Origin: Schmidtea polychroa
Lineage: Eukaryota
Reading direction: 5' to 3'
Assembly: GCA_044892525.1 (NCBI GenBank)
Contig: CM097885.1
Coordinates: 31,560,001 to 31,624,000, forward strand
Length of the DNA: 64,000 nt
Shown: positions 1-64,000 of the stretch, piece by piece
How positions within the stretch are numbered: the stretch's first letter is position 1
Layout of the letters: the number at the start of each line of letters is the position of its first letter
Position numbers and translations under genes: made by a program
The notes under the pieces: generated by a model
What the model was told of the DNA's origin: nothing
Database searches by the model: none
What the model saw: only the letters and a program-made list of their open reading frames with translations

Positions 1-934
1 AGGGGACCACTACTATTGAAATTTTTTAAGGACGGTCTGATCCTATTAGAATACAAGAATGTTTGGTACCAATTATGATGGGGAATCTTCTTTTATTTCT
101 AGACATGTCAGTACCCAACGCTCCAAACACAGAACTTCGACCCTGGTTTTCTTGTGCCAACAAGAATGAAGATATCATACATCGGGGCCCTTAAAAAACG
201 TATCGATACATACGAAGGCACGTAGTTCTCCCCGTCACAGATGAAGGAAGAGCGGACAAAGATCCTACGATTGGAGTACTGCCGTGACAGCCTCCTGGAA
301 AAAAGCAGATGCCAGCGGCTGACAATTAAGGCCCAATCAGAGGCCCTGCATAAGGTGTATACAGAGGTGTTCGTGAATGTCCGATTCAAGATGGGACCAA
401 TGTGTTCCCGATCCATCACCAAACTAATGGAGAGTCAATGACATGGACCAGCTGCACGGGGCATGGGCCTCAAATGCCGCCCCTTCCCGAACCTACTATG
501 TTGTCTGGCGTCACGCCTGGCTACGTTCCAAGTGCAGCTCTTCCTCCTCCGAACCTACAATCAGCCACGACCTCTACGTCAGGTCCACGAAAGCGAAAAC
601 GGCATACGCGATCCGAAAAGAATCAAAAGCGCCGAGACGCTATCGCAGCCTTGGAAGCATCTCTGTCGGTTGCTCAATCGACCATCAAGGAAATCTCACA
701 AACTCCTTCTACGGCACCTTTGAACCCGAACTGCGAGTTTACTAAAGGTAGTCCTAAGGTAGGGGCTCACCTGTTGGTAAATTTCAACCTATGTGCGCAG
801 TAAGAACGTGTTACATCACCACGTGCACATATAAGGGAGATTAGTTACGATCATCCTGGATATCCAGGGAACCACATGCTTAGCAGATGGGGACAGATTT
901 GCTTTTTATTTTTCCCCTTCCCGGCTATCCAACA
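1..934 (+). mobile_element. 3' part of a giant LTR-like element, paralogue of 53983-59327
   Basis: Ends in CCAACA at 929-934. Carries the same gene as 58033-58794. Shares downstream motifs GGCTCACCTG and ACATCACCACG with ~59140-59200. Confidence 0.65.
105..720 (+). pseudogene. Disrupted copy of the LTR-borne coiled-coil/basic protein gene
   Basis: Translated pieces LKKRIDTYEGT*FSPSQMKEERTKILRLEYCRDSLLE and RKRKRHTRSEKNQKRRDAIAALEASLSVAQS match 58033-58794. Contains a stop and frameshifts. Confidence 0.7.
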
Positions 935-1311
935 CTATGTCTCTATAGTGTAATAGCCAATATAATGTCACCTAGCTAATTCAATGTCCCTTCTGGCTAT
1001 GACACACAAACATTTATTATAAGTAAGTTAATATTTATATTATTAAATTTGCAAATCAATGGCCATTTAATGATAATCAATTGCCGGTTGGTGTATATAT
1101 AATATTAGACAATAAAAATAATTTCAAATTTACATAAATTATGACATTTTAAAATGAACAATTGGAAATTATCCAAAATAAAAAACGAATATGACAAACA
1201 CTCATTTTCACGAATTAATGAAATAAAGAAATTAAAACCAAATAATTAAATATTAACATTTTATATAAATACAAAAAGTCAAGCAAGTTTTTTATTGGAA
1301 AATTTATGAAT

Positions 1312-2001
1312 TTATCTTTTTCTACGATTGTTAGGACTTCTTGATCGTTTAGATTTTTTATATCTATCTCTGGATCGACTTCTAGAAATCCTTCTTTCTC
1401 TGTGTCTCTCACTTCGATCAGTTTCTCTACTATGTTTAGATCGTTTGACTTCATATTTATCAGCATCTACGCAGTTATATCTCTTCTCTCGTTCTATTTT
1501 CATTAATTCATACCTTTCAACTTCTTGATCTAGTTTCATTTTAATTTCATCTGATTCTCCTTGTAGTTCCTTTATTTGTTCATCATACTCTGGTCCACAG
1601 CCTTTTTCGTATAAAAATTTTTTTAATATATCGTTTTCTTCTTTAAATAATGGTGGTAATTTATAATCTTCTACGTGATCAACTTTTAAAACTCGTCCAC
1701 CAAGTTTAATTCCATTGAAATTATCAACAGCTAATGTAGTGCTCCTTTGATCTTCGTAGCAGATAAAACAAAATCCTTTTGATTTTCCTGTATATTTATC
1801 ACGGGCCATGTTAATATTTACAATTTCACCATATTGTGAAAACACACAAATTATATCACCTTCGGAATATTCAAATTTTAATCCACCAACAAATATCCAA
1901 CAGCTCCCTTTAAATATGTTGTGCCAAGAACCGGTGGAGTCTATAATTCCATATCTCAATTCTGTTTCATTGGCTTTTGTAATAGTTTTTATTGTATTCA
2001 T
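1312..2001 (-). CDS. RBMX2: RNA-binding motif protein X-linked 2 (Snu17/Ist3; RES complex splicing factor)
   Basis: SWH...WIFVGGL...SEGDIICVFSQYGEIVNINMARDKYTGKSKGFCFICYEDQRSTTLAVDNFNGIKLGGRVLKVDHV RRM, followed by an RS-rich tail. Intronless ORF. Confidence 0.95.
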   Translation of the reverse strand: MNTIKTITKANETELRYGIIDSTGSWHNIFKGSCWIFVGGLKFEYSEGDIICVFSQYGEIVNINMARDKYTGKSKGFCFICYEDQRSTTLAVDNFNGIKLGGRVLKVDHVEDYKLPPLFKEENDILKKFLYEKGCGPEYDEQIKELQGESDEIKMKLDQEVERYELMKIEREKRYNCVDADKYEVKRSKHSRETDRSERHRERRISRSRSRDRYKKSKRSRSPNNRRKR

Positions 2002-2940
2002 CTATTTAAAAACTAGTTGTAAAAATAAATATTATTTAAACAAATATGTTTAAATAAAAAAATAATTTGTTAGTATTTAAAATTAAGATATATGTTAAAT
2101 ATAATATTCTTAATAAAAATTTCAGTATAAAATAATTAATTTTATTAGCCAATCTGAAAAATTTTAATTTGATTAAAAATGAATGAAAAATTTCGGTTAT
2201 GGGATAGTTATATATAATTTTCTGCAGAAAATATGTCACATGTGATATTTTGATATAAATTATAATTAAATAATCTGTCTTTTAAATTGATCATAATTTA
2301 ATTACAGTATTAAATTTTTTATTTAAAAATATATTTTTTATTACATTTTTAAAAGTTATTAAAATTTCACTAATTATTGTAAAACAGATTATTTTTTATA
2401 ATTTTTTAAAAAGCCACATTCTAACATTAATAATTTAAAAATTATTTCAATTTCAAGATTGTAAAGAATAATTTTTATAGGTACTGTTGTTTGGTATAAA
2501 CGTCTAAAATGTCATCCTATCATGAGAACTCAAACTAACAAATATTTTAGCCGAAGACTTTCAAAAAGACAAATTAAACAAATAAAAACTTTGCAAAAAT
2601 ACGCTCTTTTCCTTATTTGTTACTCTTGCAAACCAAATACCGCTGCAACATTTTTAGATTAATATAAATTAAAAATTAAGTACTCTAATATGGTATATTT
2701 TATTTGGGTCAGATTCCTCAGTTCGGCTTGCAAGAAACTTAATGTTATATGAAACTTGATTTTATGATATTCAAAATCCAATTGCTAAATTTAAGGTTCA
2801 GCTAGTTAAACATAATGAAAGCATATTATTAACTGGAAGGAAATTAAAAACTAAATTAATTTTAAAATAATGTAATATTGTTGAAAAATCTGAACTGAAA
2901 ACAAGAAAATATATTTAATATAAAATAAGAAAATTTAAAC

Positions 2941-3459
2941 TTATTTTGTTTCTTTTTTCATTTGCGCTATTCTTTTTTCTTTTTTCTGTAATTTAGACTT
3001 AAATGTTTTCCAACTTTTTCGTTCAGCTTCGCACATTGCATCTACTTCTTGCAACAATTCAACTCTGGCTTGTTTTATTTTTGATCGACCCTCCATGTAG
3101 GCTTCTTTGTTTTTCTGTCTCTTTCTTTGTCTGATTTTGTTGCCTAATTTTTCTTCATCCATTTTTGGTCTAAGCGACTTTAAATCACAAATAGCTTTAT
3201 CATTGTGTCTATCGAATTGAACTTTACAAGTACCATCAATAAATGTATCTATAATAACTGCATTGTAATAATTATTATCTTGCCATAACGCTTGACATCC
3301 ATCGCCAATTTTCCATATTGGCTCCTCAATCTCTTTTGCTAATGTTAAAAGTTCTTCTATATTTTGCTTTTGCTCAATTAATTCTTCATTATCTGGGTCT
3401 ATTGATAAGGCTTTTATTATTTCATCGAATACATTTTGATAGTAAGTCAAATCTTCCAT
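2941..3459 (-). CDS. SMNDC1: Survival motor neuron-related splicing factor 30 (Tudor domain)
   Basis: N-terminal ALSIDPDNEELIEQKQNIEELLTL, Tudor domain WKIGDGCQALWQDNNYYNAVI, basic region and C-terminal RKSWKTF motif, typical of SPF30. Confidence 0.85.
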   Translation of the reverse strand: MEDLTYYQNVFDEIIKALSIDPDNEELIEQKQNIEELLTLAKEIEEPIWKIGDGCQALWQDNNYYNAVIIDTFIDGTCKVQFDRHNDKAICDLKSLRPKMDEEKLGNKIRQRKRQKNKEAYMEGRSKIKQARVELLQEVDAMCEAERKSWKTFKSKLQKKEKRIAQMKKETK

Positions 3460-4361
3460 TTGATTAAGAAATATTAAAACTTACAAAACAATATTTAAAC
3501 AAATTTTAATATGAAATTTATCAATGAATATATCTGTCAAGTAAAAAAGTCAAACTCTAAAAATTAATTATTTTTAATAAATTATAAAAAATTAAATATA
3601 TTTAGAGTAAAATAATAATAAAAATTTAGCATAGTTTGCGAACACTAATAATCATGTTTATTTAAATGATATAACTATAAATTAACTAATTTTTTTAAAA
3701 TATAAATATAATGGCAACTTAATGTTTTGTTATAAATTTCATATATGAATGATTTTAATCATTTCATACCTTGTCCATTTCTGCTTATTACATATTCCTC
3801 CGATAATGCACTTCGATTATCAACTTAGTTTTTCATCTACATCTGTATCTTTGTGATGAAGACTTTCCCACATGATCTCATTGTTACTTTTCAAATCGAG
3901 TGATAAGTGAATTTGGTAAAATATCAATCAGCCAGCTTCCAAAAAGAGGCGAGTACAGTTTCCGAAATAGCGTTGGGATAAAACCTACAGATGGCTGAGG
4001 TCACTCAAATAGTTCTTGGGCAAAAACTGGCATTAGGCCCAGGCATAAGAAACGTGAAAAATGCGTCAGAACATAACACGCAAACGTAGCAGTAAGTCGA
4101 GTTAAATTAGAAAAACGTTAAAACAATAAATAAACATAACAAATTGAATCCACACCAAAGTAATAAACCCAAGTTTTAAGAAAAATCAAACAAAAGTAAA
4201 AAGTAATACACGAACCAAATTCAAACACAACGTAAATACATAACAGAAGTAAGCAAATTTGAATTAATGAGTTTTAGTATAGGGTTTGGAATTTCGGGAT
4301 TCCGCAGTTTTTAGAAATCCTGGGATTTGACTTCGTAAGCCTAAAAGTAAAAATAAAATTC

Positions 4362-5030
4362 TGTTGGCGTTTTTTGAAGTCAGAAAATTAAAACAACGGT
4401 TGATCAGGGTATGCGAGTGCTACTTTCTACGGATGGTCATGATACAGAATGGTTAAGAAGAACTAAGTCGAAGATAGTCTGGACTCTTGAGAAACCGCCA
4501 CACGACTATTTCATACGACAGAGCACCCATGATTGGAATCATGTTGGTAGTGTACAGAGTCCGTGAAACCTATAGAGATCGGGGCGATGTTAGTGCCCGT
4601 AAAGATGAGGTCTGCGCGCGACATGGAGACTAGATAGCGCCATATACCCTGTGCAGGCCGAATTAAGAGAGATAGCTGGGACCTCCGCCAAATTATGGAA
4701 TGGAAGTAAGTTGCAATGATCGGCCGCCGGAAGTTCTCCCATTAGTTTTTGGTATAAACCTGATAGGAAGCCTCAGATTACTACCTTATCCGGGTTTACT
4801 AACACGATTTTCTTCAAGCAGGTTGTCACTACAGTGTTCCAGCCGCAATGATTTCTTATTGGCTTCCTTCATCTTAACGGAGTGAACCATGTCCCTTCCA
4901 GATGGTCGATCTTCTTCCTTAACAATCTGATTACTTCCTGCTGTTTCGGAATAGTGGCATTTTTATCCGAACATAAGAAGCAAAGTTGGATTTGTACCTT
5001 CGAGGAGGAGTTTGTCGTCATTATCTAAAA
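4362..5030 (-). mobile_element. Inverted 3' part of another diverged giant-LTR-like copy
   Basis: TGTTGGCGT at 4362 is the reverse complement of the ACGCCAACA terminus seen at 59327. Carries the homologous gene on the minus strand. Confidence 0.6.
4735..5021 (-). pseudogene. Third copy of the LTR-borne gene (not in the ORF track)
   Basis: Manual translation from ATG 5021: MTTNSSSKVQIQLCFLCSDKNATIPKQQEVIRLLRKKIDHLEGTWFHSVKMKEANKKSLRLEHCSDNLLEEN. Aligns with 58033 (CFSCADKNA...KKRIDLYEGTWF...MKEE...LRLEHCRDSLLEE). Confidence 0.75.
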
Positions 5031-5545
5031 TTAATGAAATTGAAAATATTAATTTAAGATTGGTGGGGTAGACTAAAATGAGGTTCGAGTTTGACTGAGG
5101 ATGGATTTGTGATAATGGAGAGGGAACACGACTTGGTCCGGTGATAATAATAACAGGGTAAGGTGACTACTAATACTTATGATAAAATTAATGCTAGACA
5201 CTTCCTAATAAGACGTAAATGGGGAAAACCCCGATTTGGGTGAACCAACCTTAAAACTTTTAAACAATTCGATTACCTGAAAAACTCCCTTTACTTGCCT
5301 TGACATTAAGGAACATAGTGATCCTGAAATTGTCGCCTGAAATTTATAATCTCTACGCAAATTTTTAACGAGCCATTATAACCCGGTTGGTTCTAATTAT
5401 GAAAGCAAATAGTAGAAATAAATATTGGCGACATCACTAATAGTAGTAATGAGTCTGAGAGATCCCTCATCAAATAGGACTTCCTCCAAGTCGTTTCCCC
5501 TCATTATCGTTTACTCACTTAAAATAGTGAACTGATATATAGTTT

Positions 5546-5548
<3 letters not shown>

Positions 5549-5623
<75 letters not shown>
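5549..5623. repeat. (TA)n microsatellite
   Basis: Perfect dinucleotide run. Confidence 0.95.
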
Positions 5624-5626
<3 letters not shown>

Positions 5627-7689
5627 TAGGTTACAGGCAATCAAACATTTTACCTCGTCGTGCTGTTTCCAGCGTAACCCAGAATAGGATGTCTAGTTGC
5701 CACCTGACACCCGTTGGATGATCCACGCTAGTAATGTGTAAAGTGGGTGAGTGCCAACAAAATGTGAGCGCGATCCCTCACTTTAATTGACAAGCACTCC
5801 CTTGGATTCACGGACTACCGGTAGAAGGTTATGTTCGCTTTGCACGGTCCCTGTCGTCCGATTGTGTTCCCCATAACTCACTATGACCTGGTATTCTTTC
5901 ATTGTCTCAGCTCATACTGCCATTCATATAGATCATCATTGTTCATGAGTCAATCTATTCTACCCTCTCTGACCCAGTCGTCGAATAAAAAGAAATAACT
6001 CGAAATGTGTAAGATAAAGGCTTTAATTCGCTACTATATTAAATTTGTCACCGTAAAATATAAAAAAAATCAATGGATTGTGCTGATTTGTTCACCCGTC
6101 TCGAGCTTCCGTTGTGATTATGGTAACCAAAAGATGTGGGGTCCCAGTAAGTTCCTGGGACGACAGATGGAGCGCCGTTAGTCGGTTCCGCGCATTCCGG
6201 CCAGGTCATTTTCTTTTGTTTCGATTTGCAGATGAAGCGGATAGGTGGATTTCCGCGAGTTCCATCGCCACGGGTAGATCCGCTTGGTCCCTCCAGTTTT
6301 CATATGTGTAATTTGAGGGCACGGATCTCGGTTTAATCCTGTGTGCCTTGTAGCTGCAACTGTTGGATGAGTTGCATCCGTTTTTGCATCATTTCTGGGG
6401 CGAAACCTTCCAGTTTCAGGCATCATACCTTGGATTTGGTGACTCTGCGTTGAAGAGCTTCCACCTGTGTTTCAGCCTTTTCCGGTCTATAGACATTTTT
6501 GAAAGGAATTCAGTCATCTGCAATTGAAAAAATGTTAAACATCGCGAAGCAGCATCGTATATCTATGGTTAAATATTAAATTAGATCAAGATGATGTACG
6601 TATTCCCAACTTCCCGATTATGAAGCAACTATAGGACTTCCTCGGATCACTGGTTTGGTATCATTCCAGAAAGCACAGGGTCTCAGTCTTCTACCTTGCT
6701 TCCCTTACTGGTTGGATAGTTAACTGATTTCTCTGAGATCTTTCACCGATTCAATTGCTTCTACCATCCCTCACTCGCTATTTATATTCACTCTGCATAC
6801 ATGATAATTGCAATTCAAGTAATATACTATTAATTGATAACACACGACAATTTGATGCTACCCAATCCCAATGTTTTAATGTTCCGGGATTGTTGTTTTA
6901 TTTCGGATCAGCGTGTCCACTTAGCGTAGTCCTTGTCAGCCCCGCCTTGCCGATTTACGGTGTCGGTCACGTTTCCTGGGTGGAGACGCATCTCTTACCT
7001 TCCGGTCTGACTGAGCCTGCCAGGCGTTTAGGCCTGCAAGTAATACGGGATCCATGAGGGACCAGCCATCTCCGTCGGGATTCTCGATGATGATCGCCCG
7101 GATCTCTTGGTCTACTCGTTTTTCAGTTGGCCGTTTTGGCCTGACTTAGAAAGACCTCTTTTTTGGGGGCTTGTTTTCCACTAGCGATATCAGGTCGCTC
7201 TTGGTGGAAGCCGTCTTTCCATGAGTGGATCTTGTACCAGATCCACTCGGTACGCAACCTGGTGAGTGTCTTGGCTGGTGGGTCGGTAGCGGGGTTTTCT
7301 TCTTGCTCGTACATAGCGTTTCGATACTGTCCCTCAGAAGATGGGCAAGCTTCACACTCTTCTTCATGGTCCCTGAAGTTAGACATTCTGAATGAAAGTC
7401 GATATGGCACTAGAGTAATTTAATCACACGTTGAAATCAATATTCCTTATAAGGGGTTACAGATGATTTTGTTGAAGGTTAAAGTCAACGGTTATTATTT
7501 CGATTTGATCTTAATTACAGTTGTAGCTAATAAAAAAAATTTTGGGGTAATTTTAAATTCCCCATTATGTAATTTTGCTCAATTTAAAATTATTTATTTT
7601 TTATTTGTAATTTAGTATATACATCAAATTTTACTGACGTCACTGAAGTTAATCCAGCCGATGGCGGCAGTATTAGGGGCAAGTTCATA

Positions 7690-8053
7690 CTTGATCTGAT
7701 TATTTTTTTAAAAGTGGCATCCTTCCTGATGCTCAATTTCTTTTTTTAATTCGTGCACGCAATAATATCCTAAAACTGAATTATACACCTCACCGCCTTA
7801 AGACCAAAAATCGATCCTTTGTAGACATTGTCATGCTCACCCCGAAACACCTGCGCACATCTTCAATCACTGCCAGGCTCGAATAAACGCGCGAAGAAAT
7901 AAACATGATAATGTTCTGAAAACAGTTGCTGAATTCCTTATTTCACTCGACTATCAGGTGGATATTGAGAAAATGCCTGAGGGCACGTCCTCGACTCTTA
8001 TACCTGATCTCCTCCTTAAATCAAAACGCAATAAAGCTATCCTTATTAATTAA
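7690..8053 (+). mobile_element. Fragment of an RLE-type (R2/NeSL/R4-like) non-LTR retrotransposon ORF
   Basis: Manual translation: ...IRARNNIL...CRHCHAHPETPAHIFNHC (CCHC knuckle)...RRNKHDNVL...LIPDLLLK, i.e. the RHD-like and PD motifs of the restriction-like endonuclease. Confidence 0.8.
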
Positions 8054-9123
8054 TTACTAACTTAACAAAAACGATAAACATAAAATTAAATATGATTAAA
8101 TGTAAATATAATTTTACTAATTAACTAAATCTATCTTTAAATATACCACTCAGATAATATTATTATTACTATTTTTGTTACAAAAATTAATGAATATACC
8201 ATAGGGATATATGTATATGTATGTGTATAGAGGCATCTACACTCACACCGGGTAAATGTAATATTCCTTGTAGGGAATCTGCCCGTTGATGAGAATTTTT
8301 ATGATTTCATATATTTATGTATACACTTACTCCTTAATCCACCTCCTTCTATAACTACTATAATAAATAAGCTAATATTATCGCTATAATCCTCGCATTG
8401 GGAGTCTTTCTACTCCAAAAAACTACTAATTATTAATAGACGACATGCCAAAACATCAAGGTATTGATGAAATCGAAGAAATTCCGAAAACAAAGCTAAA
8501 GATTAACTAGATCAGCCTCGTTAACTGGATACCAGCAGGATCAATACAACTAAACATAAGTTATCTTATTTTTACGAAACTCAAACGGACCCAAAAGGCC
8601 ATGGCTTGCCATAATTATTTTATCTACAGCCTGATGGATACCTGAGTCTGAAATTCCATGAAACCTGTATACCCAAGAAATACCACTGTACTAACGATAG
8701 AGCCGCGGCTCATCGTTCAGAGAATGAAAAACTCAAAGTATTGGAATCCAAAGGGTGAGAATCTCTCCCCTTCACCCTTAGCCGGCAAGATAGTTTACTA
8801 AAATAAAATTTGATTTTTTTTATTAGCGAGGGAGAGGCAGAGGGGATTGCATAAATAGGTAAAATGCAGGTAAATAATTTACTTAATGCAATATGTAAAC
8901 AAAAAAGTGGAGCTTTATTACATAATACCACAAATCGATCATTTCATTTGAATACAATTTCTTGTTTAAATTACTAAAATATAATTAAATATTTAGCAAT
9001 GCAGCAAAAACTGTAAAATATATACAGTATAAAAACTAAAAAATTGAGAATATGTACATTTAGGCTCAAAACTTACCAGCTATGAAAATCCTGAATTTAA
9101 ATTTTATAAGTTTTAATTAGAAA

Positions 9124-12100
9124 TTAGAAATTCTTCTTTCTTGCTTTTAAGTTTGCAAACTCATTGAGTAAATCTGCATAATTTATTTTCGCTGCTTCTT
9201 TGTGTTCAATAGATAGTATTGCAAGATTACGCAACCTGCTTTGGCCAATAGAATTTCTTTTATGTTCCTTTATAATTTTCAATTTGCTAAATGAGCGTTC
9301 GACACCAGCAACTGTAACCGGAAGTGTCAAGAACAACATGAAAGCTGTATATATTTCAGAAAATTCACTTTCTAAACAGTTGTACTTTGTGAGAAACAAT
9401 TTAAAAAAAGTTTTTATAGTCATTTTTTCATTTAATTCTTGCCTTATTAGACAAATTGCATGCAGAAACTGAATGTGAAACTCTGAGGTGATCACTTCTG
9501 GGTATTTCTTTTCGAAGTTTGAGCATAATTTTAAAATGTCTGCTTCAGGCAAATTGACAATGTTTTTAGGCTCAAGAAATCCAATTTTTTTAACAATTGT
9601 TTGCATCCCTATAAAACGCTGCTTAATCTGAGCATTTATTTTGTCCAACACGAAATAAAATACTTCAACTTTGAATAATTGTTCCTTGCTGTCAAAGCGA
9701 TAATCTGAAGCTAACTCATCAAAATGTCGTCGAATGCGTGGCTGTCGTTTTGGTTGAAAATTAGTGTCAATTTTCCACTTTTGGCTTGTTCTACAGCTTC
9801 TAATTTCAGTTGTTCATACGATTTTCTAAAGTCTTGGATATTCTCACTGACACGATTTAACACAAGAGACGCTTCATCTAAGTCAATGTCTTTCTTCTAC
9901 AGAGTTTTGGATGCATAATTAATTTCGCACATGACTTTATATAAAAATATACTCAGAAAAACAAAATCAAATGTCTCCATCTTTTTATGTATTTGAATTG
10001 CCTCATCTCTCTCTTCCTTTTTTTTGGATTTAAGACTGATTCAGTCAAAGCTTTTATTATATCAACAAAACGAACTTTAACAGCTGCTAGGGACTGTATT
10101 CTACCTGACCGAGTTGGATTAAGTTTTTAAGGTCATCTGTGGCTCGCCACTAAATTGAGAAAGAAGATCCCACCTCTTTATACTGTTTCCAAAAAATATA
10201 ACGAAACTGCGTGGCAGTCACTAATATAGTCATTAATTATTAAATTGAGATTGTGACTGCCGCAATACACATACTCTGCATTTGGTTGAATCCGTTTAAT
10301 CCTTGTTTGTACACAATATACACACCACTCATGACACTAGCCCCATCATAGCCCTGTCCATAGCATTTTCCTATTGGAATATTCATTTCCATCAGTATCT
10401 TCATTACCTGATCAGTCATACCTTCTGCGGAATGGTCCTTTAATTCATAAAGTCCTATTGGTATTTGGTTAGTGCTCCGAAGAATGTGAACATGTCGTAT
10501 AATAATACTTAGTTGATAAATTTTTGTGATGTCTTGTGTTGTGTCCAACATTAGAGTATAAAATGGCATCGCATTAATCTTTAATATAAATTCTTTTAGA
10601 AGTTTTTCTCCCAAACATTTTATTAGTTCATTTTGAATTGTTGGACTTACATATCTAATTGATACAGATGGCATATCTATTATCTGCTTCATGACATCAT
10701 CATAATGGGCAAGCAATTGAACCTGTGAAAGAAAATTTCCATTATAATCATCTGAAAATCCTTCTCGATGTCCACGAAATGATAAAAAATCTTTGGCTAG
10801 CATGAGCGTTATACGGATTAAACGTTCCAGAACCATCTTCCAAAAAGAGGCTTCATATCGTATTTGACCTTCAGCATTTTTATCGATGGTTTCTTTCTTT
10901 CTCCACATCTCGTACACTGCACATGCTCCAATGTGTTGTTGAGAACCACTATGCGCATTTATGCGTGATGATAAATTTTGCCAATCTCTTATACCAGAAC
11001 ACCATTGGCCTTTGATATTCGAAAAAAGCCAACAAGGTTCACAATATGCTGCGTCTAAAACAGTGGAATAACAGACCCACAAACGTGATTCTGGACCATA
11101 TTTTGCCCAAGAGCAATAATTCGTTTCACTAAAACACCTATTTTCTTGTTCAGGATCTTTAGGAAACGGCCCTTTTGGTCTATGAGGTGAAAGATTTATT
11201 AATATTCTCTTTGTTTCATCAGAAATATTTTGATTTAGATATTTACCAAGATCAGTTGAACATTTAATTTGTCCGTGTCAGTTTGAATAATATCGTGATC
11301 ATCAGTTGGCACTTCTTTTAATACATTATGTTGAGGTCGCACTTTTTAAAACCCCAACTTACTGGTTCTTATATAATTATTTGAATAAAAACAAATCTGT
11401 TCAACAAAATTTATTAATAAATAAAATTAACCTTTTAATTACAAACTTTATCTTTTAAGTCTTCCAGAAATTCACTATTTTCAACGATGCGTGTTATATA
11501 CTGTTATTATGTATATCGTGCATGTTGTTTTAGAATTGCAGACTTAATATGTTAGACTTTCTGTACTGTCTTATTTTGAAATCTCGTAGAGATTGCCTCT
11601 TCAAGATTCAGGAATAACCTAAGAAATTTTGGGCGAATTTACTGAATTTTGGTGTGGTATATATATTATTTTTAAGTAACAGTAAAATAAAATATTTTAA
11701 TTTCCGGCATATACGCACGGAATATTATATTCATTTTTTATATATTTATTATATCCTGCTGTTCTTATAACAGATGTTATTATTTATTTTATGTCTTTTA
11801 TTAATATTAATTTTAAAATATATTAATTTCCGGCTTGTACGCACGGAATATATAATTTTCTAATATTGTTAAAATATAATTAAATATATTTTTGTATAAT
11901 ATACATTGTACTTTAAATAATTTGTCTTGACTATAATAATTAATAGTTTTATAATAATAATCAATATTTTATAATATAATAATTTATTAAATCCCCTTTT
12001 TATTATAACGTTAAGTGTGTTGATAAAATTTAATCAATAACATATTCTCAATACAAAATAAATAACCAATGAATAAAAAATAATCAATACATAATAAATT

Positions 12101-12730
12101 GTCAGTAAAGATAAATCAAATGCAGTCAATAGTCAGTAAATGATAAGGATAAAGAATAAATGTAAAAATATATACATATACAATAAATGAATAAAATTAA
12201 TACATAAATGTCAAGAATAATGATTGTCAAAATAAAATATGTACATTGTTAATTGGATTAATAGGATCACAAGGGATAATTATTGTTTTTTTGTATTGTA
12301 TTGGATTGGATTGAACTGTTGGGGAATTGGATTGATAGGTATGGTGAAGCTTTAGACATATGGAGAAGTTTTGTCTAATTCCGCTCTTCGGCGAACACAT
12401 TAACCCTATATTTGTTTGCCCCCGTTCTGTAATACTTATCTAGGGTAAATGTAGTGATGGGCCTGCCCTCATCATCTAACAATTACAATTTTTCTCTTCG
12501 CAAATGTTCACTAATTGGACATCATCAAACCCATCATCCTGACGCCTCAGTATGATTTCATTGTTGTTTTCCACTCTTACAGTACACATACTTGCTTGAC
12601 TGTCAGTACTTTTTCTAAGAAATAAATCAAGTTTTGGTAATTTTTTTAATTCTGCTTCTTTCTGTTTTTTCAATTTACTTTTGAGTGCTCCACTCTTTGT
12701 TTTCGTTTTTAAATTTTTTGGATTATCCAT
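9124..12730 (-). pseudogene. Degraded hAT (ZMYM1-like) transposase
   Basis: Fragments contain TTF zinc finger (WVCYS...AYCEPCWLF), MLDTTQD, GQGYDGASVM and hAT dimerisation motif LTLPVTVAGVERSFSKLKIIK. Frameshifted and interrupted by a solo LTR. Confidence 0.9.
11329..12397. mobile_element. Solo LTR (1069 bp), BEL/Pao- or Copia-like
   Basis: TGTT...AACA ends flanked by a 5-bp direct repeat CATTA (11324-11328, 12398-12402). Non-coding and splits the hAT transposase. Confidence 0.75.
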
Positions 12731-15382
12731 AGTTATGGGTAACTTTATAATTAATATAATCTGTCTTATATAAATCGAAATAATCAAAATTATTATTATT
12801 TAAATTTTTAACAAGTTACAGTGCCTAAAGTTACAGATGTCATTGACCTCCATAACTTCATAAGACCGAAACTAACGAAAGTAGCCTAGTCCATTTTCGT
12901 AGAAACTGAATATTGTAGACAAGAGATATTTTTTTATTTTTTTTATACCTAAAAGCGAAATTGGAGGCATTCGAGGTTTCGAAATGTACGGACAAGAACT
13001 GTCTACGAAAAAAAAGATTTTTTCATTCTACAAAAATGGCTTAAGCCTTAATCCCTAACTAACAGTAACAGTATATTGAAGTAATGTAACAATAAAGAGC
13101 TCATACTTGCTTTGGTATTTATAGATCTAGGACTAGGAATTTTTCAATTTAAAATATGATTATAATTTATTGCATGTTAGCCTTAGGGGCTTTGGCTTTT
13201 ACCTACATAAATAAAGAACAAATTTTAAAAAGTATATAATCTAATTATAATCATCCTTACAAGTAATGATGTAGGCCTAGATCAACACACAATAATAAAG
13301 GCATAAAGTCACCTTTCTTCTAATATATTTTATTAGGAAATACATAAGCCTATATCCTACTCAGACCTACTGCCAGGCTGTCAGCACAGTGCATATCATT
13401 ATTTATAGCAATAAATCTTAAATATAATATAACATAGGCCCAGCCATAGACTTTAAATTTTATTTATACCAACAAACACGATGTCGCAAGAGGAACTGAT
13501 GAACGAACGGAAGTCAGTAACTAGCTGAAAAAAACATGATCCGGACAGGCTTGCCATACGTATTTCAACAAATGTACGAGACAAGATAATTAAAATGTAT
13601 CAGATTCAGACGACACTGACAACTCAAAAAGTAACAAAATTTTATTATTTATGAAATCACTTGAAATTCGTAATAGGTCTATTTATCATTTATAACACAT
13701 CCCAAGTAGCTGTTTATTTGTGCTTTTAAATGATGTGATTTTGTGTCACTATTTGTTACCGACCGCCAACGGCGAAGAGAATCTGCAGAAAATAGATCGC
13801 TCTTAGGGCTATGGTAGGCTAAGCACTGAAATTGTGCAATTGTTCCAGTATGGTACACTGACACGGTGACACCCAATGAAAATGGGCGCCCAGAATCTTG
13901 AATTACTTCGCAAGATAGAAAATCGATTAAGAAAAAGGTTTTCCCTCATATATTTTTTCAGAACTAAACATTTGTGTTCAAAGCCTCAAACTGCTCTCAA
14001 CTTTCAAGGGACCCCCTTATGTTCGAGAGAGAGGTAGAGGAGATTGCATAAATAGGTAAAATACAGGTAAATAATGTACTTAATGCAATAAGTAAAATAA
14101 ACAGTGGAGCTTTATTACATAAAACCACAAATCGATCATTTGGAAGTCCCTGTTGACTGGTGCCGACCGTGCCGTTGTTTGACATTGTTTTCTGAAGAAA
14201 ATTAAGGAAACTTGGAAAAAAGGCCCCCTGTCTTGTGGGCCCCTATGCATTGCTTACTCTTGCTATATGGTAGCTATGCCACTGATTGATAATCATTATT
14301 AAAATTTATTCCAAATTATATTCTATATTCATTGTCAAAATTTATTTCTGAATTATATTTTATGGTTATTTACGATTTTATTTCCAAATTGTTTAAGTAA
14401 GTTAACATTTGTATTGTCATAATTAATGTTTATGTCAGCAGTTAACTACGTTGGTGATAGAATTTGTTTTTTGGAAGTCCGAATTCCTTTATGACTAGCT
14501 ACCAAACGGTTCAGCTTAGCCGGTGCCGGATGAGCTGTTGGAATCCCCATAGGTTCTCACCTCATCCCCATTTAGCCAAGTTGCCAAGTTCGGTATCATC
14601 GTCGACTACTGGACCTCTTTATTACTTATTATTTGATAAAGTTAACAACTCAATTCCAATGCAATGTAATGAGACAAATTTCTCGCTCCTATACTACGCG
14701 ATATATGAATTGAATAAAAATTTATGTGTCGGTTATAATTCTGAATCTAGCAAGTGTTGATACTGATTTAATAAAAAAGTTTTGGTATTATGCTTACTTT
14801 ACTATAGAAATTTAATTTTATTCAAAGTGAAATATGGAAATCGAGCGCCCTACATTGATCCTTATAGATACTATCTTTTTCTGTGGAGTTATCTACCAAA
14901 TACATACCTTTATTGCCTACGTCATTCTCTACGCATAATATTACAGTAACAAGTGGGCTCCAGTCAGTGGCGTACCAAGGATTTCTGGGGCCCTTGTGCA
15001 GATTTTGAAACGCACAAAATATTTGTCGAACGAAGTGATCCGAGGAACCAAACCATAGGCAGGCTTGGGGGAAGGTGATTAGCAACTCTCTGAGTAAATT
15101 TGCGCATTTTAAAACAGAAATAGTAGCGTTATACAATTATTGTAAATTGATATACAATAAGCAATATTATTTTTATCCTTTTTACCGCATAGTAAATAAC
15201 AACAAAACTCTATGACCTCTGCCATGATGTCGTTATACCGCCATTTTGAATCGAGTAGGCAAGTAAATTGGATTTGACGTTTTATTAATAAACAAGTCCT
15301 CATCACATAAAAAAAACCAACGTAAAGCAAATAATTTAATAGATGAATGGGTGTGACATATGTGTTTTACAACTATATCCAA

Positions 15383-18300
15383 TAGGGTGGGTCGAAAATT
15401 TTTTTTTTCTCCAAACATGCCTAAAAAGTTGTGCTTATGCTAGAAAATGAAATATCCCTGCAAAAGACTGATGTTTAAAAGGGTTTACAGGTCCCAACTT
15501 TTGTTTGTATGTATTAGTACTATCCCAGTAAAAATGCTCGCACACGTGCCATTGTAAATTCATCCTGCAAGCAGTCACACGCTTGCAGAAAGACCATTTT
15601 TGACATGCTCTATTCACAAGTCCGAGCTAACGCGTGCATGTATAGAGAGGTTAATTCACGGAAGCACCTTCACAGAAGCACTCACAAAGACAATTTCTTC
15701 TGAACAATACTAACACACACACACACTACAGTCAACACATAATCCACATGGATACTACTAGTCAGTCTAAACTCAGATAATTTAATTTGTTTCGATTGGA
15801 TGTCAAGTGTTTGCTGGACCCAATTAAAAAAGTTAACTTGATGATTCACTTTTATTTTGCCAGAGCTGAGTACAGAAGAGCAGTTATGAAGGGACAGAGA
15901 AATAAGCAATTTCGCAAAACAAGAAGTAAATCACGTCATTGTCTGTTTGGTCAAACTTGTGAACTACCCAGAAACCAATTACCTACTTGTGAAGATGTGT
16001 TTCGTGATTACTGTTACAATGAGAAATGTACGCAATTTCATACTGGCTTTAACGAACAAGCAACTCTTCTCGCAAATAAGGTGAAGGAAATTTATATGAA
16101 GGCAAGTATCCCAACTGTTGAGTTCAGTAGTATTGTGGTTCGTGTCAAGCGACTAATATCAAAAGTGCGTGAATTAGAGAAGTATCCAGAATGCAAGAGG
16201 TCATCTGCCAAATTTCAAGATAAGTTAAGCTCGTTTTCCAAATTGTTTGACATATGTTGCTGCAAATGTTTTAATGATGGTGCTCGTGGAAGAAGTCAGT
16301 GTACATGCCGATTGGCCTTGAAAACTCCTAACTTAGAGTGGGAGTTCTGGATTGACCAACAAACTACCAGAAACATGAAAATCGGAAATACGGACAGACA
16401 GGAAACCTCAAAATTGAAGAGAAAACAAACGAAAAGCAGCCCTACAGGAAAAGGAAAACAAATGAAAAATGAAATAATGGACACTGAAGTTAACGATCTA
16501 CATCCGACCTCAAGAAGTGACACGGAGAGTGAAGCCGCTAGTGATGAAAGTAAAGATACGTTAGACAATTCAACAGAAAGCTCAGAGTCAAGCGTAGAAG
16601 AATGTGATGAATTTCAAAATAGAAGACATTATCCTGAATTAAGTAAAGCTGTTGACAGATGTGGTGTGAGCAACAGAGACACGTGTTTGCTAGTAAACGC
16701 TTTTATGAAAGATATGGAACTGTTATCCTCTCAAACAATCATCGATCCCGCAAAATTACGGCGTCAGAGAAAGTACTGGAGGGAGAGAGAAATTGAACAG
16801 CATTCAGCAGAAGCGAAAAACTTGATTTGCCTCGGTTTCGACGGGAAACAAGATTCCACCTTACTTCATAGAAGGATCCTAAAAGGGAGCATTATGTGAT
16901 TGTCGCCTTTCCAGGGGATACATATATCGATCATGTTGTACCTCAAAGTAGTAAAGCTGTGGATATTGGCAAAGAAATCATGTCAATCATCGTTAGCACG
17001 CAGTCCTCACTGACCCTTCAAGCAATTGTGTGCGATGGAACCAATACAAACACCGGAAAAAATAATGGAATAATCAGAAGACTCGAAAAAAGCCTAGGGC
17101 GACCTCTACAATGGCTGATATGCTTGTTGCATGCAAATGAATTGCCATTCAGGAAGTATTTTTCAGTCGTCGATGGTGGAGAAACAAAAGGTCCAAAAAC
17201 GTCATGTGGTGAAATAGGAAGCGTTCTTGATTTTGATCCAAAAGACAAGCCCGTAGTAGCCTTTATGTCCCTTCCTGGAAAGGTCGTAGATATTAGTGAA
17301 AATGTCAAGAAAGAATTGAACACTGATCAATTGTATTTCCTCAGAGTATGCTTGGCAGTCCAGAAAGGGTACCACAACAACAAGGATGTCCCTTTTCTAC
17401 AAATGGCACAACCAGGAAATTTGAATCACAGTCGCTGGCTAACGAAAGCTAATAGAATTCTGCGACTATATATGTCCGAAACTGCTCCATCTGAACCTCT
17501 CATGCGTATAGTGAAATTTATTGTCAATTTCTATGGACCGTCATGGTTTTATATAAAGACTCACTCGTCATGCCAAGATGGTGCAAGAAATATTTTTTAT
17601 ATGCTCCAACTTCTGCAGGATTTGGATCCATCAGACCAAGAAATCATCTTTCCTGTCATTCAGAACAACAATTACTTCTCACATCCAGAAAATATACTCC
17701 TAGCTGCTGTTGGTGATGATGATGAAGAAATCAGAAAGTTTGCAACAGAAAAAATCATAACTGCAAGACAAAATTTTCTCCCTTCCGAAGTGATTCGCAC
17801 TATGGACAAGAATACTGTCTTTCTTCAGTCGTCTGCTACATCATATGTTGACATGATTGACTGGACAAAATGTAATTTGACGCCTCCCCCTCTTTTATCT
17901 CATATATTGGATCATGAATTGAAGATGAATAAGAAAATTACATTAGAACAATTTCCCTGTCATTCTCAAGCCGTTGAAAGAGCCATCAAAGATGTTTCTT
18001 CTGCCAGTTGCTAAGTGTTTGGTCACAAGTCCAGACATGGTATGGTACTACTGTGTAAAAAATCAAGGAAGGAATTGCCCAAGGTGCAAAGCAAAGCTGA
18101 TTTCATGTGACTTCTTTTTATGCCCTCGCTAATACATTTCTAAACTTTTGGCTGGATGTTTTTAATAAAAAATAATTTCGAAAGTTGATTTTTGTCTTTG
18201 AAAAGGATAATTCAAATTTGGCCCTTCCTAATCACTGACGTTGTCAGGATATATTTCAATGCGGGATGAGGACACAGAATATACTATCTCAGCCCAAGAG

Positions 18301-18557
18301 AGTAAATAATATACTTATAAGCTCTTAAGAAAGCTACATCTAAATATGGACAAAGGCGCAAAACACATTCCGACACTAGCCAAATTACATTGTTTTCACA
18401 CTTATGTTGAACTGCATTTTCGGAGAAAAGTTGGGAGCAGTAAATGTCCATAAATCTAAGTAAAATGGTTTGATTCGATTTTTCTATACCAAAATACAAC
18501 TTTTTAACCATGTTTCCTTTCTTGAACTCAAAATTTATTAACATTCGACCCACCCTA
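15383..18557 (+). mobile_element. hATm-type DNA transposon
   Basis: TIR TAGGGTGGGTCGAA...TTCGACCCACCCTA; 8-bp TSD ATATCCAA (15375-15382, 18558-18565). Confidence 0.9.
15886..18110 (+). pseudogene. hATm-family transposase with a frameshift (~16870-16900) and premature stop (18012)
   Basis: Motifs LGFDGKQD, CDGTNTNTG, QWLICLLHANELPFR, SRWLTKANRILRLY, FPCHSQAVER. Confidence 0.85.
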
Positions 18558-19175
18558 ATATCCAATATAGATTCCTAATAATATTAAATTTATAAACCGT
18601 CCAAACTGTGGTTGCTGTCTTAATAAAAACAAAACAAACGCCAAAGCGATGCTTGGTTTGATGACAATCGGGGAATTTATAATGCTCGAACGTATAAATT
18701 TTACTAATTTTTCGTCCTGGGCCCTTGTGCTGTGCACAACCTGCACAACCTATTGCTACGCCACTGGCTCCAGTTAATGATCGTTACTATTATAAAACCA
18801 AATTTATCAAAAACCACTAAAATTTTATATATGAGCGACAATGATATGGTATTCAAAATTCGATCTATTTGGAATTTAATCATCCCTTCCATCCTCATTG
18901 ATACACTGAAAATAATGTTGATAAAAGTTCACGATTTAAGAAGGAACTCTTTAGTTTTCTAAATAAATAATACATGTATTGTTGAGTATTAAAATTATTT
19001 AGTTTATAATTATTAATGCTTTTGTTTTAACGTTTCAATTTCCAATGTTTATAATTTTCATTTTTACGATTTATTTGTTGAATAATTCATTATTTTTAAA
19101 TATAAAATATTTTCAAAAAGTCTACGATTAATTAAAAATCTAGTAAACGATTCATCATAAAAATATATTTAAAAT

Positions 19176-19901
19176 ATGAATAGTAGTGATATTGAATCTG
19201 ATTATGAATTCGGATCCGATAATGATTTAAATAATAGTTGGGAAAATGCTGAGGTTTCTAGTCCATTAAAATTTGGTCTTATTTCTGATTTGAATTTTCC
19301 TAAGATAAAAGTTAAAAATTCTGAAAGCAATTTGAATACAGTCAATAATATTGAAAGCTTTTTTATTAAAGATTTAAATTCTTTATTCCCGGTGGACGAT
19401 AAATTAATTTCTGATAAAGTTTCGTCTTCAATAATTGAAGATAAACTCCAATTCAATTCACCGACATGTGAAAGCGAATATTGGCGTAAATTAAATGTTG
19501 GTCGAACACCTTTTACAGAAAAATTTCAAAATTCGCCTCTTTGTAAGCCATCCTATAATTTACGTCATAGTACATTTTTTGGCGTCAAACTCCTGGATGA
19601 TATACAAGATTGTTCAGGAAGCAATAATTCTAATGTCATTGATAGTAAAAAATCAGTTCTCGAAATTCGAAAAAGCAACTTGTTGAAATATATCAATTAC
19701 AGTCAGTGCAGAAAACAAGTTACTGAGAAATGTAACAACGTTGACCTTAATTTACAAATGAAATTGATGTTTCTGCATATTTTTTATTTAAATGAAAGAA
19801 GCATAATTTTGAAAGTAATGGATAAGCATGATTATAGGAGGCCGGATTTGGAAGGAGATTTAAATGATAGATATATTTCGGCTTATAATTCGTTCCAGTA
19901 A
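19176..19901 (+). CDS. Ser/Asn-rich host ORF, possibly the N-terminal exon of the downstream kinase-like gene
   Basis: 241-aa ORF with SP/TP sites (GRTPFTE, NSP), on the same strand upstream of the kinase exons. Splice linkage not demonstrated. Confidence 0.45.
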   Translation: MNSSDIESDYEFGSDNDLNNSWENAEVSSPLKFGLISDLNFPKIKVKNSESNLNTVNNIESFFIKDLNSLFPVDDKLISDKVSSSIIEDKLQFNSPTCESEYWRKLNVGRTPFTEKFQNSPLCKPSYNLRHSTFFGVKLLDDIQDCSGSNNSNVIDSKKSVLEIRKSNLLKYINYSQCRKQVTEKCNNVDLNLQMKLMFLHIFYLNERSIILKVMDKHDYRRPDLEGDLNDRYISAYNSFQ

Positions 19902-21018
19902 CTCATAATTAATGTTTTAGATTTTTTGAATTATTATTCAGTGTTTTTCCTACATTTTGTGATATGGTGAAATTAGATGGCTATGCCGGTATCAAATATT
20001 TTCGCGCGAAACACAGATTTGATTCCCATTGGTACTGCATTAAGATCAGCTCGTATAATAATGATGAGATACAAACTCTCAGCAAGTAAAACATGTTCTA
20101 TACAAATTCAACTAAAGAGATTTAAAAATTATGATTATTTAAATATAATTAAATTTATTCAAAAATTTCAAATTAAAATTTCGAAATTATCCTAATCTTT
20201 ATGCATCCCAATGTTATATTTTTTTGTTGTAAAGGAATTTCTATGAGATATATTGAGAAATAAAATAGGGAATTTTTGAATTCTATTTTCAACTAATGAT
20301 AGGAAATGCTGCATTTAATTAACAGTAACGATTCAACTAAATCAAATAATGACATTAATTAATATTCTAGCACACAAAATGATGCTATTATAATTAATGT
20401 TTCTTATAATTTATTTTGAACTTTAATTACAATTGAAGATTTTACGAATTTAATAATTTTTATTTCAAATTTCCTTAAAATGTTTTAGGTCACTTTCATG
20501 TCATTTTAGTTCAATCCATTTATGAAATAATTGTTTGGAATTGGTTTTTGGAAGTTACTTTTTGTGGATATTTTATATTATAGTAAATTATTATATCAAC
20601 TTATGAATTACATTAACTATTTCAAATTGAATTTTTTTTAAATTGAATTTGCTTACAAAAATAATTCTATATATTATTTTTGTATCTATTAATTTTATTT
20701 TGAATTACATGGATAATGCACACATAAAACTTTTACATAATTATTTTATGTTTGTTTTTATTTTTGAAACCAAGGTCACAATTGTAAGTAATAAATAATC
20801 GGTTAATTAATATATTAAATTAAGCTTTAAAAATTCATTATTATATAGGTAAATTTATGAATGTAAATAATAAATAATAAATACGAAATAAGTGTTTTTA
20901 TGTTATTAGTAATTCTGGGCAAAATTGTAATTAAATTTTAAATTTTTTGTGGTGTTATTTGTTACCTCAGAAAACTCTTTGCATTTAATTAAACTTGTTC
21001 AAAAAGTAATTATTTTCG

Positions 21019-21521
<503 letters not shown>

Positions 21522-21967
21522 ATATATAACTAAAATGAAAGGTATAGTTGAAAACGATGCATAAAACATTTTTAATTATTTTACTTATAATTAGTCAGTA
21601 GAAGAAAATGCATTAAATAAATAAAAAGATTATCCTAAAGAAAACTAAAATTATAAAATATAATATATTTAATTTATTAAATTCATTAATAATCTAGCAT
21701 CTAACCTATTTTGCCCCTATTAGTAGTAGTAATATAATGCCATTTGGACATTTATTAACAAATTATTAACAAAAATGTTTATTAGAATATTAATTTGGTT
21801 TTTTATTAATTCATTAGTATTAGATTTTATTTATTTTCATTGCGATAGGATCACATTTTTTATATCCTTAGTGTTCCTAATTATACCAATGTAACACACT
21901 GCATTTACCAAGTGCTAATCTAATAAATCCTGATAAGCCGAAATTAAAATTAGTATTATTGTATTAG

Positions 21968-22708
21968 ATCAAGCAGGCTCCTGCAAAATGAAGTCTTGAT
22001 GCTTTCACGTTTAAGGCATGAAAATATTATTAAATATTTTTCGTCATGGATTGAATACCAAACGATATATGAACAACTAGAATACAATGAATTTGGTTCA
22101 CTAGAAGAAGCTATTGATTTTACAAATAATGATGTATAAAAAAATGATTTCACTATTAAATCATAAAAAATATTTCCGTAGAAAATTGAAACTCGAATCT
22201 TGACTTTAAAATCAGCAAAAGAACTGGTTTTCCAAATTGGATCGGCGCTTGATTTCATGCATACAAATTGGACATTTGTCCACAATGCGGTCAACTCCGG
22301 CAATGTGCTGCTGTTTCCTGTTGATTCCAAGAAAATAAATGTCGAAAAAGAAATTCTTTTTAAATGTTTATTTGAGGAAACACCATCTTTTGATATTTTG
22401 TTTAAATTGGCTGGATTTGTAAATTGTGAACTTGTCAAAGAAAGTCACGATTTTAATCGAGATGTTCAAGATTTAGCTACAATTGCAGCGGAATCGGTTT
22501 ATATTCTGTCTGAAATCATGTCATTTTATAAGTCTTTTAGATTGGAGAGGAACCTTTAGGCTGGAAATATACTTCACCAACTAAGTCAATCTCAATTAAA
22601 ATTTATTCTGACAATAATTTTGTCTTGACTTTAATGGTGAGAGCTGTTGATATTATGAATTGGCAAGAGATTAATGATACCTTAGGATACTGTACTTGGT
22701 CATGTTAA
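21968..22708 (+). CDS. Last three exons of a Wee1/Myt1-like (pseudo)kinase
   Basis: LQNEVLMLSRLRHENIIKYFSSW...LEYNEFGSL; FQIGSALDFMH...VHNAVNSGNVLL...ILFKLAGF. GT-AG introns 22134-22181 and 22497-22540 keep frame; stop at 22706-22708. Confidence 0.7.
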
Positions 22709-22974
22709 ATGTGCTCGAGAGTTATTGAAGCTTATTGAACACGAATAACGTCTTGTCGGTTATGTTCGCTTTATCCAAATTGGTTTGACAAAATTTATCT
22801 ATTGTTTCTTGTTTTACAGCTACTTTGAAAAGTTAATTGAACGAATATATTTTTAATTAGTTTCTTTAATTTTTATCAGCACCATTTAAATATAAATTAA
22901 TAACATTTTTAATAAAGGTTTTAGTAGGTAGAACTAAGAAATATGCCGCACTCCAAACATACCAGAGATATACA

Positions 22975-23546
22975 AGTAGTATGATTGGTCACCGCCAGAC
23001 CAGGTCACCGCCAGACCACATATACCCTCTCCCCCCCGGGGAAAAAAAATTTTTTTTAAATAAAAGGTCAAGGTCAAGGTCATTTATTTTTTTTAATTTA
23101 ATTTTTTGTTTTAATTAATTGGTCCAGCGGTGACATACTTTTTTTCATCCCAAAAATTAATGTTCCAGCCAACAGATTTTATTGGACGATAGCTTATTTT
23201 GAAGCTTAGTGCAAGACCTTTTGAATGAGCTATTGAAGGTATCATCATCATTAACATCGGCAAAGTTATTAACGTTTTCCCGAGACCATTTTTCAAGGCC
23301 ATTTATTTTTCAAAATATTATTTTCAAGGTCATTTATTATTTTCAAGGTCACATGACTCATCAAGGTCATTTATATTTTCAAGGTCATTTAATTTTTCAA
23401 GGTCATTCCCAAGGTCATATTATTTTTTAAAAATATTATTATTATTATATATACTCCTAGCCTATCCGACAAGATATTCTGTCCCCATATGGGTATTGCT
23501 CACAAAGGTACTACTCACACTCAACAAGTCACATGGGTACTGTTCA
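22975..23546 (+). repeat. Left terminal inverted repeat region of the Polinton (mosaic)
   Basis: Outer ~80 bp and inner 23434-23546 are imperfect inverted matches to ~39170-39247 and 38670-38779. Confidence 0.8.
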
Positions 23547-23911
23547 TATTATTATTATTATTTTTTTTTTTTCAAAGATATTTAGTTACATGCTAACTGC
23601 AAACTAAAGTAAATATGAACAGTATTATCAAATAAAAATAATAAAACTTTATAAAAATTTAAATTCTTTTAATGGCTCAAAACAAAGTCCTAATCCATAG
23701 TGACAACATTACTAGTTTTCAATAATAAAACAATTTTTAATATACTTTCTATGTTTAAACACTTAAGGAATGTTTAATAATATTACACAATATAATGATT
23801 TTTATCCATAGAAAGAAATACGAAAACTTTTCATTAATAAAAATCAACACAAATCAATGTTTTTACAAAGTTATATTAATTTATCACAGGAAAAAGATAT
23901 ATTAAAATCGC

Positions 23912-26900
23912 TTAATCACTCAATTGTACATCATCAATATCAATTTCGTCACTCAATTGTACATCATCAATATCGATTTCGTCACTCAATTGTACATCGT
24001 CAATATCAATTTCATCATTAGGATCATCACCAGAATCGAAATCTGGACTTAAACCATTGAAAAGTGGACCCACTTCCTCATCACCAGAAACAAAATCTGG
24101 ACTTAATCCTCCGAATAGTGCCCCAACTTCTTCAAATATTTGATCATCATTTATATCATCTAGTGCTAAATAATGACCAAATGCGAGACTGGAATTTTTC
24201 CCCACCCAAAACCGCTTGTCGTCGTTGTTTGACAACGCGATTTTATTGTTTTTAAATGTGTACAATTGGTGGTTCCGCGTCCCTATCCTACTTTGTGGCA
24301 CAGAAAATACTACGTTGTTATTGTAGCATTCTAAATATGAATCGTGCTTAATTTCTGTACCTATTAACCTGACTCCTTTTGCTTTTAAATGATCTTTAGC
24401 CCCTAATAAACTATAGCACTTGGGTCTTAAGAAAACCCATTCCTTATACCCTAGACCTTTACTTTCATCTTTAAATTTACCTATCACAGAATCAAGGTTT
24501 CTAGAGTATAAGGGATGTGCAGGGTCATAGTTGGAAGTATCTAAAAGATTGTTACGAATCATTGCCGGCAAAAGAGTGTCAAGCTTACAGTGCCTAACCT
24601 CAAGAAAAAAGGAGTCAGTATCGCCGGCAACGATATTTATCTCACATTTAAATTCATTTCTATATTTAGCCAATTCTATATACAGTAACTGGTACATCCT
24701 CAGTTTAGACAGGTCTAGCACCGTTTGGCCAATGTAACTAGGCCTGTCTAAACATATAGAATCCTTATTGAGATGTGCAGCAATCAAGTCATCATCAATT
24801 TTGATAGATTTCTTGAAAGTCGGCTTTGAAGCATATACAATCATCTTTTCAGCTGAATTGCATAGCCTCAAATTCATCCGTTTTTTAAGGTTTTCTACGG
24901 ATTTCCCATACAGACTATTATTAAATAATTTGTATAGATCTCTGTGCAGCTCACATGTAGAATTGGCTCTCAAATTAGTGTTTTTGTCTATGTAAGATTT
25001 AAAAATGGGTGCATGCTTAAATTTGATTGCTCTATGTACATTTTTAATAATAGCCCCCAATTCTATATACAACTTGAGAAGTCGCCAATGAAGAACATGG
25101 TTCTTCTTCGGCCAATGCGTGAGCATCAGCTTCTCAACTTTAGAATTTGGCGGGCACATCTTTTCCGGAGCAAGAGGAAAATCATTCAGAAAGTCATGCA
25201 AACAATCAGGTATATCGATATCTACCTCCATAGTATTACCATATGGAAGGTTATCGATATCAGCATTCACACATTCATTCAAGACAGAATCAAGATCATC
25301 ATACACCCAAACAAAGTCAGCATAAGGCAGATTTTGGCTTAAGGCCCAACCATACAAGTTATTAATATCAATATACAAGAGTTCTGTGTCTTCAGAACTT
25401 GCAACATAATGTTTGTTAACAAATGTTAACCCACCCCGTATCCCTCCTTCATAGAAATTAAACATTTCCATGTCCTGCAAAAGTTCAATGGGTTCCGTTA
25501 ATGTCATAAGCGCAGAGGCCCATGACATACCGGGAATGCCATAGAAATTAAGAGGCTCAAGACCATTGTAAGCAATGGCCTTTTCACGGAATTGTTGAAA
25601 ATAGTCTGCGAGGAGAAACACGTCTAATTTAAGGTAAGTTAACATGTAATCTAACATGTTGTTACAGTTTTGCTGAGTCCAAATTACTTGGGCTAATGCA
25701 TATTCATCATTAGACACTGAATCCCAGATAGGAGGCAATTCAAGAGTCGATTCCAGAACCTCAAGAGATGTGGCAAAGTCATAAGGAAAGATACCTTTGG
25801 ATCGAACAATTGCGCCATCGAAAACAGAAGAAGTTAAAGGCAGATCGGAAAGAGTCTTAACCGCTTTTGCTAAAGAAGAATTAACAAACTGCATGCTGTC
25901 AATAAAACGAACAGACAATTTGTTAATGTACGCGATAAAAGAGATGAATTTCTCGGTAGTGGTCGGAATAATATTTAATTCCCAAGAAGGAAAATTATTC
26001 AAGCCATACTTCAAAATATGATGGAGATCATACCCCCTCAAATTGTGAAAAACCACAGGTAACTGTTTCTGAATTCGTCGAGAAACATTACATTTCCTAC
26101 AGGCAGCACCAAGATACTTACCTGAAAAGTGACAATGATCCCTAACTCTATTTCTAATAAATTTTTTACAAAGGTAGCAGGTTCTGGAATCACGAAAGGC
26201 CCGCTCTTCAGCGAAAGACAAGGTTTGCATGGGCTTTTTCCCATTAATTTCGTAATATGGCAGGACAATTGTCATAGCAATTTCCTCCACCTTACGCAAG
26301 AAAGATAAGATGCAAGCATCCCCAACAAACTCATAATAAAATTTAGAGTTATTATAATTATTTATTAATAATAAACCTGCTGTTATTGGCAAATGCTTTT
26401 GATGGTGTATTATATCCCCTGGTAAAATTGATTCAAAGTCTGCATATATCACGAATGGCGGAGTTATGGTTTTCGCATAATTTTGAAAAATTAAATTTTT
26501 ATCATTGGGTAGCGTGTATAATGTAATACCTATCTGGTTCTTACTGCAAAGTGCAACATGAATATCAAATGCATTTTCATGTCGAAAACCATTGAGACAA
26601 TGGGGGCACCAGTTCACTTTAATTCTAACGACGCATTCACTGCTAGAGTGACAATTCATTAATCTTTGTAAGTTAAAAACTGCGGTGTAATGAAAATTAT
26701 CACCGTCTTCCAATAAAAGTAAGTATAAGGGTTCACCACCTATAACCTTAGATCGGTGAATTATATCTAATTGAGGATGATGTGGAATATAATTATCGTC
26801 AACTATATTTTCAAAAGGCTTAGCAGGGGTCGTTCTATAAGTTAAAACATTTATTGCTAAATTTAAATCCTTATTTTTCATCTCGAATTTAGGAATATCA

Positions 26901-27193
26901 CATAGTTTCATTGGACAGTCGGAAATGGGGTCAAAATTTAACTCGTCAAGATAATTTTCATAGGAACTAACACGGTTCCTATGACTATGTATAATATTAC
27001 GTTTTAAAAGTGCTAAAATACTATATATAAAGCACATATCATCGGTGTTTTTAACATTTACTATTGCATTTTTAGATTTTAAAGATGATGGGGTGGGGAT
27101 ATAACTATGTCCAGCTAGCCTATTCATATGTGTAAATTTTGTTAATATAAAATCTATTTCTTTGATTTTAACAACCCGCCATCCACCACCCAA
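23912..27193 (-). CDS. pPolB: Protein-primed family B DNA polymerase
   Basis: Exo I YADFES; endonuclease-VII-like DHCHFSGKYLGAACRKCN; FHNLRGYD; KGIFPY; YIDINNLYG; KLFNNSLYGK; GDTDS; KAKGV. Confidence 0.95.
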   Translation of the reverse strand: MGGGWRVVKIKEIDFILTKFTHMNRLAGHSYIPTPSSLKSKNAIVNVKNTDDMCFIYSILALLKRNIIHSHRNRVSSYENYLDELNFDPISDCPMKLCDIPKFEMKNKDLNLAINVLTYRTTPAKPFENIVDDNYIPHHPQLDIIHRSKVIGGEPLYLLLLEDGDNFHYTAVFNLQRLMNCHSSSECVVRIKVNWCPHCLNGFRHENAFDIHVALCSKNQIGITLYTLPNDKNLIFQNYAKTITPPFVIYADFESILPGDIIHHQKHLPITAGLLLINNYNNSKFYYEFVGDACILSFLRKVEEIAMTIVLPYYEINGKKPMQTLSFAEERAFRDSRTCYLCKKFIRNRVRDHCHFSGKYLGAACRKCNVSRRIQKQLPVVFHNLRGYDLHHILKYGLNNFPSWELNIIPTTTEKFISFIAYINKLSVRFIDSMQFVNSSLAKAVKTLSDLPLTSSVFDGAIVRSKGIFPYDFATSLEVLESTLELPPIWDSVSNDEYALAQVIWTQQNCNNMLDYMLTYLKLDVFLLADYFQQFREKAIAYNGLEPLNFYGIPGMSWASALMTLTEPIELLQDMEMFNFYEGGIRGGLTFVNKHYVASSEDTELLYIDINNLYGWALSQNLPYADFVWVYDDLDSVLNECVNADIDNLPYGNTMEVDIDIPDCLHDFLNDFPLAPEKMCPPNSKVEKLMLTHWPKKNHVLHWRLLKLYIELGAIIKNVHRAIKFKHAPIFKSYIDKNTNLRANSTCELHRDLYKLFNNSLYGKSVENLKKRMNLRLCNSAEKMIVYASKPTFKKSIKIDDDLIAAHLNKDSICLDRPSYIGQTVLDLSKLRMYQLLYIELAKYRNEFKCEINIVAGDTDSFFLEVRHCKLDTLLPAMIRNNLLDTSNYDPAHPLYSRNLDSVIGKFKDESKGLGYKEWVFLRPKCYSLLGAKDHLKAKGVRLIGTEIKHDSYLECYNNNVVFSVPQSRIGTRNHQLYTFKNNKIALSNNDDKRFWVGKNSSLAFGHYLALDDINDDQIFEEVGALFGGLSPDFVSGDEEVGPLFNGLSPDFDSGDDPNDEIDIDDVQLSDEIDIDDVQLSDEIDIDDVQLSD

Positions 27194-27214
27194 ATATGTG
27201 AATTTTTCTATTTA

Positions 27215-27690
27215 TTATTTAATTTGTGAACTTAGAAAACTATCTGAAAAAGCCTCTGCCCTATTCGAGAAGAAATTATCTTTAATTTCACCATCTTTTT
27301 CAAATTGAATCAATACGGAGAATTGTATTTTCACCGACCCCATTCTGTTTATTTCATGATTTAACTTATTAACGATTTTATCGGTTATGGTTATTTGAAT
27401 GATGTTATCCTTCTCTACATTAAATCTTAGATTCTTTCGAACCCCCTTAAAATCAATTTCGATTTCAGGTTCATCGTCAATATCGACTGAACCGCCTACT
27501 TGAATATAATTAACCACATCATTGTCAGTTATTTGATCTAATTTATTAATTTTAGAGGGAGCATCAGACCCAATACTAACAGCAGGTCTTTTTAAATTAT
27601 TATTTACATTAATAACATTATTAATTATAGGTTTTGTAATATTATTTACAGGTTTTGTATTATTTACATTAGTTTTAATTACATGTTTTG
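27215..27690 (-). pseudogene. N-terminal (terminal-protein region) segment of pPolB, cut off by two in-frame TAA stops
   Basis: Same frame as 23912-27193, separated by TAA TAA at 27212-27217. The ORF-track start (27835) lies inside the retrozyme insert. Confidence 0.7.
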
Positions 27691-27699
27691 TAAAAAAAA

Positions 27700-28136
27700 A
27701 AACTAGTCTACTATTGGGATTTGCACTGGGTATCACAAAGCTTGTACTGTTTATTTTATTCAAGTGAGACATCCGACAAAAATATTTTACACCATTACTT
27801 TGAAAGTCAAAAATGCTAAAGGTAATCGGATGCACTTGTAAACAGTTTCTGTGTATCGACTAATTTTTTAGTCCGCAGAGGTGATTATGATTTTTCATAC
27901 GCCATGTTTACAAGTTTACAGATTTTTTCTGTGACCAAGCTATTTTGCAAGCGATGTGATTTCCAGTGTACCGGGGAAAGTATGCAATAGAGTTGAATCA
28001 ACAATATTGTATACTTACCTGGCGCGAAGAGAAATCTTCGTGTCTCCCGCATAGTACTGATGAGAGCCAAAAGCTCGAAACTAGTCTACTATTGGGATTT
28101 GCACTGGGTATCACAAAGCTTGTACTGTTTATTTTA
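27700..28136 (+). mobile_element. Retrozyme-like non-autonomous retroelement (378-bp monomer plus 59-bp terminal direct repeat)
   Basis: 27700-27758 is repeated at 28078-28136. Contains a hammerhead. A homologue lies at 50389-50833. Followed by a TAA-rich tail. Confidence 0.85.
28045..28097 (+). ncRNA. Minimal type I hammerhead ribozyme
   Basis: Stem I UCCC..AUAGUA / UACUAU.GGGA; CUGAUGA 28057-28063; stem II GAGC-caaaa-GCUC; GAAA; palindromic minimal stem III AC-UA-GU; GUC cleavage triplet 28084-28086. Confidence 0.92.
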
Positions 28137-28206
28137 ATAATAAAATAATAATGATAATAATAATAGTAATAATAATAATAACAACAAAGGATACAAAATA
28201 CATTTA

Positions 28207-28590
28207 TTAAACATCAAATTTTTTATACAACAACCAAGCTAAACAATGTTGACTGCATGTTTGTGTCAAGGGATTTTGAAACATTGTTTTATTATATACA
28301 ATAGGTTTCCCCATTGTTTGTAGTTTTAATACCAACAAAGCTGGGTAATAGAAACCCATTGGATCGAACACGAATATATTACTAGGTTTCATATATATAG
28401 CAATCCAATGTTCTCCACCAAGATGAGACGATTGAGTATTGACGATTATGGCTTGATTATTGCTCAAATATGGGATTTTATCAAGAGGAAAAACTCCTAC
28501 AAATTCATTTCCCAATATCTGTTTTCCAATTCTATTGACCTGAACAGAACTACTTAAATAAATTAAACAGTATTGAAAAACTTGCTCCAT
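28207..28590 (-). CDS. Adenain-like cysteine maturation protease
   Basis: FVGVFPLD, IVNT...GEHWIAI, FDPMG, QNPLTQTCSQHC (His/Asp/Gln-Cys catalytic residues). Confidence 0.9.
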   Translation of the reverse strand: MEQVFQYCLIYLSSSVQVNRIGKQILGNEFVGVFPLDKIPYLSNNQAIIVNTQSSHLGGEHWIAIYMKPSNIFVFDPMGFYYPALLVLKLQTMGKPIVYNKTMFQNPLTQTCSQHCLAWLLYKKFDV

Positions 28591-28617
28591 GACAACTTTT
28601 TATATTTCTGTATACAT

Positions 28618-29841
28618 TTATACTAGCACGGTTCTATTTGCAGTAATTTGAACTTCATTTTCAAATACTCCATATATTATAACATGTACTGGTTCAGTGA
28701 TAGCTTTTGCAAACTTTATATCCAGTCGTAAATTTCCGTTTTGTGGTAATTGACTCTGATTTAAATCAAAATCGGGAGCTAAAACAAATGTGAAAAATGG
28801 ATATTTGCTTTTAAATTCTTCAAGAGTTATTCCGCAATTCAAGTTTTTATCTAAATAACCAAGATTTCTAACAATACTCTGCATATATGTCGCACAGTAA
28901 TTGTCATTCTCGAAATCTTGAGTATATGTTTCTCTATAATCAGTATTTTTCGACAAAGTCAATGAAGTAACACCAAAATTTTTGAAAATTGAGCTGGAAG
29001 CAGTATACGATCCATTATATTGCGTTTCACTTTGAAATGTTACCAAAATAAAATTAGGCATTCTTCTGTCACCAAATATTTGTTCTTTATAGAATGATGA
29101 AGCACCTTTAGCAATAGCAAATTGTACAATTTCCTTTGTTTTTAAAGGATAAATTGCATGTTTTGAATTAAGACCCAATTGATGACCAGCTAATACTGAC
29201 GGGTCTACTCGAACTCTTCTCACCAATAATTTTGCATCAGCTAATTGACATATTGGTGCACCAGTTGCACTAGTAAGAGACAATGCAGAATCGGACCTTT
29301 TCAATCTAATATGTACATTAACTCCCGGTAGTAAATATTTCGGTTGATCCATAAAATCAAGTTGTAATGATGAGCACATAGTGAATACTTTTGAACCTTT
29401 AACCCACTTTTTTCTTTCATCATCTGCTGCTGCATAACCCATAGGTGTAAGACAGGTATTTTTAGTATCTGAATTGTAATTTAAAATAGTTTCTATCAAA
29501 GCCTTGTGAATGAATGTATTATTTCCGCCCTCAATCTTGATATTATTAAATCCCAACACTGCATCTTCAAACAGAGTATGAAACATGAAATTGTTTGGTA
29601 ATACATCCGCATTGGCATCCAAAACCTTTCTATCTTTATCTACAACCTTGATCTGAACAGTCAATAAAGTATCGTTCAAATCTAAATATTCAGTTTGCGA
29701 ACCATTAATATAAAACTCGATATCATTTCTACTATCAGTAATTGAATTCATAGGAAAAACTTCCTCAAAGGCACCAAATTCTATTACAGCCTGGGGCGAT
29801 GGTCTATCAAATATACATAATTCGGATTTACCACAAATCAT
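28618..29841 (-). CDS. Polinton major capsid protein (double jelly-roll)
   Basis: KSELCIF, IEFYINGSQTEYLDLNDTLL, IETILNY, QPKYLLPGVNVHIRLKR, GNLRLDIKF motifs; position between the core-protein gene and the protease. Confidence 0.9.
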   Translation of the reverse strand: MICGKSELCIFDRPSPQAVIEFGAFEEVFPMNSITDSRNDIEFYINGSQTEYLDLNDTLLTVQIKVVDKDRKVLDANADVLPNNFMFHTLFEDAVLGFNNIKIEGGNNTFIHKALIETILNYNSDTKNTCLTPMGYAAADDERKKWVKGSKVFTMCSSLQLDFMDQPKYLLPGVNVHIRLKRSDSALSLTSATGAPICQLADAKLLVRRVRVDPSVLAGHQLGLNSKHAIYPLKTKEIVQFAIAKGASSFYKEQIFGDRRMPNFILVTFQSETQYNGSYTASSSIFKNFGVTSLTLSKNTDYRETYTQDFENDNYCATYMQSIVRNLGYLDKNLNCGITLEEFKSKYPFFTFVLAPDFDLNQSQLPQNGNLRLDIKFAKAITEPVHVIIYGVFENEVQITANRTVLV

Positions 29842-30017
29842 TTTGCAAATATAGTTCCATGCAGGCCCGACGCTAGAGTATTTGGCGCCCTAGGCAAACT
29901 AAAAAAATGGCGCCTCTAGTCTAGAAACAAACCCAATAATTAAAGAAGTAAATGAAAATAAAATAACTATACTTCATTTATTTATTACACAAAAATATAT
30001 ATAAAAACAAAAACCAT

Positions 30018-32639
30018 TTAAAATTTAATTTTTCGTGCTTTTAGTTTAGCGAAATCTTCAAGCAGCAACTTCGTATCTATATCACGCGCCATTTCGTGTT
30101 CAATCGACAATATTGCTAATCCCACAAGCCGTTCTTGTGACATTGTAGATCTTATATATGTTTTGATCTGTTTAAGCTTCGAAAAGCTTCGTTCACCGCT
30201 TGCCACAGAAACTGGTAGGGTTAATAAAATTCGCAAAGCAACAAATATATTTGGAACGCTGTCCACTATATTATTTTTACAAATATAATTAAGTACATCT
30301 TCCGGCAATAAGTTTTTTGGAATATGTCTAGCTATAAATATCAATTCGTTCAATAAATCTGTACCATCAATATCTTTAGAATCATCGTGCCGTAAAAAAT
30401 TTTCCAGTTTAAGACAATCCTCTAATATTTTCTTTGACGAAATATATTGCAAATTATGTATGTTGTATAGAAATCCAAATGTTGAATTTATCGTTGACAT
30501 TTGGGTGAATCTTTGCTCAACAGATTTTAAAGCTCTATCCAAAACTGCGAAGTAAAAGCTGATCTTAAATTTTTCTTTTGGGTTCTGAATGGGCTCATCG
30601 TTGGCTTCATATTCGAACTGTTTTTTTTGTTTTCTGATACGCTGAGTTTGTTTAAAGATTGGGGAAATTTCTGATTCTTCAGCAAGTTCTCGCGCATCTA
30701 CCAATATTCTTTCAAAACCTTCATCATTTCGGGAGTTGAATAGAAATTTTTTGGTATCTTCTAGTAGCTTCATAGCATCTTGAATATTAATTTTCTCAGA
30801 TTGAAGTTGTTTGCTTGTAATATTTATGTTGAAAAGAATATCATACCAGATAATAACAGAAACTACAAACTCGAAATTCGAAATAGCTTTAGCAAGGCCC
30901 TGTGCTTCTATACGTGAAGTATTACCAGAAACTCCTGTTTGAGAAGTATCTTGAAAAATATCAATAAGTGCAGCAATAACTTTACTTAGCTGATAGCGTA
31001 GAGGTTTAAGGGCATCGATTCGGCTCTCCCATCTTGTATCGCTCAATGGCTTCACTGTCAAGTTTGAAGCATGACGTTTTAAAACTTCCCATCGACGTGT
31101 TGAAGCGGCAAAATAGACATATATTCGTTGCACTAACATAAAAAATGATGTAGCATCTAAACAACAGCTTACAGCGTCATTAACAACCAGATTCAAAGAA
31201 TGCGCAGAACAAGGAACAAATAGTGCTCGTGGATTTAGATTCAGAATTCGCCGTTGCACGCCATCTTCTTTGCCTTTCATATTGCTACCATTATCGTATC
31301 CTTGGCCACGCAAGTTCTCAATAGGTAATGACATATCTGCTAACATCTGAACGATTTCATCGGTCATACCAGCACCAGTTGTATCTGTTAGTTTCACAAA
31401 TCCCAAAAAATGTTCTCTTATGCATATGGGATCTAAATCACAATTTTCTGTATTTGTATGGACAAAACGAATAATCAACGTCATTTGTTCAGTATGGCTA
31501 ACGTCTGGTGTGCAATCCAGGATTATTGAAAAATATTTAGCCATGGAAATCGATTTTAAAATTTTTGTTTTAATACTCTTAGATAAAAGTTGTATTAACT
31601 CATTCTGAATATCTTTTCCCAAATAATGAACTTGTGTTTCATTGTTCTTTATTCTGCGAAGATGCTCACCCATAATTGGATCAAAAGAGGCCAAATATTC
31701 TACAAAGCTAAGGAAGTTTCCATTTCCAGGAGAATACAATTTTTCATTGCTTCCGCGAAATGCAATATTTTGCGTAGCAAGCACTTTAACTAGACCTCTC
31801 TCTTCTTGTTTTATGAGACGCAAATTATCCTGGTCAATAGTTTTATTCTTTTTTAAACGCAATTCTAGCTCCTTCCAAGTTTGAAAATTAATTAAATGAT
31901 CCTTATTTTTCTCATGTCTTTCTAAAATTACAGACATATTTTTCCAATCGCTTGATCCTTTATCGGAGAGATGTATTACACGCTGGTTATTATTAAAAAT
32001 TTTGCAACAAAAGCAGAATGCCGAATTAGTTGTTTTGGAATACTGTAGCCAATGACGCCGCATTTCTTCTCCATTTGCAAGTCTCCTTCTATAAAAATTC
32101 ATTGAAAATTTTCTATGGCTCTCATTTTGAGGAAAATCAAATTCTTCAATTTGTTCTGGTCCGTGTTCAACCAAAATTTGCCTCAAACGGCCAGAACGTA
32201 AGTCATGTGAATTTAACCAAGTTGCCGGATCACTATAATCAAGACTCGAATTTACGCTTTCTAATATTTCCAAAGTTTCATTAATTAAAATTTCTTCAGT
32301 GTCTTCTATAGTTTCTAATACAATTTCTTCTATAGGTTCTTCAACAGTTTCTTCAATTGTTTCAACTTCAGTTTCTTCTATAGTTTCTTCCACATTCGTA
32401 TGTGGAAACTCAGTCAAAATAGGCACCTCTGCATTTCTAGTTGTAGAGTTCCTATCCATTTGCTCTTCCAAATTGCAGTCTACTTGTTTTCTCGGAGTCA
32501 TTTCATTTCGATTTTTATCTTGTGATTGTTGACGACAAATATATTTCAGAAAAGCACCTTCTTGCTTTTTTTCTTCATTTTTCTTTTCAGCTTTACGTTT
32601 TCTATTTTGTGCGCCAGATAATTTTTTTCTATCTGCCAT
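30018..32639 (-). CDS. hAT (ZMYM1-like) transposase, open reading frame
   Basis: TTF zinc finger WLQYS...AFCFCC; ILDCTPD; GQGYDN; CSAH; TRWESR; LTLPVSVASGERSFSKL. Confidence 0.93.
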   Translation of the reverse strand: MADRKKLSGAQNRKRKAEKKNEEKKQEGAFLKYICRQQSQDKNRNEMTPRKQVDCNLEEQMDRNSTTRNAEVPILTEFPHTNVEETIEETEVETIEETVEEPIEEIVLETIEDTEEILINETLEILESVNSSLDYSDPATWLNSHDLRSGRLRQILVEHGPEQIEEFDFPQNESHRKFSMNFYRRRLANGEEMRRHWLQYSKTTNSAFCFCCKIFNNNQRVIHLSDKGSSDWKNMSVILERHEKNKDHLINFQTWKELELRLKKNKTIDQDNLRLIKQEERGLVKVLATQNIAFRGSNEKLYSPGNGNFLSFVEYLASFDPIMGEHLRRIKNNETQVHYLGKDIQNELIQLLSKSIKTKILKSISMAKYFSIILDCTPDVSHTEQMTLIIRFVHTNTENCDLDPICIREHFLGFVKLTDTTGAGMTDEIVQMLADMSLPIENLRGQGYDNGSNMKGKEDGVQRRILNLNPRALFVPCSAHSLNLVVNDAVSCCLDATSFFMLVQRIYVYFAASTRRWEVLKRHASNLTVKPLSDTRWESRIDALKPLRYQLSKVIAALIDIFQDTSQTGVSGNTSRIEAQGLAKAISNFEFVVSVIIWYDILFNINITSKQLQSEKINIQDAMKLLEDTKKFLFNSRNDEGFERILVDARELAEESEISPIFKQTQRIRKQKKQFEYEANDEPIQNPKEKFKISFYFAVLDRALKSVEQRFTQMSTINSTFGFLYNIHNLQYISSKKILEDCLKLENFLRHDDSKDIDGTDLLNELIFIARHIPKNLLPEDVLNYICKNNIVDSVPNIFVALRILLTLPVSVASGERSFSKLKQIKTYIRSTMSQERLVGLAILSIEHEMARDIDTKLLLEDFAKLKARKIKF

Positions 32640-33114
32640 TATGCTACCTCAAGTAAAAATTAATAGAATATAATAGATTTAATAATAGGTGTAGAAAAAT
32701 CCAATATAAATTAAATTACTGTGTTGTATATATGTAAAAATTATACTGGAAGTACGACCGAAATTATATATACTTTAAATAAAAAAAATTTGAGCCCTGC
32801 ACTAATTAAATTTTATTTTTTTTTTCACTTTCTGTTTATTTATTTTTTAACTTTTTTAACATTTACTTTAGTCTTTTAAAACTTTACTGCATGTGACTTT
32901 ATTCTTTTAAAATAAAACTAAAAATTATTGCGTAATTTAAAAAAATTTCAGAGCATGCTATATGCTAAATTTTTTTTAAAACCGCTTTTCAGTTAACTTT
33001 TTTGAACTTGCAAAATATTTTTTTAAATCGATTTTCCGTTGTATTTTTTTAAATTTTAAAAGAAATAAGTAATCGGTATCGGACTAAAACAACGATGGAA
33101 TTACATGTTTTACG

Positions 33115-33262
<148 letters not shown>

Positions 33263-33412
33263 AATTCATACATATGTATATATCAATATAAAGATAGAAA
33301 GTTTATAAAATATTTAATTTACTTGATAAAAAAAGCAGAACTATTTGGCGCCCGCTTGTAAATCGGCGCCCTAGGCTGCTGCCGACGTCGCCTATGCCTA
33401 AAACCGGGCCTG

Positions 33413-33759
33413 GTTCCATGTCCTTTCATTCGTTTGTTTATACGCGATATTCTATGTCCTTTACGTTTTGGAGCTGGGGCTGGAGGTGTATCTTTTTGAA
33501 ACATACCAGCAACTCCAGGTAGAACCTTCCCTAACTCAGCTAAAGCATTTGTTTTTAGGGATGGTAATATTTTCTGTTCATTCATAATCACATCTTTAGC
33601 AGTTTTCATGCCAAAACTACCAATACGTTTAAGAATAGGAAGTGCAAATCTCCCTATTGTTTTTAACCAACCTGACCTGTACTGTTTACCAATAAAATAT
33701 GGTAATTCACCACCAGATTGGCTATCACTATACGTACTAATAATATCGGAATTAGCCAT
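33413..33759 (-). CDS. Polinton small basic core-like protein; native C-terminus displaced by the hAT insertion
   Basis: QSGG motif, amphipathic WLKTIGRFALPILKRIG, basic tail. Removing the hAT restores ...MKGHGTIFAK* with TGA overlapping the capsid ATG at 29838-29841. Confidence 0.75.
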
Positions 33760-34768
33760 CTACTTTACGAGAATGTAGTGTCAAATGAGTTTTTGAGTCT
33801 TTTGGAAAGTTTATAAGTTTTCCACTATCGTCACGAATATTTTTTTCTATATTGTTTATACATGAGCTTGAAATTGGTAAATACATAGGATTATCTATAT
33901 TTATATTGACAACTTCATCATGTTCGTATTTTCCAATCCATACCGATTTCAATAGAGGAACACTGGAATCACCAACTATTATAGGCTCAATAATATTAGT
34001 ATATATGAACATTTGTTGATGATGTTCAAGTATTCTCGGTTTACGTATACCTGCCGATTTTTCCCGATATTGCTGCTTCTCTAATCCAAGTGTATTTGTC
34101 AAATTTTTATCAAATGTAACTTCGCAAATGTCATCATTCAAACTGAAGGTAAATAACAATTCTTTCACAATGTCCAAACTTTTAAATATGTGTGAACAAT
34201 TATACTTTAAATATTTAAGTAACACATCAAGTTTATCAATATATAATTCGTCAGCGAAGGTGAATGATTCTTCAACTTCATTATTATACGACACTGAAAT
34301 TTTGATTTCTTCTCTCATTACACTGTTTGCTTCAAATAGATCAAAGCGTAATAAATATTCTGTTTCCATAACTTCATTTTTCAACTTATTGCAACCCATT
34401 CGTCTGGCATCTTCAATATATTCGAATGTTATTGTAAATGGTTTAAAATCACAACTGATATTTAATCCATCCTTGTAAAACATAGAGCAATGCTGATCTA
34501 ATATTTGATTCGGAATATGATATGTTTTATCATAATTACTGATAATAAAGATACCCCTACATGTTTTCATAACATTCCTTTTGAAATCAATCTTACATTG
34601 ACTATAAAATGGGAATGTATTGTACACGAATGTAAAATCTTGCAGTGCAACTTCCCAGTCACCATTTAAAGAAATCGGATTCTGGAGATTGACCATGAAT
34701 TTACTGGCTTGATTATCTGGATGAATAAGCGGGCAACTATTGCTTGGTAAAATAGTATAAAAATTCAC
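33752..34768 (-). CDS. Polinton minor capsid (penton-like) protein
   Basis: FYTILPSNS...PDNQASKF.VNL..PISLNGDWEVAL; MFIYTNIIEPIIVGDSSVPLL; PMYLPI...IRDDSGKLINF. Likely start overlaps the integrase stop (GTGA). Confidence 0.88.
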   Translation of the reverse strand: MNFYTILPSNSCPLIHPDNQASKFMVNLQNPISLNGDWEVALQDFTFVYNTFPFYSQCKIDFKRNVMKTCRGIFIISNYDKTYHIPNQILDQHCSMFYKDGLNISCDFKPFTITFEYIEDARRMGCNKLKNEVMETEYLLRFDLFEANSVMREEIKISVSYNNEVEESFTFADELYIDKLDVLLKYLKYNCSHIFKSLDIVKELLFTFSLNDDICEVTFDKNLTNTLGLEKQQYREKSAGIRKPRILEHHQQMFIYTNIIEPIIVGDSSVPLLKSVWIGKYEHDEVVNINIDNPMYLPISSSCINNIEKNIRDDSGKLINFPKDSKTHLTLHSRKVDG

Positions 34769-35394
34769 TTTACTAGATCCTTTTCTGATATCCATGATGG
34801 GTTTTGATAACCATGCCATTTGACATAGTATTGTTTATCCTTGGCGACCTTTTTAGTTTTCAATATCTTCTGAATTCTAAATACTTTTGGGGGAGGAATA
34901 ACTTGTAATTCTTGTTCATAAAATTTTCCTTGTACAATATTGTTATCATTGTCTTTGATGACATACATTACAGGATTCTGTTTAGTATTTATTTTTGAAA
35001 TTACAAAGACTTCATCACTCGAATTTGTATCGAAAATTTTAATAAATGGTGATGCACTAATTTTACTAATTCTAACATGGTCACCTACTTTATATTTCGG
35101 TTTTGTAATTTTTTCAGGTTTTTTAGAATAGATTGTTTTTGACGTGATATCAATCGGCCTTAATCCATTCAGTCCTTGATGTGATGAGTGATTATAACTG
35201 GTTATTATTTTTGGTAAAACCAATACCCATTTTTTATTACCTTGATGCACAAATAATTTCTTTAATCTATCTCTCAAAGTTCGGTTAAATCTTTCAACAT
35301 GAGCAGCTTTGTATTGAGAATGTACTGAGTAATGGTTTATTTTCAATTTATTGAGGATTTGCTTGACTTTACTGTTGTAGAATTCTTTACCTAA

Positions 35395-35441
<47 letters not shown>

Positions 35442-35829
35442 CTAAATCAGTTTGCAAGTTTTTAGGATGTCCATCTTTAAATAAATGATTAACAGCTTTG
35501 GACATTTCATCTGCAGATTTTGCCTTGACGGGTATTGCTCGGGCAAACCGACTGAATACATCAATACATGTTAAAATATATTTATACCCATTGTTAATTT
35601 TCGAATAGGGTATCATCTCCATCAAATCCATTTGCCATAAATCATTTATTCCATATGTTTTATATGCTCTTGTTGGGAATCGTTTCTGCATTGGTTTGTT
35701 CAAACTGTAGGCAAGCTGGTCTGATAACCACTTCTGAGTTTCCTTTTTCGAATTCGGAACTCTTTTCCTTAATTTTGCCACTCCACCAAAACCGGCTTCG
35801 TCTTCCGGGTTCATCCAAATCTTCTCCAT
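34765..35829 (-). CDS. Retroviral-like (RVE) integrase with C-terminal chromodomain; predicted 51-nt intron at 35391-35441
   Basis: WQMDL, IDVFSRFA, QTDLG/KEF, AHVERFNRTL (DDE); YYVKWHGY...SWI chromodomain. Confidence 0.93.
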
Positions 35830-35890
35830 TACAACAAGAAGATTTAATATTAAATTTAATGTCTGGTAATGAAGGATTAGCACCCATTGT

Positions 35891-36385
35891 TTATGATCGA
35901 CTTCCTATTATTCCACCTAATAATGATATTGCTAAAGGTATCAATGCACCGATAAATCCCCCTTGTTGTTTATATATAATTTTTCTCATTTGTTGACGAT
36001 TTTTATTATTTACTAATGATAGCAAAGGTTTCCTATGTTTACTCAATAATTGCTTTTTAGATTTACTGATTTTAATCTTGCCTTTGACTACTTTAAGTAT
36101 AATATCGAGTAAATCATCGACAACATAATTTGGAAATGATTGCAAAATACTGTTTCTTTTCATACTTGGTGCCTTTAACAATGTATTGAAAAACGGGAAA
36201 CTCCGATGATTTTTAACAACTTTTACTTTCTTAGTGGTTTTACTTTTAGGTTTAGGTTTAGGATTTTTCGAAATAAGATTCATTACAGGAAAATTTTCTG
36301 TAATAAGTTCTTTAGATGGAGTATAACAAGTTATTGGTGGAACTTTTGGTTGTTTTTTACCCGATATCCTTGTTTTTGAAAACAT
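35891..36385 (-). CDS. Conserved Polinton basic protein with QQGGF motif and hydrophobic C-terminal helix
   Basis: KVVKGKIKIS...LSKHRKPL...QQGGFIGALIPLAISLLGGII; located between ATPase and integrase. Confidence 0.7.
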   Translation of the reverse strand: MFSKTRISGKKQPKVPPITCYTPSKELITENFPVMNLISKNPKPKPKSKTTKKVKVVKNHRSFPFFNTLLKAPSMKRNSILQSFPNYVVDDLLDIILKVVKGKIKISKSKKQLLSKHRKPLLSLVNNKNRQQMRKIIYKQQGGFIGALIPLAISLLGGIIGSRS

Positions 36386-36388
36386 GAT

Positions 36389-37036
36389 TTATATGTTTTC
36401 AACTTTGTTTTGAACTTTGTTTATATACCATGGCACCTTTTGGGTTGAAATATCTGTTTCTACGCGTATATCATCAGGACATTGTTGTGTGAAATCGAGA
36501 AATATATACCCATGCGGTATTTTCGTAGCATCTTGAAATGCATTGATAAGAAAATTACGGTTATTAGGGTATGCTTGTCGTCCAAGAAAATCGATGACAG
36601 TTGCATCTCTAGGATTCTTGAAAATAACTAAATATTGTACATTTAAATTACGTGTTCGATGTGCACCACCTTGATGAAATAGATTTTGTGTTATGAAAAT
36701 AACCGTTACACCAACATGTCTGCTGATTTTTGTGAATAAATTATTAAAGTCCTTTTCTTTATTAGCTTCTTGATACAAATCATCGATAATGATGACATCA
36801 TCTTTCTTCAAACGACTTGACCAGTTTTTATCAAAACCCTTTACTATTTTCATGTTTTTCAACTGACAGAAACTTGATTGCGTCAATCCGTGTTCTTCGT
36901 CGGCGCCCCTATGCCAATAAATATTGTTGAATTTTGTTTTGAACAAATTTGATTTTAGTAATTTACAAACAAATAAAGTTTTCCCGCTACCACTTGGACC
37001 AACGATTTGGTATACTGCATCATTTCGTAATTCCAT
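36389..37036 (-). CDS. A32/FtsK-like genome packaging ATPase
   Basis: Walker A GPSGSGKT, Walker B IIIDD, FTKISRH, FITQNLF, FKNPRD. Confidence 0.93.
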   Translation of the reverse strand: MELRNDAVYQIVGPSGSGKTLFVCKLLKSNLFKTKFNNIYWHRGADEEHGLTQSSFCQLKNMKIVKGFDKNWSSRLKKDDVIIIDDLYQEANKEKDFNNLFTKISRHVGVTVIFITQNLFHQGGAHRTRNLNVQYLVIFKNPRDATVIDFLGRQAYPNNRNFLINAFQDATKIPHGYIFLDFTQQCPDDIRVETDISTQKVPWYINKVQNKVENI

Positions 37037-37140
37037 TTTTTAAATTTAAACTATATAATTATTGTTTATATTGATAATTTTAATGAACTCTGTTTTAAAA
37101 TAACTATATATAACAAAGTTTTTAAAATTATTTCATTAAA

Positions 37141-37605
37141 ATGCTTTCAAATATAAATTACAGGGCAAAAACTGATGTATCAAAAATGATATTTCCTATA
37201 GGGAAACCACAACAACTTATCAATAGAAGTAATAAATATCCAATAATATATTTCAAAACTGGTAAATGTAGAATTATGGGGTGTAAGGAAATAATCAAAG
37301 CTAGTGAATATAATGTTTATGATTTAGAAATACAATCGATAACCGTAACTTCCGATATAGGTTTTTCTTGTAATTTAAATAAATTAGCTAAATTAATACC
37401 ATGCTTTTATGAACCAGAAATATTTCCAGCTTTGAGATATATAAAATATAACCCTATGTGTGTAAATATATTCGCTAGCGGTAAGATAGTAATTCTTGGA
37501 ATAAAAAATATTGATTACAAATGTATAGTTGATAATATCATATCTGAAATTAAATCAATAATTGAAGGAAAAGAATTTTTAGATTTTTTATTATCACTTA
37601 ATTAA
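37141..37605 (+). CDS. TATA-box-binding protein (TBP) homologue encoded by the Polinton
   Basis: Two TBP repeats: LSNINYRA...IIYFKTGKCRIMGCK and IQSITVTSDIGFSCNLNKL...YEPEIFPALRY...VNIFASGKIVILGIK. Confidence 0.85.
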   Translation: MLSNINYRAKTDVSKMIFPIGKPQQLINRSNKYPIIYFKTGKCRIMGCKEIIKASEYNVYDLEIQSITVTSDIGFSCNLNKLAKLIPCFYEPEIFPALRYIKYNPMCVNIFASGKIVILGIKNIDYKCIVDNIISEIKSIIEGKEFLDFLLSLN

Positions 37606-37713
37606 TTATTTATCATTCAATTAAAACAAAAACATGCTGCAATCTGATTGGATGATAAACAATAGTCATAGGTATAAAAACCCTGTACCATTTCATTTTA
37701 ATCATAATTCACA

Positions 37714-38133
37714 ATGACCAAGAAAATTTCAAGCACTGAAAAACCAAAAGTTGTTCCAGAACTTGTACAACCTGTTCAAATGTTCCACAACTACAAAATG
37801 TATTTTTTAAAAGAAGAAATCAATATGAAATTGGTGTCACCGATCAAGCTAATTCCTACCCAATTTCAATTCTTATCCGGCACGCTTTCAATGTTAGATA
37901 TTAAAACCATAGATGATGTTTTCAAAAGGTTGAATACGAATCTATCATGCAATCAACATGCATTTTTCAACAACCGATATGCAAAATTTTATGATTCCTT
38001 TGATGAAATCAGCTTCAAAGAAAACGAAAATTGGTATATAACAATTGCAATCCAAGGATATAAAGTTGATAATAATGATGTGTATTCTCCAATTTGGAAA
38101 ATTATGTCGGCTAGACTTTCACAGTTATTTTAA
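37714..38133 (+). CDS. Polinton accessory protein of unknown function
   Basis: 139-aa ORF with upstream ATTGG and TATAAAA elements (~37647-37680) and AATAAA at the stop. Confidence 0.6.
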   Translation: MTKKISSTEKPKVVPELVQPVQMFHNYKMYFLKEEINMKLVSPIKLIPTQFQFLSGTLSMLDIKTIDDVFKRLNTNLSCNQHAFFNNRYAKFYDSFDEISFKENENWYITIAIQGYKVDNNDVYSPIWKIMSARLSQLF

Positions 38134-38237
38134 TAAATTTGTTGTTGTATTTAATAAATGTATTTAGTTATATTTGTTTTCGCTTATATTCTATATTTTC
38201 TATAAACAAATATATACTATAGTTTTAAATACTAATA

Positions 38238-38596
38238 ATGACTACAGAAAAAGGTTAATATGATTAGTTAATTATCAAATTATTTAATATTTAGAATTTA
38301 TAAAAAACTTTTTATTGGAAAAATTAGCAGAAATATCTGGTGTGAAAATGGAGGATATATTATCTGTTACAAACGCATTAAATATAGACTGGGTAGCAGA
38401 GAGTCAAGATTCGGAATTTGATGAAACAGATGAAGAAAACACTCAAGATGATGAGGAAAGCATTCAAGAAATTGATGAACCTATGGAGGAATTTACGGAT
38501 ACTGAACCGTGTGTATATAGGGATTGTATAGATCATGTTGTTGAAAATGTTATGAACTGTGGAGATGATGAATGTGAATGTGTTAATAAATTTTAG
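38238..38596 (+). CDS. Small acidic Cys-containing accessory protein; predicted 41-nt intron 38254-38294
   Basis: ATG 38238 followed by a GT...TTAG intron joins in frame to the 38315 ORF (MTTEKEFIKNFLLEKLAE...). Confidence 0.6.
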
Positions 38597-38669
38597 TGTA
38601 TATTTAAAGAATAATATTTAGAATTTCTTTGTTAAAGTTTTACCTTGAATATTTTTACCAATACCATTG

Positions 38670-39247
38670 TGAACAGTACCCATGTGACTTGTTGAGTGTG
38701 AGTAGTACCATTGTGTGCAGTACCCATAGGGGGACAGAATATCTTGTCGGATAAACTCGGAGTATATAATAATAATAATTATAATTATAATAATAATAAT
38801 AATAATAATAATAATCAACGATTTAAACAAATTAAATTATTATGTAATCGATAATTAAAACAAAAATTATTAGTTCTAAAAATATTAGGCATCGTTCTAA
38901 AAGTATGACGTAATCGTTCTAAATAGTATTAGGCATCGTTCTAAAATTATGACGTAATCATTCTAAAAATATTAGGCATCGTTCTAAAAATATTAGGCAT
39001 CGATTACGTAATAGTTCTAAAAATATTAGGCATCGGTCTAAAAATATGACGTAATCAATCTAAAAATATTAGGCTTCGTTCTAAAAATATGTGGCATCGA
39101 TTACGTAATAGTTCTAAAAATATTAGGCGTCGATTACGTAATAATTCTAAAAATATTAGGCATCGTTCTAAAAAATTTTTTTTTCCGAGGGAGGGGGTAT
39201 ATGTGGCCGGGATGGCCCCTGGTCTGGATGGCCCCAATCCTACTACT
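38670..39247 (-). repeat. Right terminal inverted repeat region of the Polinton with an internal tandem array
   Basis: Inverted matches to the left end. 38870-39175 consists of TTCTAAAAATATTAGGCATCG-type repeats. Confidence 0.8.
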
Positions 39248-39494
39248 TATACAGTATTACACAATAGTTATATTAAGTCCCAAAGGTATTATATAATTTT
39301 ATATGATTACATAACTGCAGTAGATTGATAGGGCACCGCTGGATCACATACCCCCAACCCCTCAGGGGAAATTTTTAAAAAAAAATTTCAAATTCAAATA
39401 ATCTAAATCCAAATAATGTAATGTTTTGTAATGTTTTTATTATTTTAATGTTAGACATCCGTAAAAAAATATATTTTATACCATTTTTTATACC

Positions 39495-40086
39495 ATAATT
39501 TTGTCTTGACTTTAATGGTGAGAGCTGTTGATATTATGAATTGGCAATAGATTAATGATACCTTAGGATACTGTACTTGGTCATGTTAAATGTGCTCGAG
39601 AGTTATTGAAGCTTATTGAACACGAATAACGTCTTGTCGGTTATGTTCGCTTTATCCAAATTGGTTTGACAAAATTTATCTATTGTTTCTTGTTTTACAG
39701 CTACTTTGAAAAGTTAATTGAACGAATATATTTTTAATTAGTTTCTTTAATTTTTATCAGCACCATTTAAATATAAATTAATAACATTTTTAATAAATGT
39801 TTTAGTAGGTAGAACTAAGAAATATGCCGCACTCCAAACATACCAGAGATATACAGTATTACACAATAGTTATATAAAGTCCCAAAGGTATTATATAATT
39901 TTATATGATTACATAACTGCAGTAAATTGATAGGGCACCGCTGGATCACATACCCCCAACCCCTCGGGGGAAATTTAAAAAAAAAATTTCAAATTCAAAT
40001 AATCTAAATCCAAATAATGTAATGTTTTGTAATGTTTTTATTATTTTAATGTTAGACATCCGTAAAAAAATATATTTTATACCATT
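39495..40086 (+). repeat. Tandem duplicate of the Polinton flanks (empty target site)
   Basis: 39495-39855 matches 22614-22974, and 39850-40086 matches 39248-39485, with a single TATACA at 39850-39855. Confidence 0.92.
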
Positions 40087-40091
40087 ACAAG

Positions 40092-40763
40092 TGTTGGGCT
40101 AGAAGCCATAAAAGCTTAAATGAGGTTGTGGAAATCGAAAAAACGGTAACGAGTAGTGGAAAAACGATGTTACTACAAACAACTCAAAATCGAGATACCA
40201 AATTAAATAAAAATAAACAAAAATAGCCAAGTATAAAAGAAATTTATTAATAAAAAGAGAAAAACATTAATCTAAGAAATCAGCATAAAAATACCGAAAA
40301 TAATGACTAATGAACCCAAATTAAGTAATCCTAGCAAACAAATATAGGAAAATAATTAAATGAAATAATAATAAAATAGCGGGTAGCGGAATGAATAAGG
40401 AAATAGAAAAATCAATCTAAAAACATAAAATAAAAACAAAAGAAATTAAATACAAAAAACTGAAATAAAAACCTACTAAAAAATAGGAAAAAATAGAAAA
40501 GAAATAAACGAATAAAACATTCAAATAAAATAAATAAATAAATAAATTGAGCGAAACAAATAAAAACCCAAAAAACAAAGAAAAAATAGAAACAACTAAG
40601 TCCTGATTGGACGAAAAATATTATATAAGGCGGTCGTTTAGATTAGTCGCTTAACTTTAAAAAATTCTATTAAGGTAAAATTTGTTTAATAATAAAGAAC
40701 TTAAACTTTAAAAAATTCTATCCAGGACGACTTAACCACTTTAAAGGAAATCAGAACTACAGC
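40092..40763 (+). mobile_element. 5' part of another giant-LTR-like copy, truncated
   Basis: TGTTGGG start, long A-rich tract, GTCCTGATTGGACGA plus TATA box and a duplicated leader, as at 53983-54610. Confidence 0.6.
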
Positions 40764-40873
40764 AGTAGTTAGTTAGGAGCCTACGGGAACAATTACCTCC
40801 GGGGGGAGGGGGTAAAATTGTCCCCAACTCATTTTTTTGCTTTCAGGGATTTTTAGTACAAAATTTTTTTTTA

Positions 40874-41510
40874 GACTATAGTGAGGGGGTCTCGATGGTC
40901 CTGGGATTTTCAATACAAAATCCGACTATCACTAAAAAAAGCATGGATTATTCAGACTATAGTGAGGGGGTCTCCTTGGTCCTGAGAATTTCAATACAAA
41001 ATTTTTTTTCAAAAGAAAAAGGTAGTCTACACTATAAAAGAATGGATTATTCAAACTATAGTGAGGGGGTCTCCTTGGTCCTGAGAATTTCAATAAAATT
41101 TTTTTTTCAAAAGAAAAAGGTAGTCTACACTATAAAAGCATGGATTATTCAGACTATAGTGAGGGGGTCTCCTTGGTCCTGAGAATTTCAATACAAAATT
41201 TTTTTTCAAAAGAAAAAGGTAGTCTACACTATAAAAGAATGGATTATTCAAACTATAGTGAGGGGGTCTCCTTGGTCCTGAGAATTTCAATAAAATTTTT
41301 TTTTCAAAAGAAAAAGGTAGTCTACACTATAAAAGAATGGATTATTCAAACTATAGTGAGGGGGTCTCCTTGGTCCTGAGAATTTCAATAAAATTTTTTT
41401 TTCAAAAGAAAAAGGTAGTCTACACTATAAAAGCATGGATTATTCAGACTATAGTGAGGGGGTCTCCATGGTCCTAGAATTTTCAATAGAAAAAGGTTGT
41501 CTACACTAAA
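40874..41510. repeat. Tandem array of ~98-99 bp units (about 7 copies)
   Basis: ACTATAGTGAGGGGGTCTCCTTGGTCCTGAGAATTTC unit at about 40874, 40955, 41054, 41152, 41251, 41349, 41447. Confidence 0.92.
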
Positions 41511-43201
41511 AAACGTGGTACATTTTTAAAATAAAGCAAATTATGGGTCAAAAATTTGAATTACAGTAAAGTATGGTATAAAATTTTAAATTAAAGTAAA
41601 TAATGGTTCAAATTTTTCAATTAAAGTAAATGATGGGTCTAATAATTGAATTAAAGCAATCAATGGGCTGAAATAAGTAAATTAAGGTCCAAATTTTTGA
41701 ATTACATTAAGTAATAGGTCTAATAATTGAATTAAAGTAATCAATGGGTTCAAATAAGTTAATTAAGGCTCAAAATGTTTACGTGATAAATAAAAAGCAA
41801 TTGAAATTGTCTTATATCGAAAAAGTTAAAAACAAATAAATCAATTCATAACATGTAAATATACTACATTTTTAAAAAAATAAGTACAGAAGTATAAACT
41901 TAAATTGTGGATATTGTTTTTTGTAATTGAATTTACTTTATCATCGTTACCAAAACGTGATATTTAACGATTCTTATTATTTAAATAAATATTTTAACTC
42001 CTTATATAAAATTGTCTTATGTAGAATTGTCTAATATATAGAATTTACTGTATTATTATTAATAGTTTTGCTTAAATAATGTTATGTTTTATTTTGTTTC
42101 ATTTTATAGTAATTCTTTTTGATGATGTTTTTATACAGTTTGGAGAGAAAAATAATTAGTAGATCGGAAAGGTTAAGAAAGACAAGTTAAAATTAGAAAG
42201 TTAGGAATTGAAAAGGTAAAAAAATAGAAAAAATGAAAATGAAAATGAAAGAATAAAAATAATTCATTTAATACATCACTATGACGCGCGGTTATGATGG
42301 TCGCGGTATAGAGCGCGCAGTTATTAAAGTATACCGCTCTGGGGTTTTAATCGAAATTTGCTATAATTTTCTCTAAGTAAGATTTTTACGAAACTTTTAT
42401 TTGATTTTCTCTTTAATTTCTCTAAATCCCCTTTATTCGGATTCGTTTTTGGTTGTTTTTTCTGTTTTTTAAATTAAATTGGAAATTTTTAAAATAATAA
42501 TTCAGAAAGAATAATTCTTTTCATAAAATTCAAAGAAATTTTACCATTCTATGTATTGTTTATTGCTATATTTCTGTATTTTATTTTTTACTTTCAACCT
42601 TTAAGTTTTATTTACTTGTTTTATACTTGTTTAATATACTTGTTCATGATATACTAATTATTAATTAAATAAATATCATGATTCATTGAATAAATATAAA
42701 TATCGCCATTCACACATCTTTTTCACTATATATTTCGATAGCATCACTATAATCATCAGGTTACCTACACTCACTAGGGATGATTAACTATACAATATTG
42801 ATAATTTATAAACAAATTATTAAATTTTTAAATTTTTAAATTATAAATAAATATTTTAAATAATTATTTCCAAAAAATGTTTCAACAAAAAATTATTTTT
42901 CACTTTTAAAATTCTTTAAAAAATATTATTTTAATTATTTTTTTTAATTATTTAACATAACTATTATTTAATATACATCAACATACAAAAAATTAATTAA
43001 AAACATTCAACACACACGTATTCACTACATTCTGCACTTTTAATTGATTTTAGGATTAAAAGTTCTTATCAATGATGCTTACACACTCAAAACAATTATC
43101 AAAATATTTTGATAAGATTTTAAAATCAGACATTCCTAATTCTCTCAAACATACTTTATTATGATCCTTAATATTAGACACTGGTAAATTAGGAGATTAA
43201 T

Positions 43202-43434
43202 TCGCGTCTGTGTGCGCGTTGTATTATGAGATGGGTTTGTATGCGCACACAGACGCGAGCAGTGTCATTTTTTGTCATATTAGTTTATCTCGCGTCTGTG
43301 TGCGTTTTTTACTTTGTTGATTTGGATTGTATGCGCACACAGACGCGGAAAAGTGAGAAGATTATGTTTTGTTGAATGTTCTCGCGTCTGTGTGCAGAAT
43401 TATGGTAATATGGATGTGCGCACACAGACGCGAG
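43202..43434. repeat. Three tandem hairpins built from six alternately oriented copies of CGCGTCTGTGTGC
   Basis: Arms at 43202/43243, 43290/43334 and 43381/43420, with unique 24-33 nt spacers. Confidence 0.85.
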
Positions 43435-46400
43435 CAAGAGGTATGCCGCAATTTTTATTAATTAGTTGTGTTTGTAATTTTTTGATTTTAGAGTTCGAGG
43501 AAGCTTTTGTTTGAACTGGTGATTTGTGTGGGTATTTTGAATTGGCGGATTTGGATTTAAAGAACTGATTTATTATGGTATTGAATTTTTAGAGTGTTGA
43601 TGTTATGTTTTCTGGAATGGTGGTTTTAAATATTATTTTGATTTGAATTTTTGGCCTTAGTTTGATTTGAATTTTTGGCCTTAGTGAAATATAGAAGATA
43701 ACGAATGTTTGATATGTCGTATTTCAATATGGCGAAGAGATGTATTTTCAGCAGTGGAACTTGTCCATGTGATCGTGGCTCAGCAAGATCGTTCCAAATT
43801 ATTAATGAAAGTTTTTCAAAACGATTGGAAATCAACGATTTAATTTCTGAAAATCATGAAATGACAGAAGAGGGAATCCAAGATATGTTTATGAAATTTC
43901 CATAAAGCGATAGAAAGATAAACTTGCTAACTTATGGATATGATATTTTATTCAATCGAGCTCTTAAAAAGATGAACACAACTCCAATGTTTATTAGCCA
44001 AAGTGTTGAACAATTATCCAATGTTTCAAATTCAATCATGGCTCAATCTGAAGTTATTGGACACGATAAATAGTTTTGTACAAATAAAGCGTGTGATATT
44101 AATTACAAAGAAATTCTTCTGATGTGTCTTAGATTTAAATAGACACTCTCTTCGGTCAACAGTGTTCTCGAATACAGAGATGAGTGGCAATTTTTATTAA
44201 TAAAGTCTTTATCGTGTTTATTTAAATAAATATAAATATGTTCAACAGTGAAATATTATTATTAATTAATAACTTTATTTAAATTATTAAATAACGATAT
44301 TACCCCTTTCACATAAATGAAAGAACATCATTTTTTAAATATAATTTTTTAATGTCATCTTACGACTTAGATGCCATTATCAGACGCTGACAAAATAAAA
44401 GAAATATCATACTTATAGATTTAATAGTAATCACATAATTATAAATACATAATTCAATACAAATTTAAAGTGCTATCTAAAGAATTTACTATTATTAGAT
44501 AAACCAATATTTACATGAATGAAATACAATTCTAATGGAACACGAAATATAAAAGGAAATCCCAAACTTTTATACTAGCAAATAATTAAGTTTCATATTT
44601 CGATTCACATTAAAAATTCACAATATTTTTTAATGAAGAATATGTCAAAATAAACTTTGTATTTTTAGTCAATTTTTATGTAATTAATTAAAAATTTTAA
44701 ATTAAATTTTTATGCGACAGCAGCATTTTTGTTCTATACTAGATATTAATATTATCTGAATCCATTTATAATTAGATTATATTTTACTGAAATACCTTTG
44801 GTTATAAATATTTTAAAATATAATTAATGTCGATGGACAATTAATTTAATCATTTCAATTTGTCGGGTTAATAAATTTGCAAATTTTGATATAATTTCCA
44901 TTGTATAAATTAAGATTTATTTATTAAAATCTATTTAATTCTTTTTAATTATCCATATGATCTATTAAAATGACAAAATGTTTATAATTTTATATTTATT
45001 AACACGATTAATATCAAAATTTGAAAAATTTAAACGTGAAGGTGAAAAATGTGATGAAATTTAATCAGTTGTTAACCGATGTCAAAAATTCGTGTAAAAT
45101 TTATAGGGTTATTAATGAATTGTCAACAGACACTCCTGACTCCTCGTATTCTTTACACTTTTCCTTTTGAATAATATAGGTATGTAGCCAAATGGGTAAC
45201 TACTTATGCAAATTTGGCTCGTTTTCACTAAAAGCTGTTCAATTATTTTTTTTCAAATTCGTTTAATTATCCTTAAAATTTGTTTCTTTAGTTTCGACCA
45301 TATTGACGGCTTTTCCAATTCTTTGGTTCCTTCTATAGAACATTCCCGTATCTGTTATCTCTCTTAATTCACTTTTCGACTGAAAACTAGTCTGTCAAGC
45401 TCGGGGATTTTATTTCTTATTGAATTGATTAATTGATTTCTATTAATTGATTAGTTTGTATTTTTTTGAATAATTTTGCCTTGGGATAATTTTTAATATT
45501 TTTAATCTGTCTAATAAACGGTATGCCAGAAACCGAGAGAATTATTGGTAACACTTTATTTCACCCAATTAATCAAAAACAAACCCTTACAAACTCAACA
45601 GTAAAATCCATTGATTTTTCTTTTCAAAAGAATTTACTTTGAAGACTGCGATAATTTAAATACCTACAATATCGCCGATATTAACGTCATTTGCGTTTCT
45701 GATCTCTCTAAGAAAAGTTGCCGGAAAATAAAACACACTCAACCAGAAAATAAGCGACCTTTGCGTGACGATTCCATGCCATTAGGCTTTCTGACGAAAG
45801 AAACAAAAATTCAGTCAATAGTGCTCGATTTGAAATAAACAGTTACATTATTGAGGGATGTTCTAAAATGTCTACTTTTCGAATGTATATTATTTCGTCG
45901 GTATCGTGACTTTTTTGATTTTATTTCATTTAAAGATATTTTTATTCAAATGACGAATTATTTTATTCACAAGGCCAGATTTTCAATGCTTAACCATTTT
46001 TAAATTATAAAGTTACAATACCATTACTGACTCATTTAAACCCTCCAGTACAACTTGCTAACCACACATCTAAAATTTATTTTTGAAGTTCTTACTAGTT
46101 TCCGCTAATAACTGAAGTGCAAGATGTTTATCCTAAAAATAGAATTTAGTGCATATTCCATTTCTAAGTTGTTTAAATTAATCAAAAAATGTATTTAGTA
46201 ATAAATTCTTAATTCTATTTTTAATAATCCGAAATTTGTTTGAAAATATCTAAATATGTTTTGTTTTCTCGTTATATTCAATGTAAAATAGTTAATTAAT
46301 ATTTTTGTAACAGAATTAAATTAGTAGATAAGCATGAATTCATTGTCTATTCCACAAAGAAACTTCATTTGACATGTGTCTCATTAATTGCTTAAAATTT

Positions 46401-46749
46401 CAAAACAAGCACTTTAATGTTATATTTGAATAAGTAAACAATTTCATTAAATTTTAATTATATTATTTTTCTCGAAATAAATTTTCGATTTTCAAAATTT
46501 TATTCATTAAATTATGATATTACCAGAGTAGAAGGGGTTTAAGCTTTCTAAGCCAATCACGATTTAAAAATATAACGCTATATTACACCCTAAATTTAAT
46601 TTATTGAAAGCCAATAGTCTTGTACTAATCATCTCTCTCTCTCACTCTCTAAATAGCTACCAAAGGCTACACGAGTTTTTATTATGTATGATAAATGAAA
46701 AACCATATTTATATTGTGAAAATTTAGATTATAAACAAGAAAATAACCG

Positions 46750-49060
46750 ATAAACATAAAACCATATCGTCAACCATTGAATTTGGAAACAAAAATTGAA
46801 GAAGCAATACAAAATTTGTACGACAACGGGATTATACGGAAATGCAACTCTCCAGGGAACACGCCGTTAATCTGCGTATGGAAAAAAGAGAAAAAAGATA
46901 TTAGGCTATGCTTGGATTTCAGACAACTGAATGCAGTAACAGAGAGGCAGGCATTCCCAATGCCAAAAATAGACGAGATGTTAGATTTGTTAGGAGGATC
47001 CGTTTATTTTAGCTCAATCGATCTTGGTAATGCATATTACCAAGTGGAGTTAGTCGAAGAAGCGCAAGAGAAAACAGCCTTCTCAACAAAGAAAAGACAA
47101 TACTGTTTCAGTAGAATGCTGTTCGGAATTGCTGCAGCACCAGGAAATGATGACAAAGGTAATAGGCAAAATAAATGGAGCAATCGTGTATTTAGATGAC
47201 ATTGTGATTTATTCGAATAGTAAAGAAAAAACATTATGCAATACTCAGGGAAGTATTAAAAGCGATCGAAGAAGCAGGACTAAAGATTAACTCAGAAAAG
47301 TGTCAAATAATACAGAAAGAAATCAGATTTTTAGGACACATAATCAGCAAAGAAGGAGTACAGACCGATCCTTCTAAGATTCAGGCTATAGAAAACTTTG
47401 GGAAGCCAAGATATGTAAAGAAACTTCGAAGCTTTCTAGGCATTTGCATTTATTATTCATCATTGATTCATCATTGAGTATGCAAAGAAAGCAAGGACGT
47501 TAGAAAAATTATGTAGCGGTCCGAGTAACAAAAGACTGGAATGGACTGAAGGAACGAATAACGTATTCGAGGGATTGAAGTTATCACTCACAACGGCACC
47601 GATCCTATGCTTTCCAGATCTGAGAAAGTAGTTCATTTTAGATACTGATGCCAGTTTTGATACCATTGGAGCAGTGCTTTCACAAAAAAGATAAAGATGG
47701 AAAGGAGAGAGTAATTGTATATGAATCACACTCGATGACTAGCCATAAAAAAGGATATTGCATTACAGGGAAGGAACTATTGGCATTATACTATTTTTGT
47801 ATTCATTTTAAGCACTATCTCTACGGAATGAGATTCATGCTAAGGACAGACCACAAGGCGATCAAGTTTATGATGACAACCAAAAAGCCAATTACTTCTA
47901 AATTCCAAACCTGGATCAATTATTTAAGCAATTATTTAATCGTTGAATATAGAAAGGGTGTTAATCACCAAAATGCAGACCAGAACTAAATGTGAAACGT
48001 GTGTTCAATGTCAAATGGATCACAAAGAAGCTAAGAAAGGAAAGATAAAAACTAGATTATTAGACTCGATCAGAGAAGAAAGTAGAAGCACCAATCAAGA
48101 AGAATTACGAAAGAAAACGATGATACCTGAAAACGAGATACAAGAAACCATAAAGGAAATACATAGACTCTTGTGTCATGCTGGAGTCGAGAAGATACCT
48201 GATTATTTGACTGATAGATATATTGGGAAAAACTTATGGAGTCAGATTCCGGAAACTATTCGAAGTTGTGAGACTTGTCACAAAAACAAAGGCTATAACA
48301 ATTACAACGAAGGAACCAGTAAAAAACTAGAATCAACCGAAATGTTCGAAATTATATTCGTGGATATATGTGGATCATTGCAAGAAACAAAGGACGTAAG
48401 AAGTATATATTGGGTATAATAGGCCAGTATAGTAAGCATCAAGTTTTGACAGCTATATCAAGACAAGACGAGGAAACAATAAAGAAAACAATTTAGAAAA
48501 ATGGATTTTAAGATTTGCATGCCCAAAGGAGATAAGAGTTGATTGTGGGAAGGCGTTAGAATTAGGAATGTTGAGACAATTCACAAAGAAACTTGATATT
48601 AAGTTATGTTTTTCGAGTCCATACCATCACCAAACAAATAGATAGAAAGGCAATTCAGGACAATACGAGAGCTGATAAATGCTACTTTCCGAGACAGAAG
48701 GAAGGCGGATTGGACAGAGATACTACCAGAAGTCGAATTTACATTAAATGCAACCAAACAAAAAACGACAGGAAAAAGACCGGCAGAAATAGTTTTTGGA
48801 AAAAAAATTAGCAAGGGGAAATGGTACGGGTTAAAGGAAAAACTGGTAAAGGAAGAACAAGAAGAACAAACAAGGAAAAAATTCAATGTAGGAGGTGTTA
48901 GTAAAATTAGAAATACGCAACAAAAGCCAGGACAGATATGAGGGACCATATAAAGTAATGGAGAAAGTGCATGACAGACGATATATATCTTAAGAAACGA
49001 GAATGGTAAAAAGATTGAAAGAAACGTGGAAAAACTTTAAAAATTTCTTAAGGATGGAGA
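46750..49060 (+). mobile_element. Degraded Ty3/gypsy pol (RT, RNase H, integrase) ending in a polypurine tract
   Basis: RLCLDFRQLN, FSSIDLGNAYYQ, VYLDDIVIYS, FILDTDAS, TDHKAI, H..CHAG...CETC, IFVDICG. Many frameshifts. Purine tract at ~49050-49060. Confidence 0.9.
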
Positions 49061-49446
49061 TATGAGAAGATAGATTCTTAAAGATTTAATTAGAAATTTT
49101 GTTAAATTAAAAAAATATTTTTATTGAAAAATATTTTAGAAAGAAGGTTGAAATTTAGCATTCTTAAAAAATATTTTTATCGAAAATATTTTAAAAGGAA
49201 AATTGAAATTTGATTAAATAACAAAAATAAGAAAGACAAGTTTTTGAGTGTAAAATTTATTGAATAAAATTTATGGAATTATTTAGTGATTTGCAAACAG
49301 ATATTAATGTTTAAACGGATGAGACTCCTAATAATGTTGAACAAGATATTAAAAATATATCTAAAAAATTATTAAAAAATAAAATAATAAATTTTGAGAA
49401 ATTTAAAAAAAATGTAAATTGAGAATAAAAATTAAAAAAATTAAAA

Positions 49447-49855
49447 ATGAATACTCGTGTCAACTCACCATTGGTGCACTATTCAATATTAGATTTTGTC
49501 AAAACATTTAAAATTGATACAAAAACAAATTTTGATTTGAAAGATTATGTTAATTATTTAAATCTACCAATCAAAACTTTGATGAATGACGAATTGTATA
49601 AAATTGAAAAAACAAAAAAAATAATGTAATAATTAATTATAAAAACTCTGACAAGGATGGATCTCATTGGGTTTTTTTCATATAGGTGGAGGATCAAGGG
49701 AAAATACACCTTCAATTTATTTTGATTCGTATGGAATTCAACCCACAAAACAAGTTGATGAATATTTTGGAGATTATATTTTTAATAATCTTCAAGTTCA
49801 ACCTGATGGAACAAAAATATGTGGAGTTTTATGTTTGTATGTTTTGTATAGATAA
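49447..49855 (+). pseudogene. Adenain-like protease relic
   Basis: IINY...GSHWV, YFDSYGIQP, QVQPDGTKICGVLC; contains a stop and a frameshift. Confidence 0.8.
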
Positions 49856-50388
49856 AATAATCACGAGACTAAAGAAATAAATCACTCTACAACTATAATT
49901 CAGGAAATTTATAATGAATTAATGATTTTATTATAGTAAAAATGTAGTCGAGTTTAAAAAAATTGAAAATATAATGTCTACAAAATATTCAACCGCACTA
50001 TGTGTTAAATCAACCAAATCTGATTTTAATATAAACTTTCCAGTTCCAATAGATTTAAATCCTGAATATAATTATGAATTGGGTTTACTATGGTTTAGTT
50101 GTTATAATACAATTTTTAATATTAACAAGAATAATAATAAATTTATTATAATAAATGAAACTGGTCAAGAAAAGATTATAATAATTGAACCTGGAGCTTA
50201 TGAAATAAAAGAAAAAAATGGGGCTATTAGTGATGTGATTTCATTTTGGAAATCTTGAAATTAAATTAGATTTACCAACTTCAAAATGTATTTTAACAAT
50301 TAAAAATTTACAAATTAAATTTGATGATACTTGGATCTTTCATACGGTTTTAGGGGTTGAAAATAAAGGATTTAAAAACAAAACAACT

Positions 50389-50833
50389 AGTAATGGTGTG
50401 AAATTTTATTACGGATGTCTAACATTAAAATAATATAAACATTACAAGCTTTTTGATACCCAGTGCAAATCTCAATAGTAGACTAGTTTCGGGCTTTTGT
50501 TTCTCATCAGTACTATGCAGGAGACGTGAAAATTTCTCTTCGCGCCAGGTTCATTCAACTCTATTGCATACTTTCCCTGGTACACTGGAAATCACATCAC
50601 TTGCAAATTAGTTAAATCACAGAAAATATATCTGCAAACATGTAAACATGGCGTATGAAAAATCATATTCATCTCTGGAGGCACCTTCTATACACAGAAA
50701 CTGTTTACAAGTTCATCCGTAAACCTTTAGCATTTTTTAACTTGTAATGATGTAAAATTCTTTTATACGGATGAACTTGTAAAATAATATAATCATTACA
50801 AGCTTTGTGATACCCAGTGCAAATTCCAATAGT
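50389..50833 (-). mobile_element. Second retrozyme copy (354-bp monomer plus ~90-bp terminal repeat)
   Basis: Colinear reverse-complement homology to 27700-28136; CAGTGCAAAT repeated at 50461 and 50815. Confidence 0.85.
50470..50522 (-). ncRNA. Hammerhead ribozyme with degenerate stem II
   Basis: Minus strand AUAGUA-CUGAUGA-GAAAcaaaaGCCC-GAAACUAGUC-UACUAU. Core and stem I intact; stem II mismatched. Confidence 0.75.
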
Positions 50834-51204
50834 GTTTATACTGTGAAATCTACAGATATTATAAAAATTACAAATACAACTTCAATAAATATAGTGTGTG
50901 ATTGTATTTCAGGTTCATATATTAATGGAATAACAAGTAATGTTTTGTATTCTTTTCCAACTAATACAATTTCCAATGGATATAAAATTCTTGAAAGAAT
51001 GAATCTACCAAATTATTTACCTTTAACAAGAAAGTGTTTAGGCTCGATTAGTTTTAAAATTACCAATGAATATGGTAATTTGATTGGTTTTAATAATGAA
51101 GAGATTTGTATGTAATTACATCTTAAACAAGTTTAATAATTACATCTTTACATCTTGAACAAGCTATATCACTACAGATTTTCAAATTAATTTCACACTA
51201 AAAA

Positions 51205-51441
51205 ATGACTTGGGCTCATTGTAATAATGGAGGTGGAATAATTGAACATGGTTTAAATGTTGAACAAGTATTATCCTTTACAGAAGATAAATATGTTAAT
51301 GAAAAAGGTGATGGAATGAAAGGAGATTTAGACATGAAAGGAAATAAAATTTTAAATATTGGAAATTTAGATGAAATTTCAGATAATCTTGTTAGAAATA
51401 TAGAATCAAAGTTTACAAGTAGTTTTGAAAAGAGATTTTGA
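51205..51441 (+). pseudogene. Fibre/spike-like protein relic
   Basis: YVNEKGDGMKGDLDMKGNKILNIG resembles viral tail-fibre repeats; located directly after the penton gene. Confidence 0.45.
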
Positions 51442-52123
51442 AGGATTGAAAAAGGATATTGATAATATTGAGAAACAAAGAAATCAAGAATTGAATAATT
51501 TAAATTAAAAGATTGAAGTTTTGTATAGTGTAATAAATGAAATTATTCAAACTTACTATAAAAGATTTATAGCTTTTGAATCTCGTTCTACACATGTTGA
51601 TCCTACTCATGTCATTAGAAAGAGACCTGCCGAATTAGAAGAGAATCATGGATTATTATTCAAATCATATAAAAATCCAACAAATTTGGGTGCAATAAAG
51701 ATAAATAGTAATGAATGGTTTTGTTTTATAGTTGCAAAAATTATTGATCCAAATTTCTTTCTATTTGCTGATGATAATGAAACAATGTGAAAAATGAAAA
51801 AAATAAAGAATCAACTAATTTTAAAAGGATGATGTTATGATATGTGGTTATAGTTCTGTAGGTTTAATGTGGATTAATGGGGAAAAATGATATATTTTTT
51901 CAGACTAAAAGTAAGAAAATTGTTTTCGACTCTCTCCTGGTGTATTATTTAGATTTAACAATTTAAGAGAAAAAGAATAATTAGAGTACTATTGAAGATG
52001 CACTAAAAGCATTATTCAATTTATATGGAGTTGGTGTCAAAAAAAAATGGCTTGATTTGTTATTTATTACCTAAAACTAAAATGTTTTTATAGTGATAAT
52101 AAAAAATTTTAGATATTTTATAA

Positions 52124-52821
52124 ATGGAGGTTGTAGAACCAAAATTTTTACGAGAAACTATATGTTCTGATTTACGTTCTGATTTGAATAGAATTTATTC
52201 AAGCACAATTGAACAAGTTGAAAATATAGGAACTAGAAATATAGAAAATGAAACAAGAAACAGCAAAGCACCGAATACTGTTTGCATAAATAGCGCAAGC
52301 CGGGATAGAATAAATGAATTTTTATTAGTAAAAAAAAACTGGTTGAAAGACTATAACATTATAAAAAAATAAAAAATAGATGGACTAGTGCTGATAGTAG
52401 TATTAAAATTGATTGTATTTCAATAACTGGAATTTTAACAATTTGAACTGAAGTATTTTCAGGTGTTGGATTAATTGGAATTGCTGGTCTAGTTTCTGGT
52501 ATAATTGCTTCAACTTTTGGAGGCATAAATGCTTTATATTCATTTTTATCAGAAGGAATATCAATTGGATTAACATCAAAAAAGAAAAAGATTTACAGAG
52601 AAGTATGTGATGAATTATCTTTATGGGTTAATGAATTATTTCTTTATCAAATGAAAGCATTGGAAGATGGAGTTTTAACTAGTAATAAAATCCAAGAATC
52701 TAAAAGAATAATATCTGAAATTAATGAAAATATTAACAAGAAGGTAGATTCTAATAGAATTGATAAAGAATTGATAAAAGAGTTGAAAGAGGAATACAAA
52801 TCTAAAATTAAAAATTTATAA
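52124..52821 (+). pseudogene. Putative membrane protein relic of the second Polinton
   Basis: Reading through stops gives a Gly-rich hydrophobic segment (GVGLIGIAGLVSGIIASTFGGI), then KKKK...KALEDGVLT. Confidence 0.5.
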
Positions 52822-52897
52822 AATAAAGAATTAAAAATTAAAAACCAACCAAATAAAAATTAAAGAAATGATGAACCAAAGTCAAAATTCTTAAGAA

Positions 52898-53266
52898 GTG
52901 AATCTATATGAAACATTTTGTGAATATTGTAATAAATATTATAAGAATACATATTATAATAATCATCTTGCAACAAAAATACATAAATTAAATAGAAGAG
53001 ATGGAATTAAATATGAATCACCAAGAGAATCAAGAACAGTTGAATTGGGAGAATTTAAATTTGTATATCCAGGAATAATACAAGCTGAAAGTTTTAATAA
53101 ACTAACTGCTGTTAAATTTGTACGATATCAAAACTCTAGAATTTTAAATGTGCAAGGATTTGATGAAATTTTAGAACATTACTTTGATCATTTTAAAGTC
53201 CCAATAAAATTTTATATAGGAGTACATGTTGTTTATACACACGCATTCAACCTGTTAATAGTATAA
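52898..53266 (+). pseudogene. C2H2 zinc-finger ORF, possibly the N-terminus of a second pPolB
   Basis: FCEYCNKYYKNTYYNNHLATKIH. Confidence 0.45.
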
Positions 53267-54477
53267 TTAACACGGGTGATGTAATTAACATAGATGAAAG
53301 ACCTCCGTATTCTGAAAGAGCTTCGCGTGTTTGAAATGTTAAAATAATAAGATCCAAAAACCTTTCAGGAACTAAGAAATTAAATTAAAAAAAATTATTA
53401 CTCAAGAAATTCCTTAACAAATGAACATTAAATAAGAAAATTTTGAAAAAGAAAGTATTATCACTAAATAAAATATCACTAAATAAAAATACACCAAGAA
53501 TAAGGTGACCAGACGTCTCGCTTTTGTCGGGACGGTCCTGACTTTTCACGATTTATCCCGCGTCCCTCAACGTTTTTCAAAAGTCCCGACTTTTAGAATT
53601 AAGTTAAATTTTAAATTTATGAAAATCATTGTTTTGCATTCTAAAAATCCTACGGACTACTAAGACTAACATATTGCTTTTCTTACCCAGTTACATTGTA
53701 TTTGTTTCTCAGATGATACACTTCGTGTTCGTACTGAGTGCTAGGAAGCTAATTAAACAAATAAATATTACAAATCTGCTACTTACCATAGAAAATTAAT
53801 GTACGTAATTTATTTATATATTTCATAAATACATAGATTTTCTTAAACTTAGCTTAAAATACTCGTAGTCTTCAATTTTATATTGATAACAAAAAGTATA
53901 TCACTGACCCTAATCTTAAAAGAAATTTTAGAAAGAAATATAAAAATATAATTTTGCAAATATTTTAAGTTAATCAAACTAATGTTGGGCCAAGCATCGA
54001 GAGTATTGGAAATCAGGTTAAGGATAAATAAAGGGGATAAAATAAATTTCACGAAAAGCGCTGAAAATATAAGAACAATTAAATTAGACAACAATAAAAG
54101 AAGTAAGAATATAAAGGGAACAAAAATAACTAATAAAATAATAAAATTTATAAGATGAAAAATAAGATGAAAAAGAAAATAACTCACCACACATAATAGC
54201 AGAAGGAAATAAAATAATAAATTTAAGGAAAAATAAACAAGAAATTAAGAAATAAAATAGAAATAAACCATTATCAAATAAATGTATAAACTAATTAAAA
54301 CAAAAAATTATACTATAGCCAAAAAACAATAAAGTCACAGGAAAAACAGGAGAAAAATAATAAAAAATAGGAAAATAAATAAAAGAATAATAAAAATAAG
54401 AAAAGTCATTAAAATGTAGAATATTACATTAAAAAACACAAAAATAATAATAAATAAGAATATTACACACAAGGCGT

Positions 54478-54510
54478 GTCCTGATTGGACGAGAAATAGT
54501 ATAAAAGAAA
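54478..54510 (+). promoter_or_regulatory. Inverted CCAAT box plus TATA box of the LTR-like element
   Basis: GTCCTGATTGGACGA...TATAAAA, conserved at ~40600-40630. Confidence 0.6.
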
Positions 54511-57500
54511 TGGAAAATATCTGTAGAGTACCATTTAACCGCTATACTCTACAAGTAAAATTTTACTATTTTTAACGACCATTTAACCGCTATACTCTAC
54601 AGGACTAGGATCTACTAACTCATTCAGGATTTAATTATCGAGCATTTATACAACATTTACTAGGAATTAGTTACTCGAAACGATTTACCGGAACCACAAT
54701 TAGTTAAAACTATTCAGACAGCGATCAGAATTTCAGTAGAACTGACAGCACGCTTGACTTAAGGATCTAGACCTTATTTTCAATACTCTCGAAGAAAGAA
54801 CTGCAGTAAGTGGAATGAATGTATTTTGTTATATATAAAAACGAATAACTAAAATATTTTATTTTTAATAAAATTTATTGATTTGAAAAAAGGTATTCTT
54901 TCTCTATGGTGCTGGCGACGATGTCGTCTGGAGATCGGACATGATGCGGAGACTCGAATAAATTTTCAAGGAAATACTCGAGGACGAACGATAAGAAGCG
55001 AGGACATTGAATCGAGAATTTGAATGAAATAGATCTCACGGGGATGAAAAATTAAATGTACGATGAGTACCACAATGTAGCATCATGTTCGAAATTCAGA
55101 AGGCGTGGTCGCCAGGTAAATAATTATTTTATATAATAGTCATTTTCCAGTAATATTGATTCGTATGATAAACTATACCATTTATTTTCTTTTGATGATT
55201 GTTCGTGAGGTAGAAATGATAGAGATTTGGAGGGATAGAATCGTCCTTCCTGACGGTCCAAGAGTGGTGGCAGCGATGTATGCCGTTCTTGGGTGGGTCA
55301 GGAGGGGTGAGGACATCTAGTGAATGACAGAAAGTGATTGTAGGAACCGATCTTTTCATCGAGTGCGATCCATTATTATCATTGTCGAAAGTATTTCCAG
55401 CAGAACGAGTTATGGCTATGAAATTTAATGTAGAAGACCAATCCATGGAGAAATTTTAGGAAAATGGTGGATTACAAAGTATGGACACTATATCCAATTG
55501 TCTTTTCTCGAATCTCGATTAAATACGAACTCCGGCTTGTACTTGTCAACGAATAGTGTCGAAATATCCAAACGACAGAGATCTGTATTCGCGCGATGTC
55601 ATCGATAGGATTTCATGGAAAATTTGTGAAGTTGTAGTCTTCTAAGGTTTGAATCGCTAGGATGTTGGCGACGAAACCCATCTACGATGTACTTTTAAAC
55701 GGAATTATCAACTCGTGCACTGCTGATAAGCCTTAATTTTCTGGAAATAAAGTAAATAAATCTTGAGGAATTATCAGATTACTTACGGCCGATATGAAGG
55801 AAACTGCTGTCAGTGTTATCAACTAATTGCTGAACGAATTTCAGTTAGATTTTGAGTAACCGAATGAGACGACCAACGAAAATCTAATAGGAGAGATAAG
55901 GGGATAATTTCTGAATTGATTTGTTAGTGGGCGTAGCGACAAATATTGCCTTGAGTCAACAACACGATAACATTTTCTGTCTGCGACGATTACTCATAGA
56001 AGTTCTAGTAGAAAACTTTGAGTGACTACATCTCGAACATGCATGTAGTTAGACACACGATAGCGAAATTTCTCCCGGTAAGATGATAGTAAATCCGAAC
56101 AGTGAATTGTGTGACGTCATCAGAATTGCATAAGAGTAGGGAATATCACCTGAGGTGTAGAACCGTGTGTAGGGGCAGAGTAGTAGATCGCATCATCGCG
56201 AAGTCGTGTGGCATTGACTTTGACAGACTAGCCTAGGTGAATAACTACTCACGAAAATCAAAAATCCAGACTAGCCAACAAGACATACAAACTTACCTAC
56301 ACCAAACACCACTGAGATGCATTTCATATAATATAACAAAAAAATCAATAATCTTACATTATAGAAACATACATACTTACTTTGATTTCACGTTGATGTT
56401 CTCATTTATAGCTCAATGAGATACATCTTATATTATAGAAATCTGAAAAGTGGAAGGAAAATTAAAAGTGCACACAAGCGCAACACATAATAAAAAACAC
56501 ATACAAACTTTTGATTCGTAAAATTGTAACGATGAGATACGTTTCTATAATAATTCTATTTTAGACAATTTTTAGAAAAAAAGATCGTTGAAAATTTTTT
56601 AAATTATATTTTTAATGAAAATATCAAGAGCAGATGAATTTAGTTCAAAATCTTTTTACTCCAGATTTGATTTCCTTTAAGAATCCCTTCATATTGAGCT
56701 CAGAAAAAAAATTACAAAAATTAAAAAAATTATTCTAATCAGCGATTTTTCCCAAAATGTTTTAAAAAAATACATTGATTGATTTACTTATTTAATTAAT
56801 TATAATTAAAAATATATCGGACTCACATTTTTTCGAAATAATTCCAAAATACTTTAATAAAAAACATAAAATTCCTAAAAAAGCCTGAAAATTAATTAAA
56901 AATAATTTATAATTATATTGTTGATTAAAAGTAATATTTAAGAACTTGAATAATGATCTCATATCCATATGGATCAAAATTCAAGTCTTAAAATTTACTT
57001 TAAATTTAATATCTTACCTGAAAACCATTTCTAAAATAAATTTCATGATGTAAAACATACGTAAAACAGATTACTGACAACTTTGCTCAACAACAATTTA
57101 TCATCAACATCAGTATAAAATTCATCAGTAAATTGGTGAGTGAGCAATCACTCCACACGCAAACCACCACTATAGAGAACGTATCTCAGTGGTGTTTGGT
57201 GTAGTAGAAGCAAACCAGAGTACACTAGCACACACAAGTAGGCGTCGCTATGACGACGATTTCGGCGCGCGTTGTGAATCATTATAATTTAATTTATCAT
57301 GCATTTTTATATAATAATACGTTTTTTAAATTTTTTGCGTTGAACGAGAATAGATATCGTCATTTAATGCGAATAACGCCGAAAATAGAATTAGAACTCG
57401 TTGAATAGATTTAATAAAACTAGGTCTAGAAAATAAAAACTATAAACAGATTGCTAAAGAAATTTTATAACAAGTGAATAAAGGAGATAAATACCAGCGA

Positions 57501-58032
57501 AAAATTAAAATCAGAAAGATGAGACGTTGAATTAATCGGTGTAATTTAATAATTTTCCAATCTCCTTTTCAACTAACTTGGTTTAGTGCAATGCCAGAGA
57601 CCTTATGTCGTATCCGATTATTTAGCTAACCTAAACTCTGAAAATCGAACAGAAGATAGAGCGTTTTATGATGAATTTTAAAAGGGGGAAATAATGTGTA
57701 AAATCAGCGAGAATGGCATAATAATACAAGTTAGTGATGATATGATTAAAGGTAAACCTTCCACCCCGAAGATAAATTTGAAATGATCACCTGCGAATAG
57801 GATGATGTAAAATGTTCCGATTTTCTTTTCCGTCAAACCACAGCTGTTTGAATAAATTAGTTCGAATGTTTGGGGTGAATGGGTCTCGGTATGACCACTG
57901 GTATGTATGTATGAGGCTGGTTTTTTATTGGTTATCTGTGTGCGGGGCGGACGTAATAAACTTCGCGTCGTAAGAATGTCACTGACAATACCGTAATGCT
58001 TGAAGTGTGAGTATAAATGCCTTAATTTTTAG

Positions 58033-58794
58033 ATGACCACACCAACCAAGTCCGGAAGTACTCTTCGTCCTTGCTTCTCCTGCGCTGATAAAAATGCGGA
58101 TATCGCACAGCTCCATCTATATATCGGGAAGTTAAAAAAGAGGATCGACCTCTACGAAGGAACGTGGTTCTCCCCGCCCTAAATGAAAGAAGAGCGGGGA
58201 AAAATCTTGCGATTAGAACATTGTCGCGACAGCCTCCTGGAGGAGAGCCGCTGTCAGAGACTGACAGTAAAAGCCCAGTCGGAAGCCCTCCATAAGGTTT
58301 ATACGGAGGCCGAGTTAGCCAAACGGGTACGAGAATTCCCCGTTCAGGATAGGGCGAACGTTTTCCACCTTCATCATGGGCCACCAGAACCTTCCACGTC
58401 AAGCTGTCAAGGGCATGGTTCCGACCTGCCGCCCATTCCGGCCCCAATTCTGTCGGGTTATCGGCCAATGGCAGGCGTACCTTCTGATCCGATCCTGGCC
58501 CCGATCCTCGTAACCTCCGTGGAAAACCCTTCGACAAAGAACAATCAACCCTCTCGTAAGCGGAAAAGGCCAACTAGGTCAGCGAAAAATCAAAAACGTA
58601 GGGACGCAATAGCCGCCCTCGAAGCATCCTTGTCAGTGGCACAATCCAAAATCAACGAGATAACTTCCACGCATTTGATTCCCGCCAAGGAGATCTTCAA
58701 AATAATTCCGGCAGAAGGGATTAAATATGTTGCTGATCATTACTTACCTGTCGATATTGACGAGATGCTCGCCGAAGGAGAAGCATTCTCGTAG
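58033..58794 (+). pseudogene. LTR-borne gene (CxxC, coiled coil, Pro-rich linker, basic region plus zipper) with one premature stop at 58180
   Basis: ATG 58033 follows a TTTTAG acceptor and is in frame with ORF 58183-58794. The TAA corresponds to CAG in the 105-720 copy. Confidence 0.7.
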
Positions 58795-61680
58795 CGAACT
58801 TTCTCATCGGTCCCGATTTCTCCTGCATTATGAATGAACTCGAAGAATTTGACACTATCTTGTGCATGATCTTTAATGTTTTATCATTACCCAAAAAATA
58901 GTGACTGTCTCTTTATGTTTATTTTAATATAACTGTTCGATTTCTTTGATTGTGTTATTAGTATGCGTGATTCTCCGTGGTTGATTTGAATGAGCAAGCG
59001 ATAGTGAAAGTATAGCATGAGATCGAAAGTCGTCCCTTTGGACCAGGGTCGGACTGAGTTATGTGTGTAGAATGGGTAAGACCTTCTAGGGCACCGTAGA
59101 ACCCGAACCGAGAAAGGGTTAGGAGTAGTCTTAAGGCAGAGGCTCACCTGCTAACCTTTTCCAACCCGTGTGAGCAACACCAACGTGGAACATCACCACG
59201 GACTCATACGTGGGAATATGTGAATGATCGTTTGGAGTATGTGAGGGAATGGTCTGAGCAGAACAATGATACCTGATATGTATGATAATCATGTATGTAT
59301 ATTTTTCTTCTCCCACATACGCCAACACTAATAATATGTCAAGAAATAAAATATTATACAATTTTTTATATTTATAATTTGTACTTATGTTAAAAATCAA
59401 AAAATATTACCATATTATTTTTATTCTATATGAAAATTTATGTCTTCAAAATTGTCCCGCTTTGTCCATCTAAAAATCTGGTCACCTTAACCAAGAATAA
59501 TTGATGAAAATTATCAAGATAAAGATTATCAAAGATCATCTAGTGCACTAGCATCTTTAATTGTTGATAAAGATTTAATATTGAAAGAAATTGTAAAACA
59601 AGTTTCATATTATTATAATCTTATTCCCTTAAAATTTTAATGATATTAGCCATTTAAATGTCATTAAAATACAATACTTTTAATATTTAACATAATTTGA
59701 TTGCTAAAATTGCTATTTTAAGGTGAAATATAACATTTATCAAAAGGTTCCTTATCTCTCTTTTGTTTTAGACTTAAATGGCAATTCTGGATGAAATTAT
59801 CAATGCTAATTTATCAGAAGCTCCTACAATCATTATAATGAGACTCCTCTTACTGATTTTCTTTAAAGAAACCAATTCAATGTTATAAAACATTCTCCAC
59901 TTGTTAAATCAACTTAGTAAAATTTCTCAATTTATTTGTTAACAAAATTAATTTGTTTCCTACCTGATGAAAACAACTTTTTTATTAATTAATTTGTATT
60001 TTTGTATCTACATCTTCTAAGAACCCTTTCAATCAATTAAATTGCCACTTGTTTTAACTTACTTCAAAATATATTGATTTTTACGCCTGTTATTCACTTA
60101 ATTAATTTATAATTAATTTACATAACTCTAATTAAGGTTAACTCGTCAAAATAACTGAAAATCGTACAATTTTAGAAATTAGTTTATTTTGATGATATTT
60201 CGTAAAATTCGAAAAATTTAACATTTCTAACATTTCTAACATATCAAAATGAAAAGTAATTTAGAAATTAAAATTTTTAATAAAATTGTTCTATTTGCTT
60301 TGAATTGAGATGTGGCTAAGCACTTATTTTACTCAAATTTCATATTTTAATAATGATATGCTACGATACCATAATGGAAATTATATGGATATGTAATTTC
60401 TCGCACTAGTCTCTCAATTGTTAAAGAAAGAGAAAATTTCCCTCAAATAAAATAATTTAATTTCTTTTATAATATAAATAATATTTGTAAAAAAATGTTT
60501 AAAAATTACAATTTAGTTATATCAAAGTTTTCAAATTTATTTTCTTTAAAGTTTTTTTAAATTTTCATATTTATTTATATCGATTAAAATTTAACGGAAA
60601 TTTGAGATTATAAAATTGAATTAATTTTATTTAGAAAGAAAAATAAAATTTCTTAATTAAAAATTAAATAGAAAAACTTCTAACAAAGTATTCAGTAAAA
60701 GAATTAAATAATTTTAGATTTTTTTGATAATTTATAAAATAAGTTTTATTTTTATTTATTTAATTAAAAATAATTAAATTTTTTTTATTCTAGCAATTGC
60801 AAATATTTATTTAGCTGCAAATTAAGTAGATGAAATCGAACAATTATTTTTTAAATAAACTTTATTTATCAACAAAACAATTCTAGTTTATATTATGCTT
60901 TTTTGGAAACAAACACTTTTGATAAACTTGCTAATTTCCATATATAATTGTAATTTATATAAGACCCTCCTTAGCATGTAATAAAATAATTTACTATAAA
61001 CCAAAGCGCAATTGATAATGGCTAAGGTGACTTTTAATAAAATCAAGTCAGTTGCGCTTTGTACTAATTTTAATATTAACCGTAATTTTTAATGTTACAT
61101 TCAATGCAATCAAACTATTTATTCGCTTTGTTATTTAAGATGTACTTTTTAAAATTAGATTTTATGATAAAAGAGTTAAGACATTTATATATTTGTTTTA
61201 ATATACATAAAGATTTCCAATTTCAATTAAAATGTATTGTTTCATCATATATTCTAATGTGATTATAACAATTTCTCAAATTACTATAATCTGGTTCTTA
61301 AAGTTCTTCATTAACTGCTAGTCAGATTGCAGAATATCTGTCATTGAAGCTCATTCTGCAAAATCCATCAGCTAAGGAAACTTTATCTCTTATTCCATTT
61401 TTAATTTCATTAAATTCACTCGATAAGATTTAAAAATAGGTTAGCATCAGAGATATCTTCATATGTAATCATTTTAAATTGTTTGAAAATTTGGAGTTTA
61501 TTTAATGTCTTATTGTGTGTAATTTTTATTATAGAGATTTTGTGAACCGTGTTTGTGTTTGTTTATTTTTTTTCCAATAGTGAATATTTCTAGCCGCCTT
61601 AAGTGTAAGTCATTATTAATTGTCGTGGATTTCATTGAATGTCAGTGTTGGCTATGACACACACACACATATTTATTATA

Positions 61681-62182
61681 CACCTAATTCCGAAATTTAA
61701 TAACTTCTATAATCTAAAAAAAAATCAATAAATATATATTATAGGAACACACAAACTTACATGTGTGTAGAAATTTATTGTTCCGAAATTTAGTAACTTT
61801 ATTATAGGTTTTGTGAAGGTGAGAGAAAAATAACTGAACACACCAACACAAAAACATAATGAAAAATGCATGCAAAATTCTTATATAGGTTTTTGTTCCG
61901 AAATAAATAACTGTTAACATATTGTTAACATATTGTTAAAATATAATTATTTTAAAATTATTAAAAAATGCAAGAAAATACTTTTAATTTAGATTCCGAC
62001 AGCTCTACCTTGAGCTTTAGGGAAAAAGAATAAAATACAATGTAAGTTTTATTCATTAAATTACATTAAATTATTGAATAAATGAAATTTAATAACTTCA
62101 TTATCACGTTAATGGTGACTCACCTCAACTTATGTGCACACCAACGTGAATTATAGAAGTTATTAAATTTCGGAATTGGGTG
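61681..62182. mobile_element. Tc1/mariner-type MITE
   Basis: 33-bp TIR CACCTAATTCCGAAATTTAATAACTTCTATAAT (one mismatch) with TA on both sides. Confidence 0.85.
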
Positions 62183-63094
62183 TAGGCAGGTTTAAATTAT
62201 AATATCGAATCTTTAATTCAATGGTATTTAGGTCATAATCAATTGTGGTTTGATGTAAAAATTGAGAAATTAGTAAAAATAAATTTAACACATAGTAAAA
62301 TATGCATTTAAACTTTATTTTTTGAAGGAATAATGACATAAAAGTTTTGTGCCGAAAACTCGACTGAATTCAGTCTAACTAGTCTAGGGTTTTCGAGAAA
62401 ATGAAGAAACATATTTTAAATGATGAAGACAAATTTAATTTTAAAATGTATATTATGAATACCATATAGCTCATTTAGCTCTATTTAAATTTGAAGAGAT
62501 AAACTTAAAAAAATAAAAATAAAAACGTAAAAACAATATTTTATGAATATTCGTGATCATAAAAAAATATATGGCTAATAATAGAAACATATCAAATTCA
62601 AGTTAAAATTTAATAAAACTTAATTTAAATTGTAAAACATATCAAGAGAGACCAAATTCATAATTTGAATGAAAATAAAAGAAATAAAAAGAAAGAAATT
62701 TTTATTTCGTACAAACGGGTGTAAAAGATAAAACTCTGTTATCAAATTCTATTTCATTATAACATAATATCTATGATATTAGAGACTGCTATGTAATTAT
62801 GATTATAAAATATGAGATTTGTTTTATCAAAGATTCATAAATGTAACAACAAACAAATCCATGCATACTTCAAGTAATTAATTACTTTAATTATTATGCA
62901 CTTATAACTCCTTATGGAAAAAAATCAGTCATTTGAACTGGAATTTGGGAATATATTTTTCTCAAGAAATGTAAATATGGCTTTTAAAAATGTATCTTTG
63001 AGAAATCTTGTTAAGGACTATCTTATAGTCGAAAATTCTTTCATTAAATACATTATTTGCAGCAAAAGGCTTAAATTATCATTTTATTGTTTTA

Positions 63095-63147
<53 letters not shown>
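63095..63147. repeat. (AAT)n microsatellite
   Basis: Perfect trinucleotide run. Confidence 0.9.
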
Positions 63148-63149
<2 letters not shown>

Positions 63150-64000
63150 TTGGGTTATTTATTGTAATCATAAAAATAATATTTGACAACAACTGCTTTA
63201 TAATTAAATTTTATTTTATTTAAATCGGACAATTACATCTGGTAAAAATTTGAAATTAAATGATATGATGTTTTACTGGTAAATCTAAATGTAAATTTTG
63301 CAATGTTTTACTAGCGTATAAAAATATGCTTAGCGTTGTATATAAAATCTGTTTGTGTCGCCATTTTCATCTCATCGAAACATGACTTTTCTTTTAATTT
63401 TATAAGATGTATCAGATATAAAAAAATATTTTCAGACAATTTGTTTTGAAACAATTTGGAAAATGTTGAAATACATCCACTAGAGATTTTTAAAGATTTA
63501 AATTTAAATATTAAATATTAATTATTAAATTCATTTGTGCATCAAACGAGATATTAAAGAATTTAATAGAATAAAGAATATTAAAGAATATAAAGAATAT
63601 AATATATCATATAAAAGTGCAAAATTATTAAAAATTTGAAAAATCGATATTTGTCGAGGAAAAAGGTTAACGATGCATATAAATTTAACAATTGCAAAAT
63701 TAATTAATTAATTAAAATATATTAATTAAAATATAATTAATTTATAATTTAAATATAATTTTAATACAAAAATAAAAGTGGTCGGAAAATAGAACACACT
63801 CAACCAAAAAACTACACTAATTCGATTGGGTAATGACTTCTATAATATAAGTTGGTGTGCAAATCAACTTCATCGTTGCTGTTCAACACCAACTATCCCC
63901 GACTATAAAGCAATTGAAGATTTGCTAACATATATTTTGCGGTTGGAAAAAGAAGTGGTATCCTAAAAATAAAAATAATTGTATCTAAAATTTTATATTT

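What the first reader, a model, noticed from the sequence alone, without database searches (positions are those of the whole stretch)
27700..28136. Hammerhead retrozyme with a U1 snRNA-like 5' head
Seen: ATACTTACCTGGC (28011-28023) is identical to the conserved 5' end of U1 snRNA. It is followed by a GAAA-capped hairpin (GCGCGAAGA-gaaa-TCTTCGTGT), a minimal type I hammerhead (28045-28097) and TTGCAC (~28099), which resembles the U1A-binding loop. All lie in a 378-bp unit with a 59-bp terminal repeat. Known: minimal type I hammerheads with a palindromic stem III occur in Penelope-like elements and metazoan non-LTR retrozymes and cleave as dimers; newt satellite 2 uses an snRNA-type promoter; U1-headed SINEs exist. 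Inference: this element captured a U1 promoter and start site. It would then initiate at 28011, cleave off the U1 leader, and regenerate a promoter-containing monomer from the next repeat. The released leader could also pair with 5' splice sites. I do not know of a described U1-head plus hammerhead element.
Basis: partly seen in the sequence, partly recalled or inferred. Interest (0 to 1): 0.85.

Follow-up and report, generated by a model that had tools for sequence, protein, structure and literature searches.

The report
Hammerhead retrozyme with captured U1 start
A repeated mobile element with over a thousand copies in a flatworm genome carries the first 16 letters of the host's U1 splicing RNA just in front of a predicted self-cutting ribozyme, and likely uses this captured U1 start, together with a weak promoter-like word at the matching distance, to get itself transcribed.

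Summary
The 378-bp unit is a high-copy tandem non-LTR retrozyme: 1,518 exact U1-head 14-mers against 0 reversed, arrays of up to 11 units, a fixed 3' end and (TTA)n targets. It carries a canonical type I hammerhead. The U1 match is 16 nt, not 13, and starts at U1 nucleotide 1. Nothing else aligns to U1.

New support for a captured start: host snRNA genes share a positional motif near -70, and the element has its best match at -68 (p about 0.01-0.08; weaker in this copy). In a second organism, similarity to the family begins at U1 nt 3 behind a different upstream region. No subfamily variant falls in the head-to-hammerhead module.

Against: the head is also the 3' arm of an 18-bp hairpin and is buried in the monomer. 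Genomic copies show no strong stop at nt 1. No RNA data show a start. TTGCAC is paired in the monomer, not a U1A loop. The 59-bp repeat is a truncated upstream unit, so this copy cannot make a monomer.

Verdict: new variant of a known kind. U1 origin about 85%, working snRNA-type start about 50%, trans-acting U1 mimic about 10%.

The parts
27700..27758 (+). 3' remnant of a 5'-truncated upstream unit (pLTR-like repeat); begins inside the hammerhead at GAAA, so it holds no complete ribozyme
27759..28136 (+). One full 378-bp retrozyme unit, youngest subfamily (100% identical to copies in arrays on C1, C2, C3 and C57); fixed 3' end at 28136
27943..27952 (+). Site resembling the host snRNA proximal motif, at -68 from the U1 head (TTTTGCAAGC here; ATTTGCAAGT in 34 of 90 copies)
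   Evidence: inferred promoter element, untested
27971..27989 (+). 5' arm of an 18-bp hairpin that pairs with 28005-28022 and masks the U1-like head; reads like a splice donor in one subfamily (19 of 79 copies)
28011..28026 (+). 16 nt identical to nt 1-16 of the host's major U1 snRNA
28021..28044 (+). GC-rich GAAA-capped hairpin whose 5' strand is U1 nt 11-16; in a second organism the base pairs more perfectly and carries tandem G.A pairs
28045..28097 (+). Canonical metazoan type I hammerhead with palindromic ACUAGU helix III; predicted cleavage after C28086, probably as a dimer
   Evidence: definitions from PMC4209133 passages; activity untested
28099..28104 (+). TTGCAC; predicted to be paired in the monomer; not supported as a U1A-binding loop
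28137..28181 (+). (TAA)n-type target stretch into which the element inserted

Best explanation
The element is a tandem hammerhead retrozyme, likely spread by a Penelope-like reverse transcriptase, whose ancestor likely captured the start of a host U1 gene and likely still uses it as an snRNA-type transcription start. SHOWN: tandem arrays, fixed 3' end, variable 5' truncation, inverted partial copies, (TTA)n/(TAA)n targets, intact hammerhead core, 16-nt identity to host U1 nt 1-16, and a conserved head-to-hammerhead module. INFERRED steps: (1) RNA polymerase II starts at the U1 nt 1 position (28011 equivalent), directed by the site at -68. (2) In multi-unit arrays the hammerheads cut, probably as dimers through the palindromic helix III. 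This releases a 76-nt capped leader and 378-nt monomers that carry the promoter DNA sequence internally. (3) Monomers fold tightly, probably circularise, and bury the U1-like arm in an 18-bp hairpin. (4) A Penelope-like RT/GIY-YIG protein nicks AT-rich repeats, starts internally about 50 nt past the cut site, and copies the circle or an uncut multimer into new tandem arrays, so each new unit brings its own promoter. The window copy is a dead-end insertion with one complete hammerhead.
For: Family anatomy. U1 origin: 16-nt identity from nt 1, 2 of 2000 shuffles. Promoter-like site: ATG[CT]A starts at -78..-64 in 10 of 15 host U1/U4/U5 promoters (background 0.042 each; 3 of the 5 promoters fetched after the motif was noticed). 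A matrix from those promoters scores best at -68 in the element: 7.5 bits for the commonest form, reached by 1.1% of host windows at width 10 and 4.5-8.5% at widths 8 and 12. A matrix from U4+U5 alone gives 0.2%. U1 genes place the motif at -69/-70. Constraint: 38 of 242 upstream columns vary between subfamilies versus 0 of 83 from the head to 28118, anchor excluded (94 hammerhead-anchored copies). Second organism (run X20): similarity covers 28013-28114 only; 13 contigs switch to other sequence just before 28013, and no change is listed at 28013-28022. In the predicted 76-nt leader nt 1-10 lie outside any helix and nt 11-16 open one, as in U1 (U1 architecture recalled). Monomer fold z = -9.1. 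Precedent: newt satellite 2 has an snRNA promoter (cited in PMC2220036). Internal RT start and ATT cleavage by a PLE: PMC11167929.
Against: No transcription start was observed: no listed run is on record as RNA and all laid runs were contigs. The -68 site lacks the A of the host ATG[CT]A core, and it is weakest in the youngest, most recently spreading subfamily (p 0.04-0.39). A position-free Gibbs search on 10 promoters was not significant. No alignable homology to U1 upstream DNA (0 of 9). No strong stop at nt 1: 8 copies genome-wide lack the two preceding letters, and only 3 of them are true starts, about my estimate of background. A cluster of 7 of 94 5' ends at -7..+2 was not repeated (0 of 40). 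Both hairpin arms are conserved in this genome (only 3 distal columns of the 5' arm vary), so structure alone could hold the head. The head alone (0 of 16 variable columns) is not significant. In the second organism nt 2 reads C, not T (consensus agreement 0.66). No PLE partner shares a significant 3' end (p 0.24 and 0.36).
Confidence: 0.5

Rival explanations
1. The head came from U1 (template switch, or insertion into a U1 gene at nt 16) but is now a structural relic. It is kept because it forms one arm of a hairpin and the base of the GAAA hairpin that help the monomer and ribozyme fold, and the RNA comes from read-through or another promoter.
For: Head fully paired in the monomer. Both arms conserved. 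No strong stop at nt 1. The youngest active subfamily has the weakest -68 site. SINEU heads carry U1 sequence without a detectable promoter (PMC4494074 passages).
Against: The second organism keeps ACTTACCTGG while the adjoining upstream letters differ. The best promoter-matrix site lies within 2 nt of the host position.
Confidence: 0.27
2. The stretch is not from U1. It is the reverse complement of a consensus splice donor, either a Penelope-type intron donor on the sense strand (27975) duplicated in inverted form to mask it, or a donor used on the antisense strand (CAG|GTAAGTAT). A donor's complement equals U1 nt 1-11 automatically.
For: The 5' arm reads CAG|GTAAAGTATG in 19 of 79 copies, with an AG at 28053-28054. 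A Penelope intron ends at hammerhead helix I in Drosophila virilis (PMC4209133 passages). Inverted partial copies are common here. What the second organism keeps is exactly the complement of CCAG|GTAAGT.
Against: It leaves U1 nt 13-16 (CGCG) and the -68 site as coincidences. The sense GT is absent from most copies. No spliced junction was found in the loci held (0 hits), although PLE copies often retain introns. No loose end at 28018/28019 is among the RNA-contig rows shown (550 rows not shown).
Confidence: 0.13
3. The selected function is the leader itself: a capped 76-nt RNA with a free AUACUUACCU arm that would pair with host 5' splice sites, tethering the element to nascent transcripts or perturbing splicing, while the circle keeps the arm masked.
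For: Nt 1-10 lie outside any helix in the minimum-energy fold of the leader but are paired in the monomer. Nt 3-12, the splice-site-reading part, are what the second organism keeps. Planarian U1 variants are enriched in stem cells (PMC6312358 passages).
Against: No Sm site, no U1-70K loop and no accessible U1A loop: 0 of 9 U1 types align beyond nt 16, so no snRNP would be expected to form or stabilise it. No RNA evidence.
Confidence: 0.1

Closest known systems
Metazoan non-LTR retrozymes (Cervera and de la Pena 2020, PMC7229834; Li et al. bioRxiv 10.64898/2026.07.22.740005)
   Same: Non-coding tandem units of a few hundred bp, each with a type I hammerhead; monomers, dimers and multimers; strongly self-paired RNA; co-occurrence with PLEs.
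   Different: No snRNA-derived part or promoter is mentioned in what I read (passages and Discussion of PMC7229834, where 'snRNA' occurs only in a reference title; parts 1-3 of 5 of the preprint). The PMC7229834 supplement could not be read. No pLTR homology to a PLE was found here.
Newt satellite 2 (Coats, Zhang and Epstein 1994; seen only as a citation in PMC2220036, paper not held)
   Same: Hammerhead satellite transcribed by Pol II from an snRNA-type promoter inside the repeat.
   Different: I saw no report of U1 coding sequence in it. There the promoter was shown; here it is inferred from a weak motif match.
SINEU of crocodilians (Kojima 2015, PMC4494074, passages)
   Same: Non-autonomous retroelement with a U1-derived 5' part, probably added by template switching.
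   Different: SINEU is not tandem, has a poly(A) tail, no hammerhead (0 occurrences in the text) and no promoter found. Here only 16 nt are from U1, they are internal to the unit, and a promoter-like site travels with them.
Penelope-like elements, e.g. Poseidon of Anolis (PMC11167929, parts 1-2 of 4; PMC4209133, passages)
   Same: Partial tandem and inverted copies, hammerhead near the 3' end, fixed 3' end downstream of the cut site (internal RT start), ATT-type targets.
   Different: No ORF. The two host PLE families examined have other hammerheads and no U1 head.
U1 snRNA (Rfam RF00003)
   Same: Nt 1-16 identical to the host gene; free 5' arm followed by a GC helix in the predicted leader.
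   Different: No stem-loops I-IV, no Sm site, no Rfam match; not a U1 gene or pseudogene.

Membership tests
Non-LTR retrozyme | Non-coding tandem repeats with a type I hammerhead in each unit | tested here: met
   378-bp units, arrays of up to 11 full units, 1,199 exact core matches
Non-LTR retrozyme | Dispersed retrotransposed copies with 5' truncation and a fixed 3' end | tested here: met
   10 of 12 top-scoring loci end at unit position 378, one at 375, one at 46 of the next unit; 5' starts from 49 to 320
Non-LTR retrozyme | Stable self-paired monomer structure | tested here: met
   -131.7 kcal/mol, z -9.1, 0 of 100 shuffles as stable; a prediction only
Non-LTR retrozyme | Self-cleavage and accumulation as circular RNA | not testable with these tools
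   No run on record as RNA; contigs only
Non-LTR retrozyme | Co-occurring PLE as mobiliser | tested here: inconclusive
   A PLE family with an 856-aa RT+GIY-YIG frame also sits in (TAA)n, but 3' similarity is not significant
Canonical metazoan type I hammerhead | Core CUGAnGA/GAAA/UH; helix I 6 bp, helix II 4 bp, short palindromic helix III | tested here: met
   Read from the sequence; HH9 E 2.6e-4, below gathering; definition
U1 snRNA gene or pseudogene | Stem-loops I-IV and Sm site | tested here: not met
   No RF00003 hit; 0 of 9 alignments beyond nt 16 exceed shuffles
U1 snRNA gene or pseudogene | 5' splice-site-reading end | tested here: met
   16-nt identity from nt 1
snRNA-type Pol II promoter | Proximal element at the host's position | tested here: inconclusive
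   Best site at -68 versus -69/-70; p 0.002-0.12 for the commonest form, 0.04-0.39 for this copy, by matrix; one core mismatch
snRNA-type Pol II promoter | Capped start at nt 1, dependent on SNAPc | not testable with these tools
   No raw RNA reads; the DNA proxy (strong stop at nt 1) was negative
SINEU | U1/U2-derived head at the 5' end of a dispersed, poly(A)-tailed SINE | tested here: not met
   The head is internal to a tandem unit, copies extend past it and there is no poly(A) tail

The most novel reading that the evidence does not exclude
A selfish circular-RNA element has captured a U1 promoter and start site, and its ribozyme releases a capped 76-nt mini-U1 with a free splice-site-reading arm. 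The same arm is locked in a hairpin in the replicating circle. Over a thousand such loci could supply a splice-site-binding RNA in a stem-cell-rich animal.
Probability: 0.12. Interest if true: 0.85.

Novelty: new variant of a known kind. Interest (0 to 1): 0.6.

Why it matters
How animal retrozymes are transcribed is largely open; the only promoter I found cited is the snRNA-type one of newt satellite 2. This family offers a concrete route: capture of a U1 gene start, with the hammerhead-to-hammerhead monomer carrying the promoter into each new copy. It gives exact, testable coordinates (start 28011, cut 28086, site at -68) in an animal group where RNAi is routine (recalled). As a by-product it defines a positional promoter motif for planarian snRNA genes. 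If the leader accumulates, a transposon would be making a splice-site-complementary RNA.

Tried and rejected
Paper searches that found no U1-head plus hammerhead element: (0 papers). The library lacks most subscription journals. The supplement of PMC7229834 and file 1 of PMC4209133 could not be read and may list planarian retrozymes. The two readable PMC4209133 files hold one S. mediterranea PLE hammerhead of different sequence and no ACUUACCUG.

Relatives in public collections: 5 metagenome matches, which by eye are chance hits without hammerhead stems; 0 in viral contigs; 1 in a bacterial genome, not inspected. No RNA holder was listed. Contig depth was not used as evidence on expression.

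U2 promoters were not obtained, so the promoter set is U1, U4 and U5 only. The U5 start positions are Rfam model starts and may be offset.

Rejected: an LTR reading of the 59-bp repeat; TTGCAC as a U1A loop; a second U1A-like box TTGTAC at 28120-28125 (C28125 is A in 60 of 91 copies); an apparent resemblance of 28027-28039 to the U1 stem-loop II arm (not above shuffles); shared 3' motifs with two PLE families (p 0.24, 0.36, and 0.054 for one old copy); strong stops at U1 nt 1 and at the hammerhead cut (0 of 14 short copies start at position 329); spliced copies. A second hammerhead family with a different helix II was not found (6 matches genome-wide). A cofold of two hammerheads gave an uninformative full duplex.

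Full report
Observation. Every feature is at the stated place. The genome is a planarian by mir-753 at 56935-56995 (that this family is planarian is recalled). Rfam sees the hammerhead weakly (HH9, 26.5 bits, E 2.6e-4) and no U1. By eye the core is complete, with helix I of 6 bp plus a distal stem, helix II of 4 bp, and a 2-bp helix III in the palindrome ACUAGU. This is the canonical metazoan type I form that is thought to cut as a dimer (PMC4209133, passages).

Family. A search of the own genome returned 108 matches from 40 scored of 2,412 candidates, many 100% identical and in head-to-tail arrays of up to 11 full units. In 12 top-scoring loci the 3' end lies at unit position 378 in 10, at 375 in one and at 46 of the next unit in one. 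The first unit is truncated anywhere from 49 to 320, and all 12 run into TTA/TAA-type repeats (two of the 12 look like one duplicated insertion). In the wider sample 14 of 23 terminal contexts are (TTA)n or (TAA)n. Inverted partial copies are common. The U1 14-mer occurs 1,518 times (reversed control 0); this count includes the real U1 genes, and 70 of 70 sites inspected were this family. The hammerhead core occurs 1,199 times. This is the anatomy of a non-LTR retrozyme (PMC7229834, passages and Discussion; bioRxiv 10.64898/2026.07.22.740005, parts 1-3 of 5). A fixed end 50 nt past the cut site fits the internal RT start and ATT cleavage shown for a PLE (PMC11167929, parts 1-2 of 4). A host PLE family with an 856-aa RT+GIY-YIG frame also sits in (TAA)n and is the obvious candidate mobiliser, but it shares no significant 3' sequence. 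The window copy has one complete hammerhead and cannot yield a monomer by itself.

Origin of the head. Host U1 genes begin ATACTTACCTGGCGCG, so the identity is 16 nt from nt 1; a variant matches 18 of 19. Two of 2,000 shuffles share a 16-mer anywhere in nine U1 types. Nothing aligns beyond nt 16 or upstream (0 of 9 each). A complement of a consensus splice donor would explain nt 1-11 or 1-12 but not CGCG. I put U1 origin at about 85%.

Constraint. Among 94 copies chosen by the hammerhead core alone, 38 of 242 upstream columns carry a common second letter or gap, against 0 of 83 from the head to 28118, anchor excluded. With 147 copies and letters only it is 27 of 243 versus 0 of 79 (Fisher p 6e-4); there 70 loci had been chosen by the head, which biases the head columns. 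The head alone (0 of 16) is not significant. In contigs of a second, coded organism (run X20, guessed to be RNA) a related family matches 28013-28114 at roughly 80-86%. Thirteen contigs leave the alignment just before 28013, some with over 150 nt of other sequence. The listed changes fall in the GAAA hairpin (two improve pairing, two make tandem G.A) and in loop II; none is listed at 28013-28022, but 9 rows were not shown. Its nt 2 reads C (consensus agreement 0.66). That run also holds low-depth pieces identical to this genome's copies, so it may be mixed.

Structure. The head is the 3' arm of an 18-bp hairpin with 27971-27989 and is buried in the 378-nt monomer (z -9.1). In a 76-nt leader from 28011 to the cut, nt 1-10 are outside any helix in the minimum-energy fold (unpaired probability 0.59-0.99) and nt 11-16 open a helix. 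TTGCAC is paired in the monomer and single-stranded, not in a hairpin loop, in the 28011-28136 fold. Both arms are conserved in this genome apart from three distal columns of the 5' arm. In 19 of 79 copies the 5' arm reads CAG|GTAAAGTATG, but no spliced copy was found among held loci.

Promoter. A position-free Gibbs search on 10 promoters was not significant. With position, ATG[CT]A starts at -78..-64 in 10 of 15 U1, U4 and U5 promoters (background 0.042 each). The pattern was chosen after looking at the first 10, and it recurs in 3 of the 5 fetched later. A matrix from these promoters has its best in-window site at -68 in all 10 element copies scored (7.5 bits in seven, 8.7 in one, 5.5 in the window type, 3.6 in one). 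For the commonest form the chance in host windows is 0.011 at width 10, 0.045 and 0.085 at widths 8 and 12, 0.115 with a U1-only matrix and 0.002 with a U4+U5 matrix. For the window type it is 0.05-0.39. The site lacks the A of ATG, and a second ATGCAA word lies at about -30 inside the hairpin arm. This is suggestive, not proof.

Start site. If uncut transcripts starting at nt 1 were copied, genomic copies would pile up there. They do not: 8 copies genome-wide lack the two preceding letters, of which 3 are true starts, 3 double mutants and 2 deletions. A cluster at -7..+2 in 7 of 94 copies was absent from 40 others. This shows that the templates were circles or read-through multimers. It neither proves nor excludes a start at nt 1, because such a leader would be cut off.

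Verdict. A member of the non-LTR retrozymes on all features testable here, with a U1-derived segment that I could not find described (searches; two supplements unread). It works most likely like newt satellite 2 (snRNA-type promoter; seen only as a citation in PMC2220036) and was probably built like SINEU (PMC4494074, passages), but it is not a SINEU or a U1 gene. Odds: working captured start 0.50, structural relic 0.27, splice-donor complement 0.13, selected trans-acting mimic 0.10. New variant of a known kind; interest 0.6.

Noticed in passing
window 23912-37039: The retrozyme sits inside a Maverick/Polinton-like element: DNA polymerase with an endonuclease VII-like part (phrog_1907, E 6e-21), integrase with chromodomain, and an A32-like ATPase. 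The stop-to-stop frame 27215-27859 (-) runs into the insert, so the insert may interrupt a small gene.
   Followed up: partly
window 30018-32648 and 9124-11277: hAT transposase frames (DUF4371 plus dimerisation domain); the 876-aa one lies within the Polinton-like element.
   Followed up: no
window 56935-56995: mir-753 precursor at Rfam's gathering score.
   Followed up: no
L282:1490-1565 (-), G000:C1:174223318: A type III-shaped hammerhead with a full core and three stems, outside this family and with no nearby repeat; it folds as a hammerhead (z -2.6), Rfam RF00008 E 0.098.
   Followed up: partly
L093:5849-6001, L094:5346-5495, L087:9367-9520, L096: Host U1 variants with altered 5' arms (AAACTTACTTGG and AAACTAACCTGG), and tandem arrays with 1,771-bp (two U1 types plus a U5-like hit) and 2,069-bp (U4 plus two U1 types) units. 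The C-to-U variant appears in PMC6312358 passages; I did not see the AAACTAAC type in the passages read.
   Followed up: partly
L133:2216-5000, L132, L134: Young Penelope-like family (856-aa frame) in (TAA)n, with a short tail into the ORF start and a hammerhead-like motif whose core reads TTGACAAG instead of CTGATGAG.
   Followed up: partly
upstream of 15 host U1/U4/U5 genes (L087, L089, L091, L093, L094, L096, L288, L293, L045): Positional motif ATG[CT]A (octamer-like ATGCAAAT in two genes) at about -68 to -76, a candidate planarian proximal sequence element, and an AT-rich AAAT[CT]AA-like word just past the 3' ends seen by eye.
   Followed up: partly
L062-L068 (G000:C1 6.37-7.22 Mb): Seven near-identical copies with the same 11-nt deletion and shared flanks, carried inside a larger repeated segment.
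   Followed up: no
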